A DNA stretch of 64,000 bases from an uncultured Candidatus Saccharibacteria bacterium. Lineage in GTDB: Bacteria > Patescibacteriota > Minisyncoccia > UBA6257 > 2-01-FULL-56-20. Of this stretch, positions 1-64,000 are shown piece after piece. The translations under genes were made by a program, and so were the position numbers. Every line of letters begins with the position of its first letter. The stretch's first letter is position 1. The stretch covers positions 637,710 through 701,709 of the forward strand of contig OZ246418.1 in the NCBI GenBank assembly GCA_965231155.1. Direction: 5' to 3'. The notes under the pieces were generated by a model. It was not told the DNA's origin, made no database searches, and was given only the letters and a program-made list of their open reading frames with translations.

Positions 1-867
1 GCTGGACGCGAGGGACAGTTTACGACTTCGCGACAGATTCGCGAGCGATTATACCGCGAGCTGGAGTCGGATATGTCTTTGCGAGTTGATGAAACGCCGG
101 ATGCGAAATGGATTATCTCGGGACGTGGCGAGTTGCACTTAGCAATTTTTATTGAACGATTGCGTCGCGAAGGATATGAGTTCCAGGTTTCGCGTCCTCA
201 GGTGATTGAGAAGGAAGAAAATGGAAAGAAGACTGTGCCGTTTGAACGGGTCTTTATTGAAGTGCCGGAAATGTATTACGGCGCGGTAATTCAGAAGCTT
301 GGTGGTCGTCATGGCGAGCTGAAGGACATGAAGAACGAGAATGGTACGGTTTTCTTGGAGTTTGCGATCCCAACTCGTGGACTTTTTGGATATCGCGATG
401 AATTTTTAACGGACACGAAAGGTTTGGGTATTATCAATACCATGTTTGACGAATATAGGGTTGATAGCCAGGCTTGGAAAGATGCCGAAAGGGGATCGTT
501 GGTGGTGTATGAGAGTGGCACTTCTAACCTTTACGGTCTTATCAATGTGCAGGATCGAGGAGTTTTGTTTATTGGCCCTGGCGTAGAGGTCTACAAAGGA
601 CAGGTGGTTGGCCAGAACTCTCGCACGCAGGATATGCGTATTAACGTGTGCAAGACGAAAGAGCTTTCCAATATGCGTTCCAAGAACGATGGCGCGAGTG
701 ATCACTTCGATACGCCAAAAGAAAAAGGCCTTGAGGACGCGCTCGAGTATATTGGTGACGATGAACTTGTGGAGGTAACGCCGAAGAGCGTGCGTATCCG
801 AAAAATGATTTTGGACGAGGCTGAGGAGAAACGCCTCAAATCTTTGAGCGGCCAGGCGAAGAAGTAG
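1..867 (+). CDS. typA: Translational GTPase TypA/BipA, C-terminal part. The 5' end is truncated by the window edge; the frame is open from position 1.
   Basis: The reading frame is open from nt 1 (…GQFTTSRQIRERLYRELESD…), and the C-terminal beta-barrel region resembles BipA domains IV/V-CTD. Confidence 0.7.
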   Translation, partial: AGREGQFTTSRQIRERLYRELESDMSLRVDETPDAKWIISGRGELHLAIFIERLRREGYEFQVSRPQVIEKEENGKKTVPFERVFIEVPEMYYGAVIQKLGGRHGELKDMKNENGTVFLEFAIPTRGLFGYRDEFLTDTKGLGIINTMFDEYRVDSQAWKDAERGSLVVYESGTSNLYGLINVQDRGVLFIGPGVEVYKGQVVGQNSRTQDMRINVCKTKELSNMRSKNDGASDHFDTPKEKGLEDALEYIGDDELVEVTPKSVRIRKMILDEAEEKRLKSLSGQAKK

Positions 868-885
868 GATTTATTAGGATTGAAA

Positions 886-925
886 TAAAAAAGCCCAGCC
901 AGAAATGAATTCCGGTTGGGCTTTG
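886..925. terminator. Bidirectional rho-independent terminator between typA and the convergent gene at 938-1249.
   Basis: The palindrome AAGCCCAGCC…GGTTGGGCTT is flanked by an A-run and a T-run. Confidence 0.55.
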
Positions 926-937
926 GCTTTTCAAGGC

Positions 938-1249
938 CTAAACTACCTTGAAGTTGGTGAACTTTGGGGCTAGAGGCTCGAGCTTTCCGACTGTGCCGTT
1001 GGGCAGGAAGGCCACGTGGGCGAAGCCTTCTTCCATGGCCACCGATGGGATTGGCCGCTCCATAGGGAGAATGACCGCTGCTGGTTTGAGTCTTCTACAG
1101 TCTTCAGCGTGTTCTCTGTAGTCTTTCGGGTCGCTTCGCTGCCATTCGAAGGCGGATCCTTTGGGGAAGCATCTTTGGAGTTCTGCCACTTCGAGACGCT
1201 CCAGATCCGCAGGATCTCTGCGTAGAACTAGTATCAAATAACGCGCCAT
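938..1249 (-). CDS. Hypothetical protein of 103 aa.
   Basis: ORF only, with slightly elevated GC (about 53%). No motif was recognised. Confidence 0.35.
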   Translation of the reverse strand: MARYLILVLRRDPADLERLEVAELQRCFPKGSAFEWQRSDPKDYREHAEDCRRLKPAAVILPMERPIPSVAMEEGFAHVAFLPNGTVGKLEPLAPKFTNFKVV

Positions 1250-1389
1250 AGCCTTGGTTCTCCTTTTGGCGTTTTAAACTCCGCATACTATCACATATAG
1301 ATAGATAGGAGTCAATTTTGTAAAAGCTCGAGATTCTTGGGTTATATTAAAAATAGGAAACTCAGAGTAGGATTAGAAGAATCAATTTT

Positions 1390-2784
1390 ATGCCACGGAA
1401 GAAAAATATTGTACAAGCGACGCTTTGGTCTTTGGGTGGCGAGCAGTCTCAACCGAAGAAAGAGCCCAAAGTGAGAAAAGAAAAAGTTCAGAAGTTGGTA
1501 CTACCCAAGATTCAGGAGCCTGAGCCGGAGTCTTTGGTGTTTTCGGTTGGCGACTATCTTTCGCATCTTTCGAGGCTGGTTGGCGCGAAAGAAGTTTTGG
1601 TGCAGGGAGAGATCTCGGGATACAAGACGCATCCGGCGGGAGCTTTTTTTTCATTAAAAGATCAGGAAGGCGATGGGCTTCTGCGGTGCTACATGCCACC
1701 CAGATATTTGCATCAGTTAGGATTTGATCTTGAGGATGGGTTATTGGTACAAGCAACCGGTGTTGCCAGTATTTACCGTCCGCGTGGCGAGCTAAGTTTT
1801 ACAGTTTCGAATATTTCTTTGGTTGGTGATGGATCGTTGCGACAGGCGTATGAGGCGTTGAAGAGAAAACTAGAAGAAGAGGGACTTTTCGTGCGTAAAC
1901 GTGAGCTACCAGAATTTATACAACGGATTGGTTTGGTGACCGCCAAGACGGGCGAGGTGATCCATGATTTTCGTCGTAATTTAAAAATGCTTGGTTTTAA
2001 AATTGATTTTATTGATGTTCGAGTGCAGGGATCTGAAGCCCCGGTACAGGTTGTTGAGGCTATCCAGACGTTTAATAGAAAACGAGAGGTGGAGATTATT
2101 GTGGTTATGCGTGGTGGAGGTAGTCTTGAGGATTTGCAGGCGTTTAATGATGAGCGGGTGGCGAGGGCGATATTTCGATCAGATATTCCAGTTTTAGCAG
2201 CTATTGGTCATGCGCGGGATATTCCGATTGCCTATATGGTTGCTGATGCGGCGGCTGATACGCCAACTGCGGCGGCCGTGACGATGAATCGTTCGTGGCA
2301 AAGATTAGAAAGTTCTCTGCCACTTTTACGGGTTGATTTGCTTAGTAATTTTCTAGTTGTTTTAGAGGAGAAGAAAAACGAAGTACGAGCCGGTCTTGAG
2401 CGTTTACTTTTTGGTATCGATCGGCTTTTGCAGATTCCGAAGGAGTTTCGTCGGAGGCTTATTCGTGAGATTCGGGCGATTGAAAAGAAGAGGTTTGAGA
2501 TTCGGGATCTGGCTCGCCGAGAGCTCGCGCGTATAGTACAATCACTAGGCATTTATATCAGGCAGGCAAGAGAAAGTGTGGGTTCTGCTCATGTCTATAT
2601 TCAGGGAGTAAGTCCGGAGCGGAATTTGCGTTTAGGGTATAGCATTGTGACGGGTGATGATGGCCGGGTAGTGAGACAGACTAAGGATGTCGTTGTCGGT
2701 TCCAGTCTGAAAACATTACTGTCTGATGGTTCGTTTGTGTCGAAGGTAGAAATTATTGATAAAACAAAAGATCACCATGAATAA
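1390..2784 (+). CDS. xseA: Exodeoxyribonuclease VII large subunit.
   Basis: An N-terminal OB-fold region (GEISGYKTHPAG-AFFSLKD) is followed by a catalytic core with VMRGGGSLEDLQAFNDERVARAI, both typical of XseA. Confidence 0.85.
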   Translation: MPRKKNIVQATLWSLGGEQSQPKKEPKVRKEKVQKLVLPKIQEPEPESLVFSVGDYLSHLSRLVGAKEVLVQGEISGYKTHPAGAFFSLKDQEGDGLLRCYMPPRYLHQLGFDLEDGLLVQATGVASIYRPRGELSFTVSNISLVGDGSLRQAYEALKRKLEEEGLFVRKRELPEFIQRIGLVTAKTGEVIHDFRRNLKMLGFKIDFIDVRVQGSEAPVQVVEAIQTFNRKREVEIIVVMRGGGSLEDLQAFNDERVARAIFRSDIPVLAAIGHARDIPIAYMVADAAADTPTAAAVTMNRSWQRLESSLPLLRVDLLSNFLVVLEEKKNEVRAGLERLLFGIDRLLQIPKEFRRRLIREIRAIEKKRFEIRDLARRELARIVQSLGIYIRQARESVGSAHVYIQGVSPERNLRLGYSIVTGDDGRVVRQTKDVVVGSSLKTLLSDGSFVSKVEIIDKTKDHHE

Positions 2785-2995
2785 AGATAAAAAAGATAGC
2801 GTGAGCGAATCACTTTCTAAACTGGAGCAGATTACTCGTTGGTTTGATGCTCAGAAGGAAATTGATGTGGAGGATGGAATGCGTAAGGTGAAGGAGGGAG
2901 CAGTGCTGGTCAAAGAGTTGGAAAAAAGACTGGCTGAAATTGAGAATGAGTTTCGAGAAGTCAAAAAAGATTTAGGAGTTGAGGAGGAGTCTTAG
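2756..2995 (+). CDS. xseB: Exodeoxyribonuclease VII small subunit. The start may instead be the internal Met at 2777.
   Basis: A 70-79 aa helical protein placed immediately after and overlapping xseA, which is the conserved xseAB arrangement. Confidence 0.7.
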   Translation: MIKQKITMNKDKKDSVSESLSKLEQITRWFDAQKEIDVEDGMRKVKEGAVLVKELEKRLAEIENEFREVKKDLGVEEES

Positions 2996-3004
2996 AGACT
3001 TATT

Positions 3005-3652
3005 ATGCAGGGCTTACTGGATAGAGTAATAGAGGCGATTACTCAGTATGGTGCCTGGGGTGTTTTTGTAATCGCTTTTTTAGAAGAGGTTATTGCGCCC
3101 ATTCCATCAACGCTCACCATTATGGCGGCTGGGTTTGTGTTGCTTAGCCCATATTCGACTTTTTGGGAGGCCCTTTTTCCAGCCATTCTCTATATTGCGA
3201 TTCCAACTTCTTTGGGAATGGTTTTAGGTGGATTAATTATTTATGCCCTAGGTTATTATGGAGGCAAAGCGATTATTGATCGGTGGGGGAAGTGGTTTGG
3301 ACTTTCCTGGAGTTCGGTAGAAAAAATGCAAAAGTATTTTGAGCGAGGGCATGGTGACGAAATGGTACTTGTTGGGCTGAGGGTTATTCCGATATTCCCT
3401 AACTCGCTTATATCCGGTGTGTGTGGAGTTCTAAGATATCCTTTAAAACCTTTTATTATCCTTAGTTTTCTGGGAGGTATTCCGCGGGCTTTGTTAATGG
3501 CCATGTTGGGTTGGTGGGCGGAAAATACATACAGAGTTTACGGCGAGGCGTTGTCTGGAGTGGAGAGTTGGGTGGTTGGTTTTGGTGGGTTAATCGGGGT
3601 GATTTTACTTATCTCTTTGATAGTCAAGAAGAAGAAAAATGAGAATTCCTAG
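3005..3652 (+). CDS. DedA/SNARE-associated (TVP38) family membrane protein.
   Basis: Polytopic membrane protein whose motif VFVIAFLEEVIAPIPS…GYYGG is typical of DedA. Confidence 0.65.
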   Translation: MQGLLDRVIEAITQYGAWGVFVIAFLEEVIAPIPSTLTIMAAGFVLLSPYSTFWEALFPAILYIAIPTSLGMVLGGLIIYALGYYGGKAIIDRWGKWFGLSWSSVEKMQKYFERGHGDEMVLVGLRVIPIFPNSLISGVCGVLRYPLKPFIILSFLGGIPRALLMAMLGWWAENTYRVYGEALSGVESWVVGFGGLIGVILLISLIVKKKKNENS

Positions 3653-4226
3653 TTCGATTATTACAACTCTTCGGAATGGTGGGGTGGGGGTAATGCCAAC
3701 TGATACAGTCTATGGCTTGGTTGGGATTGCTCGTAGCCCTGAAGCTGTGGAAAGAATCTTCAAGGTGAGGAAAAGAAATATTCATAAACCTTTTATTATT
3801 CTTATTTCGCACATTGACGAAATTGAGCTTTTTGGTGTTCATCTTAATGTTGAGGACAAAAAAATTCTCGGGCGAATTTGGCCAGGCCCAGTGAGTGTTG
3901 TCTTGCCGTGTGGAGATAAAAAGTTTCGTTACTTGCATCGTGGAAAAAAGTCTTTAGCGTTCCGTTTAGGAAAAGTTTCTTGGTTGCATAGTTTGATTAA
4001 AAAAACTGGCCCATTGGTTGCTCCTAGTGCTAATCCGTCCGGTCTCCCAACGGCGAGTTCTATTGCTATGGCAAAAAAATATTTTAAAAAGGATATCGAT
4101 TTTTATGTTGCTGGAAAGGTTTTATCCGGTTTACCATCGACCGTCATTCGTTTGAAGAATGGGAAAGTGATAGTGGAGAGAGAAGGGGTTATTTCTAAGA
4201 CAGATATCAGAAAGATGGTGTCATAA
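3639..4226 (+). CDS. tsaC: L-threonylcarbamoyladenylate synthase, YrdC/TsaC (Sua5) family.
   Basis: Motifs PTDTVYGL, KxR…KP, and SANxSG match the YrdC domain. Confidence 0.75.
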   Translation: MRIPSSIITTLRNGGVGVMPTDTVYGLVGIARSPEAVERIFKVRKRNIHKPFIILISHIDEIELFGVHLNVEDKKILGRIWPGPVSVVLPCGDKKFRYLHRGKKSLAFRLGKVSWLHSLIKKTGPLVAPSANPSGLPTASSIAMAKKYFKKDIDFYVAGKVLSGLPSTVIRLKNGKVIVEREGVISKTDIRKMVS

Positions 4227-4242
4227 GTTCTCCACAGCTATC

Positions 4243-4271
4243 TTTGACAATTCATCTGAGGCGGTTAGACT
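4243..4271 (+). promoter_or_regulatory. Candidate sigma70-like promoter (TTGACA N16 TAGACT) upstream of the 4278 gene.
   Basis: A -35 consensus hexamer is read directly in the sequence. The -10 hexamer is only a partial match. Confidence 0.3.
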
Positions 4272-4277
4272 GAAAAC

Positions 4278-5222
4278 ATGCGTAAAACATTATTATCGTT
4301 AGTATTAGTATCGTCAGTTGTGTCGCCAGTAGCGTATGCCCAAGATCCAGGAATGAGGACGCCACCACCGCCACGAGAAGTAGTTCGTGAACAGATTCAG
4401 AATACGAGGAAGGAGGGGCGTTCGGATATTCGAGAGATGCGAGCCAGTACCACAGAGCAGATGCGTCAAGCGCGAACAAATATGGTTTCTACAACCAGGG
4501 ATGTTCGGGATGGAGCACGTGATAGCATTCAGGATCTGAGGGAGGATGCTCGAGAGAGATTAAACAATGCAAGTGGTTCTGATCGTGAGGCTATTATGAA
4601 GCAGCTTCGAATGGAGTCTGAGGAGATTCGAGAGAAGGCTCGAGAAGAGGTGAAGAATGCCCGAGAGAAGTTTTTGAGTTCAATGGAGGAGAAGAGAGAG
4701 GCGCTTAAAACAAAAATTGAAGCTAGTCGTGAAGCTTTGAAGAAAAAGATTGAAGGCTTTAAGGATGAACGGAAGAAGGAGGTTGCCTCGAATGTAGGTG
4801 AGAATCTCAATAAAGTGAATGAGTCGGCTACGAATCAGTTGGGTAAGGCCTTGGATCAGTTGAGTGATGTTTTGGGAAGAGTATCTTCTCGGGCAGACAA
4901 AGCTTCTGATCGTGGTCTCGATGTTTCCGCAGTTCGAACAGAGATAGGGAATGCCAGTAGTGCTATTGGAGTGGCTCGAACTGCTGTTCTGGCACAGGTG
5001 GCAAAAACTTATTCGGTAACAATTACGACCGAGGAGAAACTCAAGAGCGACCTCGAAGCCGCTCGTAAGTCACTCCGAGGAGATATCGAGAAAGTACGGG
5101 AGCTGGTGAAGACCGCTCGCGAATCAGTGAGAAAAGCCGCTACCACACTTGCTCAGATTCCTCGTGTAGATGACGATTCGTCCGTGCCAGCTACTACTAC
5201 AGCAACTTCGTCAACCCAGTAG
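4278..5222 (+). CDS. Secreted protein rich in coiled-coil Arg/Glu repeats, with a signal peptide. Hypothetical.
   Basis: N-terminal signal peptide MRKTLLSLVLVSSVVSPVAYA, followed by a repetitive RE/AREE coiled-coil-like sequence and a Thr/Ser tail. Confidence 0.5.
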   Translation: MRKTLLSLVLVSSVVSPVAYAQDPGMRTPPPPREVVREQIQNTRKEGRSDIREMRASTTEQMRQARTNMVSTTRDVRDGARDSIQDLREDARERLNNASGSDREAIMKQLRMESEEIREKAREEVKNAREKFLSSMEEKREALKTKIEASREALKKKIEGFKDERKKEVASNVGENLNKVNESATNQLGKALDQLSDVLGRVSSRADKASDRGLDVSAVRTEIGNASSAIGVARTAVLAQVAKTYSVTITTEEKLKSDLEAARKSLRGDIEKVRELVKTARESVRKAATTLAQIPRVDDDSSVPATTTATSSTQ

Positions 5223-5251
5223 AATATTCCCCTAAAAATACTTACCATACT

Positions 5252-5506
5252 ATGGAAAATAACAAAGGCAGTCTCATTACTATCGTTATCATCATCGTTG
5301 TAGTCTTGCTTGGAGTAGCGTTATGGTGGTCGCAGAATAGCAGTGTGCCAACCACACCTACGGAATCGAACACTTCTTCGACGACAATGATCCAGCAACA
5401 AGCCGCAGATCTCACCGCGACGATTCAGGCGGATCTCGATAGTATCGATACCGGTAGCACAACCCAGGACCTGGAGGTCATTGATTCAAATATCAATTCT
5501 CTGTAG
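5252..5506 (+). CDS. Small membrane-anchored Ser/Thr-rich protein of 84 aa. Hypothetical.
   Basis: One N-terminal TM helix (LITIVIIIVVVLLGVALWW) and a following terminator hairpin. Confidence 0.45.
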   Translation: MENNKGSLITIVIIIVVVLLGVALWWSQNSSVPTTPTESNTSSTTMIQQQAADLTATIQADLDSIDTGSTTQDLEVIDSNINSL

Positions 5507-5531
5507 TTTTCGGGAATACTTTAAGAATTGA

Positions 5532-5565
5532 AAAGCCTAGCAGATAATGCTAGGCTTTTCATATT
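5532..5565 (+). terminator. Rho-independent terminator.
   Basis: The hairpin AAGCCTAGCA-GATAAT-GCTAGGCTT is followed by TTTC. Confidence 0.6.
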
Positions 5566-5582
5566 GTTTTTTAATTTTCTAT

Positions 5583-6986
5583 ATGCCACACACAAAAAAA
5601 ATAAAAATAGTTGCCACTCTTGGACCGGCTAGTGATAACGAGGAGATGATTGAGAAGTTGGTACGTGCGGGAGTTAATATCTTCCGTCTGAACTTTTCTC
5701 ATAGTGAATGGGACTATTTCAGTACGGTTATTGATCGAATTCGTAGGGTAGAGAAGCGGGTTGGTTTCCCTTTGGGGATTATCGGAGATGTTCCGGGGCC
5801 AAAGATTCGTATTGGTAGTGTTGGCGAAGGGGTGGAGTTACGTCCTGGAAATCGAATTCGAATTACCGGACAGTCAATGATCGGTTCTCGAGAAATTATT
5901 TCAGTTAATTTTCCGGCAATCTTAAAACATATCAAGAAAGGTACAGAGATTTATCTTTCCGATGGTATGATCAAGATGGAGGCTGAGAAGATTGATAGCG
6001 AGGGAGTAATTGCCAAGGTGACGGGAGGAGGACTTCTTCGCTCTCGAATGGGTTTTTCAGCCCAAGGGATGGCTCTTGATGCGTTTGCATTGACGGCTCG
6101 AGATCGACTTTTCATTAAAAAATTAGTTTCAGCTGGTTTGGATATGGTTGCGATTTCATTTGTACAGACAGATAAAGATGTCTTGAGAGTTTCCCGACTT
6201 CTTCCGAAAAAGAATCGTCCGATGTTGGTGGTGAAGATTGAGACAGCAAAAGCAGTTGAGAATATTGAATCCATCTTGGCAGTGTCCGATGGGTTGATGA
6301 TTGCACGTGGCGACTTAGGTTTTTCGATTCCTTATCCAGAACTTCCGCACGTACAGAAAAAACTTATTGATTTGTGTCTGAAGAATGCCAAGCCAGTAAT
6401 TACCGCGACTCAGATGCTTGAGTCTATGATTCATAATCATTTTCCGACTCGTGCTGAAGTGAGTGACGTAGCGAATGCTATTTTGGATGGGACCGACGCT
6501 GTTATGCTCTCGGCCGAGACGGCTATTGGTGATTTTCCTGAGGAAACGGTTAAAACTATGACGCGGATTATCCAGGGTGCGGTTCCTCGAGTAATCGAAC
6601 GAGAATTTTCTGATAAGAAGACGACTGCTGACGCAGTGGCAGCTTCGGCAGTGAAAATTGCTCATCAGCTTGATGCCCGATTAATTGTGGTTTTCACCCA
6701 TAGTGGTGCTACGGCTCGTCGAATTGCTCGTCATCGTACTACCCAGCCGATTATTGCTCTATCTTCTGAAGAAAGAACAGTTCGAGAATTAATACTGAGT
6801 GGTAATGTGACTGCTCTGAAGGCGCATGTGAGTAAAGATGTTGCCCAGCTTATTATTCAGGCCAGAGAAGTAGCTCGAAATAATCCTATCGTCCGACTGA
6901 AGAAGGGGGAATCTTTCGTGATTAGTGCGGGTTTGCCGTTTGGTCAGAGTGGAGGAACAAATTTGGTTTTAATTGAGAAGGCTTAA
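5583..6986 (+). CDS. pyk: Pyruvate kinase. The start is taken at MPHTKK; the ORF track begins 12 codons upstream.
   Basis: KIVATLGPAS…NIFRLNFSHS and the general PK barrel/C-domain layout. Confidence 0.85.
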   Translation: MPHTKKIKIVATLGPASDNEEMIEKLVRAGVNIFRLNFSHSEWDYFSTVIDRIRRVEKRVGFPLGIIGDVPGPKIRIGSVGEGVELRPGNRIRITGQSMIGSREIISVNFPAILKHIKKGTEIYLSDGMIKMEAEKIDSEGVIAKVTGGGLLRSRMGFSAQGMALDAFALTARDRLFIKKLVSAGLDMVAISFVQTDKDVLRVSRLLPKKNRPMLVVKIETAKAVENIESILAVSDGLMIARGDLGFSIPYPELPHVQKKLIDLCLKNAKPVITATQMLESMIHNHFPTRAEVSDVANAILDGTDAVMLSAETAIGDFPEETVKTMTRIIQGAVPRVIEREFSDKKTTADAVAASAVKIAHQLDARLIVVFTHSGATARRIARHRTTQPIIALSSEERTVRELILSGNVTALKAHVSKDVAQLIIQAREVARNNPIVRLKKGESFVISAGLPFGQSGGTNLVLIEKA

Positions 6987-7003
6987 GAGACGCGAAGAAT
7001 CTT

Positions 7004-8194
7004 GTGTTTAAAATAGTTAAAGAATCGAATACATCAAATGCTCGTTTGGGTGTGATCGAGACACCTCATGGCATCGTGGAGACGCCTGCCTATGTCATCG
7101 TCGGTACTCATGCCGAGGTGCGGTGTCTGACGCCGGTTGATCTGGAGGCTTCTGAAACGCAGTTGATTATTGCAAATACTTATCACCTTTGGCGGGAGCT
7201 GGGGGATGAAGGATTAGCGAGCTATCCGGGACTTCATGCGGATATGCAGTGGCCTCATCCGATTATGACCGATTCCGGCGGGTTTCAGGTTTTTAGTTTG
7301 GGCGTTGCGCGAGAGGATGGCATGGGCAAGGTGAAAAAAGAGAGTGGTGATGTGATCGAGCCAGGAGAGAATTTAGTGCGGGTGACTGAGTCGGGAGTGT
7401 ATTTTATGGAGGATGGCGAGGAACAGTATCTTGATGCTGAGCTTTCGGTACGTATTCAGGAGCAACTCGGTGCGGATATTATCGTGGCTTTTGATGAACC
7501 GACTTCGCCAAATCATAGTTATGAATATACGAAGGAGTCTTTGCGACGAACGCACAAGTGGGCGGAGCGTTCGCTTGAGGCGCGGGTGACTAAGCAAATT
7601 ATGTATGGTGTGGTTCAGGGTGGTGCTTTTCCTGATTTACGAAAAGAAAGTGCTGAGTTTATTGGGCGTTTGCCTTTTGAAGGATTTGCGATTGGCGGAG
7701 CTTTTGGTGATTCATTTGGCAGTAAAAAAGATCAGATGATCACTGAGCTCGAAGCTTCGATTCCATTTTTGCCAAAAGATCGTCCGCGGCATCTTTTGGG
7801 TATTGGAAGAATTGAGGATTTATTTGTTGGGGTTGAGGCAGGGATCGATACATTCGACTGTGTGATTCCTACGCGTGAGGCTCGGCATGGTTCAGTCTGG
7901 ACCCGAGCTGGTCGGTTCGATCTCAAGAAATCAATATACGAAAATGATGACTCGCCAATTGATGAATTGTGTACGTGTCCCGTGTGTACTATTCATCAGA
8001 TCGATCGTCGTTCTTTGCGAAAGTTATTCAAAGATAAAGATCCTTTAGCTGGCCAGATGGCTACATTGCATAATGTGTATTTCTTTAATAATTTGATGTC
8101 CGAGATGCGCGCCGCAATAAAAAATGATGCCTGGGCTGAGCTTAAGAATCAGTATCTTTCTAAGAAGGATGGAGATCAGAGTCTCTCCGGCTAA
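7004..8194 (+). CDS. tgt: Queuine tRNA-ribosyltransferase.
   Basis: TPHGIVETPAYVIVGTHAEVR is present, and the zinc motif CTCPVCT lies near the C-terminus. Confidence 0.85.
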   Translation: MFKIVKESNTSNARLGVIETPHGIVETPAYVIVGTHAEVRCLTPVDLEASETQLIIANTYHLWRELGDEGLASYPGLHADMQWPHPIMTDSGGFQVFSLGVAREDGMGKVKKESGDVIEPGENLVRVTESGVYFMEDGEEQYLDAELSVRIQEQLGADIIVAFDEPTSPNHSYEYTKESLRRTHKWAERSLEARVTKQIMYGVVQGGAFPDLRKESAEFIGRLPFEGFAIGGAFGDSFGSKKDQMITELEASIPFLPKDRPRHLLGIGRIEDLFVGVEAGIDTFDCVIPTREARHGSVWTRAGRFDLKKSIYENDDSPIDELCTCPVCTIHQIDRRSLRKLFKDKDPLAGQMATLHNVYFFNNLMSEMRAAIKNDAWAELKNQYLSKKDGDQSLSG

Positions 8195-8999
8195 GGTTCG
8201 GCAGTTTCAACAGAAGATATGGGGATATTATGAAGCGCATGGTCGTGATATGCCGTGGCGCAACACGAGGAATCCTTATCGGATTTTTGTTTCTGAGATA
8301 ATGCTCCAACAGACACAGGTGGAGCGAGTGAAAGAAAAATATTTACTTTTCTTAAAATCATTTCCTAGTTTTGAAGTGTTAGCGGAAGCTTCGCTTCCTG
8401 AAGTACTTCGTGTCTGGCAGGGGTTGGGCTATAACCGGCGCGCTGCTTATCTCTTGCGATCAGCTCAGATTATAGTCAATGAGCATGACGCAAAGCTTCC
8501 ACGGGAAGAGGAGATGCTAATAACCCTGCCTGGTATTGGTCGAGGAACAGCCGGTTCAGTGTTGGCTTTCGCTTTTAATCTCCCGACAGTTTTTATCGAA
8601 ACGAATATTCGTCGAGTATTTATTCATGAGTTTTTTAAAGATCAGAAAAATATTACCGACGAAGATATTAGAGAGTTAGTGCGGAGAACCTTAGTTAAGG
8701 ATAATCCTCGAGAGTGGTATTACGCTCTTATGGACTATGGGTCTTTTCTCGCCAAAGAACTTGAGGGGAATCCTAATCGTGTGAGTCTGACATATCGGAA
8801 GCAAGCGACTTTCAAGGGATCGAGAAGGGAGGTTCGTGGAATCATTATTCGATTACTTTTAAAACGTGATATGTCCGTTCGGGATCTCATTCAACAGACC
8901 GAAAAAGATTCAGATCTCGTGTTTCAGGCACTTCGGGATTTAGAAAAAGAGAGAATTGTTCAGCAGAAAGGGGAGCTGTATGTATTGTCGGGAGAGTAG
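8169..8999 (+). CDS. HhH-GPD superfamily DNA glycosylase (MutY/EndoIII-like N-terminus) with no Fe-S cysteine cluster. Its start overlaps the tgt 3' end.
   Basis: The N-terminus VRQFQQKIWGYYEAHGRDMPWR…IFVSEIMLQQTQVERV matches the MutY-type helix-hairpin-helix fold, and LPGIGRGTAGSVLAF is the HhH-GPD loop. The protein contains no cysteines at all. Confidence 0.6.
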   Translation: MEIRVSPAKVRQFQQKIWGYYEAHGRDMPWRNTRNPYRIFVSEIMLQQTQVERVKEKYLLFLKSFPSFEVLAEASLPEVLRVWQGLGYNRRAAYLLRSAQIIVNEHDAKLPREEEMLITLPGIGRGTAGSVLAFAFNLPTVFIETNIRRVFIHEFFKDQKNITDEDIRELVRRTLVKDNPREWYYALMDYGSFLAKELEGNPNRVSLTYRKQATFKGSRREVRGIIIRLLLKRDMSVRDLIQQTEKDSDLVFQALRDLEKERIVQQKGELYVLSGE

Positions 9000-9032
9000 A
9001 AAATATGTGGAATATGTAGTACAAAAGAAGGT

Positions 9033-9782
9033 ATGACTAAGACTTCCTGGGAGAGAGTGGCGCCTTGGTATGATGAACTGCTTAAAGGGGATGACACCTA
9101 CCAGCTCAAGGTGATTTTGCCACAGCTTGAACGCTTGATGGAGATTAAGCGAGGCGAGGCTATTTTAGACCTGGCGTGTGGGCAGGGTTTTTTCTCAAAT
9201 CATTTCGAGAGGGCTGGTGGTGAGGTGATTGGCGTCGATGCTTCTCGACAGCTTATTGCTCGAGCCAAGGAGGCTTTTCGTCGAGTGAAATTTTATGTCG
9301 GTCAGGCTGACAAACTTTCTTTTATAAAAAATAAAACTGTCGATAAGGTAGCTATTATTTTAGCCATCCAGAACATTCAGGAAGTTGGTTCAGTTTTGAA
9401 GGAGTGCGCTCGTGTGATGAAGCCGGGAGGACGTTTGTTTATCGTGATGAATCATCCGAGCTTCCGTATTCCGAAGGCGAGCGGTTGGGGGTGGGATGAG
9501 GAGTATAAAACGCAGTATCGAAGAATCGATCAGTATCTGAGCGAGTCTAAGGCGAAGATCCAGATGCATCCTGGAGATGATCCGGATAGCCATACACTTT
9601 CTTTTCATCGTCCGTTACAGTTTTATTTTAAAACTTTGAAAAATAATGGTTTTTTAGTACGAAATATGGAGGAGTGGGAGTCGCATAAAAAGAGTCAGCC
9701 GGGGCCGAGGGCTAAGGCAGAAGATAAGGCACGCAAGGAGATTCCTCTTTTCCTTTTCCTTGAAGCGGTTAAATCAGAATAA
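9033..9782 (+). CDS. Class I SAM-dependent methyltransferase.
   Basis: SAM-binding motif I is ILDLACGQGFFS and motif post-I is VIGVDAS. The substrate is unknown. Confidence 0.65.
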   Translation: MTKTSWERVAPWYDELLKGDDTYQLKVILPQLERLMEIKRGEAILDLACGQGFFSNHFERAGGEVIGVDASRQLIARAKEAFRRVKFYVGQADKLSFIKNKTVDKVAIILAIQNIQEVGSVLKECARVMKPGGRLFIVMNHPSFRIPKASGWGWDEEYKTQYRRIDQYLSESKAKIQMHPGDDPDSHTLSFHRPLQFYFKTLKNNGFLVRNMEEWESHKKSQPGPRAKAEDKARKEIPLFLFLEAVKSE

Positions 9783-9784
9783 AT

Positions 9785-10492
9785 ATGAAAGTCCATAGAT
9801 TCATTGGGGGGTTCGATCTTGGCGATAAGAATATCGTCGTTCAGGATACGGAGTTGGTTCATCAGATAGTGAAGGTTTTGAAGTTACAGAAAGGGGAGGC
9901 GGTGATTCTAAGCGACGGTCAGGGCATCGAGCGTCTTGGAGAAATTAAAAATATTGGTCGTAATCAGGTGATGATTGAGTTCAAGGAAAAGATGCGGAAA
10001 AATAGAATGGAAGGACCTGAGGTAGTGTTGTATTTAGCCATCCTTAAGAAAGAGAATTTTGAGTTGGTGGCACAGAAGGCCACTGAGGTGGGTGTTTCTA
10101 CGATTGTGCCGATTATTACCGAACGAACAGTAAAATTAAACCTCCAAAGTGAACGGATAAAAAAGATTATCAAGGAGGCGTCCGAGCAGTCTGGTCGAAG
10201 CAGTGTTCCACAGTTATTACCCACTATTTCTTTTTTAGAATCATTAGGACAAATACCAAAAAACGAGGAGAGATGGTTTTTTGATATCGAGGGGGAGTCG
10301 TTGCAGTCAGTTTCTCGAACGAAAGAAATGAAGGGCAGGATTCATATTTTTATTGGTCCAGAAGGTGGTTGGAGTGAGGAGGAGAAACTGCAGGCAAAAA
10401 AGAAAGGTTGCAAGATGATTTCTATGGGTAGTTTAACTTTGCGTGGAGAGACGGCGGCCATTATTGGTTCTTATCTCGCGGTTAACCAGTAA
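9785..10492 (+). CDS. rsmE: 16S rRNA (uracil1498-N3)-methyltransferase RsmE.
   Basis: An N-terminal PUA-like region is followed by the C-terminal SPOUT motif IFIGPEGGWSEEE. Confidence 0.75.
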   Translation: MKVHRFIGGFDLGDKNIVVQDTELVHQIVKVLKLQKGEAVILSDGQGIERLGEIKNIGRNQVMIEFKEKMRKNRMEGPEVVLYLAILKKENFELVAQKATEVGVSTIVPIITERTVKLNLQSERIKKIIKEASEQSGRSSVPQLLPTISFLESLGQIPKNEERWFFDIEGESLQSVSRTKEMKGRIHIFIGPEGGWSEEEKLQAKKKGCKMISMGSLTLRGETAAIIGSYLAVNQ

Positions 10493-10494
10493 CT

Positions 10495-11526
10495 ATGTCG
10501 AAGTTTTCCTTGGATCAGTATGATTTTTCTTTTCCTGAAAATCTGATTGCTCAGAAACCGGTTTCACCTCGGGATGCGGCCCGGTTAATGGTCTATGACC
10601 GAAAGGAGAAGAGGGTGGCGTTGGACACATTTGCCCACCTTGGTCGCTACCTTCCTCCACGTTCTGTGTTGGTTATTAATGAGACAAAAGTGGTGCCCGC
10701 TCGGCTGACTGTGCATAAGAGAACTGGTGGTCGGGTGAAGCTACTTTTTCTAAGAGAGCAGGATGGTTTCTGGGAGGTTTTGTCGGATAGAAAATTAAAA
10801 ATAGGGGAGGTGTTGAGTGTTGATGCGACTAAGAAATTAGTCGTTCAGAAACAGGCCGAAGCAATTTTTTATCTTCAGCCATCATTCCCAATCAGTCAGA
10901 CGTTTCGTTTGCTGGATATTTGTGGTGAAACTCCTATTCCGCCATATATTAAACACTCACCACTTTCTGAGAAGAAATTACGAGGAGAGTATCAGGCAGT
11001 TTTTGCAAAAAAGAAAGGTTCGGTGGCAGCGCCGACTGCTTCGTTGCATTTTACAAATAAGTTGATTCAAAGCTTGGAAAAGCAGGGTCATAGCGTGGTG
11101 CGACTGGTTTTGCATGTTGGACTCGGCACTTTTTCTCCGGTTACAGAGGAGCAGTTGAGAGCTAAAAAATTGCATCAGGAGTTTTATGAGATTACTCCTC
11201 GGGTCGCGGAATTTTTAGAGAGAGCAAAAAAGGAGGGAAGGCCGATTATCCCAGTGGGGACGACTGCCCTAAGAGCTCTTGAATCAGCGGCCGGGAGGGG
11301 ACCGAGACTTGAAAAATTATCTGGAGAGACAGACTTATTCATCCAGGAGGGGTACAAGTTTAAGTTTACGAGCGGGTTGATTACAAACTTCCATGTACCC
11401 CGTTCAAGTTTATTAATGCTTGTATCAGCTCTGGCCTCTCGGAAAGAGGTTCTGAGTCTTTATCGCCTGGCAGTTGAGGAAAAATTCAGGTTATTTTCCT
11501 TTGGTGATGGGATGCTTATTTTTTAG
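10495..11526 (+). CDS. queA: S-adenosylmethionine:tRNA ribosyltransferase-isomerase.
   Basis: FSFPENLIAQKPVSPRDAARLMV and …VVPARL match QueA. The 343 aa length is also typical of QueA. Confidence 0.85.
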   Translation: MSKFSLDQYDFSFPENLIAQKPVSPRDAARLMVYDRKEKRVALDTFAHLGRYLPPRSVLVINETKVVPARLTVHKRTGGRVKLLFLREQDGFWEVLSDRKLKIGEVLSVDATKKLVVQKQAEAIFYLQPSFPISQTFRLLDICGETPIPPYIKHSPLSEKKLRGEYQAVFAKKKGSVAAPTASLHFTNKLIQSLEKQGHSVVRLVLHVGLGTFSPVTEEQLRAKKLHQEFYEITPRVAEFLERAKKEGRPIIPVGTTALRALESAAGRGPRLEKLSGETDLFIQEGYKFKFTSGLITNFHVPRSSLLMLVSALASRKEVLSLYRLAVEEKFRLFSFGDGMLIF

Positions 11527-11587
11527 CCACAGAGAGGAAAAAATGCTACAATGCCGGGGTCGAACATTTAACTAAATTTAATCAAAA

Positions 11588-12385
11588 ATGACAGATTATA
11601 AAGCGAAGTTAGGGATAGTGTATGCCATTGTTGGTTTGGGCATTATGTATGCAGCGATTGTCTATGCTGGTGCTTTCGCGCGATCGATCCAGCCGTCTTC
11701 ATTTCGTAGTTTTTCGGTTGCTGGCGAGGGGAAGGTGGTGGCCGTGCCGGACGTGGCTCAGTTTTCTTTCGGTGTAGTCACTGAGGGAGGAAAAGATTTG
11801 GCTAAGATTAATACTGATAATACCAATCAGTACAACAAAGCCGTTGATTTTTTGAAGAGCAAAGGAGTGGCTAAGGAGGATATTGAAACAACTGAAAGTA
11901 GTATCCTTCCTCGTCAGCAGACCTATAACTGTTATCAGTCAGTGGTAGTTGGTGGCGCTGTTCGTCCATGTCCACCAGCAGAAGTTGTGGGGTATACCGT
12001 GAGAAAGAGTGTTTCGGTAAAGATTCGTGACTTTGCGAAGATTGGTGAGGTGATGGCCGGCGTCGTGGATAATGGCGCGAATGAGGTTAGCGGTTTGAGC
12101 TTTATGATTGATGATCGGAGCAAGGTAGAGAATCAGGCACGTGAGAAAGCCATTACTCAGGCTAAGGAAAAAGCGAAGGCTATTGCGAAGGCGGGCGGTT
12201 TCCGCTTGGGGAGACTCTTGGCTATCGAGGAGGGTGGAATGATGCCTTACTATGATCGTGGATATACTGTGGCAAATGAAATGCTAGGTTTTGGTGCAGG
12301 TGGAAAAGCATCTCCAGCAGCCTCGATTGAACCAGGCTCAGACAAGGTGATGATCAATGTTTCCTTGCGGTACGAAATCAACTAG
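11588..12385 (+). CDS. SIMPL-domain (DUF541) protein, anchored by an N-terminal TM helix.
   Basis: The layout resembles the 26 kDa periplasmic immunogenic protein family (…VPDVAQFSFGV…, SIEPGSDKVMINV…). Confidence 0.55.
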   Translation: MTDYKAKLGIVYAIVGLGIMYAAIVYAGAFARSIQPSSFRSFSVAGEGKVVAVPDVAQFSFGVVTEGGKDLAKINTDNTNQYNKAVDFLKSKGVAKEDIETTESSILPRQQTYNCYQSVVVGGAVRPCPPAEVVGYTVRKSVSVKIRDFAKIGEVMAGVVDNGANEVSGLSFMIDDRSKVENQAREKAITQAKEKAKAIAKAGGFRLGRLLAIEEGGMMPYYDRGYTVANEMLGFGAGGKASPAASIEPGSDKVMINVSLRYEIN

Positions 12386-12398
12386 CGCTCGCCTTTTC

Positions 12399-12437
12399 TT
12401 AATTTTCCATATCCGAAAGGCATAATGGAAAATTAAA
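12399..12437. repeat. Conserved palindromic hairpin element, copy 1: CTTAATTTTCCATATCCGAAAGGCATAATGGAAAATTAA.
   Basis: A perfect 12-bp inverted repeat (TTAATTTTCCAT/ATGGAAAATTAA) surrounds a CCGAAAGG core. A second copy with compensatory stem changes lies at 14203-14252. Confidence 0.6.
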
Positions 12438-12465
12438 AAAGGCTCGCTGAGTGTAACTGATTGTA

Positions 12466-12505
12466 ATCAAAAAACTCCTCATTGATTGAGGAGTTTTTTG
12501 ATACT
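12466..12505. terminator. Bidirectional rho-independent terminator shared by the convergent genes 11588-12385 (+) and tig (-).
   Basis: AAAAAACTCCTCA-TTGAT-TGAGGAGTTTTTTG is a perfect stem flanked by A-runs and T-runs. Confidence 0.7.
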
Positions 12506-12519
12506 AAGCGATCGAGATG

Positions 12520-13575
12520 CTAAGCAGTAACGTCTGGCTGGTTTTCGAGCGACCTTAGAACTGCTTCGTTACGAATGGCTAGTTCTACGTAGGATCGTAT
12601 TTGGTTTTCGTTGGCGTTTGGGTGGACTTTCTTGAGGCGGGCAATCTCGGCAGATACCTCGTCTTCGGGAGGATTAATCTTCTCAGCTTCGGCGATGTCT
12701 TCAAGAAGGAAACGGAGCTTTGTCTGATTTTCGATTTGTTCGCGCTTTTCTTTTTTGAACTGCTCCTCAGTTTTATTCAGTTTTTTTACATAATCCTCGA
12801 GACTCAGGTTGGCTTCTTTTAGGTCCTCCAAGATGCGATTGAAACTGGCATCAAATTCTTCGTCGACTACCTCTGGGGGGAGGACGATAGTGCTTGCCTG
12901 GATTAGCTCCTTGGCGAAGTTCTCTCGTTTCTCTCGGGCTCGTTCACTTTTTCTCTGAGCGAGCATATCTTCTCGGATTTTATTCTTGAAATCCTCAACA
13001 CTTTCGAAGGGTCCGAGTTTTTTTACAAACTCATCAGTGAGTTCGGCGGGAATCTGAGCTTCCTCATTTCCGGCTCGACTCCTGATCTGATTTTCCATAT
13101 CGAGGAGCTGTTTGATGAAAACTTCCACCTCTTCTTCTTTGAGTTCGGGAGGAATGTCATTCGCGAAAGCTTTTTTGCCAATTTTTTTATAGTCGGGGAG
13201 TTTGATCTCTGGACGAACGGCCACTTCAGCCTTGAATCCCATAGGATTATTGGGGGCAAGCTTAGTGATGGAGATCTGAGGAATGGCTAGTGGTTTCAAG
13301 TCGTGGTCAGCGATGATCTGAGGATAGACCCTGCGGAGGGCAGTTTCAGCTGCTTCTTCGAGGAGGTGTCCTTTATTGACCCGTTCAATGAAGATGTTTT
13401 CAGGGACGTGGCCTTTTCGGAAGCCAGGCGCTTCAAAGTCTTTGCGGAGGGTTTCAACTGTTTCTTGGTAACTTTCTGCAAATGCTTCGGCGGTGACTTC
13501 GCCTTCAATTGAGACTCGCGAATCGGCTAACTTTTTGATCTTTATATTTTGGTAATCTTTTTGTGTAGTAGTCAT
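12520..13575 (-). CDS. tig: Trigger factor, a short form of 351 aa.
   Basis: The N-terminal ribosome-binding region contains the FRKGHVP signature, followed by a C-terminal chaperone arm. A full PPIase domain appears to be missing or much reduced. Confidence 0.75.
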   Translation of the reverse strand: MTTTQKDYQNIKIKKLADSRVSIEGEVTAEAFAESYQETVETLRKDFEAPGFRKGHVPENIFIERVNKGHLLEEAAETALRRVYPQIIADHDLKPLAIPQISITKLAPNNPMGFKAEVAVRPEIKLPDYKKIGKKAFANDIPPELKEEEVEVFIKQLLDMENQIRSRAGNEEAQIPAELTDEFVKKLGPFESVEDFKNKIREDMLAQRKSERAREKRENFAKELIQASTIVLPPEVVDEEFDASFNRILEDLKEANLSLEDYVKKLNKTEEQFKKEKREQIENQTKLRFLLEDIAEAEKINPPEDEVSAEIARLKKVHPNANENQIRSYVELAIRNEAVLRSLENQPDVTA

Positions 13576-13631
13576 AGAATACGGATCAGTATCTCAAAAA
13601 AGATCCTGAAAAACAAGTGCAGTTTTGGTTT

Positions 13632-14162
13632 CTAGGCGGTCGTAAGACCAGAGAGGAACGAGTGTAAGAAGAAGGTGGTAAGAAGGATAATGGCGAGAAT
13701 GGCGAGTTGAATAGGGATGCCACTGGGCCAGGCTTCGAGTTTCTTTTTGGCATGGATGCTGATGTGGAGTCTTTGGAGCGTGGTGAGTGGTTCTCGGCGG
13801 ATTTTCCAGTAGGCGAACTGGAGAGGATCAGGCAGGATACCAAAGAAAGCGCCACCAACAATGAGCCATGGATTATAGAGATGGGACGGAAAGAGGAGGT
13901 AGCTTAGTCCGATGCCAAGGCAGAAGTCGATGCCGATTTTTGTGAGATCAACGACCGATTTTTTATTAATAACAAAATCGTTCTTGAGGGGATCTTTATT
14001 TCTGGTGAAGGATTTAGTTTTGTAGTCCCAGTGGGGGATGGCATCGGCAAAAAAATGACTGACAAAGGCCATTGACCAGGCAAGGGGATAGTATGGTGCA
14101 GGAAACAGAGAGGCGGTGGCGGCACCAATGAGGCCATGAGTGGTGAGTGTCATATGGGCCAC
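13632..14162 (-). CDS. Hypothetical polytopic membrane protein of 176 aa.
   Basis: Four or five predicted TM helices and a conserved-looking HWDYK motif. The family was not recognised. Confidence 0.45.
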   Translation of the reverse strand: MAHMTLTTHGLIGAATASLFPAPYYPLAWSMAFVSHFFADAIPHWDYKTKSFTRNKDPLKNDFVINKKSVVDLTKIGIDFCLGIGLSYLLFPSHLYNPWLIVGGAFFGILPDPLQFAYWKIRREPLTTLQRLHISIHAKKKLEAWPSGIPIQLAILAIILLTTFFLHSFLSGLTTA

Positions 14163-14202
14163 AATATACCGTATTTTTGACTTTCCGGCAAGACTTCATT
14201 AC

Positions 14203-14252
14203 CTTAATTTTCTATCCATATCCAAAAGGCATAATGGATAGGAAATTAAGGC
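14203..14252. repeat. Conserved palindromic hairpin element, copy 2: CCTTAATTTTCTATCCATATCCAAAAGGCATAATGGATAGGAAATTAAGG.
   Basis: The core is the same as at 12399-12437. Relative to copy 1 the stem carries a symmetric extra TATC/GATA pair, a compensatory change that extends the stem. Confidence 0.6.
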
Positions 14253-14312
14253 GGCTTTGAAAAGAAGGAGGGGGATGAATGGAAAAAATCTCACGAGTGG
14301 TATAATGGGCAT

Positions 14313-14639
14313 ATGATTTCATATGATGATTTTGTAAAAACAGAGTTGCGAGTGGCAAAGATTCTTGAGGCGGAGCGAGTCGAGGGGTCGGAGAAGCTTT
14401 TAAAGTTGAAAGTTGATATAGGGAGTGAGACGAGACAGATTATCGCCGGAATTGGGAAGCATTATAGCCCCGAAGATCTGGTGGGGACGTCGATTGTGAT
14501 TGTGGCGAATCTCGAACCAAGGGCCTTAATGGGCTTAGAGAGTCAGGGGATGCTTTTGGCTGCCAGTGACGAAGGGAAAACTTCCCTGGTCCTCGTTCGC
14601 CCGGACAAAGACATTGCTCCCGGCAGTCTTATTGGTTAA
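14313..14639 (+). CDS. tRNA-binding protein with a Myf/EMAP-type OB fold, CsaA-like.
   Basis: A 108 aa protein whose VAKILEAERVEGSEKLLKLKVDIGSETRQIIAGI…GMLLAA matches the MetRS C-terminal/CsaA tRNA-binding domain. Confidence 0.7.
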   Translation: MISYDDFVKTELRVAKILEAERVEGSEKLLKLKVDIGSETRQIIAGIGKHYSPEDLVGTSIVIVANLEPRALMGLESQGMLLAASDEGKTSLVLVRPDKDIAPGSLIG

Positions 14640-14647
14640 GGAGGAGG

Positions 14648-15295
14648 ATGATCGACCTTGGATTCCTGTCTCAGGTTGCTATTTGGTTACCACCAGTCAT
14701 ACATGGCTTCTTTTTTGCTGTTGTATGTCTCGCGTATCAGAGGAGGACTTATCTCGGTGATAAATATCTTTGGACACTCTATCTAATCACTTTTTCGGCC
14801 CTCATCTTTCGTGTCGGATATGCTATTTTTCTAACTACGACACAGTACCTCGTCTGGTCGGGACAGAGGATAGGTTCAATTCTCATTGACCTACCTCTCG
14901 CAAAGCCAGGCGGTACGAACTTTCTGGATTATCAGTTCAGTTATTTCACTTTTTATGCGTTTGATCGTTTTTGGTTGAATTTGATTTTCACCCTCCTCCT
15001 CACGTGTCTTTTCGTTCTTTTCCTTAGACTTCTTACTCACTACCGTGCCAGATTTTTTAATGTGGGAGAGATCGAGCTTGGAGGGTTATTAGTACTCCTT
15101 TCCGGTTGGCCGAATGGTCTCATTTTTATTGCACTAAGCTTAATTACCGTAATTTTCTTATCCCTCTATCGTCTTATTCGGCAAAAAGGCACCCTAACGA
15201 CCCTAGGTTTGCCGTTTTTGGTATCTGCCGGGATAGTTCTCATTTGGGGAGGCTTTCTCGCTTCCTCGTTTGGATTAGGGGTCTTCGTTGTTTGA
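14648..15295 (+). CDS. Hypothetical polytopic membrane protein of 215 aa.
   Basis: Six or more TM helices. A faint resemblance to A24 prepilin peptidases is not enough to call it one. Confidence 0.45.
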   Translation: MIDLGFLSQVAIWLPPVIHGFFFAVVCLAYQRRTYLGDKYLWTLYLITFSALIFRVGYAIFLTTTQYLVWSGQRIGSILIDLPLAKPGGTNFLDYQFSYFTFYAFDRFWLNLIFTLLLTCLFVLFLRLLTHYRARFFNVGEIELGGLLVLLSGWPNGLIFIALSLITVIFLSLYRLIRQKGTLTTLGLPFLVSAGIVLIWGGFLASSFGLGVFVV

Positions 15296-15359
15296 TTGAT
15301 GGCGAGATAGAAAAAAATACTAAGAAATTGAGTTATAAGATCGTCTTTTCCTTTACAAA

Positions 15360-18300
15360 GTGAAAACTAGGGAATATGATGGGGGCATGAAAAAATCCAT
15401 TTTGGGGTCAGTTGATTTAGGTCTCAAAAAGGTCGGAGCAGTTATCAATATCTTTGCTCTGGTTGCTATTTTGTTTTCTCCATTTTTAGTTAATGTACCA
15501 ATCGCTGCGGCTGCTGACACAGTTATCTTTACAGAAAACTTTGAACAATCTGGGAATGCGATAGCTAATAGTTGGCGAACTGCCTCCGGGTCTGATGCTC
15601 CAGGTAGTGATACTCGAATAAGCAGTACAGATGATTCATGGGGTGGTGTGGAAGTGAGTGGTAAGGCGCTTCTTATTGAAGGTGCTGCCGGTGGTAATCC
15701 TGATGAGGGGGTGGAGCGGGATATTTCTACGCATGGTTACGCCACACTAAAGATTCAGTACTCTCGAGCTTTAAATGGAGTTGAGTCGGATGATCTATTC
15801 GTTGCCCAGTATTCTTTAGATGATGGCGCTTTCACAAATCTAGAAACTTTAAATGCTGATCAAGTTCATGCCGTGTCTCCAGTTTTCACGATTTCTAATC
15901 CTGACCGGCACACCAAACTCACGTTACGTTTCTACATCAACGGAAGTAACGATAATGACGAGGTGGGTATCGACAACCTGACCGTGTCTGGAGATAATGC
16001 ACCGATTTTCTATGATGGTTTTGAAAGTGATAATTTCACGACTGGTGGATGGAATATTTCCTCTAGCCCTGACGTAACCACGACTGTTTATTGGACTGAT
16101 GATAATACGAGTACTGCTGGACACAGCGCCCACTTCGATGGTGGCGGTTCTGATGACACCATCCTAAAGGCTCAAAGCACTGTTGGGTACAAAAACATTC
16201 GAGTAAGATTCGCTCGTGATATTGATAACATGGGTTCCGGTGAGTATTTCCGTGGGCAGTATTCTACTGACGGAGGAAGTAACTGGACCAACTTAGAATC
16301 TACTGATAATGAATCATTTGCCTCTGTTCTCCCAGGAGTAGCAAACCCCTTGCCCGCAGCAGCAGACAATAATTCAAGTTTTCAGGTTAGATTTCAAACT
16401 AATGGTAATGACAGTGGAGACGATGCTTATTTCGATGATGTTGTTATCTGGGGAGAGGTCGCTGCTACCAGCACGGTGACTGTAGATAAGGTGACCGTAC
16501 CGAGCGCTGATCCGCAGGTGTTCAATTTCACTCTGACCGGCCCAAACAATGCAACCACCAGTCTCACTGATACGCAGACTCCAGTTGCTTTGACTGGTTT
16601 ATCAGCTGGTGACTACACACTCATTGAAACCCCAGTTTCTGATTGGACGCTTTCAAGCGCCAGCTGTAGCGTTGCAACCACCCCATCCAGCACAGGAGTT
16701 ATGTTTACTGTTGGCGAAGGAGCTTCAGTTTCTTGCACCTTCAACAACACCAAACTTGGTTCGATCACCGTGTATAAGAACGTGATCTCGCCGAGCGAGG
16801 CCGATGTTTCCGACGACCACAGTTTCACCGCAACCCTGGATGGCAGCAACCCACAGAGCATCTCTGAAAATGCTTCCTATACTTACAGCAATCTTTTGCC
16901 TGGGGATTACACGATTGGGGAGGAGGTAGACGGTGATTATGATTTTATGAGCTTTTCCGCTGATGCCGAGCCGGAGACTAGCGGCGCGCAGGTTACGGTA
17001 GTAGCGGGGACTGATTTGGCCTTAACGATCACGAATAAACAGAAGAGTGGTCGCTTGATGATCACGAAGAATGTTACGAATCATGGCATCGGTAGTTCAA
17101 CTGCTTCAGAGTTTACGATCAGCGTTACCGGTTCAAACGCCTCGCCTGCTTCTTTCCCGGCCAGTGAGGTTGCGACCGAGGTGACTCTTGATCCAGGAGC
17201 GTACAGCGTTGGCGAATCTGGTCCAAGTGGGTATGCCATGTCTCAGACCGCTGGTTGTTCCGGTACGATTGCCCCAAATCAAACAGTAAACTGTACTGTT
17301 ACAAACAGTGATATTCCAACTGGGCAGGGCGCGATCACCATCATTAAGAATGTTACGAATGACAACGGCGGTACGCTTGGCCCTAACGATTTTACTCTTC
17401 AGGTTACTCCGGAAGGAGGAAGCGTTCAGACGGTAGTGAGTGGCGAGGCTGGATTCTTTGCTACTGGCACCTACACGATTAGTGAAGCTTCGAGCACGGG
17501 ATACACACAGACTGGTCTTAGCTGTACCAACGGTAGTGAATCAAACAGCGGCACCTTCACGCTTGATGAGCAGGAGGCGTATGTTTGTACTATTACCAAC
17601 GATGACAATGTTCCATCGCTAACACTAACGAAGGTCGTTTCCAATCCTTTTGGTGGCTCGGCTACTGCTGCTGATTGGACTCTTTCGGCCACGAGCAGTG
17701 AGGCCAGTACCCTCAGTGGTGTTGGTCCAACCGTTTCGAGTGACAGCGAGTTTGAAGCGGGAACCTACACACTTTCTGAAGCTCCAACAAGTGAAACCTC
17801 GACAATTACCCAGGGGTACGGCGCTTCTGATTGGGTTTGTGTTGGCGGAACACAAGGAGATGGTAATCATGTGACTATCGCGCTTGGTGAATCAGTAACG
17901 TGTACAATTACGAACACTCGTCTTTCCGGAAGTCTTCGAGTAACTAAAGTAGTGGTTGGTGGTACGGCCTCTTCTTCCGCTTTCAGTGTTCACGTGAAGC
18001 AAGACGGGGATGAGATTGAGGGTAGCCCGGCTGCCGGCGATAGCGAAGGAACCCTCTACTCGAACCTTCTAACCGGCAGTTATGCGGTGAGTGAAACCGG
18101 TGGACCAGCAAACTACAACTCATCGTTTAGTGGAAGCTGTGATGAGAGTGGAAATGTGGCCGTAGCTTCGGGTGAGACTGCGAATTGTGTTTTGACGAAT
18201 ACTTTTGATGAGCCTGAACCAGAAACCCCAACACCTCCGAGTGGTGGTGGGGGAGGTGGAGGTTCGTTTGTTCTTGTGCCATCGAGTAATCCAGGCGGAA

Positions 18301-18761
18301 CAACCGGTGCAGGAGCAACTGGTGGAACAACCGGCGGTACAACAGGAGGTGGTCAGACTGGTGGAGGAACTACTGGGGGTGGCACAACTGGCGGAAATGA
18401 AACAGGTGGCGCCGGTGTTACTGGAGAAGGTAATGTTCCGGGTGGTCTTGCCGGAGGTCCTCAGAATCCAGGAGGAAACGTTGGTGGAGGGAATGTAGGA
18501 GGAGGTAATATCGGCGGCGGTAATGTTGGGGGAGCAGCTGGTGTGATCGGTGGCGGAGTAGCAGAAGTTGGTGGTGGTCTTGCCGAGGGGACTGGTGGTG
18601 TTCCAACCTCAACTCAGCTCGCAAACCTTGCCTCTTCGACCGAACAAGTATCTCTTCTCGCTTCTATTCTCGATACTCTTGGTGGCAATATGAATCTCTT
18701 AATTCTTCTCATCGCCATCTTTGGTATCTTGGGTCTTATCTATTACTTTAGTAGGGATTAG
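15360..18761 (+). CDS. Giant cell-surface protein of 1133 aa. It has a signal/TM start, two jelly-roll (CBM/galactose-binding-like) domains, about nine Ig-like repeats each carrying a conserved Cys pair (…CT[IV]TN…), a Gly-rich disordered stalk, and a C-terminal TM anchor.
   Basis: N-terminal hydrophobic segment. The repeated block motifs are GSITVYKNV, GRLMITKNVTN, GAITIIKNVTN, and CTITNTR. The stalk is GGTTGGTTGG/GGNVGGGN, and the C-terminal helix is LLILLIAIFGILGLIYYFSRD. Confidence 0.7.
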   Translation: MKTREYDGGMKKSILGSVDLGLKKVGAVINIFALVAILFSPFLVNVPIAAAADTVIFTENFEQSGNAIANSWRTASGSDAPGSDTRISSTDDSWGGVEVSGKALLIEGAAGGNPDEGVERDISTHGYATLKIQYSRALNGVESDDLFVAQYSLDDGAFTNLETLNADQVHAVSPVFTISNPDRHTKLTLRFYINGSNDNDEVGIDNLTVSGDNAPIFYDGFESDNFTTGGWNISSSPDVTTTVYWTDDNTSTAGHSAHFDGGGSDDTILKAQSTVGYKNIRVRFARDIDNMGSGEYFRGQYSTDGGSNWTNLESTDNESFASVLPGVANPLPAAADNNSSFQVRFQTNGNDSGDDAYFDDVVIWGEVAATSTVTVDKVTVPSADPQVFNFTLTGPNNATTSLTDTQTPVALTGLSAGDYTLIETPVSDWTLSSASCSVATTPSSTGVMFTVGEGASVSCTFNNTKLGSITVYKNVISPSEADVSDDHSFTATLDGSNPQSISENASYTYSNLLPGDYTIGEEVDGDYDFMSFSADAEPETSGAQVTVVAGTDLALTITNKQKSGRLMITKNVTNHGIGSSTASEFTISVTGSNASPASFPASEVATEVTLDPGAYSVGESGPSGYAMSQTAGCSGTIAPNQTVNCTVTNSDIPTGQGAITIIKNVTNDNGGTLGPNDFTLQVTPEGGSVQTVVSGEAGFFATGTYTISEASSTGYTQTGLSCTNGSESNSGTFTLDEQEAYVCTITNDDNVPSLTLTKVVSNPFGGSATAADWTLSATSSEASTLSGVGPTVSSDSEFEAGTYTLSEAPTSETSTITQGYGASDWVCVGGTQGDGNHVTIALGESVTCTITNTRLSGSLRVTKVVVGGTASSSAFSVHVKQDGDEIEGSPAAGDSEGTLYSNLLTGSYAVSETGGPANYNSSFSGSCDESGNVAVASGETANCVLTNTFDEPEPETPTPPSGGGGGGGSFVLVPSSNPGGTTGAGATGGTTGGTTGGGQTGGGTTGGGTTGGNETGGAGVTGEGNVPGGLAGGPQNPGGNVGGGNVGGGNIGGGNVGGAAGVIGGGVAEVGGGLAEGTGGVPTSTQLANLASSTEQVSLLASILDTLGGNMNLLILLIAIFGILGLIYYFSRD

Positions 18762-18791
18762 TTTCCGAAAGGAGGGTAAGTTGAGTTCCTC

Positions 18792-18822
18792 AAAACACCC
18801 CAATTGGGGTGTTTTGTTTGCC
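18792..18822 (+). terminator. Rho-independent terminator after the 1133-aa gene.
   Basis: The perfect palindrome AAAACACCCCAATTGGGGTGTTTT is followed by a run of Ts. Confidence 0.65.
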
Positions 18823-18849
18823 TTTTCGCAATCGGTGTATAATAGAGTC

Positions 18850-19269
18850 ATGAAGGTCATTCTTAGGGACGACCATAGATATATACTTCGGTTTGATCGT
18901 GGTGAGGATGTGATTGCGGAACTGAAACAGTTTGCGCTTGTAGAGAAGATTGGCGTGGGAACTTTTTCTGGTATTGGTACCACGGACGAGATTGTTATCG
19001 CCTGGTTTGATCCGGATGAAAAACAGTATCACGATCATCATCTTACGAAGAAGCTGGAGATTGTGAGTTTGAATGGGAATATCACACGTTTGGACGGTCA
19101 GCCGATCGTGCATGCGCATGGCAGTTTTTCTGATGTCGAACTACACAACAGATCAGGACACGTGAAGAAGCTCATTGTTTCAGCCACCTGTGAAGTTTCT
19201 TTGATTGCTATGGATGGGGAAATCGAGCGTAAGTTTGACGAGGAAAGTGGGTTATACTTAATGCAATGA
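18850..19269 (+). CDS. PPC/DUF296-domain protein. The start is moved to the Met downstream of the terminator; the ORF track begins at 18721.
   Basis: MKVILRDDHRYILRFDRGEDVIAELKQFA…GIGTTDEIVIAWFD matches the PCC (plants and prokaryotes conserved) domain, and the terminator lies inside the longer ORF. Confidence 0.6.
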   Translation: MKVILRDDHRYILRFDRGEDVIAELKQFALVEKIGVGTFSGIGTTDEIVIAWFDPDEKQYHDHHLTKKLEIVSLNGNITRLDGQPIVHAHGSFSDVELHNRSGHVKKLIVSATCEVSLIAMDGEIERKFDEESGLYLMQ

Positions 19270-19607
19270 TTATCAATGATTTAACAGCCAAGCGGTGTGT
19301 GGCGTGTGAGGGGGGAACTCCGGCACTCACGCCGGATGAGATTACCGCCTTTCAGACTAAGTTTTCCGAACCCTGGGAGGTGATCGAGAATAAACGAATC
19401 CAGAAGCCGTTTAGTTTTAATGATTTTAAGGGGGCGCTGGAGTTTGTGAATAAGGTGGGAGTTCTGGCCGAGGCGGAGGGGCATCATCCTGATATCCAGC
19501 TTTCGTATGGGAAGGTGATTATCGAACTATGGACACATGCAGTGAGTGGGTTGTCAGAAAACGATTTTATTTTGGCAGCAAAAATTGATGAACTAGTACA
19601 GGAATAA
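19266..19607 (+). CDS. Pterin-4a-carbinolamine dehydratase (PCD/DCoH).
   Basis: Contains the signature EGHHPD…W and is 113 aa long. Confidence 0.75.
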   Translation: MIINDLTAKRCVACEGGTPALTPDEITAFQTKFSEPWEVIENKRIQKPFSFNDFKGALEFVNKVGVLAEAEGHHPDIQLSYGKVIIELWTHAVSGLSENDFILAAKIDELVQE

Positions 19608-19611
19608 CAAT

Positions 19612-20322
19612 ATGGCTCGTTTGATTTTCGATATCGAAACTATTGGTGAGGATTTCGATAGACTCGATGAGACAACGCAGGAATCGTTAACGCGTTGGAT
19701 TAAAAAAGAATCGAATAACGACAAGGAGTATCGTGAGGCCCTACAGGAGCTGAAGGAGGGTTTGGGGTTTTCGCCGTTAACCGGAGAGATCGTGGCGATT
19801 GGTGTGTTGAACTATGAAAAAGATCAGGGTGTAGTGTATTTCCAGGCGCCGAACAAAAAGATAGAGGAGTTTGAGGAAGGGAAGTTTAAATACAAGCCGA
19901 TGACTGAGGCGGAGATGCTCGCAACCTTCTGGCAGGGAGCGATGAACTTTGATGAGTTCGTGACGTTTAATGGCCGGGGATTTGACGTGCCTTTTTTGAA
20001 TGTGCGCTCGGCGATTCATGGAATTAAGCCAACGAAAGACTTAATGTCGAATCGATATATTAGTAACCAGCGATTTGGCGCGGCACATGTCGATCTTTTG
20101 GATCAACTTTCTTATTATGGCGCCTTGCGAAGGAAGGGGAGTCTTCATTTATGGAGTCGAGCGTTTGGGATAGAGAGCCCAAAGACTGGAGGAGTTACTG
20201 GAGACGATGTTTCTGACTTATTTAAGAATAAAAAATATAAAGAAATTGCGGTATACAATGGTCGCGATCTTGAGGCGACGAAGGCGTTATATGATGTCTG
20301 GAACACCTATCTGAGGCTTTAA
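19612..20322 (+). CDS. Predicted 3'-5' exonuclease with an RNase H-like fold, similar to a DnaQ or PolB exonuclease domain.
   Basis: An Exo I-like acidic motif IFDIETIG sits at the N-terminus, with later acidic residues. The exact family is uncertain. Confidence 0.5.
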   Translation: MARLIFDIETIGEDFDRLDETTQESLTRWIKKESNNDKEYREALQELKEGLGFSPLTGEIVAIGVLNYEKDQGVVYFQAPNKKIEEFEEGKFKYKPMTEAEMLATFWQGAMNFDEFVTFNGRGFDVPFLNVRSAIHGIKPTKDLMSNRYISNQRFGAAHVDLLDQLSYYGALRRKGSLHLWSRAFGIESPKTGGVTGDDVSDLFKNKKYKEIAVYNGRDLEATKALYDVWNTYLRL

Positions 20323-20342
20323 AAACTGGGTATTTCTGGCCC

Positions 20343-20371
20343 TTGCAAAAAAGTAGGAAATATTGTATAGT
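20343..20371 (+). promoter_or_regulatory. Strong sigma70-like promoter TTGCAA-N17-TATAGT upstream of the cadherin-like surface protein gene.
   Basis: Near-consensus -35 and -10 hexamers at canonical 17-nt spacing, about 110 nt upstream of the ATG at 20481. Confidence 0.5.
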
Positions 20372-20480
20372 GTGCTGGCTTATAGCCCCTTGAAAAACAC
20401 CCCCAAAGACGCTGATCTTCTTGATGGAAAATTGTTAGTGAACGCATACAAAAAGGTCTAAGTTAGTTTTTACACATACT

Positions 20481-21968
20481 ATGAAGAAAGGAATCTTAAT
20501 TGCATTCTTTTCTCTTAGTCTTGTTTCTTTCTTTGTTCAGGCAAGTCCTGTTCGTGCAGATAACAATGGTCCCTCGTTCATTGGTTTTATGCCTCCGTCA
20601 ACGGCAACAGCGACGGTTGCATATAGCTATGACGTTGAAGCAACCGATGGTGATGTTCCTGCTGATCCGTTAACTTTCAGTCTATTGTCCGCACCAGCTG
20701 GTATGATAATAGATGGTGGAACCGGATTAATTTCCTGGTTACCCTCAGAAGCGGATATCGCATCGAATCCTCATCTCGTTACCGTTCAGGTACAAGATAC
20801 GTTTCCGGCAGAACCGAACCATGTCGTTACGGAGAGTTTCCAGATTACTGTAGGAGCGGTGTCGACTTCGACTCCATCTTCAACAAATCTCGGACCTTCG
20901 TTCATTGGTTTTGTTCCTCCAGCCACTGCCACCGCGACGGTAGCCTATAGCTACACCGCAGTAGCAACTGATCCGGAAAGCGACCCTTTGACTTTCAGTT
21001 TAGTCACTGGGCCAGCCGGTCTTACCATTAATGCTTCCAGTGGTCTGATTAGTTGGACTCCCGATGCTACCCAGGTCTCAAGTACTCCGTATCTCGTTAC
21101 CGTTCAGGTACAGGATACGTATCCCTTGGAACCAAATCACGTAGTAGTGGAGAACTTCCAGATTACTGTGGGAGCTGCACCAACGACCACGACACCAACA
21201 TCGACTCCGCCAACAACCTGTACCGTAAACTGCGGTGGGGGAGGTGGAGGTAGTGTAGTTATTGTTCCTAGTGGATGTATTTCGAACTGTGGAGGAGGTG
21301 GGGGAGGAGGAACGCCAACTCCAACTAACCTTCCGCCATATTTCGTGAATTTCAACCCGGGAACAGTGGTGACGCTTGGTCAGGTGTATCTGTATGATGT
21401 CGATGGAAAGGATCCTGAGAACCAGCCGGTTACTTTCAGTCTTTTGGAAGGACCGAGTGGTTTGAATATTCTGCCGAACAACGGATTTATCTACTGGACC
21501 CCGGTTGACGGACAAGTTCGCGCTGAACCATATAAAGTAGTACTGCAGATTTCCGATGGATTTCTGACTGCCACTACCTCGTATGCAATTACTGTGGTTC
21601 GTCCGCCTGTAGTCATTATTGATACAGTGCCAGAACCGCCGGTAATTGTTCCGCCAGTAATCGAGCCACCAGTAACTCCGACAACTACAATCGTAACGGT
21701 TGTGGACACTCGGGGAACGCTGTTGGCCAGCATCATTGACTGGTTCCGCGATAACTACTGTCTCCTTGGATATCTCCTGTGGCTCCTGACTCTCCTTGCC
21801 TGGTTGGCTTATCTCCTCCTTGATCACGAGGATAAAGACGACGAGCGCGAAGAGATCGCCAAAGAGCTTCAGGTTGATTCCGAAGCTCCAGTGGTATCCG
21901 CAGAGTCGGATGTCATTCCGCTTTTCTCGCACGAGAGAGAAACAGACGAGAGTAAAGAAATCGTCTAA
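20481..21968 (+). CDS. Cell-surface protein with three cadherin-like 'putative Ig' (He_PIG/dystroglycan-type) repeats, Gly6-7 linkers flanked by Cys, a C-terminal TM anchor, and an acidic tail.
   Basis: It opens with a signal peptide. The repeated motif is PSFIGF[MV]PP…ATVAYSY…DPLTFSL…PAG[ML][TI]I…SGLISWTP. It also contains CGGGGGGS, the helix YLLWLLTLLAWLAYLLL, and a DE-rich C-terminus. Confidence 0.7.
   Translation: MKKGILIAFFSLSLVSFFVQASPVRADNNGPSFIGFMPPSTATATVAYSYDVEATDGDVPADPLTFSLLSAPAGMIIDGGTGLISWLPSEADIASNPHLVTVQVQDTFPAEPNHVVTESFQITVGAVSTSTPSSTNLGPSFIGFVPPATATATVAYSYTAVATDPESDPLTFSLVTGPAGLTINASSGLISWTPDATQVSSTPYLVTVQVQDTYPLEPNHVVVENFQITVGAAPTTTTPTSTPPTTCTVNCGGGGGGSVVIVPSGCISNCGGGGGGGTPTPTNLPPYFVNFNPGTVVTLGQVYLYDVDGKDPENQPVTFSLLEGPSGLNILPNNGFIYWTPVDGQVRAEPYKVVLQISDGFLTATTSYAITVVRPPVVIIDTVPEPPVIVPPVIEPPVTPTTTIVTVVDTRGTLLASIIDWFRDNYCLLGYLLWLLTLLAWLAYLLLDHEDKDDEREEIAKELQVDSEAPVVSAESDVIPLFSHERETDESKEIV
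20560..21190 (+). repeat. Two tandem, near-identical intragenic repeats of about 320 bp, encoding cadherin-like domains 1 and 2.
   Basis: High nucleotide identity is visible between 20567-20860 and 20890-21180. Confidence 0.6.
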
Positions 21969-22005
21969 TACTAAAAACCACCCGAAAGGGTGGTTTTTAG
22001 TATCT
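21969..22005 (+). terminator. Rho-independent terminator.
   Basis: AAAAACCACCC-GAAA-GGGTGGTTTTT. Confidence 0.7.
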
Positions 22006-22049
22006 CGGTCTTTTAAAAATTATTTTTTTATTTAACTTTTGGAGAAATA

Positions 22050-22085
22050 AAAAAGGGTGAACGGGTCTTCCGTTCACCCTTTGAA
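22050..22085 (-). terminator. Rho-independent terminator for the minus-strand gene 22111-22797.
   Basis: GGGTGAACGG-GTCTTC-CGTTCACCC is preceded on the plus strand by AAAAAA, which reads as a U-run on the minus strand. Confidence 0.6.
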
Positions 22086-22110
22086 GGTGTGATGTGAGTC
22101 GTAGTCGAAA

Positions 22111-22797
22111 CTACGACCCGCAGTCAATGTCCGGCACGCCGTCGTGGGCGACCGGATCGTTCGGATCATCGGGGTCGCCACCCTCGACTAACTTTTTCAA
22201 CTCGTCGAGAGTGGAGAGCGAGGTTATCTTCTCCTGACTTTCTTCGAGGAGTTGAATCTGCCCCTCGACCAGGTCAAGAAGGTCCAAGATCCTGGGATAT
22301 GCGATCGTAACTGCCGAGACTAGATCGCATTTGGACTTTCTCTCCAGGCAACGAACCCAGGCGATCGGAGTATCAAGAACTCCTTCGCATAGGTTCTCCA
22401 GATTCCTGGAGTAGAGCGGTGCCGTCACTGACGGTGTCCCAACACTTGGGCCGACGACGTCGGCGTTGTTATGGGTGACACCAGTGTGTCCGGGTCCAGG
22501 GTGGCATTGTCTCTCGATGTGGCCGAAGTATCCATCGTGCTCTGTGCCTGAATGGATCTTTGGTAGTCCACTCAAGCAGGACTTTCCGGCCTTCTGCTGG
22601 CCTGTTTCGAGGTCAGCCTGTGCCTTGTCCAGGCACTTTGTCAGTACAGTGAATACGACCTTCCCATACCGACCCAGTCTCTTGCCCGCTTCTTTCTGGC
22701 AGGAGAGCAGGGACTTCTCCGGTGTCACGTTGGCAGCCTGAGAAGGAGCCGCCGCCAACACCGCCACCACCACCAACAACACTGCAAAGCGTTTCAT
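22111..22797 (-). CDS. Secreted Cys-rich hypothetical protein encoded in an island of about 59% GC, likely horizontally acquired. The start is set at MKRFAVLL.
   Basis: Signal peptide MKRFAVLLVVVAVLAAAPSQA and many Cys. GC counted over 100 nt at 22441-22540 is 59%, against about 43% in neighbouring genes. Confidence 0.55.
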   Translation of the reverse strand: MKRFAVLLVVVAVLAAAPSQAANVTPEKSLLSCQKEAGKRLGRYGKVVFTVLTKCLDKAQADLETGQQKAGKSCLSGLPKIHSGTEHDGYFGHIERQCHPGPGHTGVTHNNADVVGPSVGTPSVTAPLYSRNLENLCEGVLDTPIAWVRCLERKSKCDLVSAVTIAYPRILDLLDLVEGQIQLLEESQEKITSLSTLDELKKLVEGGDPDDPNDPVAHDGVPDIDCGS

Positions 22798-22960
22798 CGC
22801 GTCCTCCGTATTTGGGCTCCCGTAGGAGCACGTTGTGGTTTCGCACGCTAACCAATTTATAACACATATACGAGAAAAATCAAATTTCACAAAAAGAGGG
22901 GATAGATACACTTTTCCACAATAGGATAGATAAGAGTTCTGACCTATAATAAAACGACAG

Positions 22961-25900
22961 ATGAATAATCAATCGAGCTTCCGTAGATTCTTAGGATACT
23001 TTCTTTTAGTGGCCGTTTTTTTCTCTAGTTTTGGGAGTAGTTTTCTGGGACTTCATCAGACGGCAATGGCTGCGACGTACAATTTTTCGCAGACTACTTT
23101 TTCTGGCGGGGCAACGACAACGAGTTTCCCAACTCATGCGAGTAATTCTGTGAACTCTTACTCAGGAACCTGGTGGAACCAGTATTACAGTAAAGATGCC
23201 TCAACAACTGCCAGTACAGTTATTACTCTCGCTTCATCTTCGAGATCGATCACTCAAACTGACAATGGATCAACAAATACCGGGTTTAATATGGCGACTT
23301 CGAGTAATTCCTCGACTGCAGTGACTGGCTCGGGAGACGACGCTTTGGTTGAGTTAGCTCTTTCTTCAGCTCGTTTTCAGGATATTTTAGTAGCCACCTC
23401 TTCTTTGCCATCTAACAACGGCCTCGGAGTGGCATTCCATCCTAATGGTAAGTATATCGCAGTTGGTGGCGTGGGTTCGCCCTATCTCCATATTTATAAT
23501 TTTGATCCAGATACCTATACAATTGGGAATAAAATTACTGACTCAGTGACTAGTTGCGGAAGTTCTATTGATTCCGTTAGTTTCCATCCCGAAGGTAGAC
23601 ACTTGATGGTTTCTTGTGGAGGTACCTCGGTGATGATTTATGATTTCACTCCCTCTGCCACTTATAATGCAACGAGTGGGATTATTAGCGGAGGGGTTTC
23701 TCGTGGTTCAGTAGCTGGTGCTATGAATGAGGCAAAGTTCAGTCCGAATGGAAAATTCGTAGCCATTGCTCATGGTGGTTCTCCTTACTTATCTGTATAT
23801 TCCTTTAGTACGTCAACTAAAAATTTTGTAACGCTCATTAATCCAACCGACCTTCCTGATGGAACTGGTCGAGGGATAGACTTTTCTACTGATGGAGCCT
23901 ACATTGGTCTTGCGCATAGTATTAATCCGTTCGTATCGATTTATACTTTCAACTCGTCGACTGGAGCTATTGGGAGTACTAAAAAAAGTCCTAGCAATGT
24001 GCCTGGAGGAGCGGGATCTTCGATTTCTTTTCATCCCAGTAGTTCTTATGTAGCTGTAGGTAGCGCAGTTTCTAATGAAATAACAATCTATAACTTTAAC
24101 GGAAACTTTGGTAATAAATTGACTACGTCGACTCTGTTTGATGGTAGCGTTGAAGATGTTCGTTTTAGCCCCGATGGAAGTTATATTGCATTTGCAGTTT
24201 CTGATGCCGACACACCTTTTCATTACGTGCTTGGGTTCAATGCTACTTCCACTTGGAATGCAACTGCTAATGTAATCGGAGGGAACGTTCAGGCCGGAGA
24301 TAATTTGCCAGACGATGGAAATGGAATAGCCTTCCATCCAAGTAGCACTTTCCTTGCAATGGCTCATCACGGCTCTCCTTATTTTTCAGTCTATGCTCGT
24401 GTGCCACGTTATCCGACCGTGAGTGGTATCTATACTTCGGGTCCGATTGATTTTGGGAGTAAACAGAATTTTACGACACTGCAGTATGCGTCGAGTGGCT
24501 TATCAGGAACTAGCATAACGATTGATGTTCGTGCAGGTAACGATGCTTCACCTCCAACATCGTGGACAAGTTCGACAGCTAATTGGTCAACAAGCACGGC
24601 ATCGTATGTGAGTAACATCACTTCGAGTAGTGTGAGTATTGCTGGTCTTAGTGGATATCAGTATCTTCGTTATCGTGCGACTCTTTCAAACGGTGGTACT
24701 GATACGAAAACACCATCTTTGGAGAGTGTCACAATAAATTCGTATGCATTTCCGACGTCTTCGACCTTACTTGGATCTCCTTTTAATGCTGGTGACTCAA
24801 CTAATGTCTTTTCTGCATTCAAGTGGACGGATAACGCTTCCACTGCTTCGGGTACAGATGTTTTATTCCAAGTGCGTACCGGTGCAAGTACGGGTACGCT
24901 TGGCACGTTTGTCGGGCCAGGGGATTCAGCTAGTACGTATTTTTCTTCCAGTACTTGCAGTAAGGCAAGTGGTTTGGTTTCTTGTACTATTCCCAGCACT
25001 TCAACGCTTCGTGATGGTAGTAGTGATCAATGGATGCAGTATAAAACTTTCTTAATTTCACAGGGTCATAACGCACCAACGATTACTGGAGTAACGAGTA
25101 CATATGTAGTTAATGCCTCACCGGATTTTTCGAGCGTGACGGCAGCTACTACTACAACGACATCAACGCCAACTTCAACAGTTTCTATCCAGTTCCAAGT
25201 TCGAGATACTGACACGACAACAAATTACGTCACCTCTTCATATGAATATAGCACCTCGAGTGGGGTTAGTTGGACGAGCATTACGAGTGCCAGTTTAAAC
25301 AGTACTTCGACAGTCTCCACGACAGTCGATATATCTTCTTATACGAGTCGTACGGTAACCTGGAGTCCATCCGCTCAGATTCCTGGAGTATATGCAACGA
25401 GTGTCCAGGTTCGAGTCACGGCCAATGATTTTGAGTTAGCCAATAACCTTGGTCGAGCGACGGGGACTTTGTCTGTGCTGGATACGAAGAATCCGACAAG
25501 CGTATCGCTCAGTTTTGACTCGCGGAACGGGACCGATACTTTAACCATAGGTGCGAGCGATGACAGTAATTTACAATTTCTCCTTTCTAATTCAAGCGAT
25601 TTTTCTGCTGATGGATTAAATAGTTCAAGTGGTGTGTGGTCTGTGGCTACCACTCCGTCACTTTCAACAACCACAACGTGGAACGCGACAGGGACGCCAT
25701 CATACGAGAGGGTCTATCTGCAGGTGCGCGATATTTATGGAAATACCGCAACGACGAGTGTGGTGGCACCTCATACGCCACAGAGTGTGGTACTTTCTGA
25801 TATTTCAAATGTCAGCACCGGAGTCTATAGCGAGTATCTGAGTTGGGCAACTTCCACGGATACTACGGGCGCGACAACTGCTTTTTATGAAATTTATCGA

Positions 25901-28900
25901 TCGACAAACAATACTTCAAGCTTTGCATTTTTAGCTTCGACAACGGCGACTACCTATATCAACTCTGGACTGAATACTTCAATTACGTATTACTATCGTA
26001 TTACCACGAAAACGACTCAGGGGAACTACTCGAACTATTCGGATATTGTTGGTGATCAACCGAATGGGCGAGCGACAAATATTGCGCCGGAGTTTAATAC
26101 TAGTCTTGATAGTACAAACCAAACTGGTGTGATTATTAGTCAGGTGACGAGCACCGCTTCTTCTGACTGGGGGAAGGTCCAGATTCAGTATAGTGTTCGT
26201 GATGCCGATACTCATCTCGGATCATCAACGCCTGGTTATATTACTCCATCCTTTGCTTATAACATTGGCTCGGGTTGGGTAAGTATTTCTGGAGCAGCTC
26301 TGAATTCGACTTCGACTAATACCAAGGCAGTCTCGAGTTCAAGTTATACCACCTATACCGCTATTTGGAGTGCTTCGACGAGTCTTCCGAGCCAGTACAC
26401 TACAAACCTCCAGGTTCGGGTAACTGCCGATGATGGTGAATCAGCCAACAATACGACTCCTGGGGTGAGTACACCGATTACGCTCGACACCACTGCACCA
26501 ACACTAAGCTCTAGTCTTTTAGTTAATGGATATACAGCAAATGCACCAGCTACTTCGACCAGTGTGACTCTTCGAATTCAAAGTATTACAGGTGCTCCAT
26601 CAGGAGAGACAATTTATCCGCAATTTTCTAACGATGGTTCGACGTGGTATGGAATGAGTGGGGGAGCGACAACTACTGGCTTAGGAACGGCAGTATCTTC
26701 TACTGCTGGGGCGCTTTCTAGTCTTTCTTGGTCGTGGGTGCTGAGCGGTACAAATACGGTTTATTTAAGAGTTATTGATGCTCTGAATAACTATTCGGCG
26801 ACTTCTTCAGTTGATGTGCAGGGAATAAACCAAGCTCCTCAGGTTCAGACGCTCACTGTCTCGCAGAGTACGACTACGATTGGTCTTGTGAATATTAGTT
26901 ATCAGGTTCAGGACAGTGATCAGGGGAGTGTGTCCTCTTCTTTCGCCTATAGCACCGACGGTGCTAGTTGGACGACTCTTTCGGGAATGAATGCTACCGC
27001 CACCGCGCTTTCCAGTCTTTCAACAAGTTCTTGGAATACGATATATGCAACATGGAACGCCTCGTCTCAGATTCCGAATGCCTATACCAGTGGTTTGCAA
27101 GTTAGAGTGACACTGAATGATGCTCAGGCCGTCAATAGTTCAACAGTGGCCACCACCAGCCTAAATCTCGATACCTTAGCACCGACTCGTAGTTTGACCC
27201 TTGATGCGCGAACAACGACCGGAACAGTTACTCTCTCGCTTTCGGATAATAATAATCTTGAATATTTACTTTCTAACTCGAGTACTCTCGTTGCTGATGG
27301 ACAGAACGCTTCGAGCGGAGTCTGGATTACAGTAGGGGATACTTCGCTCTCGACGAGTACTGCTTGGAATCTCGCAGCTACTTCTTCGCACGCTACTGTA
27401 TATCTCCAGGTGCGAGATCTTTATGGCAATGTGACTTCAACTTCAGCCATTGCCCCTGGTGTTGTTTCCGGAATGACTTTGCAGGACATTTCTGAGCGAG
27501 CGTCTGGATTGTTCAAGCATTTGATTACCTGGACGGCCTATGAAGCGACAACTTCTGCTTCATTGGCACATTACGAAGTTTATCGTTCGAGTAATAACTC
27601 CAGTAGTTTTGCGCGAGTGGCAACTACAACAAATAATTCATATACCGATCTCAGCATTGCTTCGACTACTGTTTATTATTACCGAGTGGTAGTTGTGACA
27701 ACGAATGGAAATTATTCTGACTATTCGAGTATCGTGAGTGGTCAGCCGACCGGTTCAGCGAATACTGCTCCTAATTTTAATACAAGCCTTGATAGTACGA
27801 ACCAAACGGGTGCCACGATTTTACACAGCGCCACTTCAAGTAGTCCCGACTGGGGAAGAGTTCAGATTCAGTATAGTGTTCGGGATACCGATACGAACTT
27901 AGGTTCATCGACTCCTGGATATATCACCCCATCTTTTGAGTACAATATTGGCTCGGGTTGGGTGAACATCGCGACGTCGACTCTCAATAGTACATCGACG
28001 GATAACAAGACGGTTACTACTTCTAGCTACAACACCTATACAGCGGTTTGGAGTGCTTCGACCAGTCTTCCTTCGACCTACACAACTAATTTGCGAGTAC
28101 GGGTAACCGCTGATGACAATGAATCTTCAAATAACACCGGACAGGCGGTGACTGCACCGATCACCTTGGACACCACCGCGCCAACACTAGCTTCGACATC
28201 CTTATTGATTAACAATTCTAGTGATAATGCCGAAGCGACTTCGACTGCGGTAACTCTGAAACTTCAGAGTATCACTGGTACGCCATCGGGGGAGTCTGTT
28301 TATATTCAGTTTTCTAACGATGGTTCAACCTGGTATGCCGGGAATGCGGATGGAACGGTGACTTCAACTGCCGGTACTTTAGGGAGTTTAGTTTCCTCAA
28401 CTGCTGCATCATTGTCTGCAGTTTCTTGGCCTTGGGTCTTTAGTGGGAGTACTGTCTATGTTCGTGTGTTTGATGTCTTGGGAAATGGTCCAGGAACCGA
28501 CTCGAATACTGTGTATGGATATAATACCGCGCCAGAAATTCAGAATATGACGGCCTTGCAGATTGCCACCACGACTGATAGTAGTTGGGGTTCGTTGAGG
28601 ATTGATTTCGAAACAAGAGATACTGATTCTTCGAATAATTTAGTGAGTTCGACGTTTGCCTTTTCGACTTCAAGTGGAGTGACTTGGACGAGTATTCCAA
28701 CCTCAACGTTGAATGCTACAGCGACAGCCTCGTTTGCAGTTTCAACTTCGTCATACACTGCCTACAGTGTGGTATGGAATGTTTCCTCGACGCTTGTTGA
28801 TACTTATTCTACGGATTTGCGAATTCGAGTGACCGTGAATGATCGAGCAACTGTCAATAATATAACGAGTTCAACTGCTACCGTTACTCTTGATACTCGG

Positions 28901-31900
28901 TCGCCAAGTTTAGCTTCTGATTCTTTATTGGTGAACGATTCCGCCTCCAGTGGTCAGAGCACTTCTTCGGTGGTGACATTAAAGCTCCAGAATGTTACTG
29001 GTTTGCCGACAGGGGAGACGATCTACGCTCAGTTCTCTGATGACAACTCAACCTGGTATGGTGCGAACTCTTCAGGAACACTCGCTTCAAGTTCAGAGCT
29101 GGGAAGTGGTTTTAGTTCGGCGACAAGTACTTTGAGCGGTTTATCTTGGAGTTGGAACTTGGGGAGCGGGAGTTCGAGTAGATCGAAAGTGCTTCGAGTA
29201 AGAATTTATGATGCCTATGGAAATTCGGGAGGTTCGGATACTAACTCTGTCGGATATAACACTTCGCCAGATTTCAATCCTCTCTATGGTACGAATGGTT
29301 TGAGCGTAAGTCAGGTTTCTTCTTCGGCTGATTCAACTTGGGGGAAGGTGATAATTCAGTACAATGTTCGTGATACAGATACCAGTGTTGGCTCTTCAAC
29401 TCCTGGATATATCACACCATCTTTTGAGTATAGTATTGGCGCCGGGTGGTCTGCTATTCAGACTTCTACATTAGGAGAATCTGACATTAGTAATAAGGGA
29501 GTGAACGATTCATCCTATACGACTCACTCTGCTACTTGGCATGCCTCCTCGCAGATTTCCGGAACATATACGACCGCCTTACAGATTCGAGTTACGGCGA
29601 ATGATAATGAATCAGTTTCTAACACTGCCACAGCTACCTCTGGACTAGTTGTTCTCGACACGAAAGTTCCTTCAACGACAGTTCAGATTGACAGTAGGAC
29701 AGATAGTCTATCCATTACTGCTTCTGATGACTCGACTATTAGCTACAATCTCTCTAATGCCTCTTCTTTGATTGCGGATGGTTCTAATGCCTCTTCGGGG
29801 AGTTGGACTGAAACCAATGCAACCTCAACCAATACTTCAAGTAGTTGGACCTTGGTCGCTGGAGCGACATCAGTAGAGACTGTGTATTATGCCGTGCGTG
29901 ATCTTTTTGGAAATATTACGACTGGTTCGGCCAGTGCGCCTGCGGCGCCTGCTTCGACGACAGTGAGCGACATCTCGACTGCGAGTAGTTCGAACTTCAA
30001 GGAGCTGATAAGCTGGACCGCGTATACGGCAACTTCTGGTCCAACCTTTGCCAGTTACGAAGTCTTCAGAGCAACCAGTGCCGATCCTTCGACCTTTTCG
30101 TTACTTGCATCTGTTTCTGATTCTGCTCAGAACTACTACACAGATACTGGCTTAGCATCTTCAACAACCTATTACTATAAGGTAGCCATCAAAACTTCAA
30201 ATGGTGACTATTCTGGTTATGGAGAAACTGTTTCCGATCAGCCAGATGGTTTGTCTGGGGCGGCCGCCGAGGGACCAACTATTTCGGATGTGTCAGCAGC
30301 TGAGGTGCAAGCGTCATGGGCACGCTTTACTTGGACAACTGACCGAGTTTCTGATTCCAAGGTTGAGTATTCAGTTGCTACTTCTGGTACGCCATACAGC
30401 CTTTCGACCACTTCTCTTACTTTGGTGACTAGTCACGATATTACGGTGAATGATTTACTCCCGAATACGACCTATTCCTTCCGAGTAACCTCTAAGGATA
30501 TTAATAATAAACAGTCAACGACAGTTGGATCTGACTTCACGACAAGTGGCGGTCCAATTATCTCAGCGGTTACCACTGAAGCAGTGACTGATCATACCGC
30601 TTCGATTATTTGGAACACCAACAAAGATTCTGATTCCATTGTGGTATATGCAACGAGTACTCAGAATCTACGGAATGCCACTGGTACCTCAGAAGCTGGT
30701 AGCACTAGCTTAGTGGGTTCTCCATTCCAGCATCGTGTGACACTTTCCGGACTTAATACTCAGACGATTTATTACTACTATGTAAAATCAACTGACGCTT
30801 CAGCCAACGTTTCAACCGAAAAGAATAGTGGTAATTTCTACACCTTTAGTACTGCTCAAGATACAAAAGCGCCGGTTATCTCCAATATCTTAGTTGCTGC
30901 AAAAACACAAACGGCTGCGGTGATCACTTGGCAAACTGACGAACCAGCAAATACCCAAATTAGCTATGATACACGTTCGGCTTCTTCGACTGGTCTTGCT
31001 CATCGAAATCTAACTACCCTCGATGACACAATGACTGTCAGTCATGCTGGCGTCATTTCTGATTTGGTTGCCGGTAGGACGTATTATTACAGCGTGAAGT
31101 CAACTGATGCAGCAGGTAATATAACCACTGCCGATGAAGTAAGTTTTGAAACTGCGAATAGCGAAACACCGATTATTAATTACGTGAGTGTTGGTGGTGG
31201 AGCGTCTGCCCCTGCTGATCCAAAAGATAAGACTGCGCCTGGCATCTCGGATATAGAAATAACAGACATTACACCATTTTCTGCCAAGCTTACCTTTAAG
31301 ACCAACGAAGAGGCCATTGGCTTCGCTGCCTTTGGTGAAACTGATGAATATGGACGAGTTCTTGGTGAGCCTAAATTTAGAACTGACCATATGATTCCAT
31401 TGACTAATTTAAAGTTGGGAACGACCTATCACTTAGAGGTGAAGGCCAGCGACAAGGCAGGTAATTTTGGAACAGCGCCAGATCAAACATTCACTACTAA
31501 ATTCGCGGTGGAGAGTGCAGGTGACATCGCCAAGCTAGAAAATGTGGAACAGTATCAGAGTGAGATTGATCAGTTAATTGAGTCAATCACACCTTCTCTC
31601 ATCACTCCTTTTGTGGGCAAGGTTGATATTTCTGATGTTACTGAAGACTCGGCAGTTATTAAATGGGTAACGAATACGAAGACGTATGGCTCGGTGCTCT
31701 ATGTGGCGGATAAAGATTACGACGAGACAAAAGAAAATCCATATCTTGCTGAGGTAAGCGATACTCAGCCGAGGACGACTACTCATCAGGTGAAATTAAG
31801 TAATCTAGCTTTTGGACAACTTTATCGATTCAAAGTTAAGGCATACACCTTGCCTAACGTGACCGGTTTTAGTTCCGAGAGAACATTCACGACAAAGTCT

Positions 31901-32557
31901 TCGAAGATTCGTCCTGATGTAGTTAAGCTCTTAAATACAAGCTTCGTAGTAAGTTGGCAGACGCAGAAGAAGACTACTTCCTTTGTTGAATATCAGAACG
32001 TACGTACTGGTCAGATTAAACAGAGCGGAAATGATGCCTCAGTAACCGCTCACGTTGTTCAGGTTGAAAACCTTGAGCCAAATGCAACCTATCGAGTGAG
32101 AGCTTTTGGGTATGACGAAAAAAATAATATTGTGGAAAGTGAAACTATTACTGTGACGACGAAGCGAGATATCACTCCACCAGTTATTTCTGGACTGAAG
32201 ATCGATAATACGTTCGTGCCGGGTAGAAATGATCGCATTCAAACAGTTATCAGCTGGAAGACTGATGAGCCATCTACTTCTATGATTTTATATGGTGAAG
32301 GAGCAACTGCTGGGAAGAGAGGATTGTCAGACACTGCTAGCTCTACTGATGGTTCCCTGAATACTTCGCATAATGTGATTATCACCAACTTTAAGCCAGG
32401 CACAATTTATCAGATGCAGGTGGTGTCTGTTGATAGCGCTGGCAATAAGGCAACTTCACCACCTCGAGTGATTATTACACCAAAGCAGAATCAGTCGGTT
32501 TTTGATGTCATTGTGAAAAACTTTGAAGGCACGTTTAAATTCGTTAATCCGCAGTAG
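22961..32557 (+). CDS. Giant extracellular protein of 3198 aa. It has an N-terminal signal/TM, a 7-bladed beta-propeller (lactonase/YVTN-like), about six tandem modules of roughly 330-550 aa containing FN3-like domains, and about eight C-terminal FN3/PAP-N-like domains.
   Basis: Blade motif F[HS]P[ND]GKY[IV]A…GSPY[LF]S[VI]Y[NS]F x7. Repeated blocks include DWGKVQIQYSVRD…GYITPSF[AE]YNIGSGW…, LDTTAPTL, and YE[IV]YRS…YYYR. C-terminal repeats are T…V.W.T[DN]…S.V.Y and TYY[YF].V.S.D. No C-terminal anchor is present. Confidence 0.75.
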   Translation: MNNQSSFRRFLGYFLLVAVFFSSFGSSFLGLHQTAMAATYNFSQTTFSGGATTTSFPTHASNSVNSYSGTWWNQYYSKDASTTASTVITLASSSRSITQTDNGSTNTGFNMATSSNSSTAVTGSGDDALVELALSSARFQDILVATSSLPSNNGLGVAFHPNGKYIAVGGVGSPYLHIYNFDPDTYTIGNKITDSVTSCGSSIDSVSFHPEGRHLMVSCGGTSVMIYDFTPSATYNATSGIISGGVSRGSVAGAMNEAKFSPNGKFVAIAHGGSPYLSVYSFSTSTKNFVTLINPTDLPDGTGRGIDFSTDGAYIGLAHSINPFVSIYTFNSSTGAIGSTKKSPSNVPGGAGSSISFHPSSSYVAVGSAVSNEITIYNFNGNFGNKLTTSTLFDGSVEDVRFSPDGSYIAFAVSDADTPFHYVLGFNATSTWNATANVIGGNVQAGDNLPDDGNGIAFHPSSTFLAMAHHGSPYFSVYARVPRYPTVSGIYTSGPIDFGSKQNFTTLQYASSGLSGTSITIDVRAGNDASPPTSWTSSTANWSTSTASYVSNITSSSVSIAGLSGYQYLRYRATLSNGGTDTKTPSLESVTINSYAFPTSSTLLGSPFNAGDSTNVFSAFKWTDNASTASGTDVLFQVRTGASTGTLGTFVGPGDSASTYFSSSTCSKASGLVSCTIPSTSTLRDGSSDQWMQYKTFLISQGHNAPTITGVTSTYVVNASPDFSSVTAATTTTTSTPTSTVSIQFQVRDTDTTTNYVTSSYEYSTSSGVSWTSITSASLNSTSTVSTTVDISSYTSRTVTWSPSAQIPGVYATSVQVRVTANDFELANNLGRATGTLSVLDTKNPTSVSLSFDSRNGTDTLTIGASDDSNLQFLLSNSSDFSADGLNSSSGVWSVATTPSLSTTTTWNATGTPSYERVYLQVRDIYGNTATTSVVAPHTPQSVVLSDISNVSTGVYSEYLSWATSTDTTGATTAFYEIYRSTNNTSSFAFLASTTATTYINSGLNTSITYYYRITTKTTQGNYSNYSDIVGDQPNGRATNIAPEFNTSLDSTNQTGVIISQVTSTASSDWGKVQIQYSVRDADTHLGSSTPGYITPSFAYNIGSGWVSISGAALNSTSTNTKAVSSSSYTTYTAIWSASTSLPSQYTTNLQVRVTADDGESANNTTPGVSTPITLDTTAPTLSSSLLVNGYTANAPATSTSVTLRIQSITGAPSGETIYPQFSNDGSTWYGMSGGATTTGLGTAVSSTAGALSSLSWSWVLSGTNTVYLRVIDALNNYSATSSVDVQGINQAPQVQTLTVSQSTTTIGLVNISYQVQDSDQGSVSSSFAYSTDGASWTTLSGMNATATALSSLSTSSWNTIYATWNASSQIPNAYTSGLQVRVTLNDAQAVNSSTVATTSLNLDTLAPTRSLTLDARTTTGTVTLSLSDNNNLEYLLSNSSTLVADGQNASSGVWITVGDTSLSTSTAWNLAATSSHATVYLQVRDLYGNVTSTSAIAPGVVSGMTLQDISERASGLFKHLITWTAYEATTSASLAHYEVYRSSNNSSSFARVATTTNNSYTDLSIASTTVYYYRVVVVTTNGNYSDYSSIVSGQPTGSANTAPNFNTSLDSTNQTGATILHSATSSSPDWGRVQIQYSVRDTDTNLGSSTPGYITPSFEYNIGSGWVNIATSTLNSTSTDNKTVTTSSYNTYTAVWSASTSLPSTYTTNLRVRVTADDNESSNNTGQAVTAPITLDTTAPTLASTSLLINNSSDNAEATSTAVTLKLQSITGTPSGESVYIQFSNDGSTWYAGNADGTVTSTAGTLGSLVSSTAASLSAVSWPWVFSGSTVYVRVFDVLGNGPGTDSNTVYGYNTAPEIQNMTALQIATTTDSSWGSLRIDFETRDTDSSNNLVSSTFAFSTSSGVTWTSIPTSTLNATATASFAVSTSSYTAYSVVWNVSSTLVDTYSTDLRIRVTVNDRATVNNITSSTATVTLDTRSPSLASDSLLVNDSASSGQSTSSVVTLKLQNVTGLPTGETIYAQFSDDNSTWYGANSSGTLASSSELGSGFSSATSTLSGLSWSWNLGSGSSSRSKVLRVRIYDAYGNSGGSDTNSVGYNTSPDFNPLYGTNGLSVSQVSSSADSTWGKVIIQYNVRDTDTSVGSSTPGYITPSFEYSIGAGWSAIQTSTLGESDISNKGVNDSSYTTHSATWHASSQISGTYTTALQIRVTANDNESVSNTATATSGLVVLDTKVPSTTVQIDSRTDSLSITASDDSTISYNLSNASSLIADGSNASSGSWTETNATSTNTSSSWTLVAGATSVETVYYAVRDLFGNITTGSASAPAAPASTTVSDISTASSSNFKELISWTAYTATSGPTFASYEVFRATSADPSTFSLLASVSDSAQNYYTDTGLASSTTYYYKVAIKTSNGDYSGYGETVSDQPDGLSGAAAEGPTISDVSAAEVQASWARFTWTTDRVSDSKVEYSVATSGTPYSLSTTSLTLVTSHDITVNDLLPNTTYSFRVTSKDINNKQSTTVGSDFTTSGGPIISAVTTEAVTDHTASIIWNTNKDSDSIVVYATSTQNLRNATGTSEAGSTSLVGSPFQHRVTLSGLNTQTIYYYYVKSTDASANVSTEKNSGNFYTFSTAQDTKAPVISNILVAAKTQTAAVITWQTDEPANTQISYDTRSASSTGLAHRNLTTLDDTMTVSHAGVISDLVAGRTYYYSVKSTDAAGNITTADEVSFETANSETPIINYVSVGGGASAPADPKDKTAPGISDIEITDITPFSAKLTFKTNEEAIGFAAFGETDEYGRVLGEPKFRTDHMIPLTNLKLGTTYHLEVKASDKAGNFGTAPDQTFTTKFAVESAGDIAKLENVEQYQSEIDQLIESITPSLITPFVGKVDISDVTEDSAVIKWVTNTKTYGSVLYVADKDYDETKENPYLAEVSDTQPRTTTHQVKLSNLAFGQLYRFKVKAYTLPNVTGFSSERTFTTKSSKIRPDVVKLLNTSFVVSWQTQKKTTSFVEYQNVRTGQIKQSGNDASVTAHVVQVENLEPNATYRVRAFGYDEKNNIVESETITVTTKRDITPPVISGLKIDNTFVPGRNDRIQTVISWKTDEPSTSMILYGEGATAGKRGLSDTASSTDGSLNTSHNVIITNFKPGTIYQMQVVSVDSAGNKATSPPRVIITPKQNQSVFDVIVKNFEGTFKFVNPQ
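25090..29700 (+). repeat. Intragenic tandem repeat modules, about 1.5-1.7 kb apart and about 80% identical at the nucleotide level, inside the 3198-aa gene.
   Basis: Near-identical segments start at about 26166, 27849, and 29338 (…cagattcagtatagtgttcg[tg]gat…ggatatat[ct]ac[tc]ccatc[ct]tttg…). Confidence 0.6.
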
Positions 32558-32571
32558 GGAATGAATGTCTT

Positions 32572-33606
32572 ATGACGCTGATTGAACTTAAGGACGTTAA
32601 CGTCTATTACGATAAAGGAAAACCAAACGAGTTCTGGGCTTTAAGGAATGTTAGTCTTCAGATCGAGAATGGAACGTATGCGGCTTTCTTCGGTGCGTCC
32701 GGCTCTGGAAAGACGACGATGCTCTATACCATCTCTGGAATGGAGAAGCCGGAGAGTGGAGAAGTTTTAGTGAGCGGAAGAGATATCACTAAATTTTCCC
32801 AGAAGGAGTTAGCTATCTATAGGCAGATGACTGTGGGTATTGTCTTCCAACAGTTCAATCTTATTCCTTCGATTACAGTGCTCGATAATATTGCGTTGCC
32901 AATGGCATTCCTGGGAATGCCATTTGAAATGCGCCAAGCAAAAGCTCTCGATCTCCTTAAGCGTTTCGGCATCGATAATCTAGCCAAACGTTTACCATTC
33001 GAACTCTCCGGAGGACAGCAGCAGCGTGTCGGTATTGCGCGTTCCTTAGCCAACGATCCACCGATTGTTATAGCTGACGAACCGCTTGGAAACCTTGATT
33101 CAGAAAATGCCAATAAGGTTTTGGATTTTTTGTATGATTTACAGAAAAAAGATGGCCGGACCATTATTATGGTTACGCACGAATCCTGGAGTTTAAAAGA
33201 TGCAGAGCTTATTTTTCACATTAAGGACGGTACACTCGTGAAAACTGAACGTCGTGAGGGACGAAGTCAGCCTTTCGTGCCACCAAAATCCGCCAATCTT
33301 CCAGAAGAGGTTCTTGATAAAACTTTTAAAAATATCTTCGAAAATATTGAGAAGACTAATAAGCAGAGACACGAACACAAAGAAGATAGTAAGCATAAAA
33401 TCCTTGCCCTCCTTCAGGAGTCGGGTAGGATTACCAATAATCAGGTGGAGAGTACTCTCGGGGTATCTGATGCAACTGCGACCAGATATCTCGAGGAGTT
33501 GTGCCATGAAGATAAGTTGATTAAAGAGGGGACTATGGGAAGGAGTGTAGCTTATACACTCAAGCCCATTCCCCAAGCAACGGCTACCGTGAGCAGTGCG
33601 GTCTAG
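32572..33606 (+). CDS. ABC transporter ATP-binding protein of the MacB/LolD family, fused to a C-terminal winged-helix DNA-binding-like domain.
   Basis: Walker A is GASGSGKTT, the ABC signature is LSGGQQQRV, and Walker B is IVIADEP. Then comes an 80-100 aa extension, HKILALLQESGRITNNQVESTLGVSDATATRYLEELCHEDKLIKEG, with the HTH pattern. Confidence 0.8.
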   Translation: MTLIELKDVNVYYDKGKPNEFWALRNVSLQIENGTYAAFFGASGSGKTTMLYTISGMEKPESGEVLVSGRDITKFSQKELAIYRQMTVGIVFQQFNLIPSITVLDNIALPMAFLGMPFEMRQAKALDLLKRFGIDNLAKRLPFELSGGQQQRVGIARSLANDPPIVIADEPLGNLDSENANKVLDFLYDLQKKDGRTIIMVTHESWSLKDAELIFHIKDGTLVKTERREGRSQPFVPPKSANLPEEVLDKTFKNIFENIEKTNKQRHEHKEDSKHKILALLQESGRITNNQVESTLGVSDATATRYLEELCHEDKLIKEGTMGRSVAYTLKPIPQATATVSSAV

Positions 33607-33660
33607 TATATTCTCGTCAGGGAGGATGGCTTAGTGTAAAATGAGTAGGTATAGATTTCT

Positions 33661-34902
33661 ATGGCAAACGACTATGGTGATTTAAATGTCACCCACCGAC
33701 TTGGATATCTTGATCTTCTTAAACTCTCAATGAGGGTTTTTCGGACTAAGTTGATGCGCACGCTCCTTACCATTTTTGGTATGTCGGTTGGTATCGGCAC
33801 AGTCCTTTTTCTGGTTTCGCTTGGTTATGGCTTGCAGTACATTTTGATTGGTCGATTGGTTACCTCGGAGGACTCTCTCATTACTCTTGAAGCGTTGTAT
33901 CCACCTGAGGTAGCAAGAAGCCTCACTCCAGCTGATTTAGAAGATATTCGGAAGATACCAGAAGTGGCCGAGATGAGTCCAGTTGCGGAATTCCCCGGTG
34001 AAATACGATCTGGCGATTTGCCAGGTTTTGCTCTTGTCCAGATTGTGGGGAGTAATTATTTTCGTCTTGCTGGTGTAAAACCTGATATTGGATCGGCGTT
34101 TAACGATGCTGAACCAGGCTTGGTCCTCTCGAACTCAGCGATGCAGTTGTTCGATGTAAGTTCAACCCCGTCCTCTTTGGGTAAACAGTTCGCTTTAAAG
34201 ATTGCCTATCAGTCAGATAATGGAGAGGAGTTGGCATCGCCAATTGAAGTTTCGCTCTCTAGCACTGTTCCCCTGGTCGGTGTTTTGACTGAAGACTCTC
34301 AGACACCAACGGTGCTTATTTCTAATAAATTTGTCCCTCAAGCACCACCATTTTTCAGGAAGGTGCTTTTGAAGGCGACTAATATCGATACCGTGGAAAT
34401 TCTTCGTGATAAATTAATCAACAAAGGATTCTTTATTTCAGCGAAGATTGATCTGGTAAACCAAGCTAGGGGAGTTTTGAGAGCAATTACCATTACACTT
34501 GGGGTATTTGGTATTACTGCTCTTTTCGTAGCCGCTATTGGAATGTTTAACACTATGATTGTTGGTTTCTTGGAGAGGATTTACGAGGTGGGTATTATGA
34601 AGTCATTAGGTGCCACCGATCGAGATATTCGGAATCTTTTCTTGATGGAATCTTCGATGCTTGGTTTCTTGGGAGGCGTTGGTGGCATCGCTTTAGGCTT
34701 TAGTTTGGGTCAGATTGGAAATCTGATAGTTAGTACGCTTTCAAGGAGGTTAGGTGGGGAATCAATTCAGCTTTTCATCACGCCCCTTTGGTTTATGGGT
34801 ATGATTATTGCTTTTTCTATTCTCATTGGATTTATGGCTGGTTTTTGGCCAGCGCGCAAGGCTGCCACTCTGTCGCCGAAGGAAGCTTTCGTAAGAAAGT
34901 AA
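33661..34902 (+). CDS. ABC transporter permease of the FtsX/MacB type, with a large extracytoplasmic domain.
   Basis: It has an N-terminal TM helix and a periplasmic domain of about 230 aa. The three C-terminal TM helices carry the MacB-like motif …MKSLGATDRDIRNLF. Confidence 0.75.
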   Translation: MANDYGDLNVTHRLGYLDLLKLSMRVFRTKLMRTLLTIFGMSVGIGTVLFLVSLGYGLQYILIGRLVTSEDSLITLEALYPPEVARSLTPADLEDIRKIPEVAEMSPVAEFPGEIRSGDLPGFALVQIVGSNYFRLAGVKPDIGSAFNDAEPGLVLSNSAMQLFDVSSTPSSLGKQFALKIAYQSDNGEELASPIEVSLSSTVPLVGVLTEDSQTPTVLISNKFVPQAPPFFRKVLLKATNIDTVEILRDKLINKGFFISAKIDLVNQARGVLRAITITLGVFGITALFVAAIGMFNTMIVGFLERIYEVGIMKSLGATDRDIRNLFLMESSMLGFLGGVGGIALGFSLGQIGNLIVSTLSRRLGGESIQLFITPLWFMGMIIAFSILIGFMAGFWPARKAATLSPKEAFVRK

Positions 34903-34962
34903 GAGTTTTTTCTCTTAGTTGTTTGATTTTCTGCATTGTGTAACTATGAGTAGTGTAATCCT

Positions 34963-36132
34963 ATGAGAATCTTTATTAGTCGATTTCTTACTGTACTTTT
35001 TGTCCTGCTGGTACTTTCACCACTTTCTACCGAGGCGGCCGCTTTTAAGTATGCAGGGTGGCTGCCATTTTGGGAGAAGCAAAAAGGGGCTTTCGATCTG
35101 GCAGTGAATATCGATAGGCTTGATGAGGTCAGTCCATTTTCTTATGAGGTGCGTCCAAATGGTACCCTGGTTGATAAATTGAAGCTGAAAGAAGGTTTCT
35201 GGCCAATTTGGTTGCAATCAATGAGAGAGTTAGGAGTAAAGAATATTCCTACTGTTGCGTGGTTTGATGGTGAGGGGATACACAAACTACTGAGCAACAC
35301 CAAGAGTCGACGTGCTCACGAAGACGCGATTGCAAAGCTAGTAAAGGATATGAAGTTTGATGGTATTGATATTGACTACGAGGCTAAAAAAGCAGAAACC
35401 ATTGATTACTTCTCTCTATTTATAAAAGGACTAGCCATTCGTCTCCATCCGATGGGGAAGACTCTCTCTTGTACGATTGAGATTCGTATGCCAGTCAGTT
35501 CTCGGTACGGAGTAGTTCCTGGTGAGCCAATTGAATACGCGAATGATTACAAGGTTCTTAATAAGTACTGCGATCAAGTTCGGTTGATGGCTTATGACCA
35601 GGGTGGCGTCGATAAGTTGTTGAATACCGAGAAGGGCAATGGCCGTCTTTATGCACCGGTGGCTGATCCCGCTTGGGTGGAGAAGATTCTCCAGGAGGTT
35701 TTAAAGACAATTAGCCCAAAGAAGGTGATGCTCGGAATTCCGACCTATGGCTATGAGTATCAGGCGACTTGGGCAGATGGCATCACGACCTACCGTCGGT
35801 TGAGAAGTATTAATTTCTCTACGGCTATGACTTTGATGAACTCCTTAGGACTGACTCCTGAAAGAAATAGTGCTGGCGAGCTTGGTTTCTGGTATACCTC
35901 AAGTAGCCTCATCGAAGTCTCATCCTCTTTGAGGCGAGATGTTTCTTCTTCTTTACCCCCAGAAATTGCTTCTTCGACAGCCCGAGGAGGAATCACTCGT
36001 TTTGTTTCTTTGTCAGATGCCGAAGCCGTGGCTCAGAAAATTGCGTTAGCTAAAAAATACAAGTTGAGAGGCGTTGTTTTTTTCAAGTTTGACGGCGGAT
36101 TTGATCCCAATATTTGGACTAAAATTCAGTAG
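34963..36132 (+). CDS. Secreted glycoside hydrolase family 18 (chitinase-like) protein.
   Basis: A signal peptide and the GH18 catalytic motif FDGIDIDYE (DxxDxDxE). Confidence 0.7.
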   Translation: MRIFISRFLTVLFVLLVLSPLSTEAAAFKYAGWLPFWEKQKGAFDLAVNIDRLDEVSPFSYEVRPNGTLVDKLKLKEGFWPIWLQSMRELGVKNIPTVAWFDGEGIHKLLSNTKSRRAHEDAIAKLVKDMKFDGIDIDYEAKKAETIDYFSLFIKGLAIRLHPMGKTLSCTIEIRMPVSSRYGVVPGEPIEYANDYKVLNKYCDQVRLMAYDQGGVDKLLNTEKGNGRLYAPVADPAWVEKILQEVLKTISPKKVMLGIPTYGYEYQATWADGITTYRRLRSINFSTAMTLMNSLGLTPERNSAGELGFWYTSSSLIEVSSSLRRDVSSSLPPEIASSTARGGITRFVSLSDAEAVAQKIALAKKYKLRGVVFFKFDGGFDPNIWTKIQ

Positions 36133-36146
36133 AGAAGAAAACTTTT

Positions 36147-36707
36147 TTAGAGTTCTCTCATTATTGCCTTAAGGCCAATTTTTTTGGTTGATGAGAAGGG
36201 GACGATCAGGTGCGAGCCAGCGATTTCTTGAAGCTCAGCTATTCTCTTGGTGAACTCAGATTTTTTAATCTTATCTACCTTACTGGTGGCAATAAAGAAG
36301 TCTTTTTGATAGTTTTTGAGATCTTCAAGCATACTCAGATCTTTATCAGTAAAACCTACGTTAGCATCGATCACTAAGATTATTTTTTTCTGAGTATAGT
36401 TTTGGTTAAAAAGGTAAGAGCTTATCAGATCACCCATTTTTTCTCGTCCGAGTTTTGAGCCTCGGGCAAAACCGTAACCAGGGAGGTCGAGGAAGTAGAA
36501 GGATTTATTGATGAGAAAGGCGTTGATCTGTTGGGTGCTTCCAGGATAGGAACTGGTGCGGGATATTTTCGTGTGGGTGAGCGCATTAATTAGGCTCGAT
36601 TTACCAACATTCGATCGACCAATAAGAGCAATTTTTGGGAGTTTGTCATTCAGAATCTCGTCGTCCCCAACGATTCCCTTAATGAATATAGCGGATTTTA
36701 TCTCCAT
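36147..36707 (-). CDS. engB: Ribosome biogenesis GTP-binding protein YsxC/EngB.
   Basis: G1 is GRSNVGKSS, G3 is DLPGYG, and G4 is TKVDK. The 186 aa length is typical. Confidence 0.8.
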   Translation of the reverse strand: MEIKSAIFIKGIVGDDEILNDKLPKIALIGRSNVGKSSLINALTHTKISRTSSYPGSTQQINAFLINKSFYFLDLPGYGFARGSKLGREKMGDLISSYLFNQNYTQKKIILVIDANVGFTDKDLSMLEDLKNYQKDFFIATSKVDKIKKSEFTKRIAELQEIAGSHLIVPFSSTKKIGLKAIMREL

Positions 36708-36764
36708 GGTGCTTATGCTAGCAGGCTGGAGGATGACTGTCTATTTTTATGATAAAATTAGAGG

Positions 36765-37487
36765 ATGAGCAAAACACGTGATCCAATTATCCATACTGAG
36801 TTTGATGATGGAATTAGTGGCGGTAAATTAAACTGGCTTCGGGCAGCTGTTCTTGGTGCGAACGATGGTATTGTTTCTGTTTCCTCAGTGATTGTTGGTG
36901 TGGCCGGTGCGTCTAGCTCAACGAGCTTCATTCTGACGGCTGGCGTGGCGGCGCTGGTGGCTGGAGCGCTTTCGATGGCGGTCGGGGAGTATGTTTCAGT
37001 GAGTACTCAGCGTGATACAGAGAAAGCTCTTTTGGCGAAGGAGCGTTTTGAACTAGAGCATCTTCCTAACGAAGAACTAGAGGAGCTTACGACTATCTAC
37101 GAGGGTAAGGGTTTGTCTCGAGCGACAGCAGAGGTGGTGGCCAAGGAACTAACGGCTCACGATGCATTTTCTGCTCATGTTGATGCCGAGCTTGGTATAG
37201 ATCCCAATGACCTCACGAATCCTTGGCATGCTGCCTATGCCTCTGGTTTGGCGTTTTTCTGTGGTGCAGTGATTCCTCTTCTTGCGGTTATTATTTCTCC
37301 TGAAGACATTCTTGTCCCGGCAGTTTTCGGATCGGTGATTCTGGCCTTAGTCGCCACTGGTGGACTGAGTGCCTATGCGGGCGGTTCAAAGAAAAGAGTG
37401 GCTATCGTGCGTGTCGTCTTGGGTGGTGTCCTGGCGATGATTATCACCTTCGGTATCGGAAAGATTTTTGGCGTCTCAGGAATATAG
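36765..37487 (+). CDS. VIT1/CCC1-family iron/manganese transporter.
   Basis: The signature LRAAVLGANDGIVS…GEYVSV and five TM helices. Confidence 0.7.
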   Translation: MSKTRDPIIHTEFDDGISGGKLNWLRAAVLGANDGIVSVSSVIVGVAGASSSTSFILTAGVAALVAGALSMAVGEYVSVSTQRDTEKALLAKERFELEHLPNEELEELTTIYEGKGLSRATAEVVAKELTAHDAFSAHVDAELGIDPNDLTNPWHAAYASGLAFFCGAVIPLLAVIISPEDILVPAVFGSVILALVATGGLSAYAGGSKKRVAIVRVVLGGVLAMIITFGIGKIFGVSGI

Positions 37488-37495
37488 AATTTTTG

Positions 37496-37566
37496 CTGGG
37501 GGACAGGGAATCGAACCCCGATTCACGGCTTCAAAGGCCGCTGTCCTACCGTTAGACGATCCCCCA
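37496..37566 (-). tRNA. tRNA-Gln with anticodon UUG. CCA is not encoded.
   Basis: The minus strand reads TGGGGGATCGTCTAACGGTAGGACAGCGGCCTTTGAAGCCGTGAATCGGGGTTCGATTCCCTGTCCCCCAG. The 7-bp acceptor stem is UGGGGGA/UCCCCCA, the anticodon loop is CUUUGAA, and the T-loop is TTCGATT. Confidence 0.85.
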
Positions 37567-37804
37567 ATTTCATTTTCTCACTTAATAGCTTCTTTCCTTT
37601 TGGTGTTTTGTAGAATCTTTCTGTCCGAAAGGCTTCATATCTATCATCGAACATCTCACGATAGACAAGTTTAATTGGTAAGCGACCTTTCGTAGAACGT
37701 ACCCTTCCTTGACTATGGCTTCTTAGTCTTTCTTCAAGATTCGACGTACAACCAATATAGAGTTTACCATCTTTTTCTCCCTGGAGAACGTAGACAGAAT
37801 ACAT
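37523..37804 (-). CDS. Small GIY-YIG nuclease-family protein, YhbQ/UPF0213-like. The last 14 or so codons of the ORF read through the 5' half of tRNA-Gln, so the true 3' end is uncertain.
   Basis: MYSVYVLQGEKDGKLYIGCTSNLEERLRSHSQG…YKT matches the GIY-YIG core. The ORF continues through the tRNA sequence as LGDRLTVGQRPLKP* before reaching TGA. Confidence 0.6.
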   Translation of the reverse strand: MYSVYVLQGEKDGKLYIGCTSNLEERLRSHSQGRVRSTKGRLPIKLVYREMFDDRYEAFRTERFYKTPKGKKLLSEKMKLGDRLTVGQRPLKP

Positions 37805-37868
37805 AAAATTATTGTACCTACCGTTAGCCTCGCCCATAGGCTGGAGCCTTTAAGGGCTACGGCCGAGG

Positions 37869-37881
37869 GACGATCCCCCAA
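37869..37881. repeat. A 13-bp direct repeat, GACGATCCCCCAA, that duplicates the 5' end of tRNA-Gln. The other copy is at 37555-37567.
   Basis: An exact 13-nt match. An additional 11-nt match, CCTACCGTTAG (the D-loop segment), occurs at 37545-37555 and 37817-37827. Confidence 0.6.
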
Positions 37882-37957
37882 GTATGCGTACTACTCTATC
37901 ATAATTGTCATTTATCCGGCAATTACGTAAGGCTCTTTTTGTGCTATACTCTGGACT

Positions 37958-38449
37958 ATGAATTTTGCTAAAAAACTCTCTCAAATATTACCAATAGTAA
38001 CAGCTGAGGCCCACTGTGATGTGCCGTGTGGAGTCTATGAACCAACAACGGCAAAGATTGCCGCGAAAACCGTTGAAAAGATGGTTCTCCAGCTTCATGA
38101 GTTGAAGATGCCAGCTGACATGGCTGATGATCATTCGAGATTGGAGTATGCGAATGCCGTTTCTCGAAGGATTGCCACCAAGGAGAAGCATCTACAGATT
38201 TGCAAGGATGAACTCTCTTTGCTTTGGTCGGATTATTTCAAGCCAGAACATCTTGAGAAGTATCCAGAATTGCATACGATGTTCTGGAACGCCTTGAAAC
38301 TTTGTTCGAAGAACAAGCAAGCGGTGGATGGTGATCTGGCGAGAAAATTGACTGTGGCCGTTGATGAGATTGCGAAGATTTTTTATGAGACCAAAGGTGA
38401 TCCGAGTCGTTATGAAGCCTACCAGCAGATTACTGACAAACTTTTTTAA
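37958..38449 (+). CDS. sodN: Nickel-containing superoxide dismutase precursor.
   Basis: An N-terminal pro-peptide is followed by the Ni-hook motif HCDVPCGVYEP (His-Cys-x-x-Pro-Cys-Gly-x-Tyr) and then a four-helix bundle, about 14 kDa after cleavage. Confidence 0.8.
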   Translation: MNFAKKLSQILPIVTAEAHCDVPCGVYEPTTAKIAAKTVEKMVLQLHELKMPADMADDHSRLEYANAVSRRIATKEKHLQICKDELSLLWSDYFKPEHLEKYPELHTMFWNALKLCSKNKQAVDGDLARKLTVAVDEIAKIFYETKGDPSRYEAYQQITDKLF

Positions 38450-38726
38450 ACACCTTCTGTTCGTGGTCAAAGTGGAAGGGGAGAGTGCTTTCCCTGAGTT
38501 GATTCCGGGAAGATATTATCTGGCGAGTAGCCTCAAGAGACCACAAGTGGGGAGGTTTGTAGTTTTTTCGAATCCTTTGAATCACGGGCAGATTTTAGTG
38601 AAGAAGGTCCAAAGGTTTGAGGGTGATTCCCTCTGTGTCCAGGGGACTGTTTCTTGGGCAGTTTCTTCTCGTGAGATTGGTCGTATTCCTCTTCGATCTA
38701 CTCTTGGAGTTCTTCTAACGCATTAG
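38412..38726 (+). CDS. sodX: S26-family signal-peptidase-like NiSOD maturation protease. The start is uncertain; in-frame ATG 38412 and GTG 38463 both overlap or abut sodN.
   Basis: The SPase I box B-like motif VKVEGESAFPEL contains a Ser nucleophile. The box D-like motif is ILVKKVQRFEGDSL. The gene lies immediately downstream of sodN, as in described NiSOD operons. Confidence 0.65.
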   Translation: MKPTSRLLTNFFKHLLFVVKVEGESAFPELIPGRYYLASSLKRPQVGRFVVFSNPLNHGQILVKKVQRFEGDSLCVQGTVSWAVSSREIGRIPLRSTLGVLLTH

Positions 38727-38812
38727 AATAGATCTTGCGTTTTATCTAATATTGTTGTTTAATATTTTTAGCAGTCTTGGCGGATAGTCGAGACAAAAGA
38801 GAGGAGCTCGTC

Positions 38813-39562
38813 ATGAGGAAGTTGCTTGGAGTGGTCGCGCTATGCGTGGCCATGGTTGGTCCTCCTTTGGTCGTTTACGCTGGAGGTGAACCCTTGATTG
38901 CCGTCGTCGGCGACTACGGTATGCAGGTCTGTCCCGACGCAAAGGGGCAGACCGACCAGTACGGCCAGTGTGGCCGAGCGTCCGTCGCTCGGACGCTCGA
39001 GAGGATATTCCGGGATCAGCTCTCGGGATCGCCGTGGCGTCGAGGGAAGGTTGTCTCGTTGACCGGCGCTGGTTGGCCGGCCACCCAGTGGACGAACCCA
39101 CTAACGGAAATCGAGTGCCCGCCGTCGCTGACGCCGGATTCGCGATTCCCGTTTTCAGGCGTCCGCAAGCAGGCCTGCGACAGTGGGGTGTCGCTTAAGG
39201 ACTCGATCGTTACGTACTTGGGAGAAGTTCCAGACTACGTCTTGATCAGTTTTTCTAGCGATAATTACCTTTTCGTCACGCCGACCGAGGAGGTTGATGC
39301 GATCGAAGCGATCGCAAACACGCTGGAGACAGCGGGAGCGGAGGTGTTGATCTCCACTCCGCTCCTGGAGGATCTTTCGGGATCCATGTTCCCTTGGCGG
39401 GAACAGGTCGCGACGGAGCTTCGAAGTCGAGGGTTGGTGAATGGCCCCGACTTCATGCTCGTACCGCTTCCACGGTACGACGTACAGTACCTGTCACCCG
39501 AGGGAGCAACGGCAGTTGCTTACCTCTGGTGGGCGAAGTTGCAACCGCAACTCGTCTACTGA
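38813..39562 (+). CDS. Secreted hypothetical protein encoded in an island of about 60% GC, possibly an SGNH/GDSL-like hydrolase (weak). The start is set at MRKLLGVVAL.
   Basis: Signal peptide MRKLLGVVALCVAMVGPPLVVYAGG. The motif IAVVGDYGM resembles SGNH block I but lacks the canonical Ser. GC is far above the flanks. Confidence 0.5.
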   Translation: MRKLLGVVALCVAMVGPPLVVYAGGEPLIAVVGDYGMQVCPDAKGQTDQYGQCGRASVARTLERIFRDQLSGSPWRRGKVVSLTGAGWPATQWTNPLTEIECPPSLTPDSRFPFSGVRKQACDSGVSLKDSIVTYLGEVPDYVLISFSSDNYLFVTPTEEVDAIEAIANTLETAGAEVLISTPLLEDLSGSMFPWREQVATELRSRGLVNGPDFMLVPLPRYDVQYLSPEGATAVAYLWWAKLQPQLVY

Positions 39563-39564
39563 TT

Positions 39565-39600
39565 GATTTCTATCTCTTGCCCACCGTGCATTGCGCACAG
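39565..39600 (+). terminator. Rho-independent terminator.
   Basis: CCCACCGTGCA-TTGCG-CACAGTGGG is followed by TTTTTTATTT. Confidence 0.65.
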
Positions 39601-39664
39601 TGGGTTTTTTATTTCAAAATTAAGTTTTTCACAGGTAAATATCTGAATCTATGTGTTAAAATAA

Positions 39665-41428
39665 GTGGGAATGAAGACCTCCCGTCGTTTTAAAAAACAG
39701 AGGCAATTTTTTGACGTAGTAGAACATCCTTCCGCTCGACCGAAGAGGTTTTTCCCGCGATTCAGTAAGGGTTTTCTTGTGAATCTTCGTCCTCATTTCT
39801 TCCGTCGTTTTCCGTTGATTACCGCCTCGGGACTTTTGCTTATTTTTCTTGGAGCATTTTTTGGGAGAGATTTCTTCATCAAAGCAGAATCTGCGACTTT
39901 TTATCCCCAAACTTGTCTTGGGACTTGGCGGAATGCAATTCTCGCTCAGGCTCAGCCGGAAAGTGTTTCTATGAGTGGATCAATAGATGGAAGTAATGCC
40001 GCAATTTATCCTGGCAACAGAGAGGATATCTTTTGTGGTGGGTTTGTGGGTAACGATAGCCAGGAGTTGGGGAGTATTACCCATGTGGGAGTGACACTTG
40101 CTTGGAGGATTGGAGAAGAGGTGCCGGTTGCTTCAGGTACGCCAGGAGTATTTTTACCACTTCCGCCAGAAACGGAATCCACCAGTAGTAGCGAGTCTTC
40201 GATTACTGAAGAAGCTACTACTACTGAAGCGAAACCAGCAACAAGCGAAGAATCCAAGGAATCATCTCCTGTTCTTCCAGCTGAGGAGGCAGTAATCAAG
40301 GAGGAGTCTCGAGAAGAAACACCAGTTGCTTCTCCGGCTGAAAGTTCAGCGTCTGCACCGGTTGAAGAGACACCACCCCCGACTCCCGCTCCCGAACCTG
40401 TCTCGGAACCTGTTGTAACGCCAGTCGCTCCTGAAGCCTCTCTTTTTAATATTTTTATTTCCCGAGCATTTGCCGAGGAGATTGTGTCATCAGAATCTAC
40501 TACGGCTGAGGTTATAGTGCCTCTCGGTCCACCGATTCAGGCGGTCATTGAAGAACTTCCTAGCTCAACAGAGAAGATCGAAGAAATGGCGACTTCAACT
40601 ACCGAAACACCAATAAAAATTGAGACTGAAGTTTTGCCTCCCGATAATAACTTCTTGATGGTGAGTTATAGCTTTGATAGTTCGAACTGGACAGAGTTGG
40701 GCAAGGTGAATGTAGAAAATTGGCGTCAACTAACGTTTTCTCTGCCAGTATCCTCTTGGGCAGAACTGAGAAATTTACAGATTCGAGTCCAGGGAATTTC
40801 CTCAACAGTTGATCCCTTGCCTCCGGTTTTTCTGGATGGAATGTTGCTTGAAGTTCACTACGATAAAGGGATTCTTGAGGATCCTAATGATAAACCAGAG
40901 GTGGTAACGGTTGCTGGCCCAGCGTCTGTTTCTCCGGAAGAACTCCAGATGACTCAGTCGCAACTTCAGTTGGAGTTGGACAAGGATATCCGAGTTGCTC
41001 CGCACTATAAAGAGAAAGAATGGATTACATTCAATGCTCGAGAAGGGGAGCAGTATGAGGTATATCTGAAGAACGAAGCGACGGGAGAAATCAAACGCCT
41101 GACTACCACACCGAGCAATGAAACCTATCCGGTGATAAAGAATGGCCAGGTAGCCTGGGCGTATTCAGAGGGTTCTACTGGTCGTAAGCGTGGTGAGATT
41201 TTTTTGTATGATATTGCTTCTCAGATAACGATTCAGGTAACTGATGATGAGTTTGTTGATGAGCTTCCAGATTTTGATGAGCAGGGTGTTTTGAGCTGGC
41301 AGAAGACTGATGCTGCGGGAGTTACGCATGGATTTAGATATGACCTAGCTGAAAGGAAGGTGCATCAGATCGATACCACGCCTTTTACTACAGTCGCACC
41401 CTTAGATGAAGGAGGTGATAATCTATAG
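39665..41428 (+). CDS. Membrane-anchored extracellular protein of 587 aa with an acidic Ser/Thr/Glu/Pro-rich linker. Hypothetical.
   Basis: A basic N-terminus is followed by a TM helix (LITASGLLLIFLGAFFG). A long low-complexity linker (ETESTSSSESSITEEATTTEAKP…PPPTPAPEP) precedes a structured C-terminal region. Confidence 0.5.
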   Translation: MGMKTSRRFKKQRQFFDVVEHPSARPKRFFPRFSKGFLVNLRPHFFRRFPLITASGLLLIFLGAFFGRDFFIKAESATFYPQTCLGTWRNAILAQAQPESVSMSGSIDGSNAAIYPGNREDIFCGGFVGNDSQELGSITHVGVTLAWRIGEEVPVASGTPGVFLPLPPETESTSSSESSITEEATTTEAKPATSEESKESSPVLPAEEAVIKEESREETPVASPAESSASAPVEETPPPTPAPEPVSEPVVTPVAPEASLFNIFISRAFAEEIVSSESTTAEVIVPLGPPIQAVIEELPSSTEKIEEMATSTTETPIKIETEVLPPDNNFLMVSYSFDSSNWTELGKVNVENWRQLTFSLPVSSWAELRNLQIRVQGISSTVDPLPPVFLDGMLLEVHYDKGILEDPNDKPEVVTVAGPASVSPEELQMTQSQLQLELDKDIRVAPHYKEKEWITFNAREGEQYEVYLKNEATGEIKRLTTTPSNETYPVIKNGQVAWAYSEGSTGRKRGEIFLYDIASQITIQVTDDEFVDELPDFDEQGVLSWQKTDAAGVTHGFRYDLAERKVHQIDTTPFTTVAPLDEGGDNL

Positions 41429-41437
41429 ATTTTTCTT

Positions 41438-44400
41438 ATGCAATCCCATCGTTATCCTCGACATTTTCTTCTAGCCATTTTCCTTCTCTTTGCTTTTGGA
41501 TCTTCCTTGATTCCTCCTCGTTGGTTTTTTTCTGACCTTGGACAGCCACCAGAAAGTAAGGCGGCCTATTCAAGTCCGACACGTGCAAAAACGGTAGAGT
41601 TTTTTATTGGACAGTTTAGTGCTGATGGTACAACTGGAAAAAATACTAACACCAATAATACTTTGCCTAATGCGGCGAGCACGACTATTCGATTGGTTGA
41701 AAGTAATGTGGTGGTGAAGAACGCCTATGTTGAATATGAATTTCAGTTTAGCGCATATTCGGGAGCAACGATTAATAGTTCGACACTAACCTTTGATGCT
41801 TGTGTGGCTTCTTGTGCACCGGATGCTTGGTCGGGTACGGGGAGAGCCTCGACTACAGATTCCACTACACTAGAAACTGATTCGGGAGAGTCGAATACTG
41901 CGCGTATGTATTTGAATGTAACAAACGAGTCGCAGATTGCGAACTATAAGGGGTCAGCGAGTGGTTCTTTGGCTGTTCAGGCAGGGTATCGTTTTCGATT
42001 TACATCAGCTGCGAATAACATTGCCAATGCTTCGGCAAAATTAGTGATTACTTATACCTACGACGAGAGTTCTCCGGAAGTTACGAATACAATTATCTAT
42101 CCGCTAGAGTCACAACGATCGGGCGACCGAGGAACTCAGGGGGCTTTGGCTATCAGCAGTTGTACTGTTGGGTCAGACTGTCCAGCTTTTTCATACAATA
42201 TGATCCTCTCCGATCTTTCGACCAGCAGCAATCGTTTGGCTCAGTGGTTTTATTTAGGTGGGGTAAGTCGTGCCAATACCACAGCTGATCAGACTCTTTT
42301 TGCTCAGATAGGTGCGAATGCGGGAGCAACTACGACTCTCGAGGAAGCTCTCGGTGATAATGATGGAGGTTACTACTGGTATTTTAGCTCCTCTACTGGT
42401 TTTCTTGCCAACGCTACTCAGACTTTGAATGTGAAACCAGCTGGTACTAATGCTGATATGGCCCTTGTTGGTGGTGAAGTAGTGGAGACGTACCGCGCTT
42501 CAAGTAGTGCAGCAACTCGAATGAAAACTGTTCGGTATGGCTTGGGGGAGATTAATACGCTTTCCAACACGACAAAAACTAATAACTCGGTGAATGTATT
42601 TTTTCCAGAGAGTGGGGTATCAATTAAAAAAGCTTGGGTACGGTTGACCACCTCCTTCGACGGTACGGCGGTTACTAAAGAGCTTTATGTATCTACGAAA
42701 GTTGGAAGTAGCGGAAGTGAGAGTGCTAGTACAACTTATTTAGCCTCGTGTGGTGTGCAATGTGTCAGTAACGACATAAAAATATTTCATGTACTTCCTT
42801 CTTCCACATACGCAACCTTGGCAGCGGCGACTGCGGTGACTTCCACGCCGGTCACCGTATACACTGAGTGGGAGACAGCGAAGGGGGCTGTTTCTGGAGA
42901 GCTGCTCATCACCTATAGCTATACTGGAGAAACTGGAGGATATCAGGTGACGCATAGTATTTTTGCCGGTCAGGCGACATCCAGTCCAGCGACTTCTGTG
43001 ACATTTGCGAATATTGATCCAGCTCTCCCGGACACTGGAGGGACCCTCTCTGTTCCCGCCGCCTTTCTCGAGGCAAATATGCTGTACTCTGAGGCTGACG
43101 GAGTGCCAACTGCCGATCCTCAATTCGGGGCCAGTATGGCAAGTACAACCTGTAGTGTGGGGAATTCTTCCTCAACAAAAACAAGTGATACGGAAAATAC
43201 TCGTTTTCTTTTACATAAAGATGTCTCTTCGGCGTTTTATGCTTCCGACTCCGTAACTTATAAGACGTGCTATGCCAGTAATAGTACAGGTAAATTTAGT
43301 GGCACGTTGGTTTACACATATCAAAATGCATTTCCGAATCTCGCCCAAGCTTCGTATCACTGGCGAAACGATGATGATTTCCGGGATGCGATAGTGACGT
43401 CAACCCTCGATGCTCTTGGTGGCACATTTCCTTCTTTAGCGCTCACTTCAAGTGGCATCCCTGTTGTTGCTTATGTAGATTCTAACAGTAAACTGAGAGT
43501 TCTTTTGTGTGGGAATACGGAGTGCTCGAGTGGAAATACAACAAGTAGTCCTGATTCAGGGACAACTATTTTAGATACAACAATCGGTATACTGATTCGT
43601 TCTGACGGTAAGCCATTAATCTCCTATGGACGAAGTTCTGATGGTAATCTTATCTTTTTAAATTGTGGGAATAGTTCGTGTTCTAGCGGTAATGTGACGA
43701 GTAGCTTGATCTCTGGTGCTGGTTACTACTCCTCTATGGATTTTAATTCTTCCTCAAATCCAGTGATCCTTTCTTATCATTCAAGTGGTGGGAGTGTTCG
43801 CCTGTATCGTTGTGGCAATGCAACTTGTTCGAGTGGGAATAGTTCGAGTAGTATCTTGACCGAAACTTCAGCCTATCACTCTCTTGCCTTGTCTTCGGAT
43901 GATCTTCCCAATATGAGTTTTTACTCGGCGTTCGGCTTACGATTTGGTCATTGCACCATAGTCGCTTGCGCGAGTGTGACACCAACCACTCTCCATAACG
44001 CGGGAGTAAATCAGTACACATCACTCGCGCTCGATGCCAACAACATTCCTTCTGTTGCTTACTTTGATTCCTCGAATAATATCAGGCTTTATCGCTGTGA
44101 TGATGTGACTTGCAGTAGTGGCACCTCTACTATACTCAGTTCAGGCGGTGCTTTTTCTGGACATGTTTCGTTAGCTCTTGGTTCGAGTTCCTTGCCATTC
44201 ACAAGTTATGCTCTAGATGGAACGTTGAGACTTGCTCATTGTGGTAACCAAGGATGTTCCTCAACAAGCAGTGATTCTACGATTATAGACCAGAGTTCTT
44301 TTACCGGATTCTATTCTTCCCTCGAACTCGATACTAGTTATAATCCTGCTATTGTATACCAGGATGCAGGTGGGGGTAGTCTAAGATTTGCCAAGGTTTA

Positions 44401-46591
44401 TTTGGCTTCTTCGGCAACAGGTGGTATCCAGAATACGGCTTTTAGTACTGCCCAAAATGGGGTTTCTTATAAATTAAGAATTGGTCTTGATAACATCGGT
44501 GCGGGAATAGCCACTTCTACATTTCGTTTAGAATATGGCTTAAAAACTGGGGGAAGTTGTGAGGCGATTGGTGTCTGGACGACAGTTGGTGCACCGGGAG
44601 ATAGTACTGATATTGTTATGGCCAGTTCTTCGAATATGACGAATGGCTCGACCACTTTAGACATCTCTCGCGCTGATGGGGGAGTGACTAGTAACCAGAG
44701 TAGTACATTTACTGCGGGAGAAACGAAGAATACGACTTCCACTACTTCTGTCCTCTCGCTTTCCGGACAGACAATTACCGAGCTCGAATTTGCGATCAAA
44801 GGAACGGTCAACTCGACTTCGAGCAATCCCTACTGTTTCCGTTTGACTAAGGCGGGGACTGCGCTTGATGCCTATACGAACTATCCTCAGATTCAGTTTC
44901 ATTCAGTGCCGACAGTTGCTTCAATTTCTGTTAATAATTCCAATCCTATTACACTGATAGCGAATACGACCACCACTATTTCGGTCAATTTCCAGATTTC
45001 TGATAGCGATGGATGCAGTGATGTATTTACCAGCGGGAATGTGACCACCACTCTCTATAGGACTTCAAAGACATCAAGTTGTGAGGCGAATACTTTTAAT
45101 TGCTATAAAGCTTCTTCAGTTACAGTTCATAGTTGTAGTCCACCTGGTACGTCGGCAAATGCTACTACCACCTTCTATATTCAGTATTTCGCTGATGCAA
45201 CTGACGCAAGCTCGAGTTACACAACCGACAGTTGGCGGGCAACTATTGATTTTGTTGACTCGGCTGGTCTTGGAGGGAGTAGCTCTTCGGCCACCACCTC
45301 GTTAAGTACTTTAGTTGCTATAGATATTTCCACCTCATCTCTTAGCTATGGAACGGTAACGGCAGGGAGTGATACCAGTAGTACTAATCAGACGGTGACT
45401 ATCAAAAACGCGGGAAATTCTTCTACCACGCTCAAGATAAACGGAACAGCCCTGACTTTGAGCGGGAATTCTCTGGCCACAAGTTCTCAGCATTACGCTA
45501 CTTCGAGTTTCACTTTCGGGGGAAGCGAGCAGGCACTGAGCGACACAGCAACCACTATCTCAGGAGCTACTCTCTTGGGAAAACTGATCAGTCCTTGGGT
45601 GTCTAATACAGCACTTCCAAATTCCATTGTATATGATGGTTTTCTCGGAACTGACTCTTATCTTTATGTTCTTGGAGGGCGTAAAGATTTTGGTTCATCT
45701 GAAACTTCGACTGTTTGGTTTGCACCAGTCAGTCCAACGGGTACGGTAGGTTCCTGGGCCACGACTACCCCACTTCTCTATTCAAACGAAAATTTTGGGT
45801 CGACTAAATATGGGAATTATATTTATGTCGGAGGAGGAGCAAACGGTACTAGCACTATGACGTATGCGTTTATGAACAGTAGCGGTACACTGGGTTCCTG
45901 GGCTACCACCACTCCACTTCCTTATCTTGCAACATATCCTAGGTTCACTGCATACAATAACTATCTCTATTTAAGCGGTGGTTATGCAAATTTTGGCTTA
46001 CCGACTTCTAGCGTATTTTATGCACCAATTAATGCGAATGGTTCCATTGGCAGCTGGGCTACCACCACTCCATTAGATGTCACTTATGTTTCGAATCATG
46101 GTTTTGAGGCATACGACGGGTATCTTTATTTTGCTGCCGGTTCGGGAGTTGCTTCTCAGTCTTCTAGCTTTGCCGTTATAAACGCAAACGGCACTATTGG
46201 GAGTTGGACTGATGGTCCTCAAATCGGATTATTTTCAGGACATACTCTTATTCCTTTCCAGGGAGTACTTTATAGTCTTGGAGGATCTTTTGTAACAACT
46301 AACCAGCTACCGACCAGCACTCCTTTCGCAGTGATAAATTCGACTTCACCGAAGTTAAGTAACTGGTCGTTTGAACGTACTTCTCCTCATAATCTCAGCC
46401 TTAGTAAGGCTGCCAGATCGGGAAGATATGTATATCTAATAGGAGGAAGCGATGGTAGCACTGCCACTAGCTCTCTTTTTTCAGCAGAATTATCAGCTAG
46501 GGATCTTTATTTTGGCGCTTCGGTGAGTTCTAGCGCAAAAGTTGGCACATACACTGGAACAAATACCTTTACTCCGTTTTTCACGCCTTGA
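41438..46591 (+). CDS. Giant surface protein of 1717 aa. It has an N-terminal TM, about six tandem repeats of roughly 45 aa each carrying a Cys pair (CGNxxCSSGNxxSS), an Ig-like adhesin domain, and a C-terminal Kelch-type beta-propeller.
   Basis: TM helix HFLLAIFLLFAFGSSLI. Repeats LLCGNTECSSGNTTSS, FLNCGNSSCSSGNVTSS, LYRCGNATCSSGNSSSS, and LAHCGNQGCSSTSS. Kelch-like blades Y[IL]Y[VL].GG…S.V…[AP][IV]…G..GSW..TTPLP appear five or six times. Confidence 0.7.
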   Translation: MQSHRYPRHFLLAIFLLFAFGSSLIPPRWFFSDLGQPPESKAAYSSPTRAKTVEFFIGQFSADGTTGKNTNTNNTLPNAASTTIRLVESNVVVKNAYVEYEFQFSAYSGATINSSTLTFDACVASCAPDAWSGTGRASTTDSTTLETDSGESNTARMYLNVTNESQIANYKGSASGSLAVQAGYRFRFTSAANNIANASAKLVITYTYDESSPEVTNTIIYPLESQRSGDRGTQGALAISSCTVGSDCPAFSYNMILSDLSTSSNRLAQWFYLGGVSRANTTADQTLFAQIGANAGATTTLEEALGDNDGGYYWYFSSSTGFLANATQTLNVKPAGTNADMALVGGEVVETYRASSSAATRMKTVRYGLGEINTLSNTTKTNNSVNVFFPESGVSIKKAWVRLTTSFDGTAVTKELYVSTKVGSSGSESASTTYLASCGVQCVSNDIKIFHVLPSSTYATLAAATAVTSTPVTVYTEWETAKGAVSGELLITYSYTGETGGYQVTHSIFAGQATSSPATSVTFANIDPALPDTGGTLSVPAAFLEANMLYSEADGVPTADPQFGASMASTTCSVGNSSSTKTSDTENTRFLLHKDVSSAFYASDSVTYKTCYASNSTGKFSGTLVYTYQNAFPNLAQASYHWRNDDDFRDAIVTSTLDALGGTFPSLALTSSGIPVVAYVDSNSKLRVLLCGNTECSSGNTTSSPDSGTTILDTTIGILIRSDGKPLISYGRSSDGNLIFLNCGNSSCSSGNVTSSLISGAGYYSSMDFNSSSNPVILSYHSSGGSVRLYRCGNATCSSGNSSSSILTETSAYHSLALSSDDLPNMSFYSAFGLRFGHCTIVACASVTPTTLHNAGVNQYTSLALDANNIPSVAYFDSSNNIRLYRCDDVTCSSGTSTILSSGGAFSGHVSLALGSSSLPFTSYALDGTLRLAHCGNQGCSSTSSDSTIIDQSSFTGFYSSLELDTSYNPAIVYQDAGGGSLRFAKVYLASSATGGIQNTAFSTAQNGVSYKLRIGLDNIGAGIATSTFRLEYGLKTGGSCEAIGVWTTVGAPGDSTDIVMASSSNMTNGSTTLDISRADGGVTSNQSSTFTAGETKNTTSTTSVLSLSGQTITELEFAIKGTVNSTSSNPYCFRLTKAGTALDAYTNYPQIQFHSVPTVASISVNNSNPITLIANTTTTISVNFQISDSDGCSDVFTSGNVTTTLYRTSKTSSCEANTFNCYKASSVTVHSCSPPGTSANATTTFYIQYFADATDASSSYTTDSWRATIDFVDSAGLGGSSSSATTSLSTLVAIDISTSSLSYGTVTAGSDTSSTNQTVTIKNAGNSSTTLKINGTALTLSGNSLATSSQHYATSSFTFGGSEQALSDTATTISGATLLGKLISPWVSNTALPNSIVYDGFLGTDSYLYVLGGRKDFGSSETSTVWFAPVSPTGTVGSWATTTPLLYSNENFGSTKYGNYIYVGGGANGTSTMTYAFMNSSGTLGSWATTTPLPYLATYPRFTAYNNYLYLSGGYANFGLPTSSVFYAPINANGSIGSWATTTPLDVTYVSNHGFEAYDGYLYFAAGSGVASQSSSFAVINANGTIGSWTDGPQIGLFSGHTLIPFQGVLYSLGGSFVTTNQLPTSTPFAVINSTSPKLSNWSFERTSPHNLSLSKAARSGRYVYLIGGSDGSTATSSLFSAELSARDLYFGASVSSSAKVGTYTGTNTFTPFFTP

Positions 46592-46631
46592 TCTTTTATC
46601 CACACCTGAATATTCCAAGATCTGTGATATT

Positions 46632-47609
46632 ATGAAAAAGTATAAAGAGGGAACTCATATGCAACTTGAATCCAATAGATCATTAATCGGTTTTTCTTTG
46701 CTGTTCGCAATCTGTTTGATTAGTGCCTCTTTTATTTTTCAGACTGTTTTTGCGGCGAATTTAACAACTTCCTTGATAGTAGGTAACGCTAGTCCAACAG
46801 TTGATACCGTTACCGTCAATAATGCTACTACTACGATAAATCTTAACTCGGGGAGTACTTTGAATAATGGTACGACGACAGTAACTATCAATTTTTCCGT
46901 CACTGACAATAATGGTTGCTCGGATGTCTTTTCGAGTGGCTCGTTGGCAATCCTTTTTTATCGCACCACCATCACTTCTTCCAGCTGTAATAGTAGTCAG
47001 AGTAACCTCAATTGTTATAAAGTTACGACTTCAACAAACAGTTGTTCTGGTGCTAACGTGAATGCGAATGCCACAGCGACTGTCGATGTTTATTATTTTG
47101 CCAATGCCACTGATGCGAGTTCCAGCTTTCCGTCGACAGATTGGCGAGCGACAGTGATCGCCACTGATGGAAGTGCCGGGAGCGGCTTCCGTGATTCTTC
47201 TGGGATTGAAGTGAATACTTTAGTAGCTATAGATGTGACTACTTCTTCTATTAACTACGGAACGGTGACTGCCGGGTCCGACACTAGCTCCACTAATCAG
47301 ACGGCCACCACCACGAATGCTGGTAATGCTTCTACGACGCTACAACTTTCAGCACAGCAAACTTTGAAGTTTGGTGCGAATGCAATTGCCACTTCTAGTC
47401 AGCGATATGCGACTTCTGCCTTCACCTATGCAGGGGCTAGCGTACCACTTTCGGATTCTGCCACCACGGTTAGTGGTTTCTTATTGACCTCCCCAACGTC
47501 GACTACAAATGTGGCCGGGGCTTCGTTCTGGGGAGTTTCCGTTTCTAGTAGCTATCCGACCGGAACATATACTGGTACGACTATTTTTGGAGCCCTGTTC
47601 CAGCCCTAG
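46632..47609 (+). CDS. Secreted protein paralogous to an internal adhesin-like domain of the preceding giant protein. The start is set after the upstream stop.
   Basis: Signal peptide. NGCSDVFSSG…NCYK…YYFANATDASSS…DWRAT…LVAIDVTTSSINYGTVTAGSDTSSTNQT aligns with residues around 1180-1450 of the 1717-aa protein. The two proteins share the C-terminal motif S.SSS.P.GTYTGT…F.P. Confidence 0.65.
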   Translation: MKKYKEGTHMQLESNRSLIGFSLLFAICLISASFIFQTVFAANLTTSLIVGNASPTVDTVTVNNATTTINLNSGSTLNNGTTTVTINFSVTDNNGCSDVFSSGSLAILFYRTTITSSSCNSSQSNLNCYKVTTSTNSCSGANVNANATATVDVYYFANATDASSSFPSTDWRATVIATDGSAGSGFRDSSGIEVNTLVAIDVTTSSINYGTVTAGSDTSSTNQTATTTNAGNASTTLQLSAQQTLKFGANAIATSSQRYATSAFTYAGASVPLSDSATTVSGFLLTSPTSTTNVAGASFWGVSVSSSYPTGTYTGTTIFGALFQP

Positions 47610-47733
47610 TCGTTTACTAATCTAAGTACCAGAAGAAGTTTTTATGGCGATATTTTTTCACGCACGGGAAGCCCTAGGAAAGGGTTTTTCTTGTTTGCAT
47701 CCAGGTGAAGAAAGACGGTATAATTCAGTGGTA

Positions 47734-48639
47734 ATGGGCAAGTACCATGGTTTTTGGTGGGTATTTTTATTGATATTTTTTGTTTTCCCACTATCTCAGG
47801 TGGAGGCTGGTTTTGGTATCTCTCCGCCGTATTTCAGCGCCGAACATCTTGTACCAGGTGTTACTTATGGGCAGAGTATTTATTTGGTCAGAGATGATCC
47901 TAGTATGGATCTCCCTATGCGTGCTGAATTAGAGTTGAATCCACCAAGTGTCAAAGAGTGGCTAACCGTTGATCCAGGAATTGAGTTCGTCATTCCAAAA
48001 GGAGTGCGCCAGTTTCCAGTAACCATTAAGGCCAAGGTTCCTAAAGATATTAAACTTGCCTCATATGGAGGTAATATTCGTTTTGTTACAGTTCCTCCAA
48101 AAAATGGTCAGGTGACTATTGCCTATGGTGCAAATCTTCAGCTAAACCTGGTGGTTGGAGAGGGAATTTTTAAAAAGTTTTCTGTGCCACTGGTGAAGAT
48201 TCTAGATATCGAAGAGGGTTGGGATCCTCGTGTTTTGATTCGCTACAATAACGAAGGTAACGTTACAGAAAGTCTGACCGGCGCAACGTTTGAGGTTCGA
48301 GATCAGTTCGATAGTGTCCGTCTTGGATTTGTTCAAACTAAAGATAACTTCCCTGAAATTCCTGCTTTCGTATCTCAAGAACAAACCGTTGATTTCCCAA
48401 TCGATACTCACCTGAGTTTAGGGCAGTACTACGGCCTTATTAATCTTTATCAGGGTGATAAGCTAGTCGCCAGTCAGAAAATGGTTTTCAATGTTCTCCC
48501 GCCAGGAACCTTTTCTGGTTTGTGGGGAAAAATTTTGGGATATTTGAAGATTCGACAGTTCGGCCCTTACTACCTAATTGGAATTTTAATCTTAGGGTAT
48601 ATCTTTATTTTTTCGAAGCGTAGGAAAGATCGTCGCTGA
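47734..48639 (+). CDS. Secreted protein with a C-terminal TM anchor. Hypothetical surface protein. The start is set at MGKYHGFWWVFL.
   Basis: An N-terminal hydrophobic signal and a C-terminal helix YYLIGILILGYIFIF followed by the basic tail SKRRKDRR. Confidence 0.5.
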   Translation: MGKYHGFWWVFLLIFFVFPLSQVEAGFGISPPYFSAEHLVPGVTYGQSIYLVRDDPSMDLPMRAELELNPPSVKEWLTVDPGIEFVIPKGVRQFPVTIKAKVPKDIKLASYGGNIRFVTVPPKNGQVTIAYGANLQLNLVVGEGIFKKFSVPLVKILDIEEGWDPRVLIRYNNEGNVTESLTGATFEVRDQFDSVRLGFVQTKDNFPEIPAFVSQEQTVDFPIDTHLSLGQYYGLINLYQGDKLVASQKMVFNVLPPGTFSGLWGKILGYLKIRQFGPYYLIGILILGYIFIFSKRRKDRR

Positions 48640-48656
48640 GTGGTCGGAATTTCGTA

Positions 48657-49871
48657 GTGAACATTATAATAATCTATATGCTGCGCCAAGGAAGACGGAT
48701 AACTTTTTTACTTCTACTGCTTCTTGGTTGCACTGTAGCTCTTGGAGCTTCTGCCGAAGTGATTACCTTTGGATTGACTGTCGTGGTTACTCCAGCACCT
48801 CCTACTAGTTTAGGGGCAACGGCTATTTCTGCGAGTCAGATTAATCTTTCTTGGAGTGATAATTCTTCTAATGAGGATGGATTTGCGATTGAAAGAAAAC
48901 TTGGTTCTGGGGGAAGCTATGTTCAAATTGCCACAACGGGCAGTAATATTGCGACATATTCAGATACGGGTCTTTCTGCGGCTACCACTTATTTCTATCG
49001 AGTAAGTTCTTTTAATACTGATGGATCATCTATCTATAGTGATGAGGTGAGTGCGACAACAGCCTCTTCTGGGGTAACTCCAAGCGGGGGTGGGGGAGGT
49101 GGCGGCGCAGGAGGAGGTGGTGCGCCTTCTACCGTTACTGCTGCCTTACTGAGGGGTGTGGCCTATCCTGGAAGTCTGGTTTCCCTCCTTAAGGATGCTC
49201 AGCTCGTAGCCACCACGACAGCGAACGCCAGTGGAGCTTTTCAGTTTAGTTTATCCAATCTTACTGCTGGTATGTATAATTTTGGCGTCTGGGCGCAAGA
49301 TGCACGAGGCAATCGATCTTTGACCATCGGTTTTAATATCGTGATGATTGGTGGTATGACGAATACCGTGAGTGGTATATTTCTTCCGCCAATTATTGCT
49401 ATTGATAAAAGCGAGGTGAAACGGGGTGATATTTTAACAATTTACGGACAGAGTGCTTCGGAGGCTCGGATAAATCTCCTTATTAACTCTTCGAATACTT
49501 TGTATAAAGATGCCAGCGCTGATGCGAATGGCTTGTGGACTTATAAATTTAATACCGAAGAGATTGAGCTGGGGGATCATACTACACGTGCGAAAGCCCT
49601 CAAAGACAATGAGGCAAGTACTTATTCGCAACCACTGCCATTTAAAGTTGGATCAAAGAATGTTGCGATTAAGCCATCAGATAAATGTCCGCTGAAGGGT
49701 GATTTAAATAATGACTGTCGAGTTAACCTAGTCGATTTTTCAATTGCTGCCTACTGGTGGAAGCGTCCGTTAACTGAACGTGCGAGATCGACTGTCGATG
49801 GAAAATTATTTTCCGATGGTGTAATAAATCTTCGAGATTTCAGTGTTATGGCTTATTATTGGACTGGATAG
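48657..49871 (+). CDS. Secreted FN3-domain protein with a Gly-rich linker, Ig-like domains, and a C-terminal dockerin-like module.
   Basis: Signal peptide. The FN3 domain is PPTSLGATAISASQINLSWSDNSSNEDGFAIERK…YFYRVSSFN. The linker is GGGGGGGAGGGG. The C-terminus GDLNNDCRVNLVDFSIAAYWW…DGKLFSDGVINLRDFSVMAYYW matches a duplicated Ca-binding dockerin pattern (D.N.D..VN..D). Confidence 0.6.
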   Translation: MNIIIIYMLRQGRRITFLLLLLLGCTVALGASAEVITFGLTVVVTPAPPTSLGATAISASQINLSWSDNSSNEDGFAIERKLGSGGSYVQIATTGSNIATYSDTGLSAATTYFYRVSSFNTDGSSIYSDEVSATTASSGVTPSGGGGGGGAGGGGAPSTVTAALLRGVAYPGSLVSLLKDAQLVATTTANASGAFQFSLSNLTAGMYNFGVWAQDARGNRSLTIGFNIVMIGGMTNTVSGIFLPPIIAIDKSEVKRGDILTIYGQSASEARINLLINSSNTLYKDASADANGLWTYKFNTEEIELGDHTTRAKALKDNEASTYSQPLPFKVGSKNVAIKPSDKCPLKGDLNNDCRVNLVDFSIAAYWWKRPLTERARSTVDGKLFSDGVINLRDFSVMAYYWTG

Positions 49872-50833
49872 CGATGAATTATTTTTTCATGATGAGAACA
49901 AAAAAAGATAGTTGGGGATATATCGAGGTGGTAGGTTTTTTTTCTGCTCTTATTCTTTTTTCAAATCCCTTAATTACCTCGGCAGCAGAACTACGGTTTA
50001 GCAACTATCCATCCCTAGTGCACTCTGGAGATCGATTTAGTGTCGACGTCCGACTTTCTACTGAGGGAAGTAATGTGAATGCGCTTGGTGGTAAAGTGCT
50101 TGTGAGTTCGAATTTGAAGATTGAAAATATCAAAGATGGGCAGTCCTTAGTTGGAGTTTGGACCGAACGTCCTGAGGCTTTGCCTAATATGTTGGAGAGT
50201 TCTTTCTCGGGGATTATTCCAGGAGGTTATCTCGGGGAGAATGGAGCCATATTTACGCTTGATTTAGAGGCACATGGAACCGGTCCGGCCAAGATTGAAT
50301 TTTCCAATTTGACCGTGTTTGGAAATGATGGAATAGCAACACCAGTTGAGGTAACTTCTGCGCCTCTCGTGTTCACTATCGACCCACGAAACACTTCTTT
50401 GGCTAACCCTAGGATTCCTGATCTTTTTCCGCCAGAGTCATTTGTTCCAGAGATAGCCCGTAACGAAGATATTTTCGATAATAGATATTTTCTGGTTTTC
50501 CAGACAGTTGATAAGCAATCTGGGATAGACCACTATGAAGTTGCTGAGATTTCAACGCTAGGAAAAGCGTCGACTATCTCTTCGGCCTGGCAAAAGACAA
50601 CTAGTCCCTATCTCCTAAAAGATCAGAATCTTCAGAGTGATGTATACGTGAGAGCCGTGGATCGAGCTGGAAATTTTATTGTAATCAAATTACCAGCTCG
50701 CTTCGCCAATGTTTCTCCAAGAAAAGACTTCCTTCTGGTTTGGATAGCGATCTTTGGCTTCGTTCTTCTTCTCATCTTTTCTCTGATGCGGAAGGGTAAG
50801 GAGTTTTTAAATAGTCGAAAAACTATTCAATGA
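49859..50833 (+). CDS. Cohesin-like domain protein with a C-terminal TM anchor. The start may be an internal Met at 49874, 49889 or 49892.
   Basis: An N-terminal hydrophobic segment precedes a beta-sandwich of about 130 aa (LRFSNYPSLVHSGDRFSVDVRLS…GAIFTLDLEAHGTGPAKIEFSNLTVFGNDG) whose pattern matches the cohesin fold. The C-terminal helix is LLVWIAIFGFVLLLIFSLM. Confidence 0.55.
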   Translation: MDWIAMNYFFMMRTKKDSWGYIEVVGFFSALILFSNPLITSAAELRFSNYPSLVHSGDRFSVDVRLSTEGSNVNALGGKVLVSSNLKIENIKDGQSLVGVWTERPEALPNMLESSFSGIIPGGYLGENGAIFTLDLEAHGTGPAKIEFSNLTVFGNDGIATPVEVTSAPLVFTIDPRNTSLANPRIPDLFPPESFVPEIARNEDIFDNRYFLVFQTVDKQSGIDHYEVAEISTLGKASTISSAWQKTTSPYLLKDQNLQSDVYVRAVDRAGNFIVIKLPARFANVSPRKDFLLVWIAIFGFVLLLIFSLMRKGKEFLNSRKTIQ

Positions 50834-52341
50834 TATTCATGAACATATCGAAGATCGGAGTATCGCTATTTATTTTGAGTTCGATTTTTCTTTTACCACT
50901 GACTAGCCAAGCAGCCGATATCTCTCTTTCTCCGCAGACTGGTAGTTTTAGTGTTGGGGAGAATTTCCCCGTTCGAATTCTCTTAGATTCTCCTGGGGAG
51001 GCGGCAAATGCAATTTCTGGCCAGATCGTTTTCCCCGTAGATCTCCTTGCGGTAGTGAACTTGTCCAAGGGCCCACTAATAAACTTCTGGGTAGAGCAAC
51101 CAAACTTTTCTAATAATCAGGGTACTATTCGATTCGAAGGAGTCACATTCAATCCTGGGTTTAGTGGCACTAATGGACAGATAGCAACTGTTATTTTCCG
51201 AGGAAAAAGAACTGGCGAAGCAAATATTAGATTTCAGAATGCTACGGTACTTGCGAATGATGGGGAGGGAACTGACATTACCGATGAAAAAAGAGGGGCT
51301 TTCATTACTATCTCCCCTCAGAAAGTTTTTCCTACTTCTTCTACGCTTAAGGTAGTGGCAATTACCTCGCCAACACACCCAGACTCTGCCCATTGGTATA
51401 GCAAGCGGTCGGCTGATTTCTCCCTTAGTTTTGTTTCTGGCACAGAAGCAATTGCCCTTACAGTAGATACTCAGCCGGGGACTATTCCTTCTACCAGCCT
51501 CAAAGAATTAGTATCCTCCTATAAAACTTCTGAACTTTCAGATGGTGAATGGTATCTCCACGCTCGAGCAAGGAGTTCTGGACGATGGGGAGAAAGTAGC
51601 CATTTCCTTTTCCGGATTGATAGTCAGCCTCCTCAGTCCTTCCCCATCAAGCTCGTTAATGGCCTAGAGACAACTGTTAGTCGTCCAGAAATCGTTTTCG
51701 GAACTATTGATACACTTTCTGGTGTCAATCGTTATGAAATCTTAATCGATGATCAATTAGTAACTATTGTAAAAGCTAAGTCGGGAGAGCTATATCATCT
51801 TTTCCAGTTGCCGTATCAATTTTGGGGTGAAAAGAAGGTTCAGGTTTCAGCCATTGATAACGCTGGCAATAGTCAGCACTCAACAGTGGTATTCACGATC
51901 AATCCAAATCCGTGGCTCTACTTCTTCTTGATCCTGCTACTCTTCCTTGTTATTGCTTTCTCTTGGTTGATGATCAAACGTCGAAGAATAGTGCAACCAG
52001 AAGCTCCTAAGCCAGTTGTTTCTCGAGGGATTCCTCCAGAGAAATCAACGAGTCTATTCGAGACATCGTATCGAGTAGAGAAAGATATTTCCGCTCTTGA
52101 ATTAGACTTGAAAAATCTGATTGACCTAAAAAACGAACAAAAAGCTTTTGCCTATCTTAAGAGTGCGCGATCACGACAATTATCTGATGCGGATATCCAT
52201 AAAGAGTTAGTTGAGGTTGGTTGGAGCGAAGAAGAAATTAGAACATTACTCCAGGAAGAACTCATGTTGAGTGCCATCCATAAAAAAGTTCAGGATAATC
52301 TTGGGGAAATCAACGAAGAGAGCCAGGAGGTGGCGAGCTAG
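50830..52341 (+). CDS. Cohesin-like domain protein, paralogous to the preceding gene, with a TM anchor and a cytoplasmic tail of about 130 aa.
   Basis: Signal peptide. The cohesin-like region is ISLSPQTGSFSVGENFPVRILLDSPGEAANAISGQIVFPVDLL…GQIATVIFRGKRTGEANIRFQNATVLANDG. The TM helix is WLYFFLILLLFLVIAFSWLMI. The tail is helical and charged. Confidence 0.55.
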   Translation: MIFMNISKIGVSLFILSSIFLLPLTSQAADISLSPQTGSFSVGENFPVRILLDSPGEAANAISGQIVFPVDLLAVVNLSKGPLINFWVEQPNFSNNQGTIRFEGVTFNPGFSGTNGQIATVIFRGKRTGEANIRFQNATVLANDGEGTDITDEKRGAFITISPQKVFPTSSTLKVVAITSPTHPDSAHWYSKRSADFSLSFVSGTEAIALTVDTQPGTIPSTSLKELVSSYKTSELSDGEWYLHARARSSGRWGESSHFLFRIDSQPPQSFPIKLVNGLETTVSRPEIVFGTIDTLSGVNRYEILIDDQLVTIVKAKSGELYHLFQLPYQFWGEKKVQVSAIDNAGNSQHSTVVFTINPNPWLYFFLILLLFLVIAFSWLMIKRRRIVQPEAPKPVVSRGIPPEKSTSLFETSYRVEKDISALELDLKNLIDLKNEQKAFAYLKSARSRQLSDADIHKELVEVGWSEEEIRTLLQEELMLSAIHKKVQDNLGEINEESQEVAS

Positions 52342-53216
52342 AACCTCACGATACTTTTTCCTTCGATCTGGAAACTCTCTAGCTGAAGACAGTTGGCTGC
52401 TACTTTTGCAGAAATCAATTTTATCCTTTTTTTAGCTGGCAGTGTATAACTACTCATTCCAATTGGTTTTTCGAGAAGCGTCCAGGCTATAGGTTCGGTA
52501 GAAAAAGCAAGTATTTTTCTTAGAATAACTATATTCTTTGGATGATCCTTCACGAGAAGGGCATTTCTTAAATCTTCTTCGGTAATAAAGGCGTCTTCGG
52601 TTTTAAATTTTTTAGTAAAACTAGCCAACTGCTCTTCCTGGGGGAGTAGAAGAATAGTCCCTTTTAGGTAGTCGGGAATAATTTTTATGAAAGTTTCTGC
52701 ACCCAATACTGCAAGTTTTTCTTCGAGAGTTTTATAGTTCAGAGTGTCAGCTTCATAATTTCTAAGAAGCGCAAGATTGAGAACTGGACCATGATCAACT
52801 TCGGCATCCATTTTATAAATTGAGACTCCAGTTTCTTTCTCTCCACTTAAGATCACTGATTGGATAGGCGAACTACCTCGGAAAGAGGGGAGGAGGGAGG
52901 GATGAATACCCAACGTTCCAAGCCTGGGCAGTGCGAGGATGGAAGATGGAATAATTTTGGCATAGGCAGCGACGAGAAAAAAATCGGCGGTCGTGAAGAT
53001 CTCTGAAAATTCAAAATCTTTGAGGCGTTCTGGCTGAAAAACTGGAATATTTTTTTCTTCACCAATCACTTTTGTTGATGGTGATGTCATTATCATCTTC
53101 CTCCCAGACTGACGATCGGGACTGGCAACGATTGCTGAAGGTGGCAGTTTCGCCTCGATTAATTTTTGTAAAACAATGGAAGCAAATCGAGGGCTTCCAA
53201 AAAATACATACTTCAT
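52338..53216 (-). CDS. fmt: Methionyl-tRNA formyltransferase.
   Basis: The N-terminal motif is FFGSP.F. The formyltransferase core runs HPSLLP…RG.SPIQ. The C-terminal domain is present. Confidence 0.8.
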   Translation of the reverse strand: MKYVFFGSPRFASIVLQKLIEAKLPPSAIVASPDRQSGRKMIMTSPSTKVIGEEKNIPVFQPERLKDFEFSEIFTTADFFLVAAYAKIIPSSILALPRLGTLGIHPSLLPSFRGSSPIQSVILSGEKETGVSIYKMDAEVDHGPVLNLALLRNYEADTLNYKTLEEKLAVLGAETFIKIIPDYLKGTILLLPQEEQLASFTKKFKTEDAFITEEDLRNALLVKDHPKNIVILRKILAFSTEPIAWTLLEKPIGMSSYTLPAKKRIKLISAKVAANCLQLESFQIEGKSIVRF

Positions 53217-53232
53217 AGTTTAAAGAATGAAA

Positions 53233-53772
53233 CTAATCTTCTTTTTTCAACTCCCTCTTCTTTAACCGTTCAGAAGCGGGAACGTTCTGGATATTTCTTG
53301 CTTTTTCGATAAAAAGTTTCCCATCAAGATGATCCACTTCGTGCTGAAACACATGGGCCAGTAGTCCCCAAGCCCTAATCTTCACTGTTTTTCCATTCTT
53401 ATCCTGGCCCTTGAGAACTACTTCGAGAGATCGTTTTACTTCACCATATGTCCCAGGAACACTTAAACAACCCTCTTCGAGAAAATCAGTTTCCTCTGAA
53501 TATTTCTCTATGGTGGGGTTGAAAATTGCATAGAACTTCATTTTTCCATCCGGATAAGAAGGTACTTCAGCAACAAAAAGACGGTAAGAAAGTCCTATTT
53601 GATTGGCGCTCAATCCCACGCCATTAGCCTTACGCATCATGTTGCGCATTTTCTGAAGAAGCGGTTTGATATCTTCAGTGGGGAACTTTGATAAGTCGAC
53701 CTCCTTTGTTTTTTTATGGAGGAAGATGTCTTCGGTTGATTGGCTATGGACGAGGATGTGATCGTTTTCCAT
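53233..53772 (-). CDS. def: Peptide deformylase.
   Basis: Motifs GLSANQIG, EGCLSVPG, and HEVDHLDG are present. Confidence 0.85.
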   Translation of the reverse strand: MENDHILVHSQSTEDIFLHKKTKEVDLSKFPTEDIKPLLQKMRNMMRKANGVGLSANQIGLSYRLFVAEVPSYPDGKMKFYAIFNPTIEKYSEETDFLEEGCLSVPGTYGEVKRSLEVVLKGQDKNGKTVKIRAWGLLAHVFQHEVDHLDGKLFIEKARNIQNVPASERLKKRELKKED

Positions 53773-54034
53773 TGGTCTTTTTCTGAGTGAGGAGGCTCAT
53801 AAAATAGGCTCCCTTACTAATAATATTCTTTCTTTCCTGGACCTCTTTCGCGAGAGCAAGGAGTCTACTGGGATCGTTATTTTTGGCAAGTTTAATGTAG
53901 AGAGCTTTATGTTTCTCGTCTTCTAGGATCTGAGATATCTCGAGGCCCAGAAGCTGATAGGGCTTGTAGACTTTCGATTTTCTGCCACGCTCTCGAAGCG
54001 TTTCCAAAAAATCTTTATCCATCTTGCCGTTCAT
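53744..54034 (-). CDS. Hypothetical protein of about 96 aa. The start is set at MNGKMDKDF.
   Basis: ORF only. It overlaps the def start, and no family was recognised. Confidence 0.35.
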   Translation of the reverse strand: MNGKMDKDFLETLRERGRKSKVYKPYQLLGLEISQILEDEKHKALYIKLAKNNDPSRLLALAKEVQERKNIISKGAYFMSLLTQKKTNGKRSHPRP

Positions 54035-54102
54035 TGTACTCGAAAGCGAGATTTTATCAAAATTTGTGTGAATCAACTAATTCTATTAGAATTAACAGCA
54101 TT

Positions 54103-55353
54103 ATGCCTCGTAAAATCGCTTCTTCCTTCGTTATTTTGATGGGTATTATCGTTCTTTTCGGTGGTGGATACTTTTTTGGCTTTGTAGTTGGCCAGGAGAC
54201 TCCAAAGACTATCCTGGTGCAAGGAGTTTCTAACCTCCAGAAAGACGCTCCACCGGCTATTGATTTTTCAGTTTTTTGGCAGGCCTGGGATCTTCTTGGT
54301 CGTGAACATTTAAAACATGCGGAAGCCAACGATCAGAAAAAAGTTTATGGGGCAATTCGTGGTTTAGTACAGTCGGTTGGTGATCCTTACACGCAGTATT
54401 TCACTCCCGCTGACAACACACGATTCAAAGAAGATGTCGGGGGAAGTTTCGGAGGTATCGGTGCAGAACTAGGCATACGGGATCAGGGACTAACGATCAT
54501 TGCACCACTCAAGGATACTCCTGCGAGCCGAGCTGGGCTTAAGGCCGGAGATCTTATTGTAAAAATTAATTCGACTTCAACTGAAAACCTGCAGATTGAT
54601 GAGGCGATTAGTTTTATTCGCGGTCCTCAAAATTCGACTGTTACCTTGTCAGTTTTCCGAAAAAGCTGGGGGAAAACTAAAGACTTTGTCCTAAATCGAG
54701 AGGTGATTAATCTCCCCACCTTAGATTCCGAGGTATTGGATGGCAATATCCTTTATGTGCATCTTTATAGCTTCAATGCCATTGCTAATAGGAAATTAGG
54801 AGAAACTCTACAAGAAACTCTCAGTAAAAAACCAATTGGAGGTATTATTTTTGACTTAAGAGATAATCCTGGAGGGTATTTAGAAGTGGCAGTTAATATG
54901 GCAAATTGGTTCTTGCCTAAGGGGACACTCATTGTCACCGAACAGGGACTAGGGAAGAAGGAAGAGTTTCGAGCTGAGAAAGAACCTCCACTCAGTACTA
55001 TTCCGATAGTTGTGCTGATCAACAAAGGATCAGCTTCAGCTTCTGAGATTCTTGCAGGAGCTTTACAGACTCACAAACGAGCGGTGCTTATTGGAGAACA
55101 AAGTTACGGCAAAGGGACTGTCCAGGAGTTGAAGGCGCTTAAAGATGGATCAGCGATTAAAATGACTATCGCGCACTGGGTTCTTCCTAATGGACAAATT
55201 CTCGAAGGGAATGGACTGAAGCCAGACTATCCAGTAGTTATTCCCGAGGAGATATTGAACTCTTCATCATCTTCGAAGATAGACCCTCAGTTGAATAAAG
55301 CGAAAGAAATTATCAAACCAAAAATTACCACACTTTTTAGAGCTTCTCCTTAA
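54103..55353 (+). CDS. ctpA: Carboxyl-terminal processing (S41, tail-specific) protease.
   Basis: An N-terminal TM helix, a PDZ domain (GIGAELG…GLKAGDLIVKIN), and the S41 catalytic region (VVLINKGSASASEILAGALQ…K). Confidence 0.8.
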   Translation: MPRKIASSFVILMGIIVLFGGGYFFGFVVGQETPKTILVQGVSNLQKDAPPAIDFSVFWQAWDLLGREHLKHAEANDQKKVYGAIRGLVQSVGDPYTQYFTPADNTRFKEDVGGSFGGIGAELGIRDQGLTIIAPLKDTPASRAGLKAGDLIVKINSTSTENLQIDEAISFIRGPQNSTVTLSVFRKSWGKTKDFVLNREVINLPTLDSEVLDGNILYVHLYSFNAIANRKLGETLQETLSKKPIGGIIFDLRDNPGGYLEVAVNMANWFLPKGTLIVTEQGLGKKEEFRAEKEPPLSTIPIVVLINKGSASASEILAGALQTHKRAVLIGEQSYGKGTVQELKALKDGSAIKMTIAHWVLPNGQILEGNGLKPDYPVVIPEEILNSSSSSKIDPQLNKAKEIIKPKITTLFRASP

Positions 55354-55364
55354 TTTTTTAAACT

Positions 55365-55814
55365 ATGAAGGTCATTTTTCTCCAAGATGTTCGGGGTGTC
55401 GGACGTCGTTCTGAAATAAAAGAAGTTTCTCCTGGCTATGCAAGAAACTTCCTTTTTCCAAAGAAACTTGCTGTTCTTGCGACTCCTGAGTTGGTGGTAG
55501 AGTTTGAAAAGAAGAAAGAGTTTGAAAAGAAGAGCGAAGCAGAGTTGTTAGTGCATCTTAAAGAGCTGGCACAGAAATTAAAGGAAAATAAAGTTTCTAT
55601 TCCAGTAAAGACTGATGCCCATGGCCGGATTTTTGGATCCGTTACTAAAGAAGCTATTCTTCAGGATATGAAGGATAGGGGAGTGATTACTGTTGAAAAA
55701 ATTGAGATCATTCTTTCCCGGCCTCTTAAAAAGGTAGGAGAGTATGAAGTCGAAGTTGACCTCAAGAAAGGAATCCGCTCGAAGTTGACCGTTATACTAC
55801 AGAAACAAGTTTAA
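55365..55814 (+). CDS. rplI: 50S ribosomal protein L9.
   Basis: [36 protein letters not shown]. Confidence 0.85.
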
Positions 55815-56064
55815 TCTGACGACGGGTGCCATCAAAATTGGTTTTCTGCTTCGTGGAGAACTTAACACGACCATCCTTCATGGCGTAGAGAGTATCGTCG
55901 CCACCTCGTTTTACATTAGTACCCTCGGAATATTTTGAACCGCGCTGACGAATGATGATCTGCCCCACTTTAATCACCTGACCATCCTGAATCTTGACGC
56001 CTAAACGCTTGGATTCTGAATCTCGTCCTAATTTAGTAGAGCCTAGGGCTTTGGTATGTGCCAT
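55792..56064 (-). CDS. rpmA: 50S ribosomal protein L27.
   Basis: [24 protein letters not shown]…GSKY…[16 protein letters not shown]. Confidence 0.85.
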
Positions 56065-56123
56065 TTCTGTTTAATATATAATCTAAATCTTATAGATGAA
56101 TATTCTATGGTATAATCGCATAA

Positions 56124-56270
56124 ATGTCAAAATATCGTCGAGAGATTATCTTCTTTTTGCTAGTATTTCTGACTGTAACCACCAGTTTCGCTATGGGCTA
56201 TATTCTGGGGAGGGGGGATAGCCACACACCTATCATAATACAGCAATTATCGCCTAAAAATGCCCTTTAA
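56124..56270 (+). CDS. Possible small membrane protein of 48 aa, not in the ORF track. TATAAT lies 8 nt upstream of its ATG.
   Basis: ATG…TAA with a single TM helix (IIFFLLVFLTVTTSFAMGYIL), in a 200-nt intergenic gap. Confidence 0.25.
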   Translation: MSKYRREIIFFLLVFLTVTTSFAMGYILGRGDSHTPIIIQQLSPKNAL

Positions 56271-57031
56271 AAGGCATATCCAGCTCGTTTTAGCCAGGAT
56301 TCATTCTCCCATTCCCAAAGCTTCTTAGCAGCTAAAAAACCGCTAAAATCTGCCTCCCATAGAGGGAATTCCTGTAACTCAACCTCGCCTATGACTGGGC
56401 CCCATTCGTGGAGACCTCCAGGGCAGGAGAAACCTCCATTATATTTAATCTTTTCCCGACCGCCCTTAGTGCGACGAGTGGCTCGACAGCGAGTACAGGG
56501 TTCTATTTGGTCAATTCTCAGAATCCAGCGATTCTGAAGATTGAATTCGTGTTTTAGAGCGTCCATATAGGCAGCAGTTTGTAGATTATAGTCTCGATAG
56601 ATGGCCTGGGAGGTTTTTATGTCGAGTACCCCAAACTGACCGTCGATCAATGCGAGAGCATCAATAGTTCCCGCATAGCGATGATCGTAGTGAATGATTC
56701 TCCGTTCGATATACTCTGGAGCAGTTTGGATATTCTTTTCTTCTAAAAATCGACGGAAGGCATCGATGGCTGGCTTGATCGATATATCAACTTCCGGATC
56801 TTGTCCAAGAAGAATTGCCTGAGATATTTCATGAACTAAGGTTCCTTCCTCAGCGGATTTTTCAGTGACATTTTGAGCGGCCTTAAAGCTGGCGGCTTCT
56901 CCATAGAAACGTAAAAGTGCGGGCTTCGCTTTTATCGAAAGGATTTTAGTTACTCGTGGATACCAGGCGCCATCAATAGCATACCCGCACGTCTCCTTAA
57001 AATCTTCTAAGCTAGAGTAAGTATCAAACAT
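56267..57031 (-). CDS. PD-(D/E)XK nuclease superfamily protein (Cas4/RecB-nuclease-like) with a C-terminal Cys cluster. It is stand-alone, with no CRISPR nearby.
   Basis: The core motifs are …HYDHRYAGTIDALALIDGQFGVLDIKTS… (D…D.K). The C-terminal Cys-rich region is CTRCR…GGFSC. Confidence 0.55.
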   Translation of the reverse strand: MFDTYSSLEDFKETCGYAIDGAWYPRVTKILSIKAKPALLRFYGEAASFKAAQNVTEKSAEEGTLVHEISQAILLGQDPEVDISIKPAIDAFRRFLEEKNIQTAPEYIERRIIHYDHRYAGTIDALALIDGQFGVLDIKTSQAIYRDYNLQTAAYMDALKHEFNLQNRWILRIDQIEPCTRCRATRRTKGGREKIKYNGGFSCPGGLHEWGPVIGEVELQEFPLWEADFSGFLAAKKLWEWENESWLKRAGYAF

Positions 57032-57034
57032 ATA

Positions 57035-58441
57035 TTATCGAGAGATCAGAGGGGCGGTAAATTCAACAACACTGCCTGCTCCCATCATAATTACTACTGG
57101 CGGATGATTAATCAATTTTTTCTGGTAGAGGGTGCATATCGTTTCTTTTATTTTTTTCGGATCAGCAAGATATATAATTTCTTTTTTCGGAGACTTCTTC
57201 TTCAGATCCTCGGAAAGTTTTTTTGAAGTAAGTGGATTTTTTTTATCATCCCGACCGGCTACTTCATAGGTGGGAAGGAGGATGAGGGTGTCGGCATCTT
57301 CGAAAGCCCCTACGAACTCTTTATAAAGAGCTTTCAATCTTTTTGCTTGGTGTGTTTGGTAGACGCAAATTATTTTTGATTTTGGAAACTTCTCTCGAAA
57401 AGCCTGCAGAGTAGCTTTTATTTCTGTTGGATGATGCGCATAGTCGTCATACACCTGCATGCTTGCAGATAGCTTTTTATCTCGAAGTTCTCCTCGGTAT
57501 TCCATCCTCCTCCAAGCACCTTGATAGGCACCAAGTCGCTTTAAGACATCCGCTTCTTTCACCTTTAAAACCGCATGCGTCACAAGATAGGCAGCTAAGG
57601 CGTTTGAGAGATTATGAATACCAGAAAGGAAAAGGTGTTTTTTAATTTTGGAAATTGTTTTTTCGTCTTTGAGGCTATACCAGAGGATAGTGAGGGAGTT
57701 TTTTTGAGCAATTCGATCAATCTTAGAGGAGAGGGAGAAAAGATTTTTATCGTCTCGATTGAGAACTAAGCAGCCCCCCGGCTTCGTTCTTCCGATAAAA
57801 GAAAGGAAGTTTTTCTTTACATCATTGAGATCACGGTAGAAATCGAGGTGTTCTCGGTCAATATTAGTAATGACCACAATGTCTGGATGGTAATGAAGAA
57901 AAGCCCCACGCCATTCGTCAGATTCGAGGACTAACCAGTTTGTTTTACCAAGCCGGAAATTTTTCCCACCAAGTTCTCGGAGTTTAGTACCCACAACAAT
58001 GGTCGGATCGATTGATGAATCCTTGAGAACCAGACCAATCAAGGCGGTGGTTGTACTTTTTCCATGACTTCCGGCAATAGAAATCGTTTTATACACCTCA
58101 GTTAGACAACCCAGTGTCTGAGGATAAGACATTGGCCTCAAGTTTCGTTTTCTTGCTTCTTCGAGCTCTGGATATCCTGGAGAACCATCGGTAATCGCAT
58201 TTGAGTAGACGACCATATCTAAGCGAGCCGGAAGATTTGATTTATTATGTCCAATTTTAATCCGTGCACCCTCAGCTTGTAATTCTTTGGTGGTGGCATT
58301 TTCTGAAAGATCTGAACCGCTCACCGTCCATCCTTGAGCTAAAAACCAGCGGGCAAGCGCACTGATGCCAATCCCGCCAATACCGATAAAGTGAATCTTT
58401 TGTGAAGTAGTTTTTCTTTTATCTGCCGTCATACATTTCAT
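57035..58441 (-). CDS. murC: UDP-N-acetylmuramate--L-alanine ligase.
   Basis: IHFIGIGGIGISALARWFLAQGWTVSGSD, the Mur ligase P-loop GSHGKSTTTALI, and the C-terminal domain. Confidence 0.85.
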   Translation of the reverse strand: MKCMTADKRKTTSQKIHFIGIGGIGISALARWFLAQGWTVSGSDLSENATTKELQAEGARIKIGHNKSNLPARLDMVVYSNAITDGSPGYPELEEARKRNLRPMSYPQTLGCLTEVYKTISIAGSHGKSTTTALIGLVLKDSSIDPTIVVGTKLRELGGKNFRLGKTNWLVLESDEWRGAFLHYHPDIVVITNIDREHLDFYRDLNDVKKNFLSFIGRTKPGGCLVLNRDDKNLFSLSSKIDRIAQKNSLTILWYSLKDEKTISKIKKHLFLSGIHNLSNALAAYLVTHAVLKVKEADVLKRLGAYQGAWRRMEYRGELRDKKLSASMQVYDDYAHHPTEIKATLQAFREKFPKSKIICVYQTHQAKRLKALYKEFVGAFEDADTLILLPTYEVAGRDDKKNPLTSKKLSEDLKKKSPKKEIIYLADPKKIKETICTLYQKKLINHPPVVIMMGAGSVVEFTAPLISR

Positions 58442-58452
58442 TATATGCGAAC

Positions 58453-58722
58453 TTGTCTTTTTTGAATAAATCTATTATAAAAGTTCGAGCAACTGTACCA
58501 GACACAGAAGGAGGCGAGGGGATATGGGCAATGGCAGACACAATCACGTCCCAAAGGCCCGGCAGAAGCCGAGCTGGAAAGATCGAGGCAAGAGTGGCCA
58601 AAACCCTAAGAAAAAGAAAGAAAAGGCTAAGGGATAAGCCTAGGCCAAAATCGAAAAGAAGATACCGCCAGAGACGTGGTGTTTGTCTGAAAACACCAAT
58701 CAAGAAGAAAAAGCAGGGCTAA
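58453..58722 (+). CDS. Possible small, highly basic protein of 89 aa. It is low-confidence and competes with the overlapping minus-strand ORF 58419-58703.
   Basis: It is the only sizeable ORF in the 420-nt gap between murC and the next gene, and its C-terminus is Arg/Lys-rich. Confidence 0.2.
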   Translation: MSFLNKSIIKVRATVPDTEGGEGIWAMADTITSQRPGRSRAGKIEARVAKTLRKRKKRLRDKPRPKSKRRYRQRRGVCLKTPIKKKKQG

Positions 58723-58862
58723 TATTCAACTTGAATTTTGGCCTTTTTTATTAGGGGAGCGGGTTTCCGTCATCCTTATATATGTCGCACAATATACCTT
58801 TTACGACACAGACAAGGGAGATTCCTAAAGAGGTTCACGTAGTCTTTGTCTAATGAGGATTC

Positions 58863-59276
58863 TTAAACTGTTTCGTTTCCCACTGATGGGATGAGTGATA
58901 CGAGCCACTGAATAACACTGACGACTATTCCCATAGCATGAATCGCTAAGTTGATAATAAATACCAAAATATTTCCGATGACTTTGAGTAGACTCAAAAT
59001 GTCTAACCCAGTTCTTTCTTTTAACCAATCATTAGCGTTATTCCAGTAGTCTTTTGCTACCTCGGGATTTGGCAGGTCAAATTTCTGACTGGAACTTCCA
59101 CTCACATCTATTTGAGAAACGTCATTAAGAAAGTTCGAAAAAGGCTCCTGGAGTTGGTTGAGTCCAGTTTCGGTATCGATTCCTAGTTTCAAGTCCTGAT
59201 CGAGTTCTTGGGCGTGAACTATGGGAGTTAGTAGAACTATTCCCAGAAGAAGTCCAGAAAAAATTCGCCAATTCAT
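58863..59276 (-). CDS. Small secreted or membrane-anchored hypothetical protein of 137 aa.
   Basis: Signal peptide MNWRIFSGLLLGIVLLTPIVHA and a C-terminal hydrophobic helix. Confidence 0.45.
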   Translation of the reverse strand: MNWRIFSGLLLGIVLLTPIVHAQELDQDLKLGIDTETGLNQLQEPFSNFLNDVSQIDVSGSSSQKFDLPNPEVAKDYWNNANDWLKERTGLDILSLLKVIGNILVFIINLAIHAMGIVVSVIQWLVSLIPSVGNETV

Positions 59277-59294
59277 TCTTCAAATTATATCACA

Positions 59295-60617
59295 CTATAG
59301 GTATTTTAATGGACTCAGATCTCCACCCTGAGGCATTGGCCCGCACGTTTTGCTTCCGCCCATCTTAAATGTTTGTTGAGCAAACACAGTGAAATGGAGA
59401 TGGGGTCCAGTAGCCCACCCAGTTGCTCCGGAATACGCTATTGTCTGTCCTTGTTTGACTGGATCACCGACACTCATTACAACTCGAGATAAATGAGCAT
59501 ATAACGTTGTGAGATTATTATTATGCTTGACCACGATAAATTTTCCGTACGCGCCACGAGGACAGTATCGATCCTGATCGCCAGTAGCTACAACTTGGCC
59601 ATCAGCAGCGGCCATTACCGGTGTTCCCACTGAACCTCCAATATCTAGACCATTATGCCATTTCCCTCGGTATGTAGATTTTGCAAAAGAGGTGTTTCCG
59701 TATCCCTGAGTGATTCTGCCCTTAGCGATTGGTAGAATAAGAATCTTCCCTACTGTCGGAAGTTTTGCGTAGTCGATCTCCCCTCTTAATTTTGCGTCCA
59801 GAGCTTCGATTTCAGCTGCAATCAATTCTTGCTGGGCATAGACCTGCTTCAGATGTTCTTGATAAATAGCTTCCTGATTTTTCGTTTCTTTAAGTAGTGT
59901 TTGTCGCTGGGCTTCTTGATTTGTCAAAATGACTTTGCGATTTTTTAAATTAAATGCTTCCGAAGTAACTTCTGCTTGTTTTATATTCAGATCCTTTAAT
60001 TTTCCACCATATTGAACATTAAGTTTTCTAAGATCCTGAATGTCAGTGGTTAGTCTGGCGTTCAGATCGATTAGATTCTTTACCTCGCCAGCAGCTTCTG
60101 ATAAAGAGTTACTTCGTAAGATAACGGTCAGCATATCGATGTTTTCTGATCGTTGCATCAGACGAATTAATTCTTCAACCCCTCGTCGTTTGTTAATAAT
60201 TTCTTCTTGAATATCCTGAATGTTATACGTCAGTGATTTTATTTCTAATCCTAATTTCTCAAGATTGACCTGATCTTTTTTAATCTGGCTAGTCAGGACT
60301 GCTTGTTGTCGTTGAAGGGTAGTCAGCTCTTTCTGTAATGAAGCCTTCTGACTGCCAGTCTGCGCTAAGGCATCTTCATTTTTTTTGATAGCGGTTTTTA
60401 TTGCTTCCAGTTCCGCATTTTTTTTACGAATTTCGAATTCTAGTTGCTGTTTAGCAATTTCCTCTGGGCTTTGTTCAACTGTGTCGCTGGGAGAAGATTC
60501 GCTCGTAGCGACCGTGCTAGTTGTGGCTATAGCCTTATGGTACCCATATACGCCGAAAAAGGTACTCGAAAGAAAAAACCACGCAAAAAGAGTTTGCAGT
60601 CTTTTATGTAATTTCAT
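59295..60617 (-). CDS. M23-family (LytM/EnvC-like) peptidoglycan endopeptidase with an N-terminal coiled-coil.
   Basis: A signal/TM start and a long coiled-coil region. The M23 motifs are HNGLDIG…G.PV.A.ADG.V and LYAHLS…G.TG.ATGPHLHF. Confidence 0.8.
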   Translation of the reverse strand: MKLHKRLQTLFAWFFLSSTFFGVYGYHKAIATTSTVATSESSPSDTVEQSPEEIAKQQLEFEIRKKNAELEAIKTAIKKNEDALAQTGSQKASLQKELTTLQRQQAVLTSQIKKDQVNLEKLGLEIKSLTYNIQDIQEEIINKRRGVEELIRLMQRSENIDMLTVILRSNSLSEAAGEVKNLIDLNARLTTDIQDLRKLNVQYGGKLKDLNIKQAEVTSEAFNLKNRKVILTNQEAQRQTLLKETKNQEAIYQEHLKQVYAQQELIAAEIEALDAKLRGEIDYAKLPTVGKILILPIAKGRITQGYGNTSFAKSTYRGKWHNGLDIGGSVGTPVMAAADGQVVATGDQDRYCPRGAYGKFIVVKHNNNLTTLYAHLSRVVMSVGDPVKQGQTIAYSGATGWATGPHLHFTVFAQQTFKMGGSKTCGPMPQGGDLSPLKYL

Positions 60618-62076
60618 TGAGTTTATTGATAGCCAACTGAAGACGTTTATCCACCTCTTCTTTGGAAAGTATTTTTAGAATGTCTAGTGGATCTGGTGAG
60701 GCAGCTTTCCCTGAGAGAGCGACCCGCAAAGGCCAAAGGACTCCTCCCCTGCCCTGTTTCTCTACAAGAGGATCAATGCTTGACCCAAAAACTGCTCGAT
60801 CAAATGGTCCGGTGGATTCTTCTAGTATTGTTTTTATGTTCCGCAAAACTTCCAGAGTAGTATCTTTTGTTTGATTTTTAGGAATCAGAAGAATCGCCGA
60901 ATAGTTCTCTAATGTAAAGAAAAAATCTGTTGCTTCTATGAAGTCATTTAACGTTTTCATCCGAGGTTGTTCTAGGGCAACTAAGTTGAGAAAAATTTCT
61001 TCAGGGATATCTGTGAGTCCTTTCAGAGAGAGAAAAATTCGTAATCGGTGTGCCAAGTCTTCTATTGGTAGTTTTCGAATGTGTTGAGTATTTAACCAAA
61101 GTAATTTTTCTTCGTTAAATATAGCGCCCCCCTTCTGAACTTTCTTGAGATCGAAGAGATTAATTATCTCAGCTGGTGATAGAACTTCTTCGTTATCTTT
61201 TGGATGCCAACCAAGAAAGCTGACGAAGTTAATCAAAGCCTCGGGGAGGTATCCTTTATCTCGATATTCAATGAGTGAGGAGTTGAGATATCTTTTGGAG
61301 AGCTTTTCTCGGTTCTGTCCTAAAACTAACGGAAGGTGAGCATAGAGTGGTTCGGGAAAACCAAGCGCTTTGGCGATAAGAATCTGTTTTGGAGTATTTG
61401 ATGTATGATCTTCGCCACGAATGACGTGAGAGATTTTCATAAGATAGTCATCCACTACGACGGCAAAATGGAAAAGAGGGTTTTCGGTATTTTTTGCAAT
61501 CACGAAATCACCAAAAAGAGTGGCATCGAATTTGATACTCCCACGTATGATGTCTTTAAACTCAACCTCTACTTCCGGTGTTTTGAAGCGTATGACTTGC
61601 GGCTCTTTTTTAGAGTTTGAAGAATTACTGTTCCTGCAATGACCGCTATATTTTGGTGGGACACCACTCGCAATCATCCCCTGACGCTCAGCTTCGAGTT
61701 CTTCTTTCGTACAGTAGCAGTAGTAGGCCTTGCCTTCTTCGAGTAGTTGTTCTAAATATTTTTTATAGATACCTGTCCGTTCGCTTTGTCGGTAAGGAGC
61801 ATAAGGGCCAACTTGCTTCTCGGCGAGATTGCCACAAGAAACCGGACCCTCATCCCAGTCGATACCCAACCAGGATAATCCTTCGAAGATTCCTTCCTCG
61901 AATTTTTTCTCAGAACGTTCTTTATCGGTATCTTCTATGCGCACCACAAAACTACCGTTATATTTTCTGGCAAAAAGCCAGTTAAAAATGGCGGTTCGAG
62001 CTGTTCCCCAGTGGAATGGCCCAGTAGGGCTAGGAGCCATCCGCACTCGTGGTGGGTTTGTTTTTTCTGTAGTCAC
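60604..62076 (-). CDS. gltX: Glutamyl-tRNA synthetase.
   Basis: RMAPSPTGPFHWGTARTAIFNWLFAR (HIGH region), the KMSKR-like motif LSKR, and the anticodon-binding C-terminal domain. Confidence 0.85.
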   Translation of the reverse strand: MTTEKTNPPRVRMAPSPTGPFHWGTARTAIFNWLFARKYNGSFVVRIEDTDKERSEKKFEEGIFEGLSWLGIDWDEGPVSCGNLAEKQVGPYAPYRQSERTGIYKKYLEQLLEEGKAYYCYCTKEELEAERQGMIASGVPPKYSGHCRNSNSSNSKKEPQVIRFKTPEVEVEFKDIIRGSIKFDATLFGDFVIAKNTENPLFHFAVVVDDYLMKISHVIRGEDHTSNTPKQILIAKALGFPEPLYAHLPLVLGQNREKLSKRYLNSSLIEYRDKGYLPEALINFVSFLGWHPKDNEEVLSPAEIINLFDLKKVQKGGAIFNEEKLLWLNTQHIRKLPIEDLAHRLRIFLSLKGLTDIPEEIFLNLVALEQPRMKTLNDFIEATDFFFTLENYSAILLIPKNQTKDTTLEVLRNIKTILEESTGPFDRAVFGSSIDPLVEKQGRGGVLWPLRVALSGKAASPDPLDILKILSKEEVDKRLQLAINKLNEIT

Positions 62077-62122
62077 TCCCCTATTCTACCATATCAAACC
62101 AGCCCCAGAAAGCCTCTTTTTT

Positions 62123-63358
62123 CTATGATTTATTACTTATTTTCAGTATCTCCTGCGCCAGAACTTCAGCGGCATTAGGAATAAAGAAACTGGCAGATCC
62201 CTTGGACATCTCTTCTTTCCGAGCTTCATCTGCTAAGACTTCTTTTATCTGTTCGATGAAGATTCCGGGCATCAGATTAGTTTGCTCAACGACGATCGCT
62301 CCGCCACATTTAGCAAATTCATAGGCATTTAATCGTTGGTGGTCACGAGCAGATCCGGGTAAAGGAACCAGGATAGCTGGTTTTTTGAAGGCAGCAATAT
62401 CAAAAAGCGCGCCACTTCCTGCTCGACTAATCACCACATCAGCAGCGGCCAGGGCATTTTTCATGTCTTCAGTTTTTAGATAGGCCAGGAGACGGTATCT
62501 TTTTGGTAAGCCAGTCTTTGGAGATATTTCAAGAATTGCTACTCGAGAGAGTTTCTGAATTTCAGCAAAATTCGCGGTACCAGTCTGATGGATGACCTGA
62601 GCAACTGCAGTAATATCCTCAAGATTTGTCACAACGAATTCGTTTATGGGCTGAGCTCCTTGGGAGCCACCGATTATTAAAACAACTGGTTCATTAATCT
62701 CAAATCCCAAGACTTCCTTGGCTGCTTTTTGAGAAAGTACATTTTGAAGAAGTGCGGGAAGAATAGGAGTGCCAACTACCGCCGTTTTTTTCGGTGGGAA
62801 GTAGTTTTTCGCTCGATCAAAACTGAGGGCGATACGTTTGGCGAACCGTCCGGAGATAGCGTTGGTGAGTCCTGGCACCGAATCTGATTCATGAATAATG
62901 ATTGGAATACGATAAAGCCAACCAGCAAGGACTACTGGCAAAGCGCCAGTGCCACCTTTGGAAAAAATAGCGTCCGGCATGAACACGAGAAGTTTTATAA
63001 GAGCTTGAGCAAAGCCAATAAAGAAAACTGGAATATCTAGAATATTCTTGACTGAAGCATAACGGCGCCATTTTGCGCTTGCTAGAGGCGATATCTCAAC
63101 TTCGGCTGCTTTTAGTATTTCAGAATAATCATCTTCTGGACCAAGATAGCGTACGCGAAGATCGATTTTCTTTTCTGTCGTAACAACGCGCAATGCTTCA
63201 GTAACCGCAAGAAGTGGCATGACATGGCCACCACTACCACCACCAGTGAGTACTACACGAAGAATAGCTTCTGAGTTTTCTTTCGTAGAAGTTTGATCTT
63301 CTGGAGACTGGCCCGCCTTTACTGGCTCGCTATAATCAATTGTCTTAAACGTAGGCAT
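62123..63358 (-). CDS. murG: Undecaprenyldiphospho-muramoylpentapeptide beta-N-acetylglucosaminyltransferase, with an N-terminal extension of about 30 aa.
   Basis: LTGGGSGGHVMP (G-loop), the GT28 N- and C-domains, and …GGSQGA…. Confidence 0.8.
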   Translation of the reverse strand: MPTFKTIDYSEPVKAGQSPEDQTSTKENSEAILRVVLTGGGSGGHVMPLLAVTEALRVVTTEKKIDLRVRYLGPEDDYSEILKAAEVEISPLASAKWRRYASVKNILDIPVFFIGFAQALIKLLVFMPDAIFSKGGTGALPVVLAGWLYRIPIIIHESDSVPGLTNAISGRFAKRIALSFDRAKNYFPPKKTAVVGTPILPALLQNVLSQKAAKEVLGFEINEPVVLIIGGSQGAQPINEFVVTNLEDITAVAQVIHQTGTANFAEIQKLSRVAILEISPKTGLPKRYRLLAYLKTEDMKNALAAADVVISRAGSGALFDIAAFKKPAILVPLPGSARDHQRLNAYEFAKCGGAIVVEQTNLMPGIFIEQIKEVLADEARKEEMSKGSASFFIPNAAEVLAQEILKISNKS

Positions 63359-63367
63359 CTTTCTAGC

Positions 63368-64000
63368 TTAGGAGTATTTTGAAATATTCGCAATGATTCC
63401 AGCCATAGTCATAAATACTGCGAGTGCGGTACCACCATAGCTAATAAATGGGAGAGGTACGCCGGTGAGAGGCACCACTCCGGAAATAGCCCCCATATGC
63501 ATAAAGGCCTGGGCACCAATAATCATTCCAAAACCAATAAGGATAAGTTGCCCGAAACGATCTCGCATATTTTTTGCCAACCAAAGGATTTTGAAAATTA
63601 AAAAGATAAATAGTATGGCAACGAGCGCACTCCCAACGAATCCTAGCTCCTGACCAATAACGGCAAAAATGGAATCAGCGATCGGGTCGGGAAGAAATTT
63701 AACCTTGGCGGTGGACTGTCCATAGCCGACTCCCCAAATTCGACCAGAACCGATCGCAATCAATGCTTGATTAAGGTGATAGCCGACACCTTTCTGATCT
63801 TCTGAATACTGAAAAAAGCCCATTACTCGCTCGAAACGATATGGAGTAATCAGTACCAGTAATGCCAAGGCCATGAGGCCTAGCGCAATCGTGCCGAGGA
63901 TGTATTTCCAGGGTGCATCACTCAGAAAGTACATAGTCAGTCCGGCACCAAGGAGAATGGCGACAGTTGAGGTGGCAGGTTGCATAATGAGAATTCCTCC
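63368..64000 (-). CDS. ftsW: SEDS-family peptidoglycan glycosyltransferase FtsW/RodA, C-terminal part. The gene continues beyond the window end.
   Basis: …PLPFISYGGTALAVFMTMAGIIANI is the SEDS C-terminal signature. The frame remains open from 63985 to the window edge. Confidence 0.7.
   Translation of the reverse strand, partial: GGILIMQPATSTVAILLGAGLTMYFLSDAPWKYILGTIALGLMALALLVLITPYRFERVMGFFQYSEDQKGVGYHLNQALIAIGSGRIWGVGYGQSTAKVKFLPDPIADSIFAVIGQELGFVGSALVAILFIFLIFKILWLAKNMRDRFGQLILIGFGMIIGAQAFMHMGAISGVVPLTGVPLPFISYGGTALAVFMTMAGIIANISKYS

Follow-up and report, generated by a model that had tools for sequence, protein, structure and literature searches.

Hydrolases of the SGNH/GDSL superfamily (PF00657, PF13472; E. 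coli TesA/TAP, PDB 1ivn) have an alpha/beta/alpha fold, and their sequence blocks I, II, III and V are alignable. In SrL, an SGNH lipase of Streptomyces rimosus, alanine at Ser10, Asn82 or His216 abolishes activity (PMC10779480). The AT3-SGNH (OafA, OafB, OatA) and MBOAT-SGNH (PatA/PatB) systems rely on an SGNH domain outside the cytoplasm to handle the acyl groups of envelope glycans (PMC7448272, PMC9487903). Dead GDSL proteins are described from plants, where At1g54030 (MVP1/GOLD36) has lost lipase activity and taken on a new, non-catalytic role (PMC4757993). Single-gene transfers into Patescibacteria are documented as well, including those of lysophospholipase genes, and old transfers are masked by amelioration (PMC12455944).

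Here 'the window' refers to the whole stretch of 64,000 nucleotides that was analysed. One of its genes encodes a protein that shares the alpha/beta/alpha fold of the superfamily in a structure model and that aligns with it at blocks I, II, III and V. In this copy the Asp of the GDS motif is kept and block II has a Gly, whereas Tyr stands for both the nucleophile Ser and the catalytic His, and there is no longer an oxyanion Asn. The protein also differs from the superfamily by an extra Cys-containing loop (residues 38-56) and by a C102/C122 pair specific to its own small family. Like the dead GDSL proteins of plants, it appears to be a GDSL/SGNH scaffold under selection without catalysis, although those proteins are eukaryotic, of independent origin and with other substitutions. 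Compared with the transfers described in Patescibacteria, the transfer proposed here would be old yet compositionally visible, with a conserved promoter-like element, leader and terminator. We hold, with somewhat better than even confidence, that the gene encodes a horizontally acquired, exported SGNH pseudoenzyme, non-catalytic and likely to bind a surface ligand that is acylated or a glycan. The features are as follows.

38731-39616, + strand: whole monocistronic cassette (promoter, leader, CDS, terminator), by extent of homology to contig L001 (blastn, MAFFT)
38735-38763, + strand: promoter-like element, -35 TTGCGT (38735-38740), 17-nt spacer, -10 TTTAAT (38758-38763), from the alignment with L001
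38774-38794, + strand: 5' leader hairpin, 8-bp stem, loop GGAUA, ~4 nt past the inferred transcription start
38801-38806, + strand: Shine-Dalgarno sequence GAGGAG, 6 nt 5' of the ATG; AAGGAGG in L001
38813-39562, + strand: CDS, 249 aa, predicted exported SGNH-fold protein without catalytic Ser, His and Asn (ORF, homology, model)
38813-38881, + strand: residues 1-23, Sec signal peptide by a heuristic hydropathy check, predicted to be cleaved after VYA
38915-38917, + strand: TAC codon of Tyr35, where block I has its nucleophile Ser (GDS to GDY), from MAFFT and hhalign alignments
39260-39265, + strand: codons of Asp150-Asn151 at block III (canonical GxND); the oxyanion Asn is Asp (MAFFT) or deleted (hhalign)
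39488-39490, + strand: TAC codon of Tyr226, where block V has its catalytic His (DxxH to DVQY), from alignments
39579-39614, + strand: intrinsic terminator, GCCCAC(C)GUGC, loop AUUGC, GCAC(A)GUGGGU, then a U-run

The ORF at 38813-39562 (+) starts with ATG at 38813 and ends with TGA at 39560-39562. In the public gene call (P0001) the start is set 13 codons too far downstream; the full 249-aa form is P0014. The GC content of the gene is 59.5% vs 44.8% for the window, and the gene tops the GC ranking of all 750-nt windows (z = 4.9). GC3 is 0.687, vs ~0.40 in the 43 other ORFs, and GC4 is 0.634, vs a host value of 0.393. When the protein is recoded with host codon usage, 50.0% GC is expected and 59.6% is observed, an excess of 0.096, compared with 0.003 ± 0.018 in host genes. 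By these figures, codon choice and amino-acid content alike are foreign-like. GC1 and GC2 are likewise donor-like. The excess stops at the CDS borders, with intergenic GC of 36% upstream and 32% downstream. An earlier note had described this gene as a GC-rich single-gene island, and recomputation agrees: the excess is confined to the CDS, and GC3, GC4 and codon-adjusted GC all deviate from a host-like composition.

The neighbours are sodN, a sodX-like S26 peptidase and a 587-aa protein, the latter two as already named in that note. The idea of a functional tie to sodN/sodX was dropped, since no sod genes adjoin the second copy of the gene. A tRNA-Gln as well as a GIY-YIG gene is located 1.2 kb upstream, beyond the shared cassette. 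A repeat search at the cassette borders gave only short chance matches and no meaningful flanking repeats, so that no sign of mobility borders the cassette, and tblastn against phages and plasmids gave no match. The GltX encoded in the window has its nearest relatives in Patescibacteria and Saccharibacteria MAGs (53-61% identity).

Pfam and NCBIfam HMM scans of the protein gave nothing at E <= 1, and phmmer against PDB gave noise only. Among 5.8 billion clusters, a word-indexed search found only the protein and a single homolog, P0002, and exhaustive phmmer against 1.84 billion representatives returned 12 proteins, the best non-self match being P0003 (E 4.5e-11). These relatives hit the Pfam models Lipase_GDSL or Lipase_GDSL_2, in four cases with scores exceeding the gathering cut-off. 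A profile made only from canonical members (18), without the protein, aligns with it at an hhalign probability of 99.6% (E 1.4e-23, 225 columns), and the canonical-family profile matches solved SGNH esterases by sequence. The protein itself misses the Pfam and NCBIfam cut-offs, and its SGNH homology is only transitive, through relatives that pass them.

A confident AlphaFold2 model of the protein (pLDDT 82.8, pTM 0.81) was compared with PDB by Foldseek, and the top 50 matches are all SGNH proteins (TesA, YxiM, Axe2 and PatB) at a probability of 1.00, with a target-normalised TM of ~0.7. Matches of the model in BFVD are SGNH domains too. On these alignments and this model, the protein is homologous to SGNH hydrolases via the bridging family and is predicted to have their fold. 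The faint SGNH likeness pointed out in the earlier note is therefore true homology and fold by hhalign and Foldseek, but not that of a working SGNH hydrolase. Homology hidden from Pfam and NCBIfam can be recovered in this way, by a bridging family and a structure model.

Of the two motifs previously taken as faintly reminiscent of SGNH esterases, IAVVGDYG corresponds to block I but has Tyr in place of the nucleophile Ser, and SFSSDN corresponds to a degenerate block III that lacks the oxyanion Asn. Ser and His are kept in 19 of 19 canonical relatives, and the Tyr/Tyr combination occurs only in the two low-GC copies in the residue table. At the block III Asn position both Tyr copies have Asp, P0002 reading NKDD. 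The block II Gly is Gly87 here and Phe in P0002, and varies among canonical members (A, N, S, E); the block V Asp is Asp223 here and His in P0002. The protein has zero His residues. Asp34 of the GDS motif is kept with its GD.G context, as are the GPD motif and W93/W239. Judged by these residues, the protein cannot use the SGNH mechanism, and with the catalytic residues replaced it probably binds rather than cuts. A bacterial counterpart with both Ser to Tyr and His to Tyr is not described in the literature searched. Because the Tyr variant is known from two sequences only, their agreement at Tyr35 and Tyr226 carries little statistical weight.

The predicted signal peptide consists of MRK, an 18-residue hydrophobic core and a cleavage site between VYA and GG, with no second hydrophobic segment in the protein. 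By the heuristic check of n-, h- and c-regions, hydropathy is 2.98 over residues 4-15, two K/R are within the first five residues and the site is AxA-like. P0002 has an equivalent signal (cleavage between ALA and AE). The product would thus be exported, in agreement with its earlier description as secreted, and conserved Cys pairs fit a place outside the cytoplasm. Two disulfides are probably formed, the family-wide C102/C122 and the clade-specific C40/C53. A lipoprotein signal was rejected, since VALC has Leu at -1 and Cys11 is missing from P0002.

The closest family consists of exported 'lysophospholipase L1-like esterases' (P0003, P0007, P0029-P0037) on contigs of ~73-76% GC. They align with the protein over full length at 24-34% identity, and W93, C102, C122, P183, G211-P212-D213, W239 and L243 are invariant and shared with it. 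All members have a signal or lipoprotein leader. They keep Ser/His (19 of 19) and usually GxND, whereas the protein and P0002 form a separate long Tyr/Tyr branch with an extra Cys pair, in genomes of ~45% GC. P0002, the sole close homolog (58% identity), is also encoded by a single-gene GC island, on the unrelated ~45% GC contig L001, which carries further small GC-rich ORFs. The Tyr variant occurs in two lineages only among 5.8 billion protein clusters, and peptide-pattern scans of GTDB genomes and JGI metagenomes found no further copies. As no gene neighbour is common to both copies, genomic context gives no functional clue.

Likeness to the AT3-SGNH and MBOAT-SGNH systems comes from relatives and from the structural match to PatB. 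One family member (P0011/P0021) is a fusion of Acyl_transf_3 and SGNH (JGI name OafA/YrhL), and P0030 is encoded near AT3, PMT_2 and Hexapep (hexapeptide-acetyltransferase) genes. The fusion and this context imply O-acyl modification of envelope glycans for the relatives. The protein, on the other hand, stands alone, with no AT3 or MBOAT gene adjoining either copy, and is without the catalytic triad that those systems need.

All relatives beyond P0002 are Ala/Arg/Pro-rich proteins. For the two canonical relatives whose DNA was fetched, the contigs are 73-74% GC and the gene GC4 is 0.92-0.97, so homologs are not confined to a low-GC lineage. The two Tyr copies have GC4 of 0.63 and 0.55, vs host values of 0.39 and 0.43. 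Between them, dN is 0.36-0.39, pS is 0.73 and omega is ~0.13, which marks the gene as functional and under purifying selection, and synonymous sites are saturated or nearly so. From this saturation, the acquisition appears to be ancient, not recent. An F81 amelioration model starting from GC4 of 0.90-0.95 predicts a 4-fold identity of 0.33-0.35, and 27/78 = 0.346 is observed, which fits one ancient acquisition followed by amelioration. Incomplete amelioration thus still allows a rough dating of an old transfer.

The gene was most likely acquired horizontally from a very GC-rich bacterium long ago, judging from composition and relatives, and the high-GC source suggested by the earlier note is indeed the best explanation for this gene, with two relatives on 73-74% GC contigs. 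In a midpoint-rooted NJ tree without outgroup, the Tyr pair is a long basal branch near P0004, not clearly nested among the high-GC members. Because of this, the direction of transfer rests on composition and on Ser/His as the ancestral state, and we infer this direction and a single origin on that footing. Of two neighbouring proteins used to trace the donor's taxonomy, Ku best matches Gemmatimonadota and an aldehyde dehydrogenase Actinomycetota, at only 45-48% and thus not assignable.

Homology between the two copies extends over the whole cassette, and the flanking genes in L001 and the window are wholly different. Promoter, leader and terminator are ~80% identical between the copies, vs 64% for the CDS. 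The element at 38735-38763 may act as a promoter; L001 has TTGCGT, 17 nt and TTTAGT at this place, and a consensus promoter scan did not report the window element. The leader hairpin forms in both copies (n = 2 sequences) with an identical loop, and none of the four stem differences breaks a pair (one is a compensatory change from U-A to C-G, three are one-sided), which would suit a functional element. An Rfam search of the cassette, leader hairpin included, gave sub-threshold noise only. The leader motif has no other occurrence within the window, and an exact metagenome scan with it gave two chance matches inside unrelated CDSs (LytTR regulator, NRPS). The terminator has a 10-bp interrupted stem (dG -16.5 kcal/mol, z -3.6; 0 of 200 shuffles fold as well) followed by the U-run UUUUUUAUUU, and is kept in L001 with a perfect 11-bp stem. 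A strong terminator had been noted before and is real, though at 39579-39614 rather than at 39565-39600.

We conceive the history of the gene as follows. Its ancestor would have belonged to a small group of SGNH/GDSL proteins in very GC-rich bacteria, exported esterases or membrane-acyltransferase partners, and a low-GC, small-genome ancestor (Patescibacteria/Saccharibacteria-like) would have taken it up once. After uptake, the gene would have drifted partially toward host composition and given up the residues of SGNH catalysis, with both Ser and His turned into Tyr and Asn gone, while the family structural residues C102, C122, GPD 211-213, W93 and W239 were kept, under purifying selection throughout. 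It would be expressed from its own transcription unit with the conserved putative promoter, 5'-proximal stem-loop and intrinsic terminator. As the likeliest mode of action, the former active-site cleft of the pseudoenzyme would bind a ligand on the cell surface, either acylated or a glycan. A paper by Montanier et al. (2009) reportedly describes, by its title, non-catalytic binding at a carbohydrate-esterase active site. By itself, this would only add another case of horizontal acquisition and another pseudoenzyme to a very common fold. Patescibacteria, however, are host-dependent with tiny genomes, and few of their host-recognition molecules are known; a protein putatively from a GC-rich lineage, kept by selection and without catalytic residues, is a concrete, testable candidate for a surface-binding factor.

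A more elaborate form of this reading would make the protein a dead O-acyl-glycan esterase or transferase from the high-GC host lineage of an epibiont, now a lectin-like adhesin or sensor for acylated cell-wall glycans of the host, on a portable cassette with its own control elements (promoter, 5' hairpin as a stabiliser, terminator) that has moved between genomic sites or lineages. We regard this as a long shot. Alternatively, the protein could still be an enzyme with a rewired active site, in which Tyr35 serves as nucleophile or acid, or a Ser common to both copies, S82 (block II) or S228 (beside Tyr226), works with Asp34 or Asp150; acyl or other groups would then be hydrolysed or transferred through a mechanism unlike that of SGNH enzymes. 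Such activity would account for the strong purifying selection, for the retention of Asp34 with its GD.G surroundings, GPD and W93/W239, and for both replacements being Tyr in both copies. It is nevertheless unlikely: without any His the canonical site has no general base, G87 vs Phe and D223 vs His differ between the copies, replacement of Ser, Asn or His by Ala abolishes SrL activity (PMC10779480), and no SGNH member with a Tyr nucleophile is described in the literature searched. The missing catalytic residues and the extreme rarity of the gene might instead mark a decaying relic of the transfer, a pseudogene in the making with no function. This is barely credible with an ORF intact in both lineages at omega ~0.13 and with signal peptide, four Cys, promoter-like element, leader hairpin and terminator all conserved.

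Other explanations concern the GC content. High GC could be actively maintained in certain secreted-protein genes of the lineage, for mRNA structure or stability, for slow-translation or export codons or for amino-acid composition. Distant relatives, however, are all Ala/Arg/Pro-rich and the two fetched lie on 73-74% GC contigs, GC1 and GC2 are donor-like as well, and the plain amelioration model reproduces the 4-fold identity without added selection. We find maintenance distinctly unlikely, even though the island persists in both copies despite near-saturated synonymous sites, L001 has more small GC-rich ORFs, and the unrelated 22111-22911 island of the window is GC-rich also in its 46% ortholog and without high-GC relatives. 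The abrupt GC step at both gene ends is what an assembly or binning artefact, a high-GC fragment joined into a low-GC contig, would also produce. Five independent assemblies from different runs refute it, as each agrees with the window at 100% identity over the gene, both junctions and the flanks. AT-rich regulatory flanks are moreover conserved with the second copy, and the GC of the gene is intermediate (59%), not donor-like (73-76%), leaving an artefact a negligible chance. The preferred reading thus remains that of an anciently acquired pseudoenzyme, likely with a binding role.

The island at 22111-22911 encodes a protein with no similarity to that of the gene, and the two island genes are unrelated, as had been stated. 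Repeated acquisition from a shared donor, which had been proposed from their common composition, is not upheld: besides the proteins being unrelated, no high-GC homolog of the 22111-22911 protein was found. Its relatives are at 44-46% identity only, all in Logan assemblies. Structure prediction for this protein gave a pLDDT of 41. The relative examined (46%) lies on a ~47% GC contig with conserved synteny, and has a GC3 of 0.68 vs ~0.40.

The gene in the high-GC stretch, which the earlier note had placed at 38813-39562, and its terminator are as follows.

38813-39562, forward strand: open reading frame of the window protein, ATG start, TGA stop, 249 aa
39579-39614, forward strand: intrinsic terminator, 10-bp interrupted GC-rich stem with ΔG of -16.5 kcal/mol, followed by a U-run; no shuffle folds as well

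GAGGAG is found upstream of the ATG at 38813. Incidentally, the NCBI gene call (P0001, 236 aa) starts at 38852, 13 codons 3′ of this strong-Shine-Dalgarno ATG, so that the signal peptide is truncated, and the full 249 aa are given by Logan gene calls (P0014). The signal peptide that the earlier note reported is borne out by a heuristic check, as the N-terminus has Sec features and no further hydrophobic segment follows. The strong terminator reported there also exists, but not at the claimed position.

The GC content of the gene is 59.5% vs 44.8% in the whole window, ranking first among all 750-nt windows (z = 4.9). GC3 is 0.687 vs about 0.40 in 43 other long ORFs, and GC at 4-fold degenerate sites is 0.634 vs 0.393 in host genes. 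When the protein is re-encoded with host codons, GC becomes 50.0% while 59.6% is observed. This excess of 0.096, compared with 0.003 ± 0.018 for host genes, indicates that amino-acid content and synonymous choices are both foreign-like. The GC excess ends at the borders of the coding sequence, as intergenic GC is 36% upstream and 32% downstream. In five assemblies, made independently from different runs, both gene/flank junctions are 100% identical to the window, which rules out an assembly chimera. Thus, the single-gene island is real and its anomaly goes beyond amino-acid content; the earlier observation is confirmed, and its interpretation is partly right, as described below.

Direct searches with the window protein give no family at all, since Pfam and NCBIfam scans yield no match even at E ≤ 1 and a PDB sequence search yields only noise. 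Apart from the protein itself, a word-indexed search of 5.8 billion clusters returned a single homolog, P0002 (58% identity). An exhaustive HMMER search of 1.84 billion representatives added 11 distant relatives (27-37% identity, best E 4.5e-11), and a profile search added more. It is through these relatives that the family emerges. They have the four canonical SGNH blocks (GDSTT.G, NLGVPG, LGTND and DG.HLT.GG). The majority hit Pfam Lipase_GDSL or Lipase_GDSL_2, and in four cases the score exceeds the gathering cut-off. Among the relatives is a fusion of Acyl_transf_3 (AT3) and SGNH, and several carry the JGI names ‘lysophospholipase L1-like esterase’ or ‘OafA/YrhL’.

Homology was tested non-circularly using a profile built from 18 canonical members only, with the window protein left out. 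This profile aligns with the window protein over 225 columns (hhalign probability 99.6%, E 1.4e-23), and it also matches solved SGNH esterases by sequence. A confident AlphaFold2 model from a 12-sequence alignment has pLDDT of 82.8 and pTM of 0.81, and its best 50 Foldseek matches in the PDB are all SGNH proteins, each with probability 1.00 (TesA, YxiM, Axe2, PatB, CE2/CE3 esterases). A viral structure library gives generic SGNH domains, none closer. The faint resemblance noticed earlier therefore stems from true homology and a shared fold.

A working hydrolase, on the other hand, is not what the residues suggest. Their states were read from three differently made alignments.

Residue states at the SGNH blocks in 19 canonical relatives (exported esterases with Ser and His), the window protein and P0002
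Block I, nucleophile Ser: canonical Ser in 19/19; window Tyr35 (GDYG); P0002 Tyr
Block II, oxyanion Gly: canonical variable (G, A, N, S, E); window Gly87; P0002 Phe
Block III, oxyanion Asn: canonical Asn in 16/19; window Asp150, or a gap in hhalign; P0002 Asp
Block V, Asp: canonical D, E, S or L; window Asp223; P0002 His
Block V, catalytic His: canonical His in 19/19; window Tyr226 (DVQY); P0002 Tyr

Like the canonical family, the window protein keeps the scaffold and all family-specific invariant residues (W93, C102, C122, P183, G211-P212-D213, W239, L243); unlike it, the nucleophile Ser, base His and oxyanion Asn are lost. The pair formed with P0002 has also gained two cysteines, C40/C53, within an inserted loop. 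Between the two genes, a dN of 0.36-0.39 and nearly saturated synonymous sites (pS 0.73) give ω of about 0.13, so the gene is not decaying.

What the ancestral ligand might be is suggested by the canonical family. The member P0030 is encoded on contig L003 (1-8723, JGI Ga0070741_10000201) directly after a 394-aa Lipase_GDSL_2 protein, with genes for a hexapeptide acetyltransferase, a PMT_2 glycosyltransferase, Acyl_transf_3 and a member of the sulfatase family close by. The organism has 74% GC and encodes Ku and LigD, and this set of genes resembles a cluster for modification of envelope glycans. In published AT3-SGNH systems, the SGNH partner acts in O-acyl modification of envelope glycans (PMC7448272, PMC9487903). 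Because of the AT3 fusion and the neighbourhood of AT3, PMT_2, hexapeptide acetyltransferase and second GDSL genes, the canonical proteins look, by analogy, like extracytoplasmic partners of this kind.

The best-supported reading of sequence and model is that the window protein is an exported pseudoenzyme, in which the ancestral scaffold is kept and the catalytic residues are lost, and which would bind, but not turn over, either a ligand of the ancestral kind or a new one. Non-catalytic binding at a carbohydrate-esterase active site is reportedly described by Montanier et al. 2009, going by its title as cited in an SGNH review. The main rival, less likely, is that the protein is still an enzyme with a rewired catalytic site. 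Such an enzyme would have to do without any histidine, as none occurs in the whole sequence; in the SGNH lipase SrL of Streptomyces rimosus, activity on every substrate tested is lost when Ser, Asn or His is changed to Ala (PMC10779480). For the pseudoenzyme, precedent exists in dead GDSL proteins of plants, non-catalytic scaffolds that have gained new roles (PMC4757993). On this reading, the gene encodes an SGNH pseudoenzyme that a bacterium acquired horizontally and that has undergone Ser → Tyr and His → Tyr replacements.

The high-GC origin proposed earlier is upheld by the two canonical relatives placed on contigs, where contig GC is 73-74%, GC3 of the gene 0.90-0.95 and GC4 0.92-0.97; the remaining canonical sequences are likewise Ala/Arg/Pro-rich. 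As Ser and His are ancestral for the superfamily, these compositions suggest transfer from a high-GC source into the low-GC lineage. The host of the window is Patescibacteria/Saccharibacteria-like, as its GltX has the closest matches in such MAGs (53-61% identity); the source contig measures 808 kb. In a midpoint-rooted NJ tree the pair with Tyr forms a long branch, not clearly nested. When proteins next to the relatives on the high-GC contigs were compared to place the donor phylum, the best matches, from Gemmatimonadota or Actinomycetota, reached no more than 45-48% identity. Searches for phage and plasmid relatives and for flanking repeats found none. Horizontal transfer into Patescibacteria, lysophospholipase genes included, has been documented (PMC12455944).

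P0002 is encoded on contig L001 (about 45% GC), also as a single-gene GC island (55.4% GC, GC3 0.59). The neighbours are wholly different (methyltransferases, L19, GreA, class I LysRS), with no flanking gene in common. Homology nevertheless exceeds the coding sequence, as about 74 nt upstream (38733-38806) are 80% identical, compared with only 64% of coding nucleotides, and the terminator hairpin is also conserved. Within this upstream segment, a promoter-like element (TTGCGT, 17 nt, TTTAAT) is followed by a hairpin and then by the Shine-Dalgarno site. The gene thus appears to be carried as a conserved monocistronic cassette. The leader hairpin has an 8-bp stem and a GGAUA loop identical in both copies; the four stem differences between the two sequences all preserve pairing (one compensatory, three one-sided). 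Rfam gave no family for the cassette, the leader motif did not recur in the window, and two exact metagenome matches, inside unrelated genes, were dismissed as chance. A 5′-proximal stem-loop often stabilises a bacterial transcript, and this is probably the likeliest role here, judged from two sequences.

The shared non-coding flanks and shared derived characters (Tyr/Tyr, Asn → Asp, extra Cys pair) suggest that both copies descend from one acquisition. The near-saturated synonymous sites speak against a recent acquisition. An F81 amelioration model, in which a donor-like GC4 (0.90-0.95) decays to the level of the respective host, predicts an identity of 0.33-0.35 at shared 4-fold sites, and 27/78 = 0.346 is observed (binomial standard error 0.054). 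As a rough estimate, this agrees with an acquisition close to the split of the two lineages, without extra selection on GC. A rival idea is that high GC is no transfer remnant but is actively kept up in part of the genes of the lineage.

For that idea the other island (22111-22911, reverse strand) is the better case, because high GC persists in its ortholog and no donor was identified. That ortholog (contig L085, 6001-6669, 46% identity), the one relative examined, keeps synteny, flanked by a He_PIG protein and a protein of about 3190 aa, and is itself a GC island (57.5% vs 46.8%, GC3 0.68) on a contig of about 47% GC. The product is Cys-rich, secreted and probably helical, with a conserved C-terminal DG[VI]PDIDCG motif, no family match and a structure model of pLDDT 41. 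It has three relatives only (44-46% identity), and a search for high-GC homologs found none. As the earlier note held, it is unrelated to the window protein, with no similarity found; together with the few relatives and the missing high-GC homolog, this leaves the proposed shared donor unsupported.

On L001, a run of small hypothetical ORFs at 9372-12226 has GC raised to 0.49-0.60 and GC3 up to 0.74 over the 45% background, pointing to further genes on that contig that are foreign or of unusual composition. Around the gene, the window encodes a VIT1 transporter, tRNA-Gln, a GIY-YIG protein, sodN and a short sodX-like S26 peptidase, followed by large surface proteins (587, 1717 aa).

33661-36132, forward strand: MacB/FtsX-type permease and secreted GH18 (chitinase-like) protein, a few kb upstream
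37495-37566, reverse strand: tRNA-Gln(UUG)
37523-37837, reverse strand: GIY-YIG nuclease-family ORF, 104 aa
37958-38449, forward strand: Ni-type superoxide dismutase sodN
38412-38726, forward strand: sodX-like S26 peptidase

The GIY-YIG ORF, also made by independent gene calls, overlaps the 5′ part of the tRNA gene by about 44 nt. It is possibly of the homing-endonuclease-like or UPF0213 type, lying against a tRNA. In this Patescibacteria-like genome, sodN has a pro-peptide and the HCDVPCGVY nickel hook (TIGR02753, 152.8 bits). The short, divergent sodX-like gene overlaps its 3′ end and scores 26.6 bits, well under the NCBIfam cut-off of 63.25; GC of both is host-like. From 39665 on, very large surface proteins rich in Ser/Thr predominate (587, 1717 and 3198 aa), which is consistent with a lifestyle of surface interaction.
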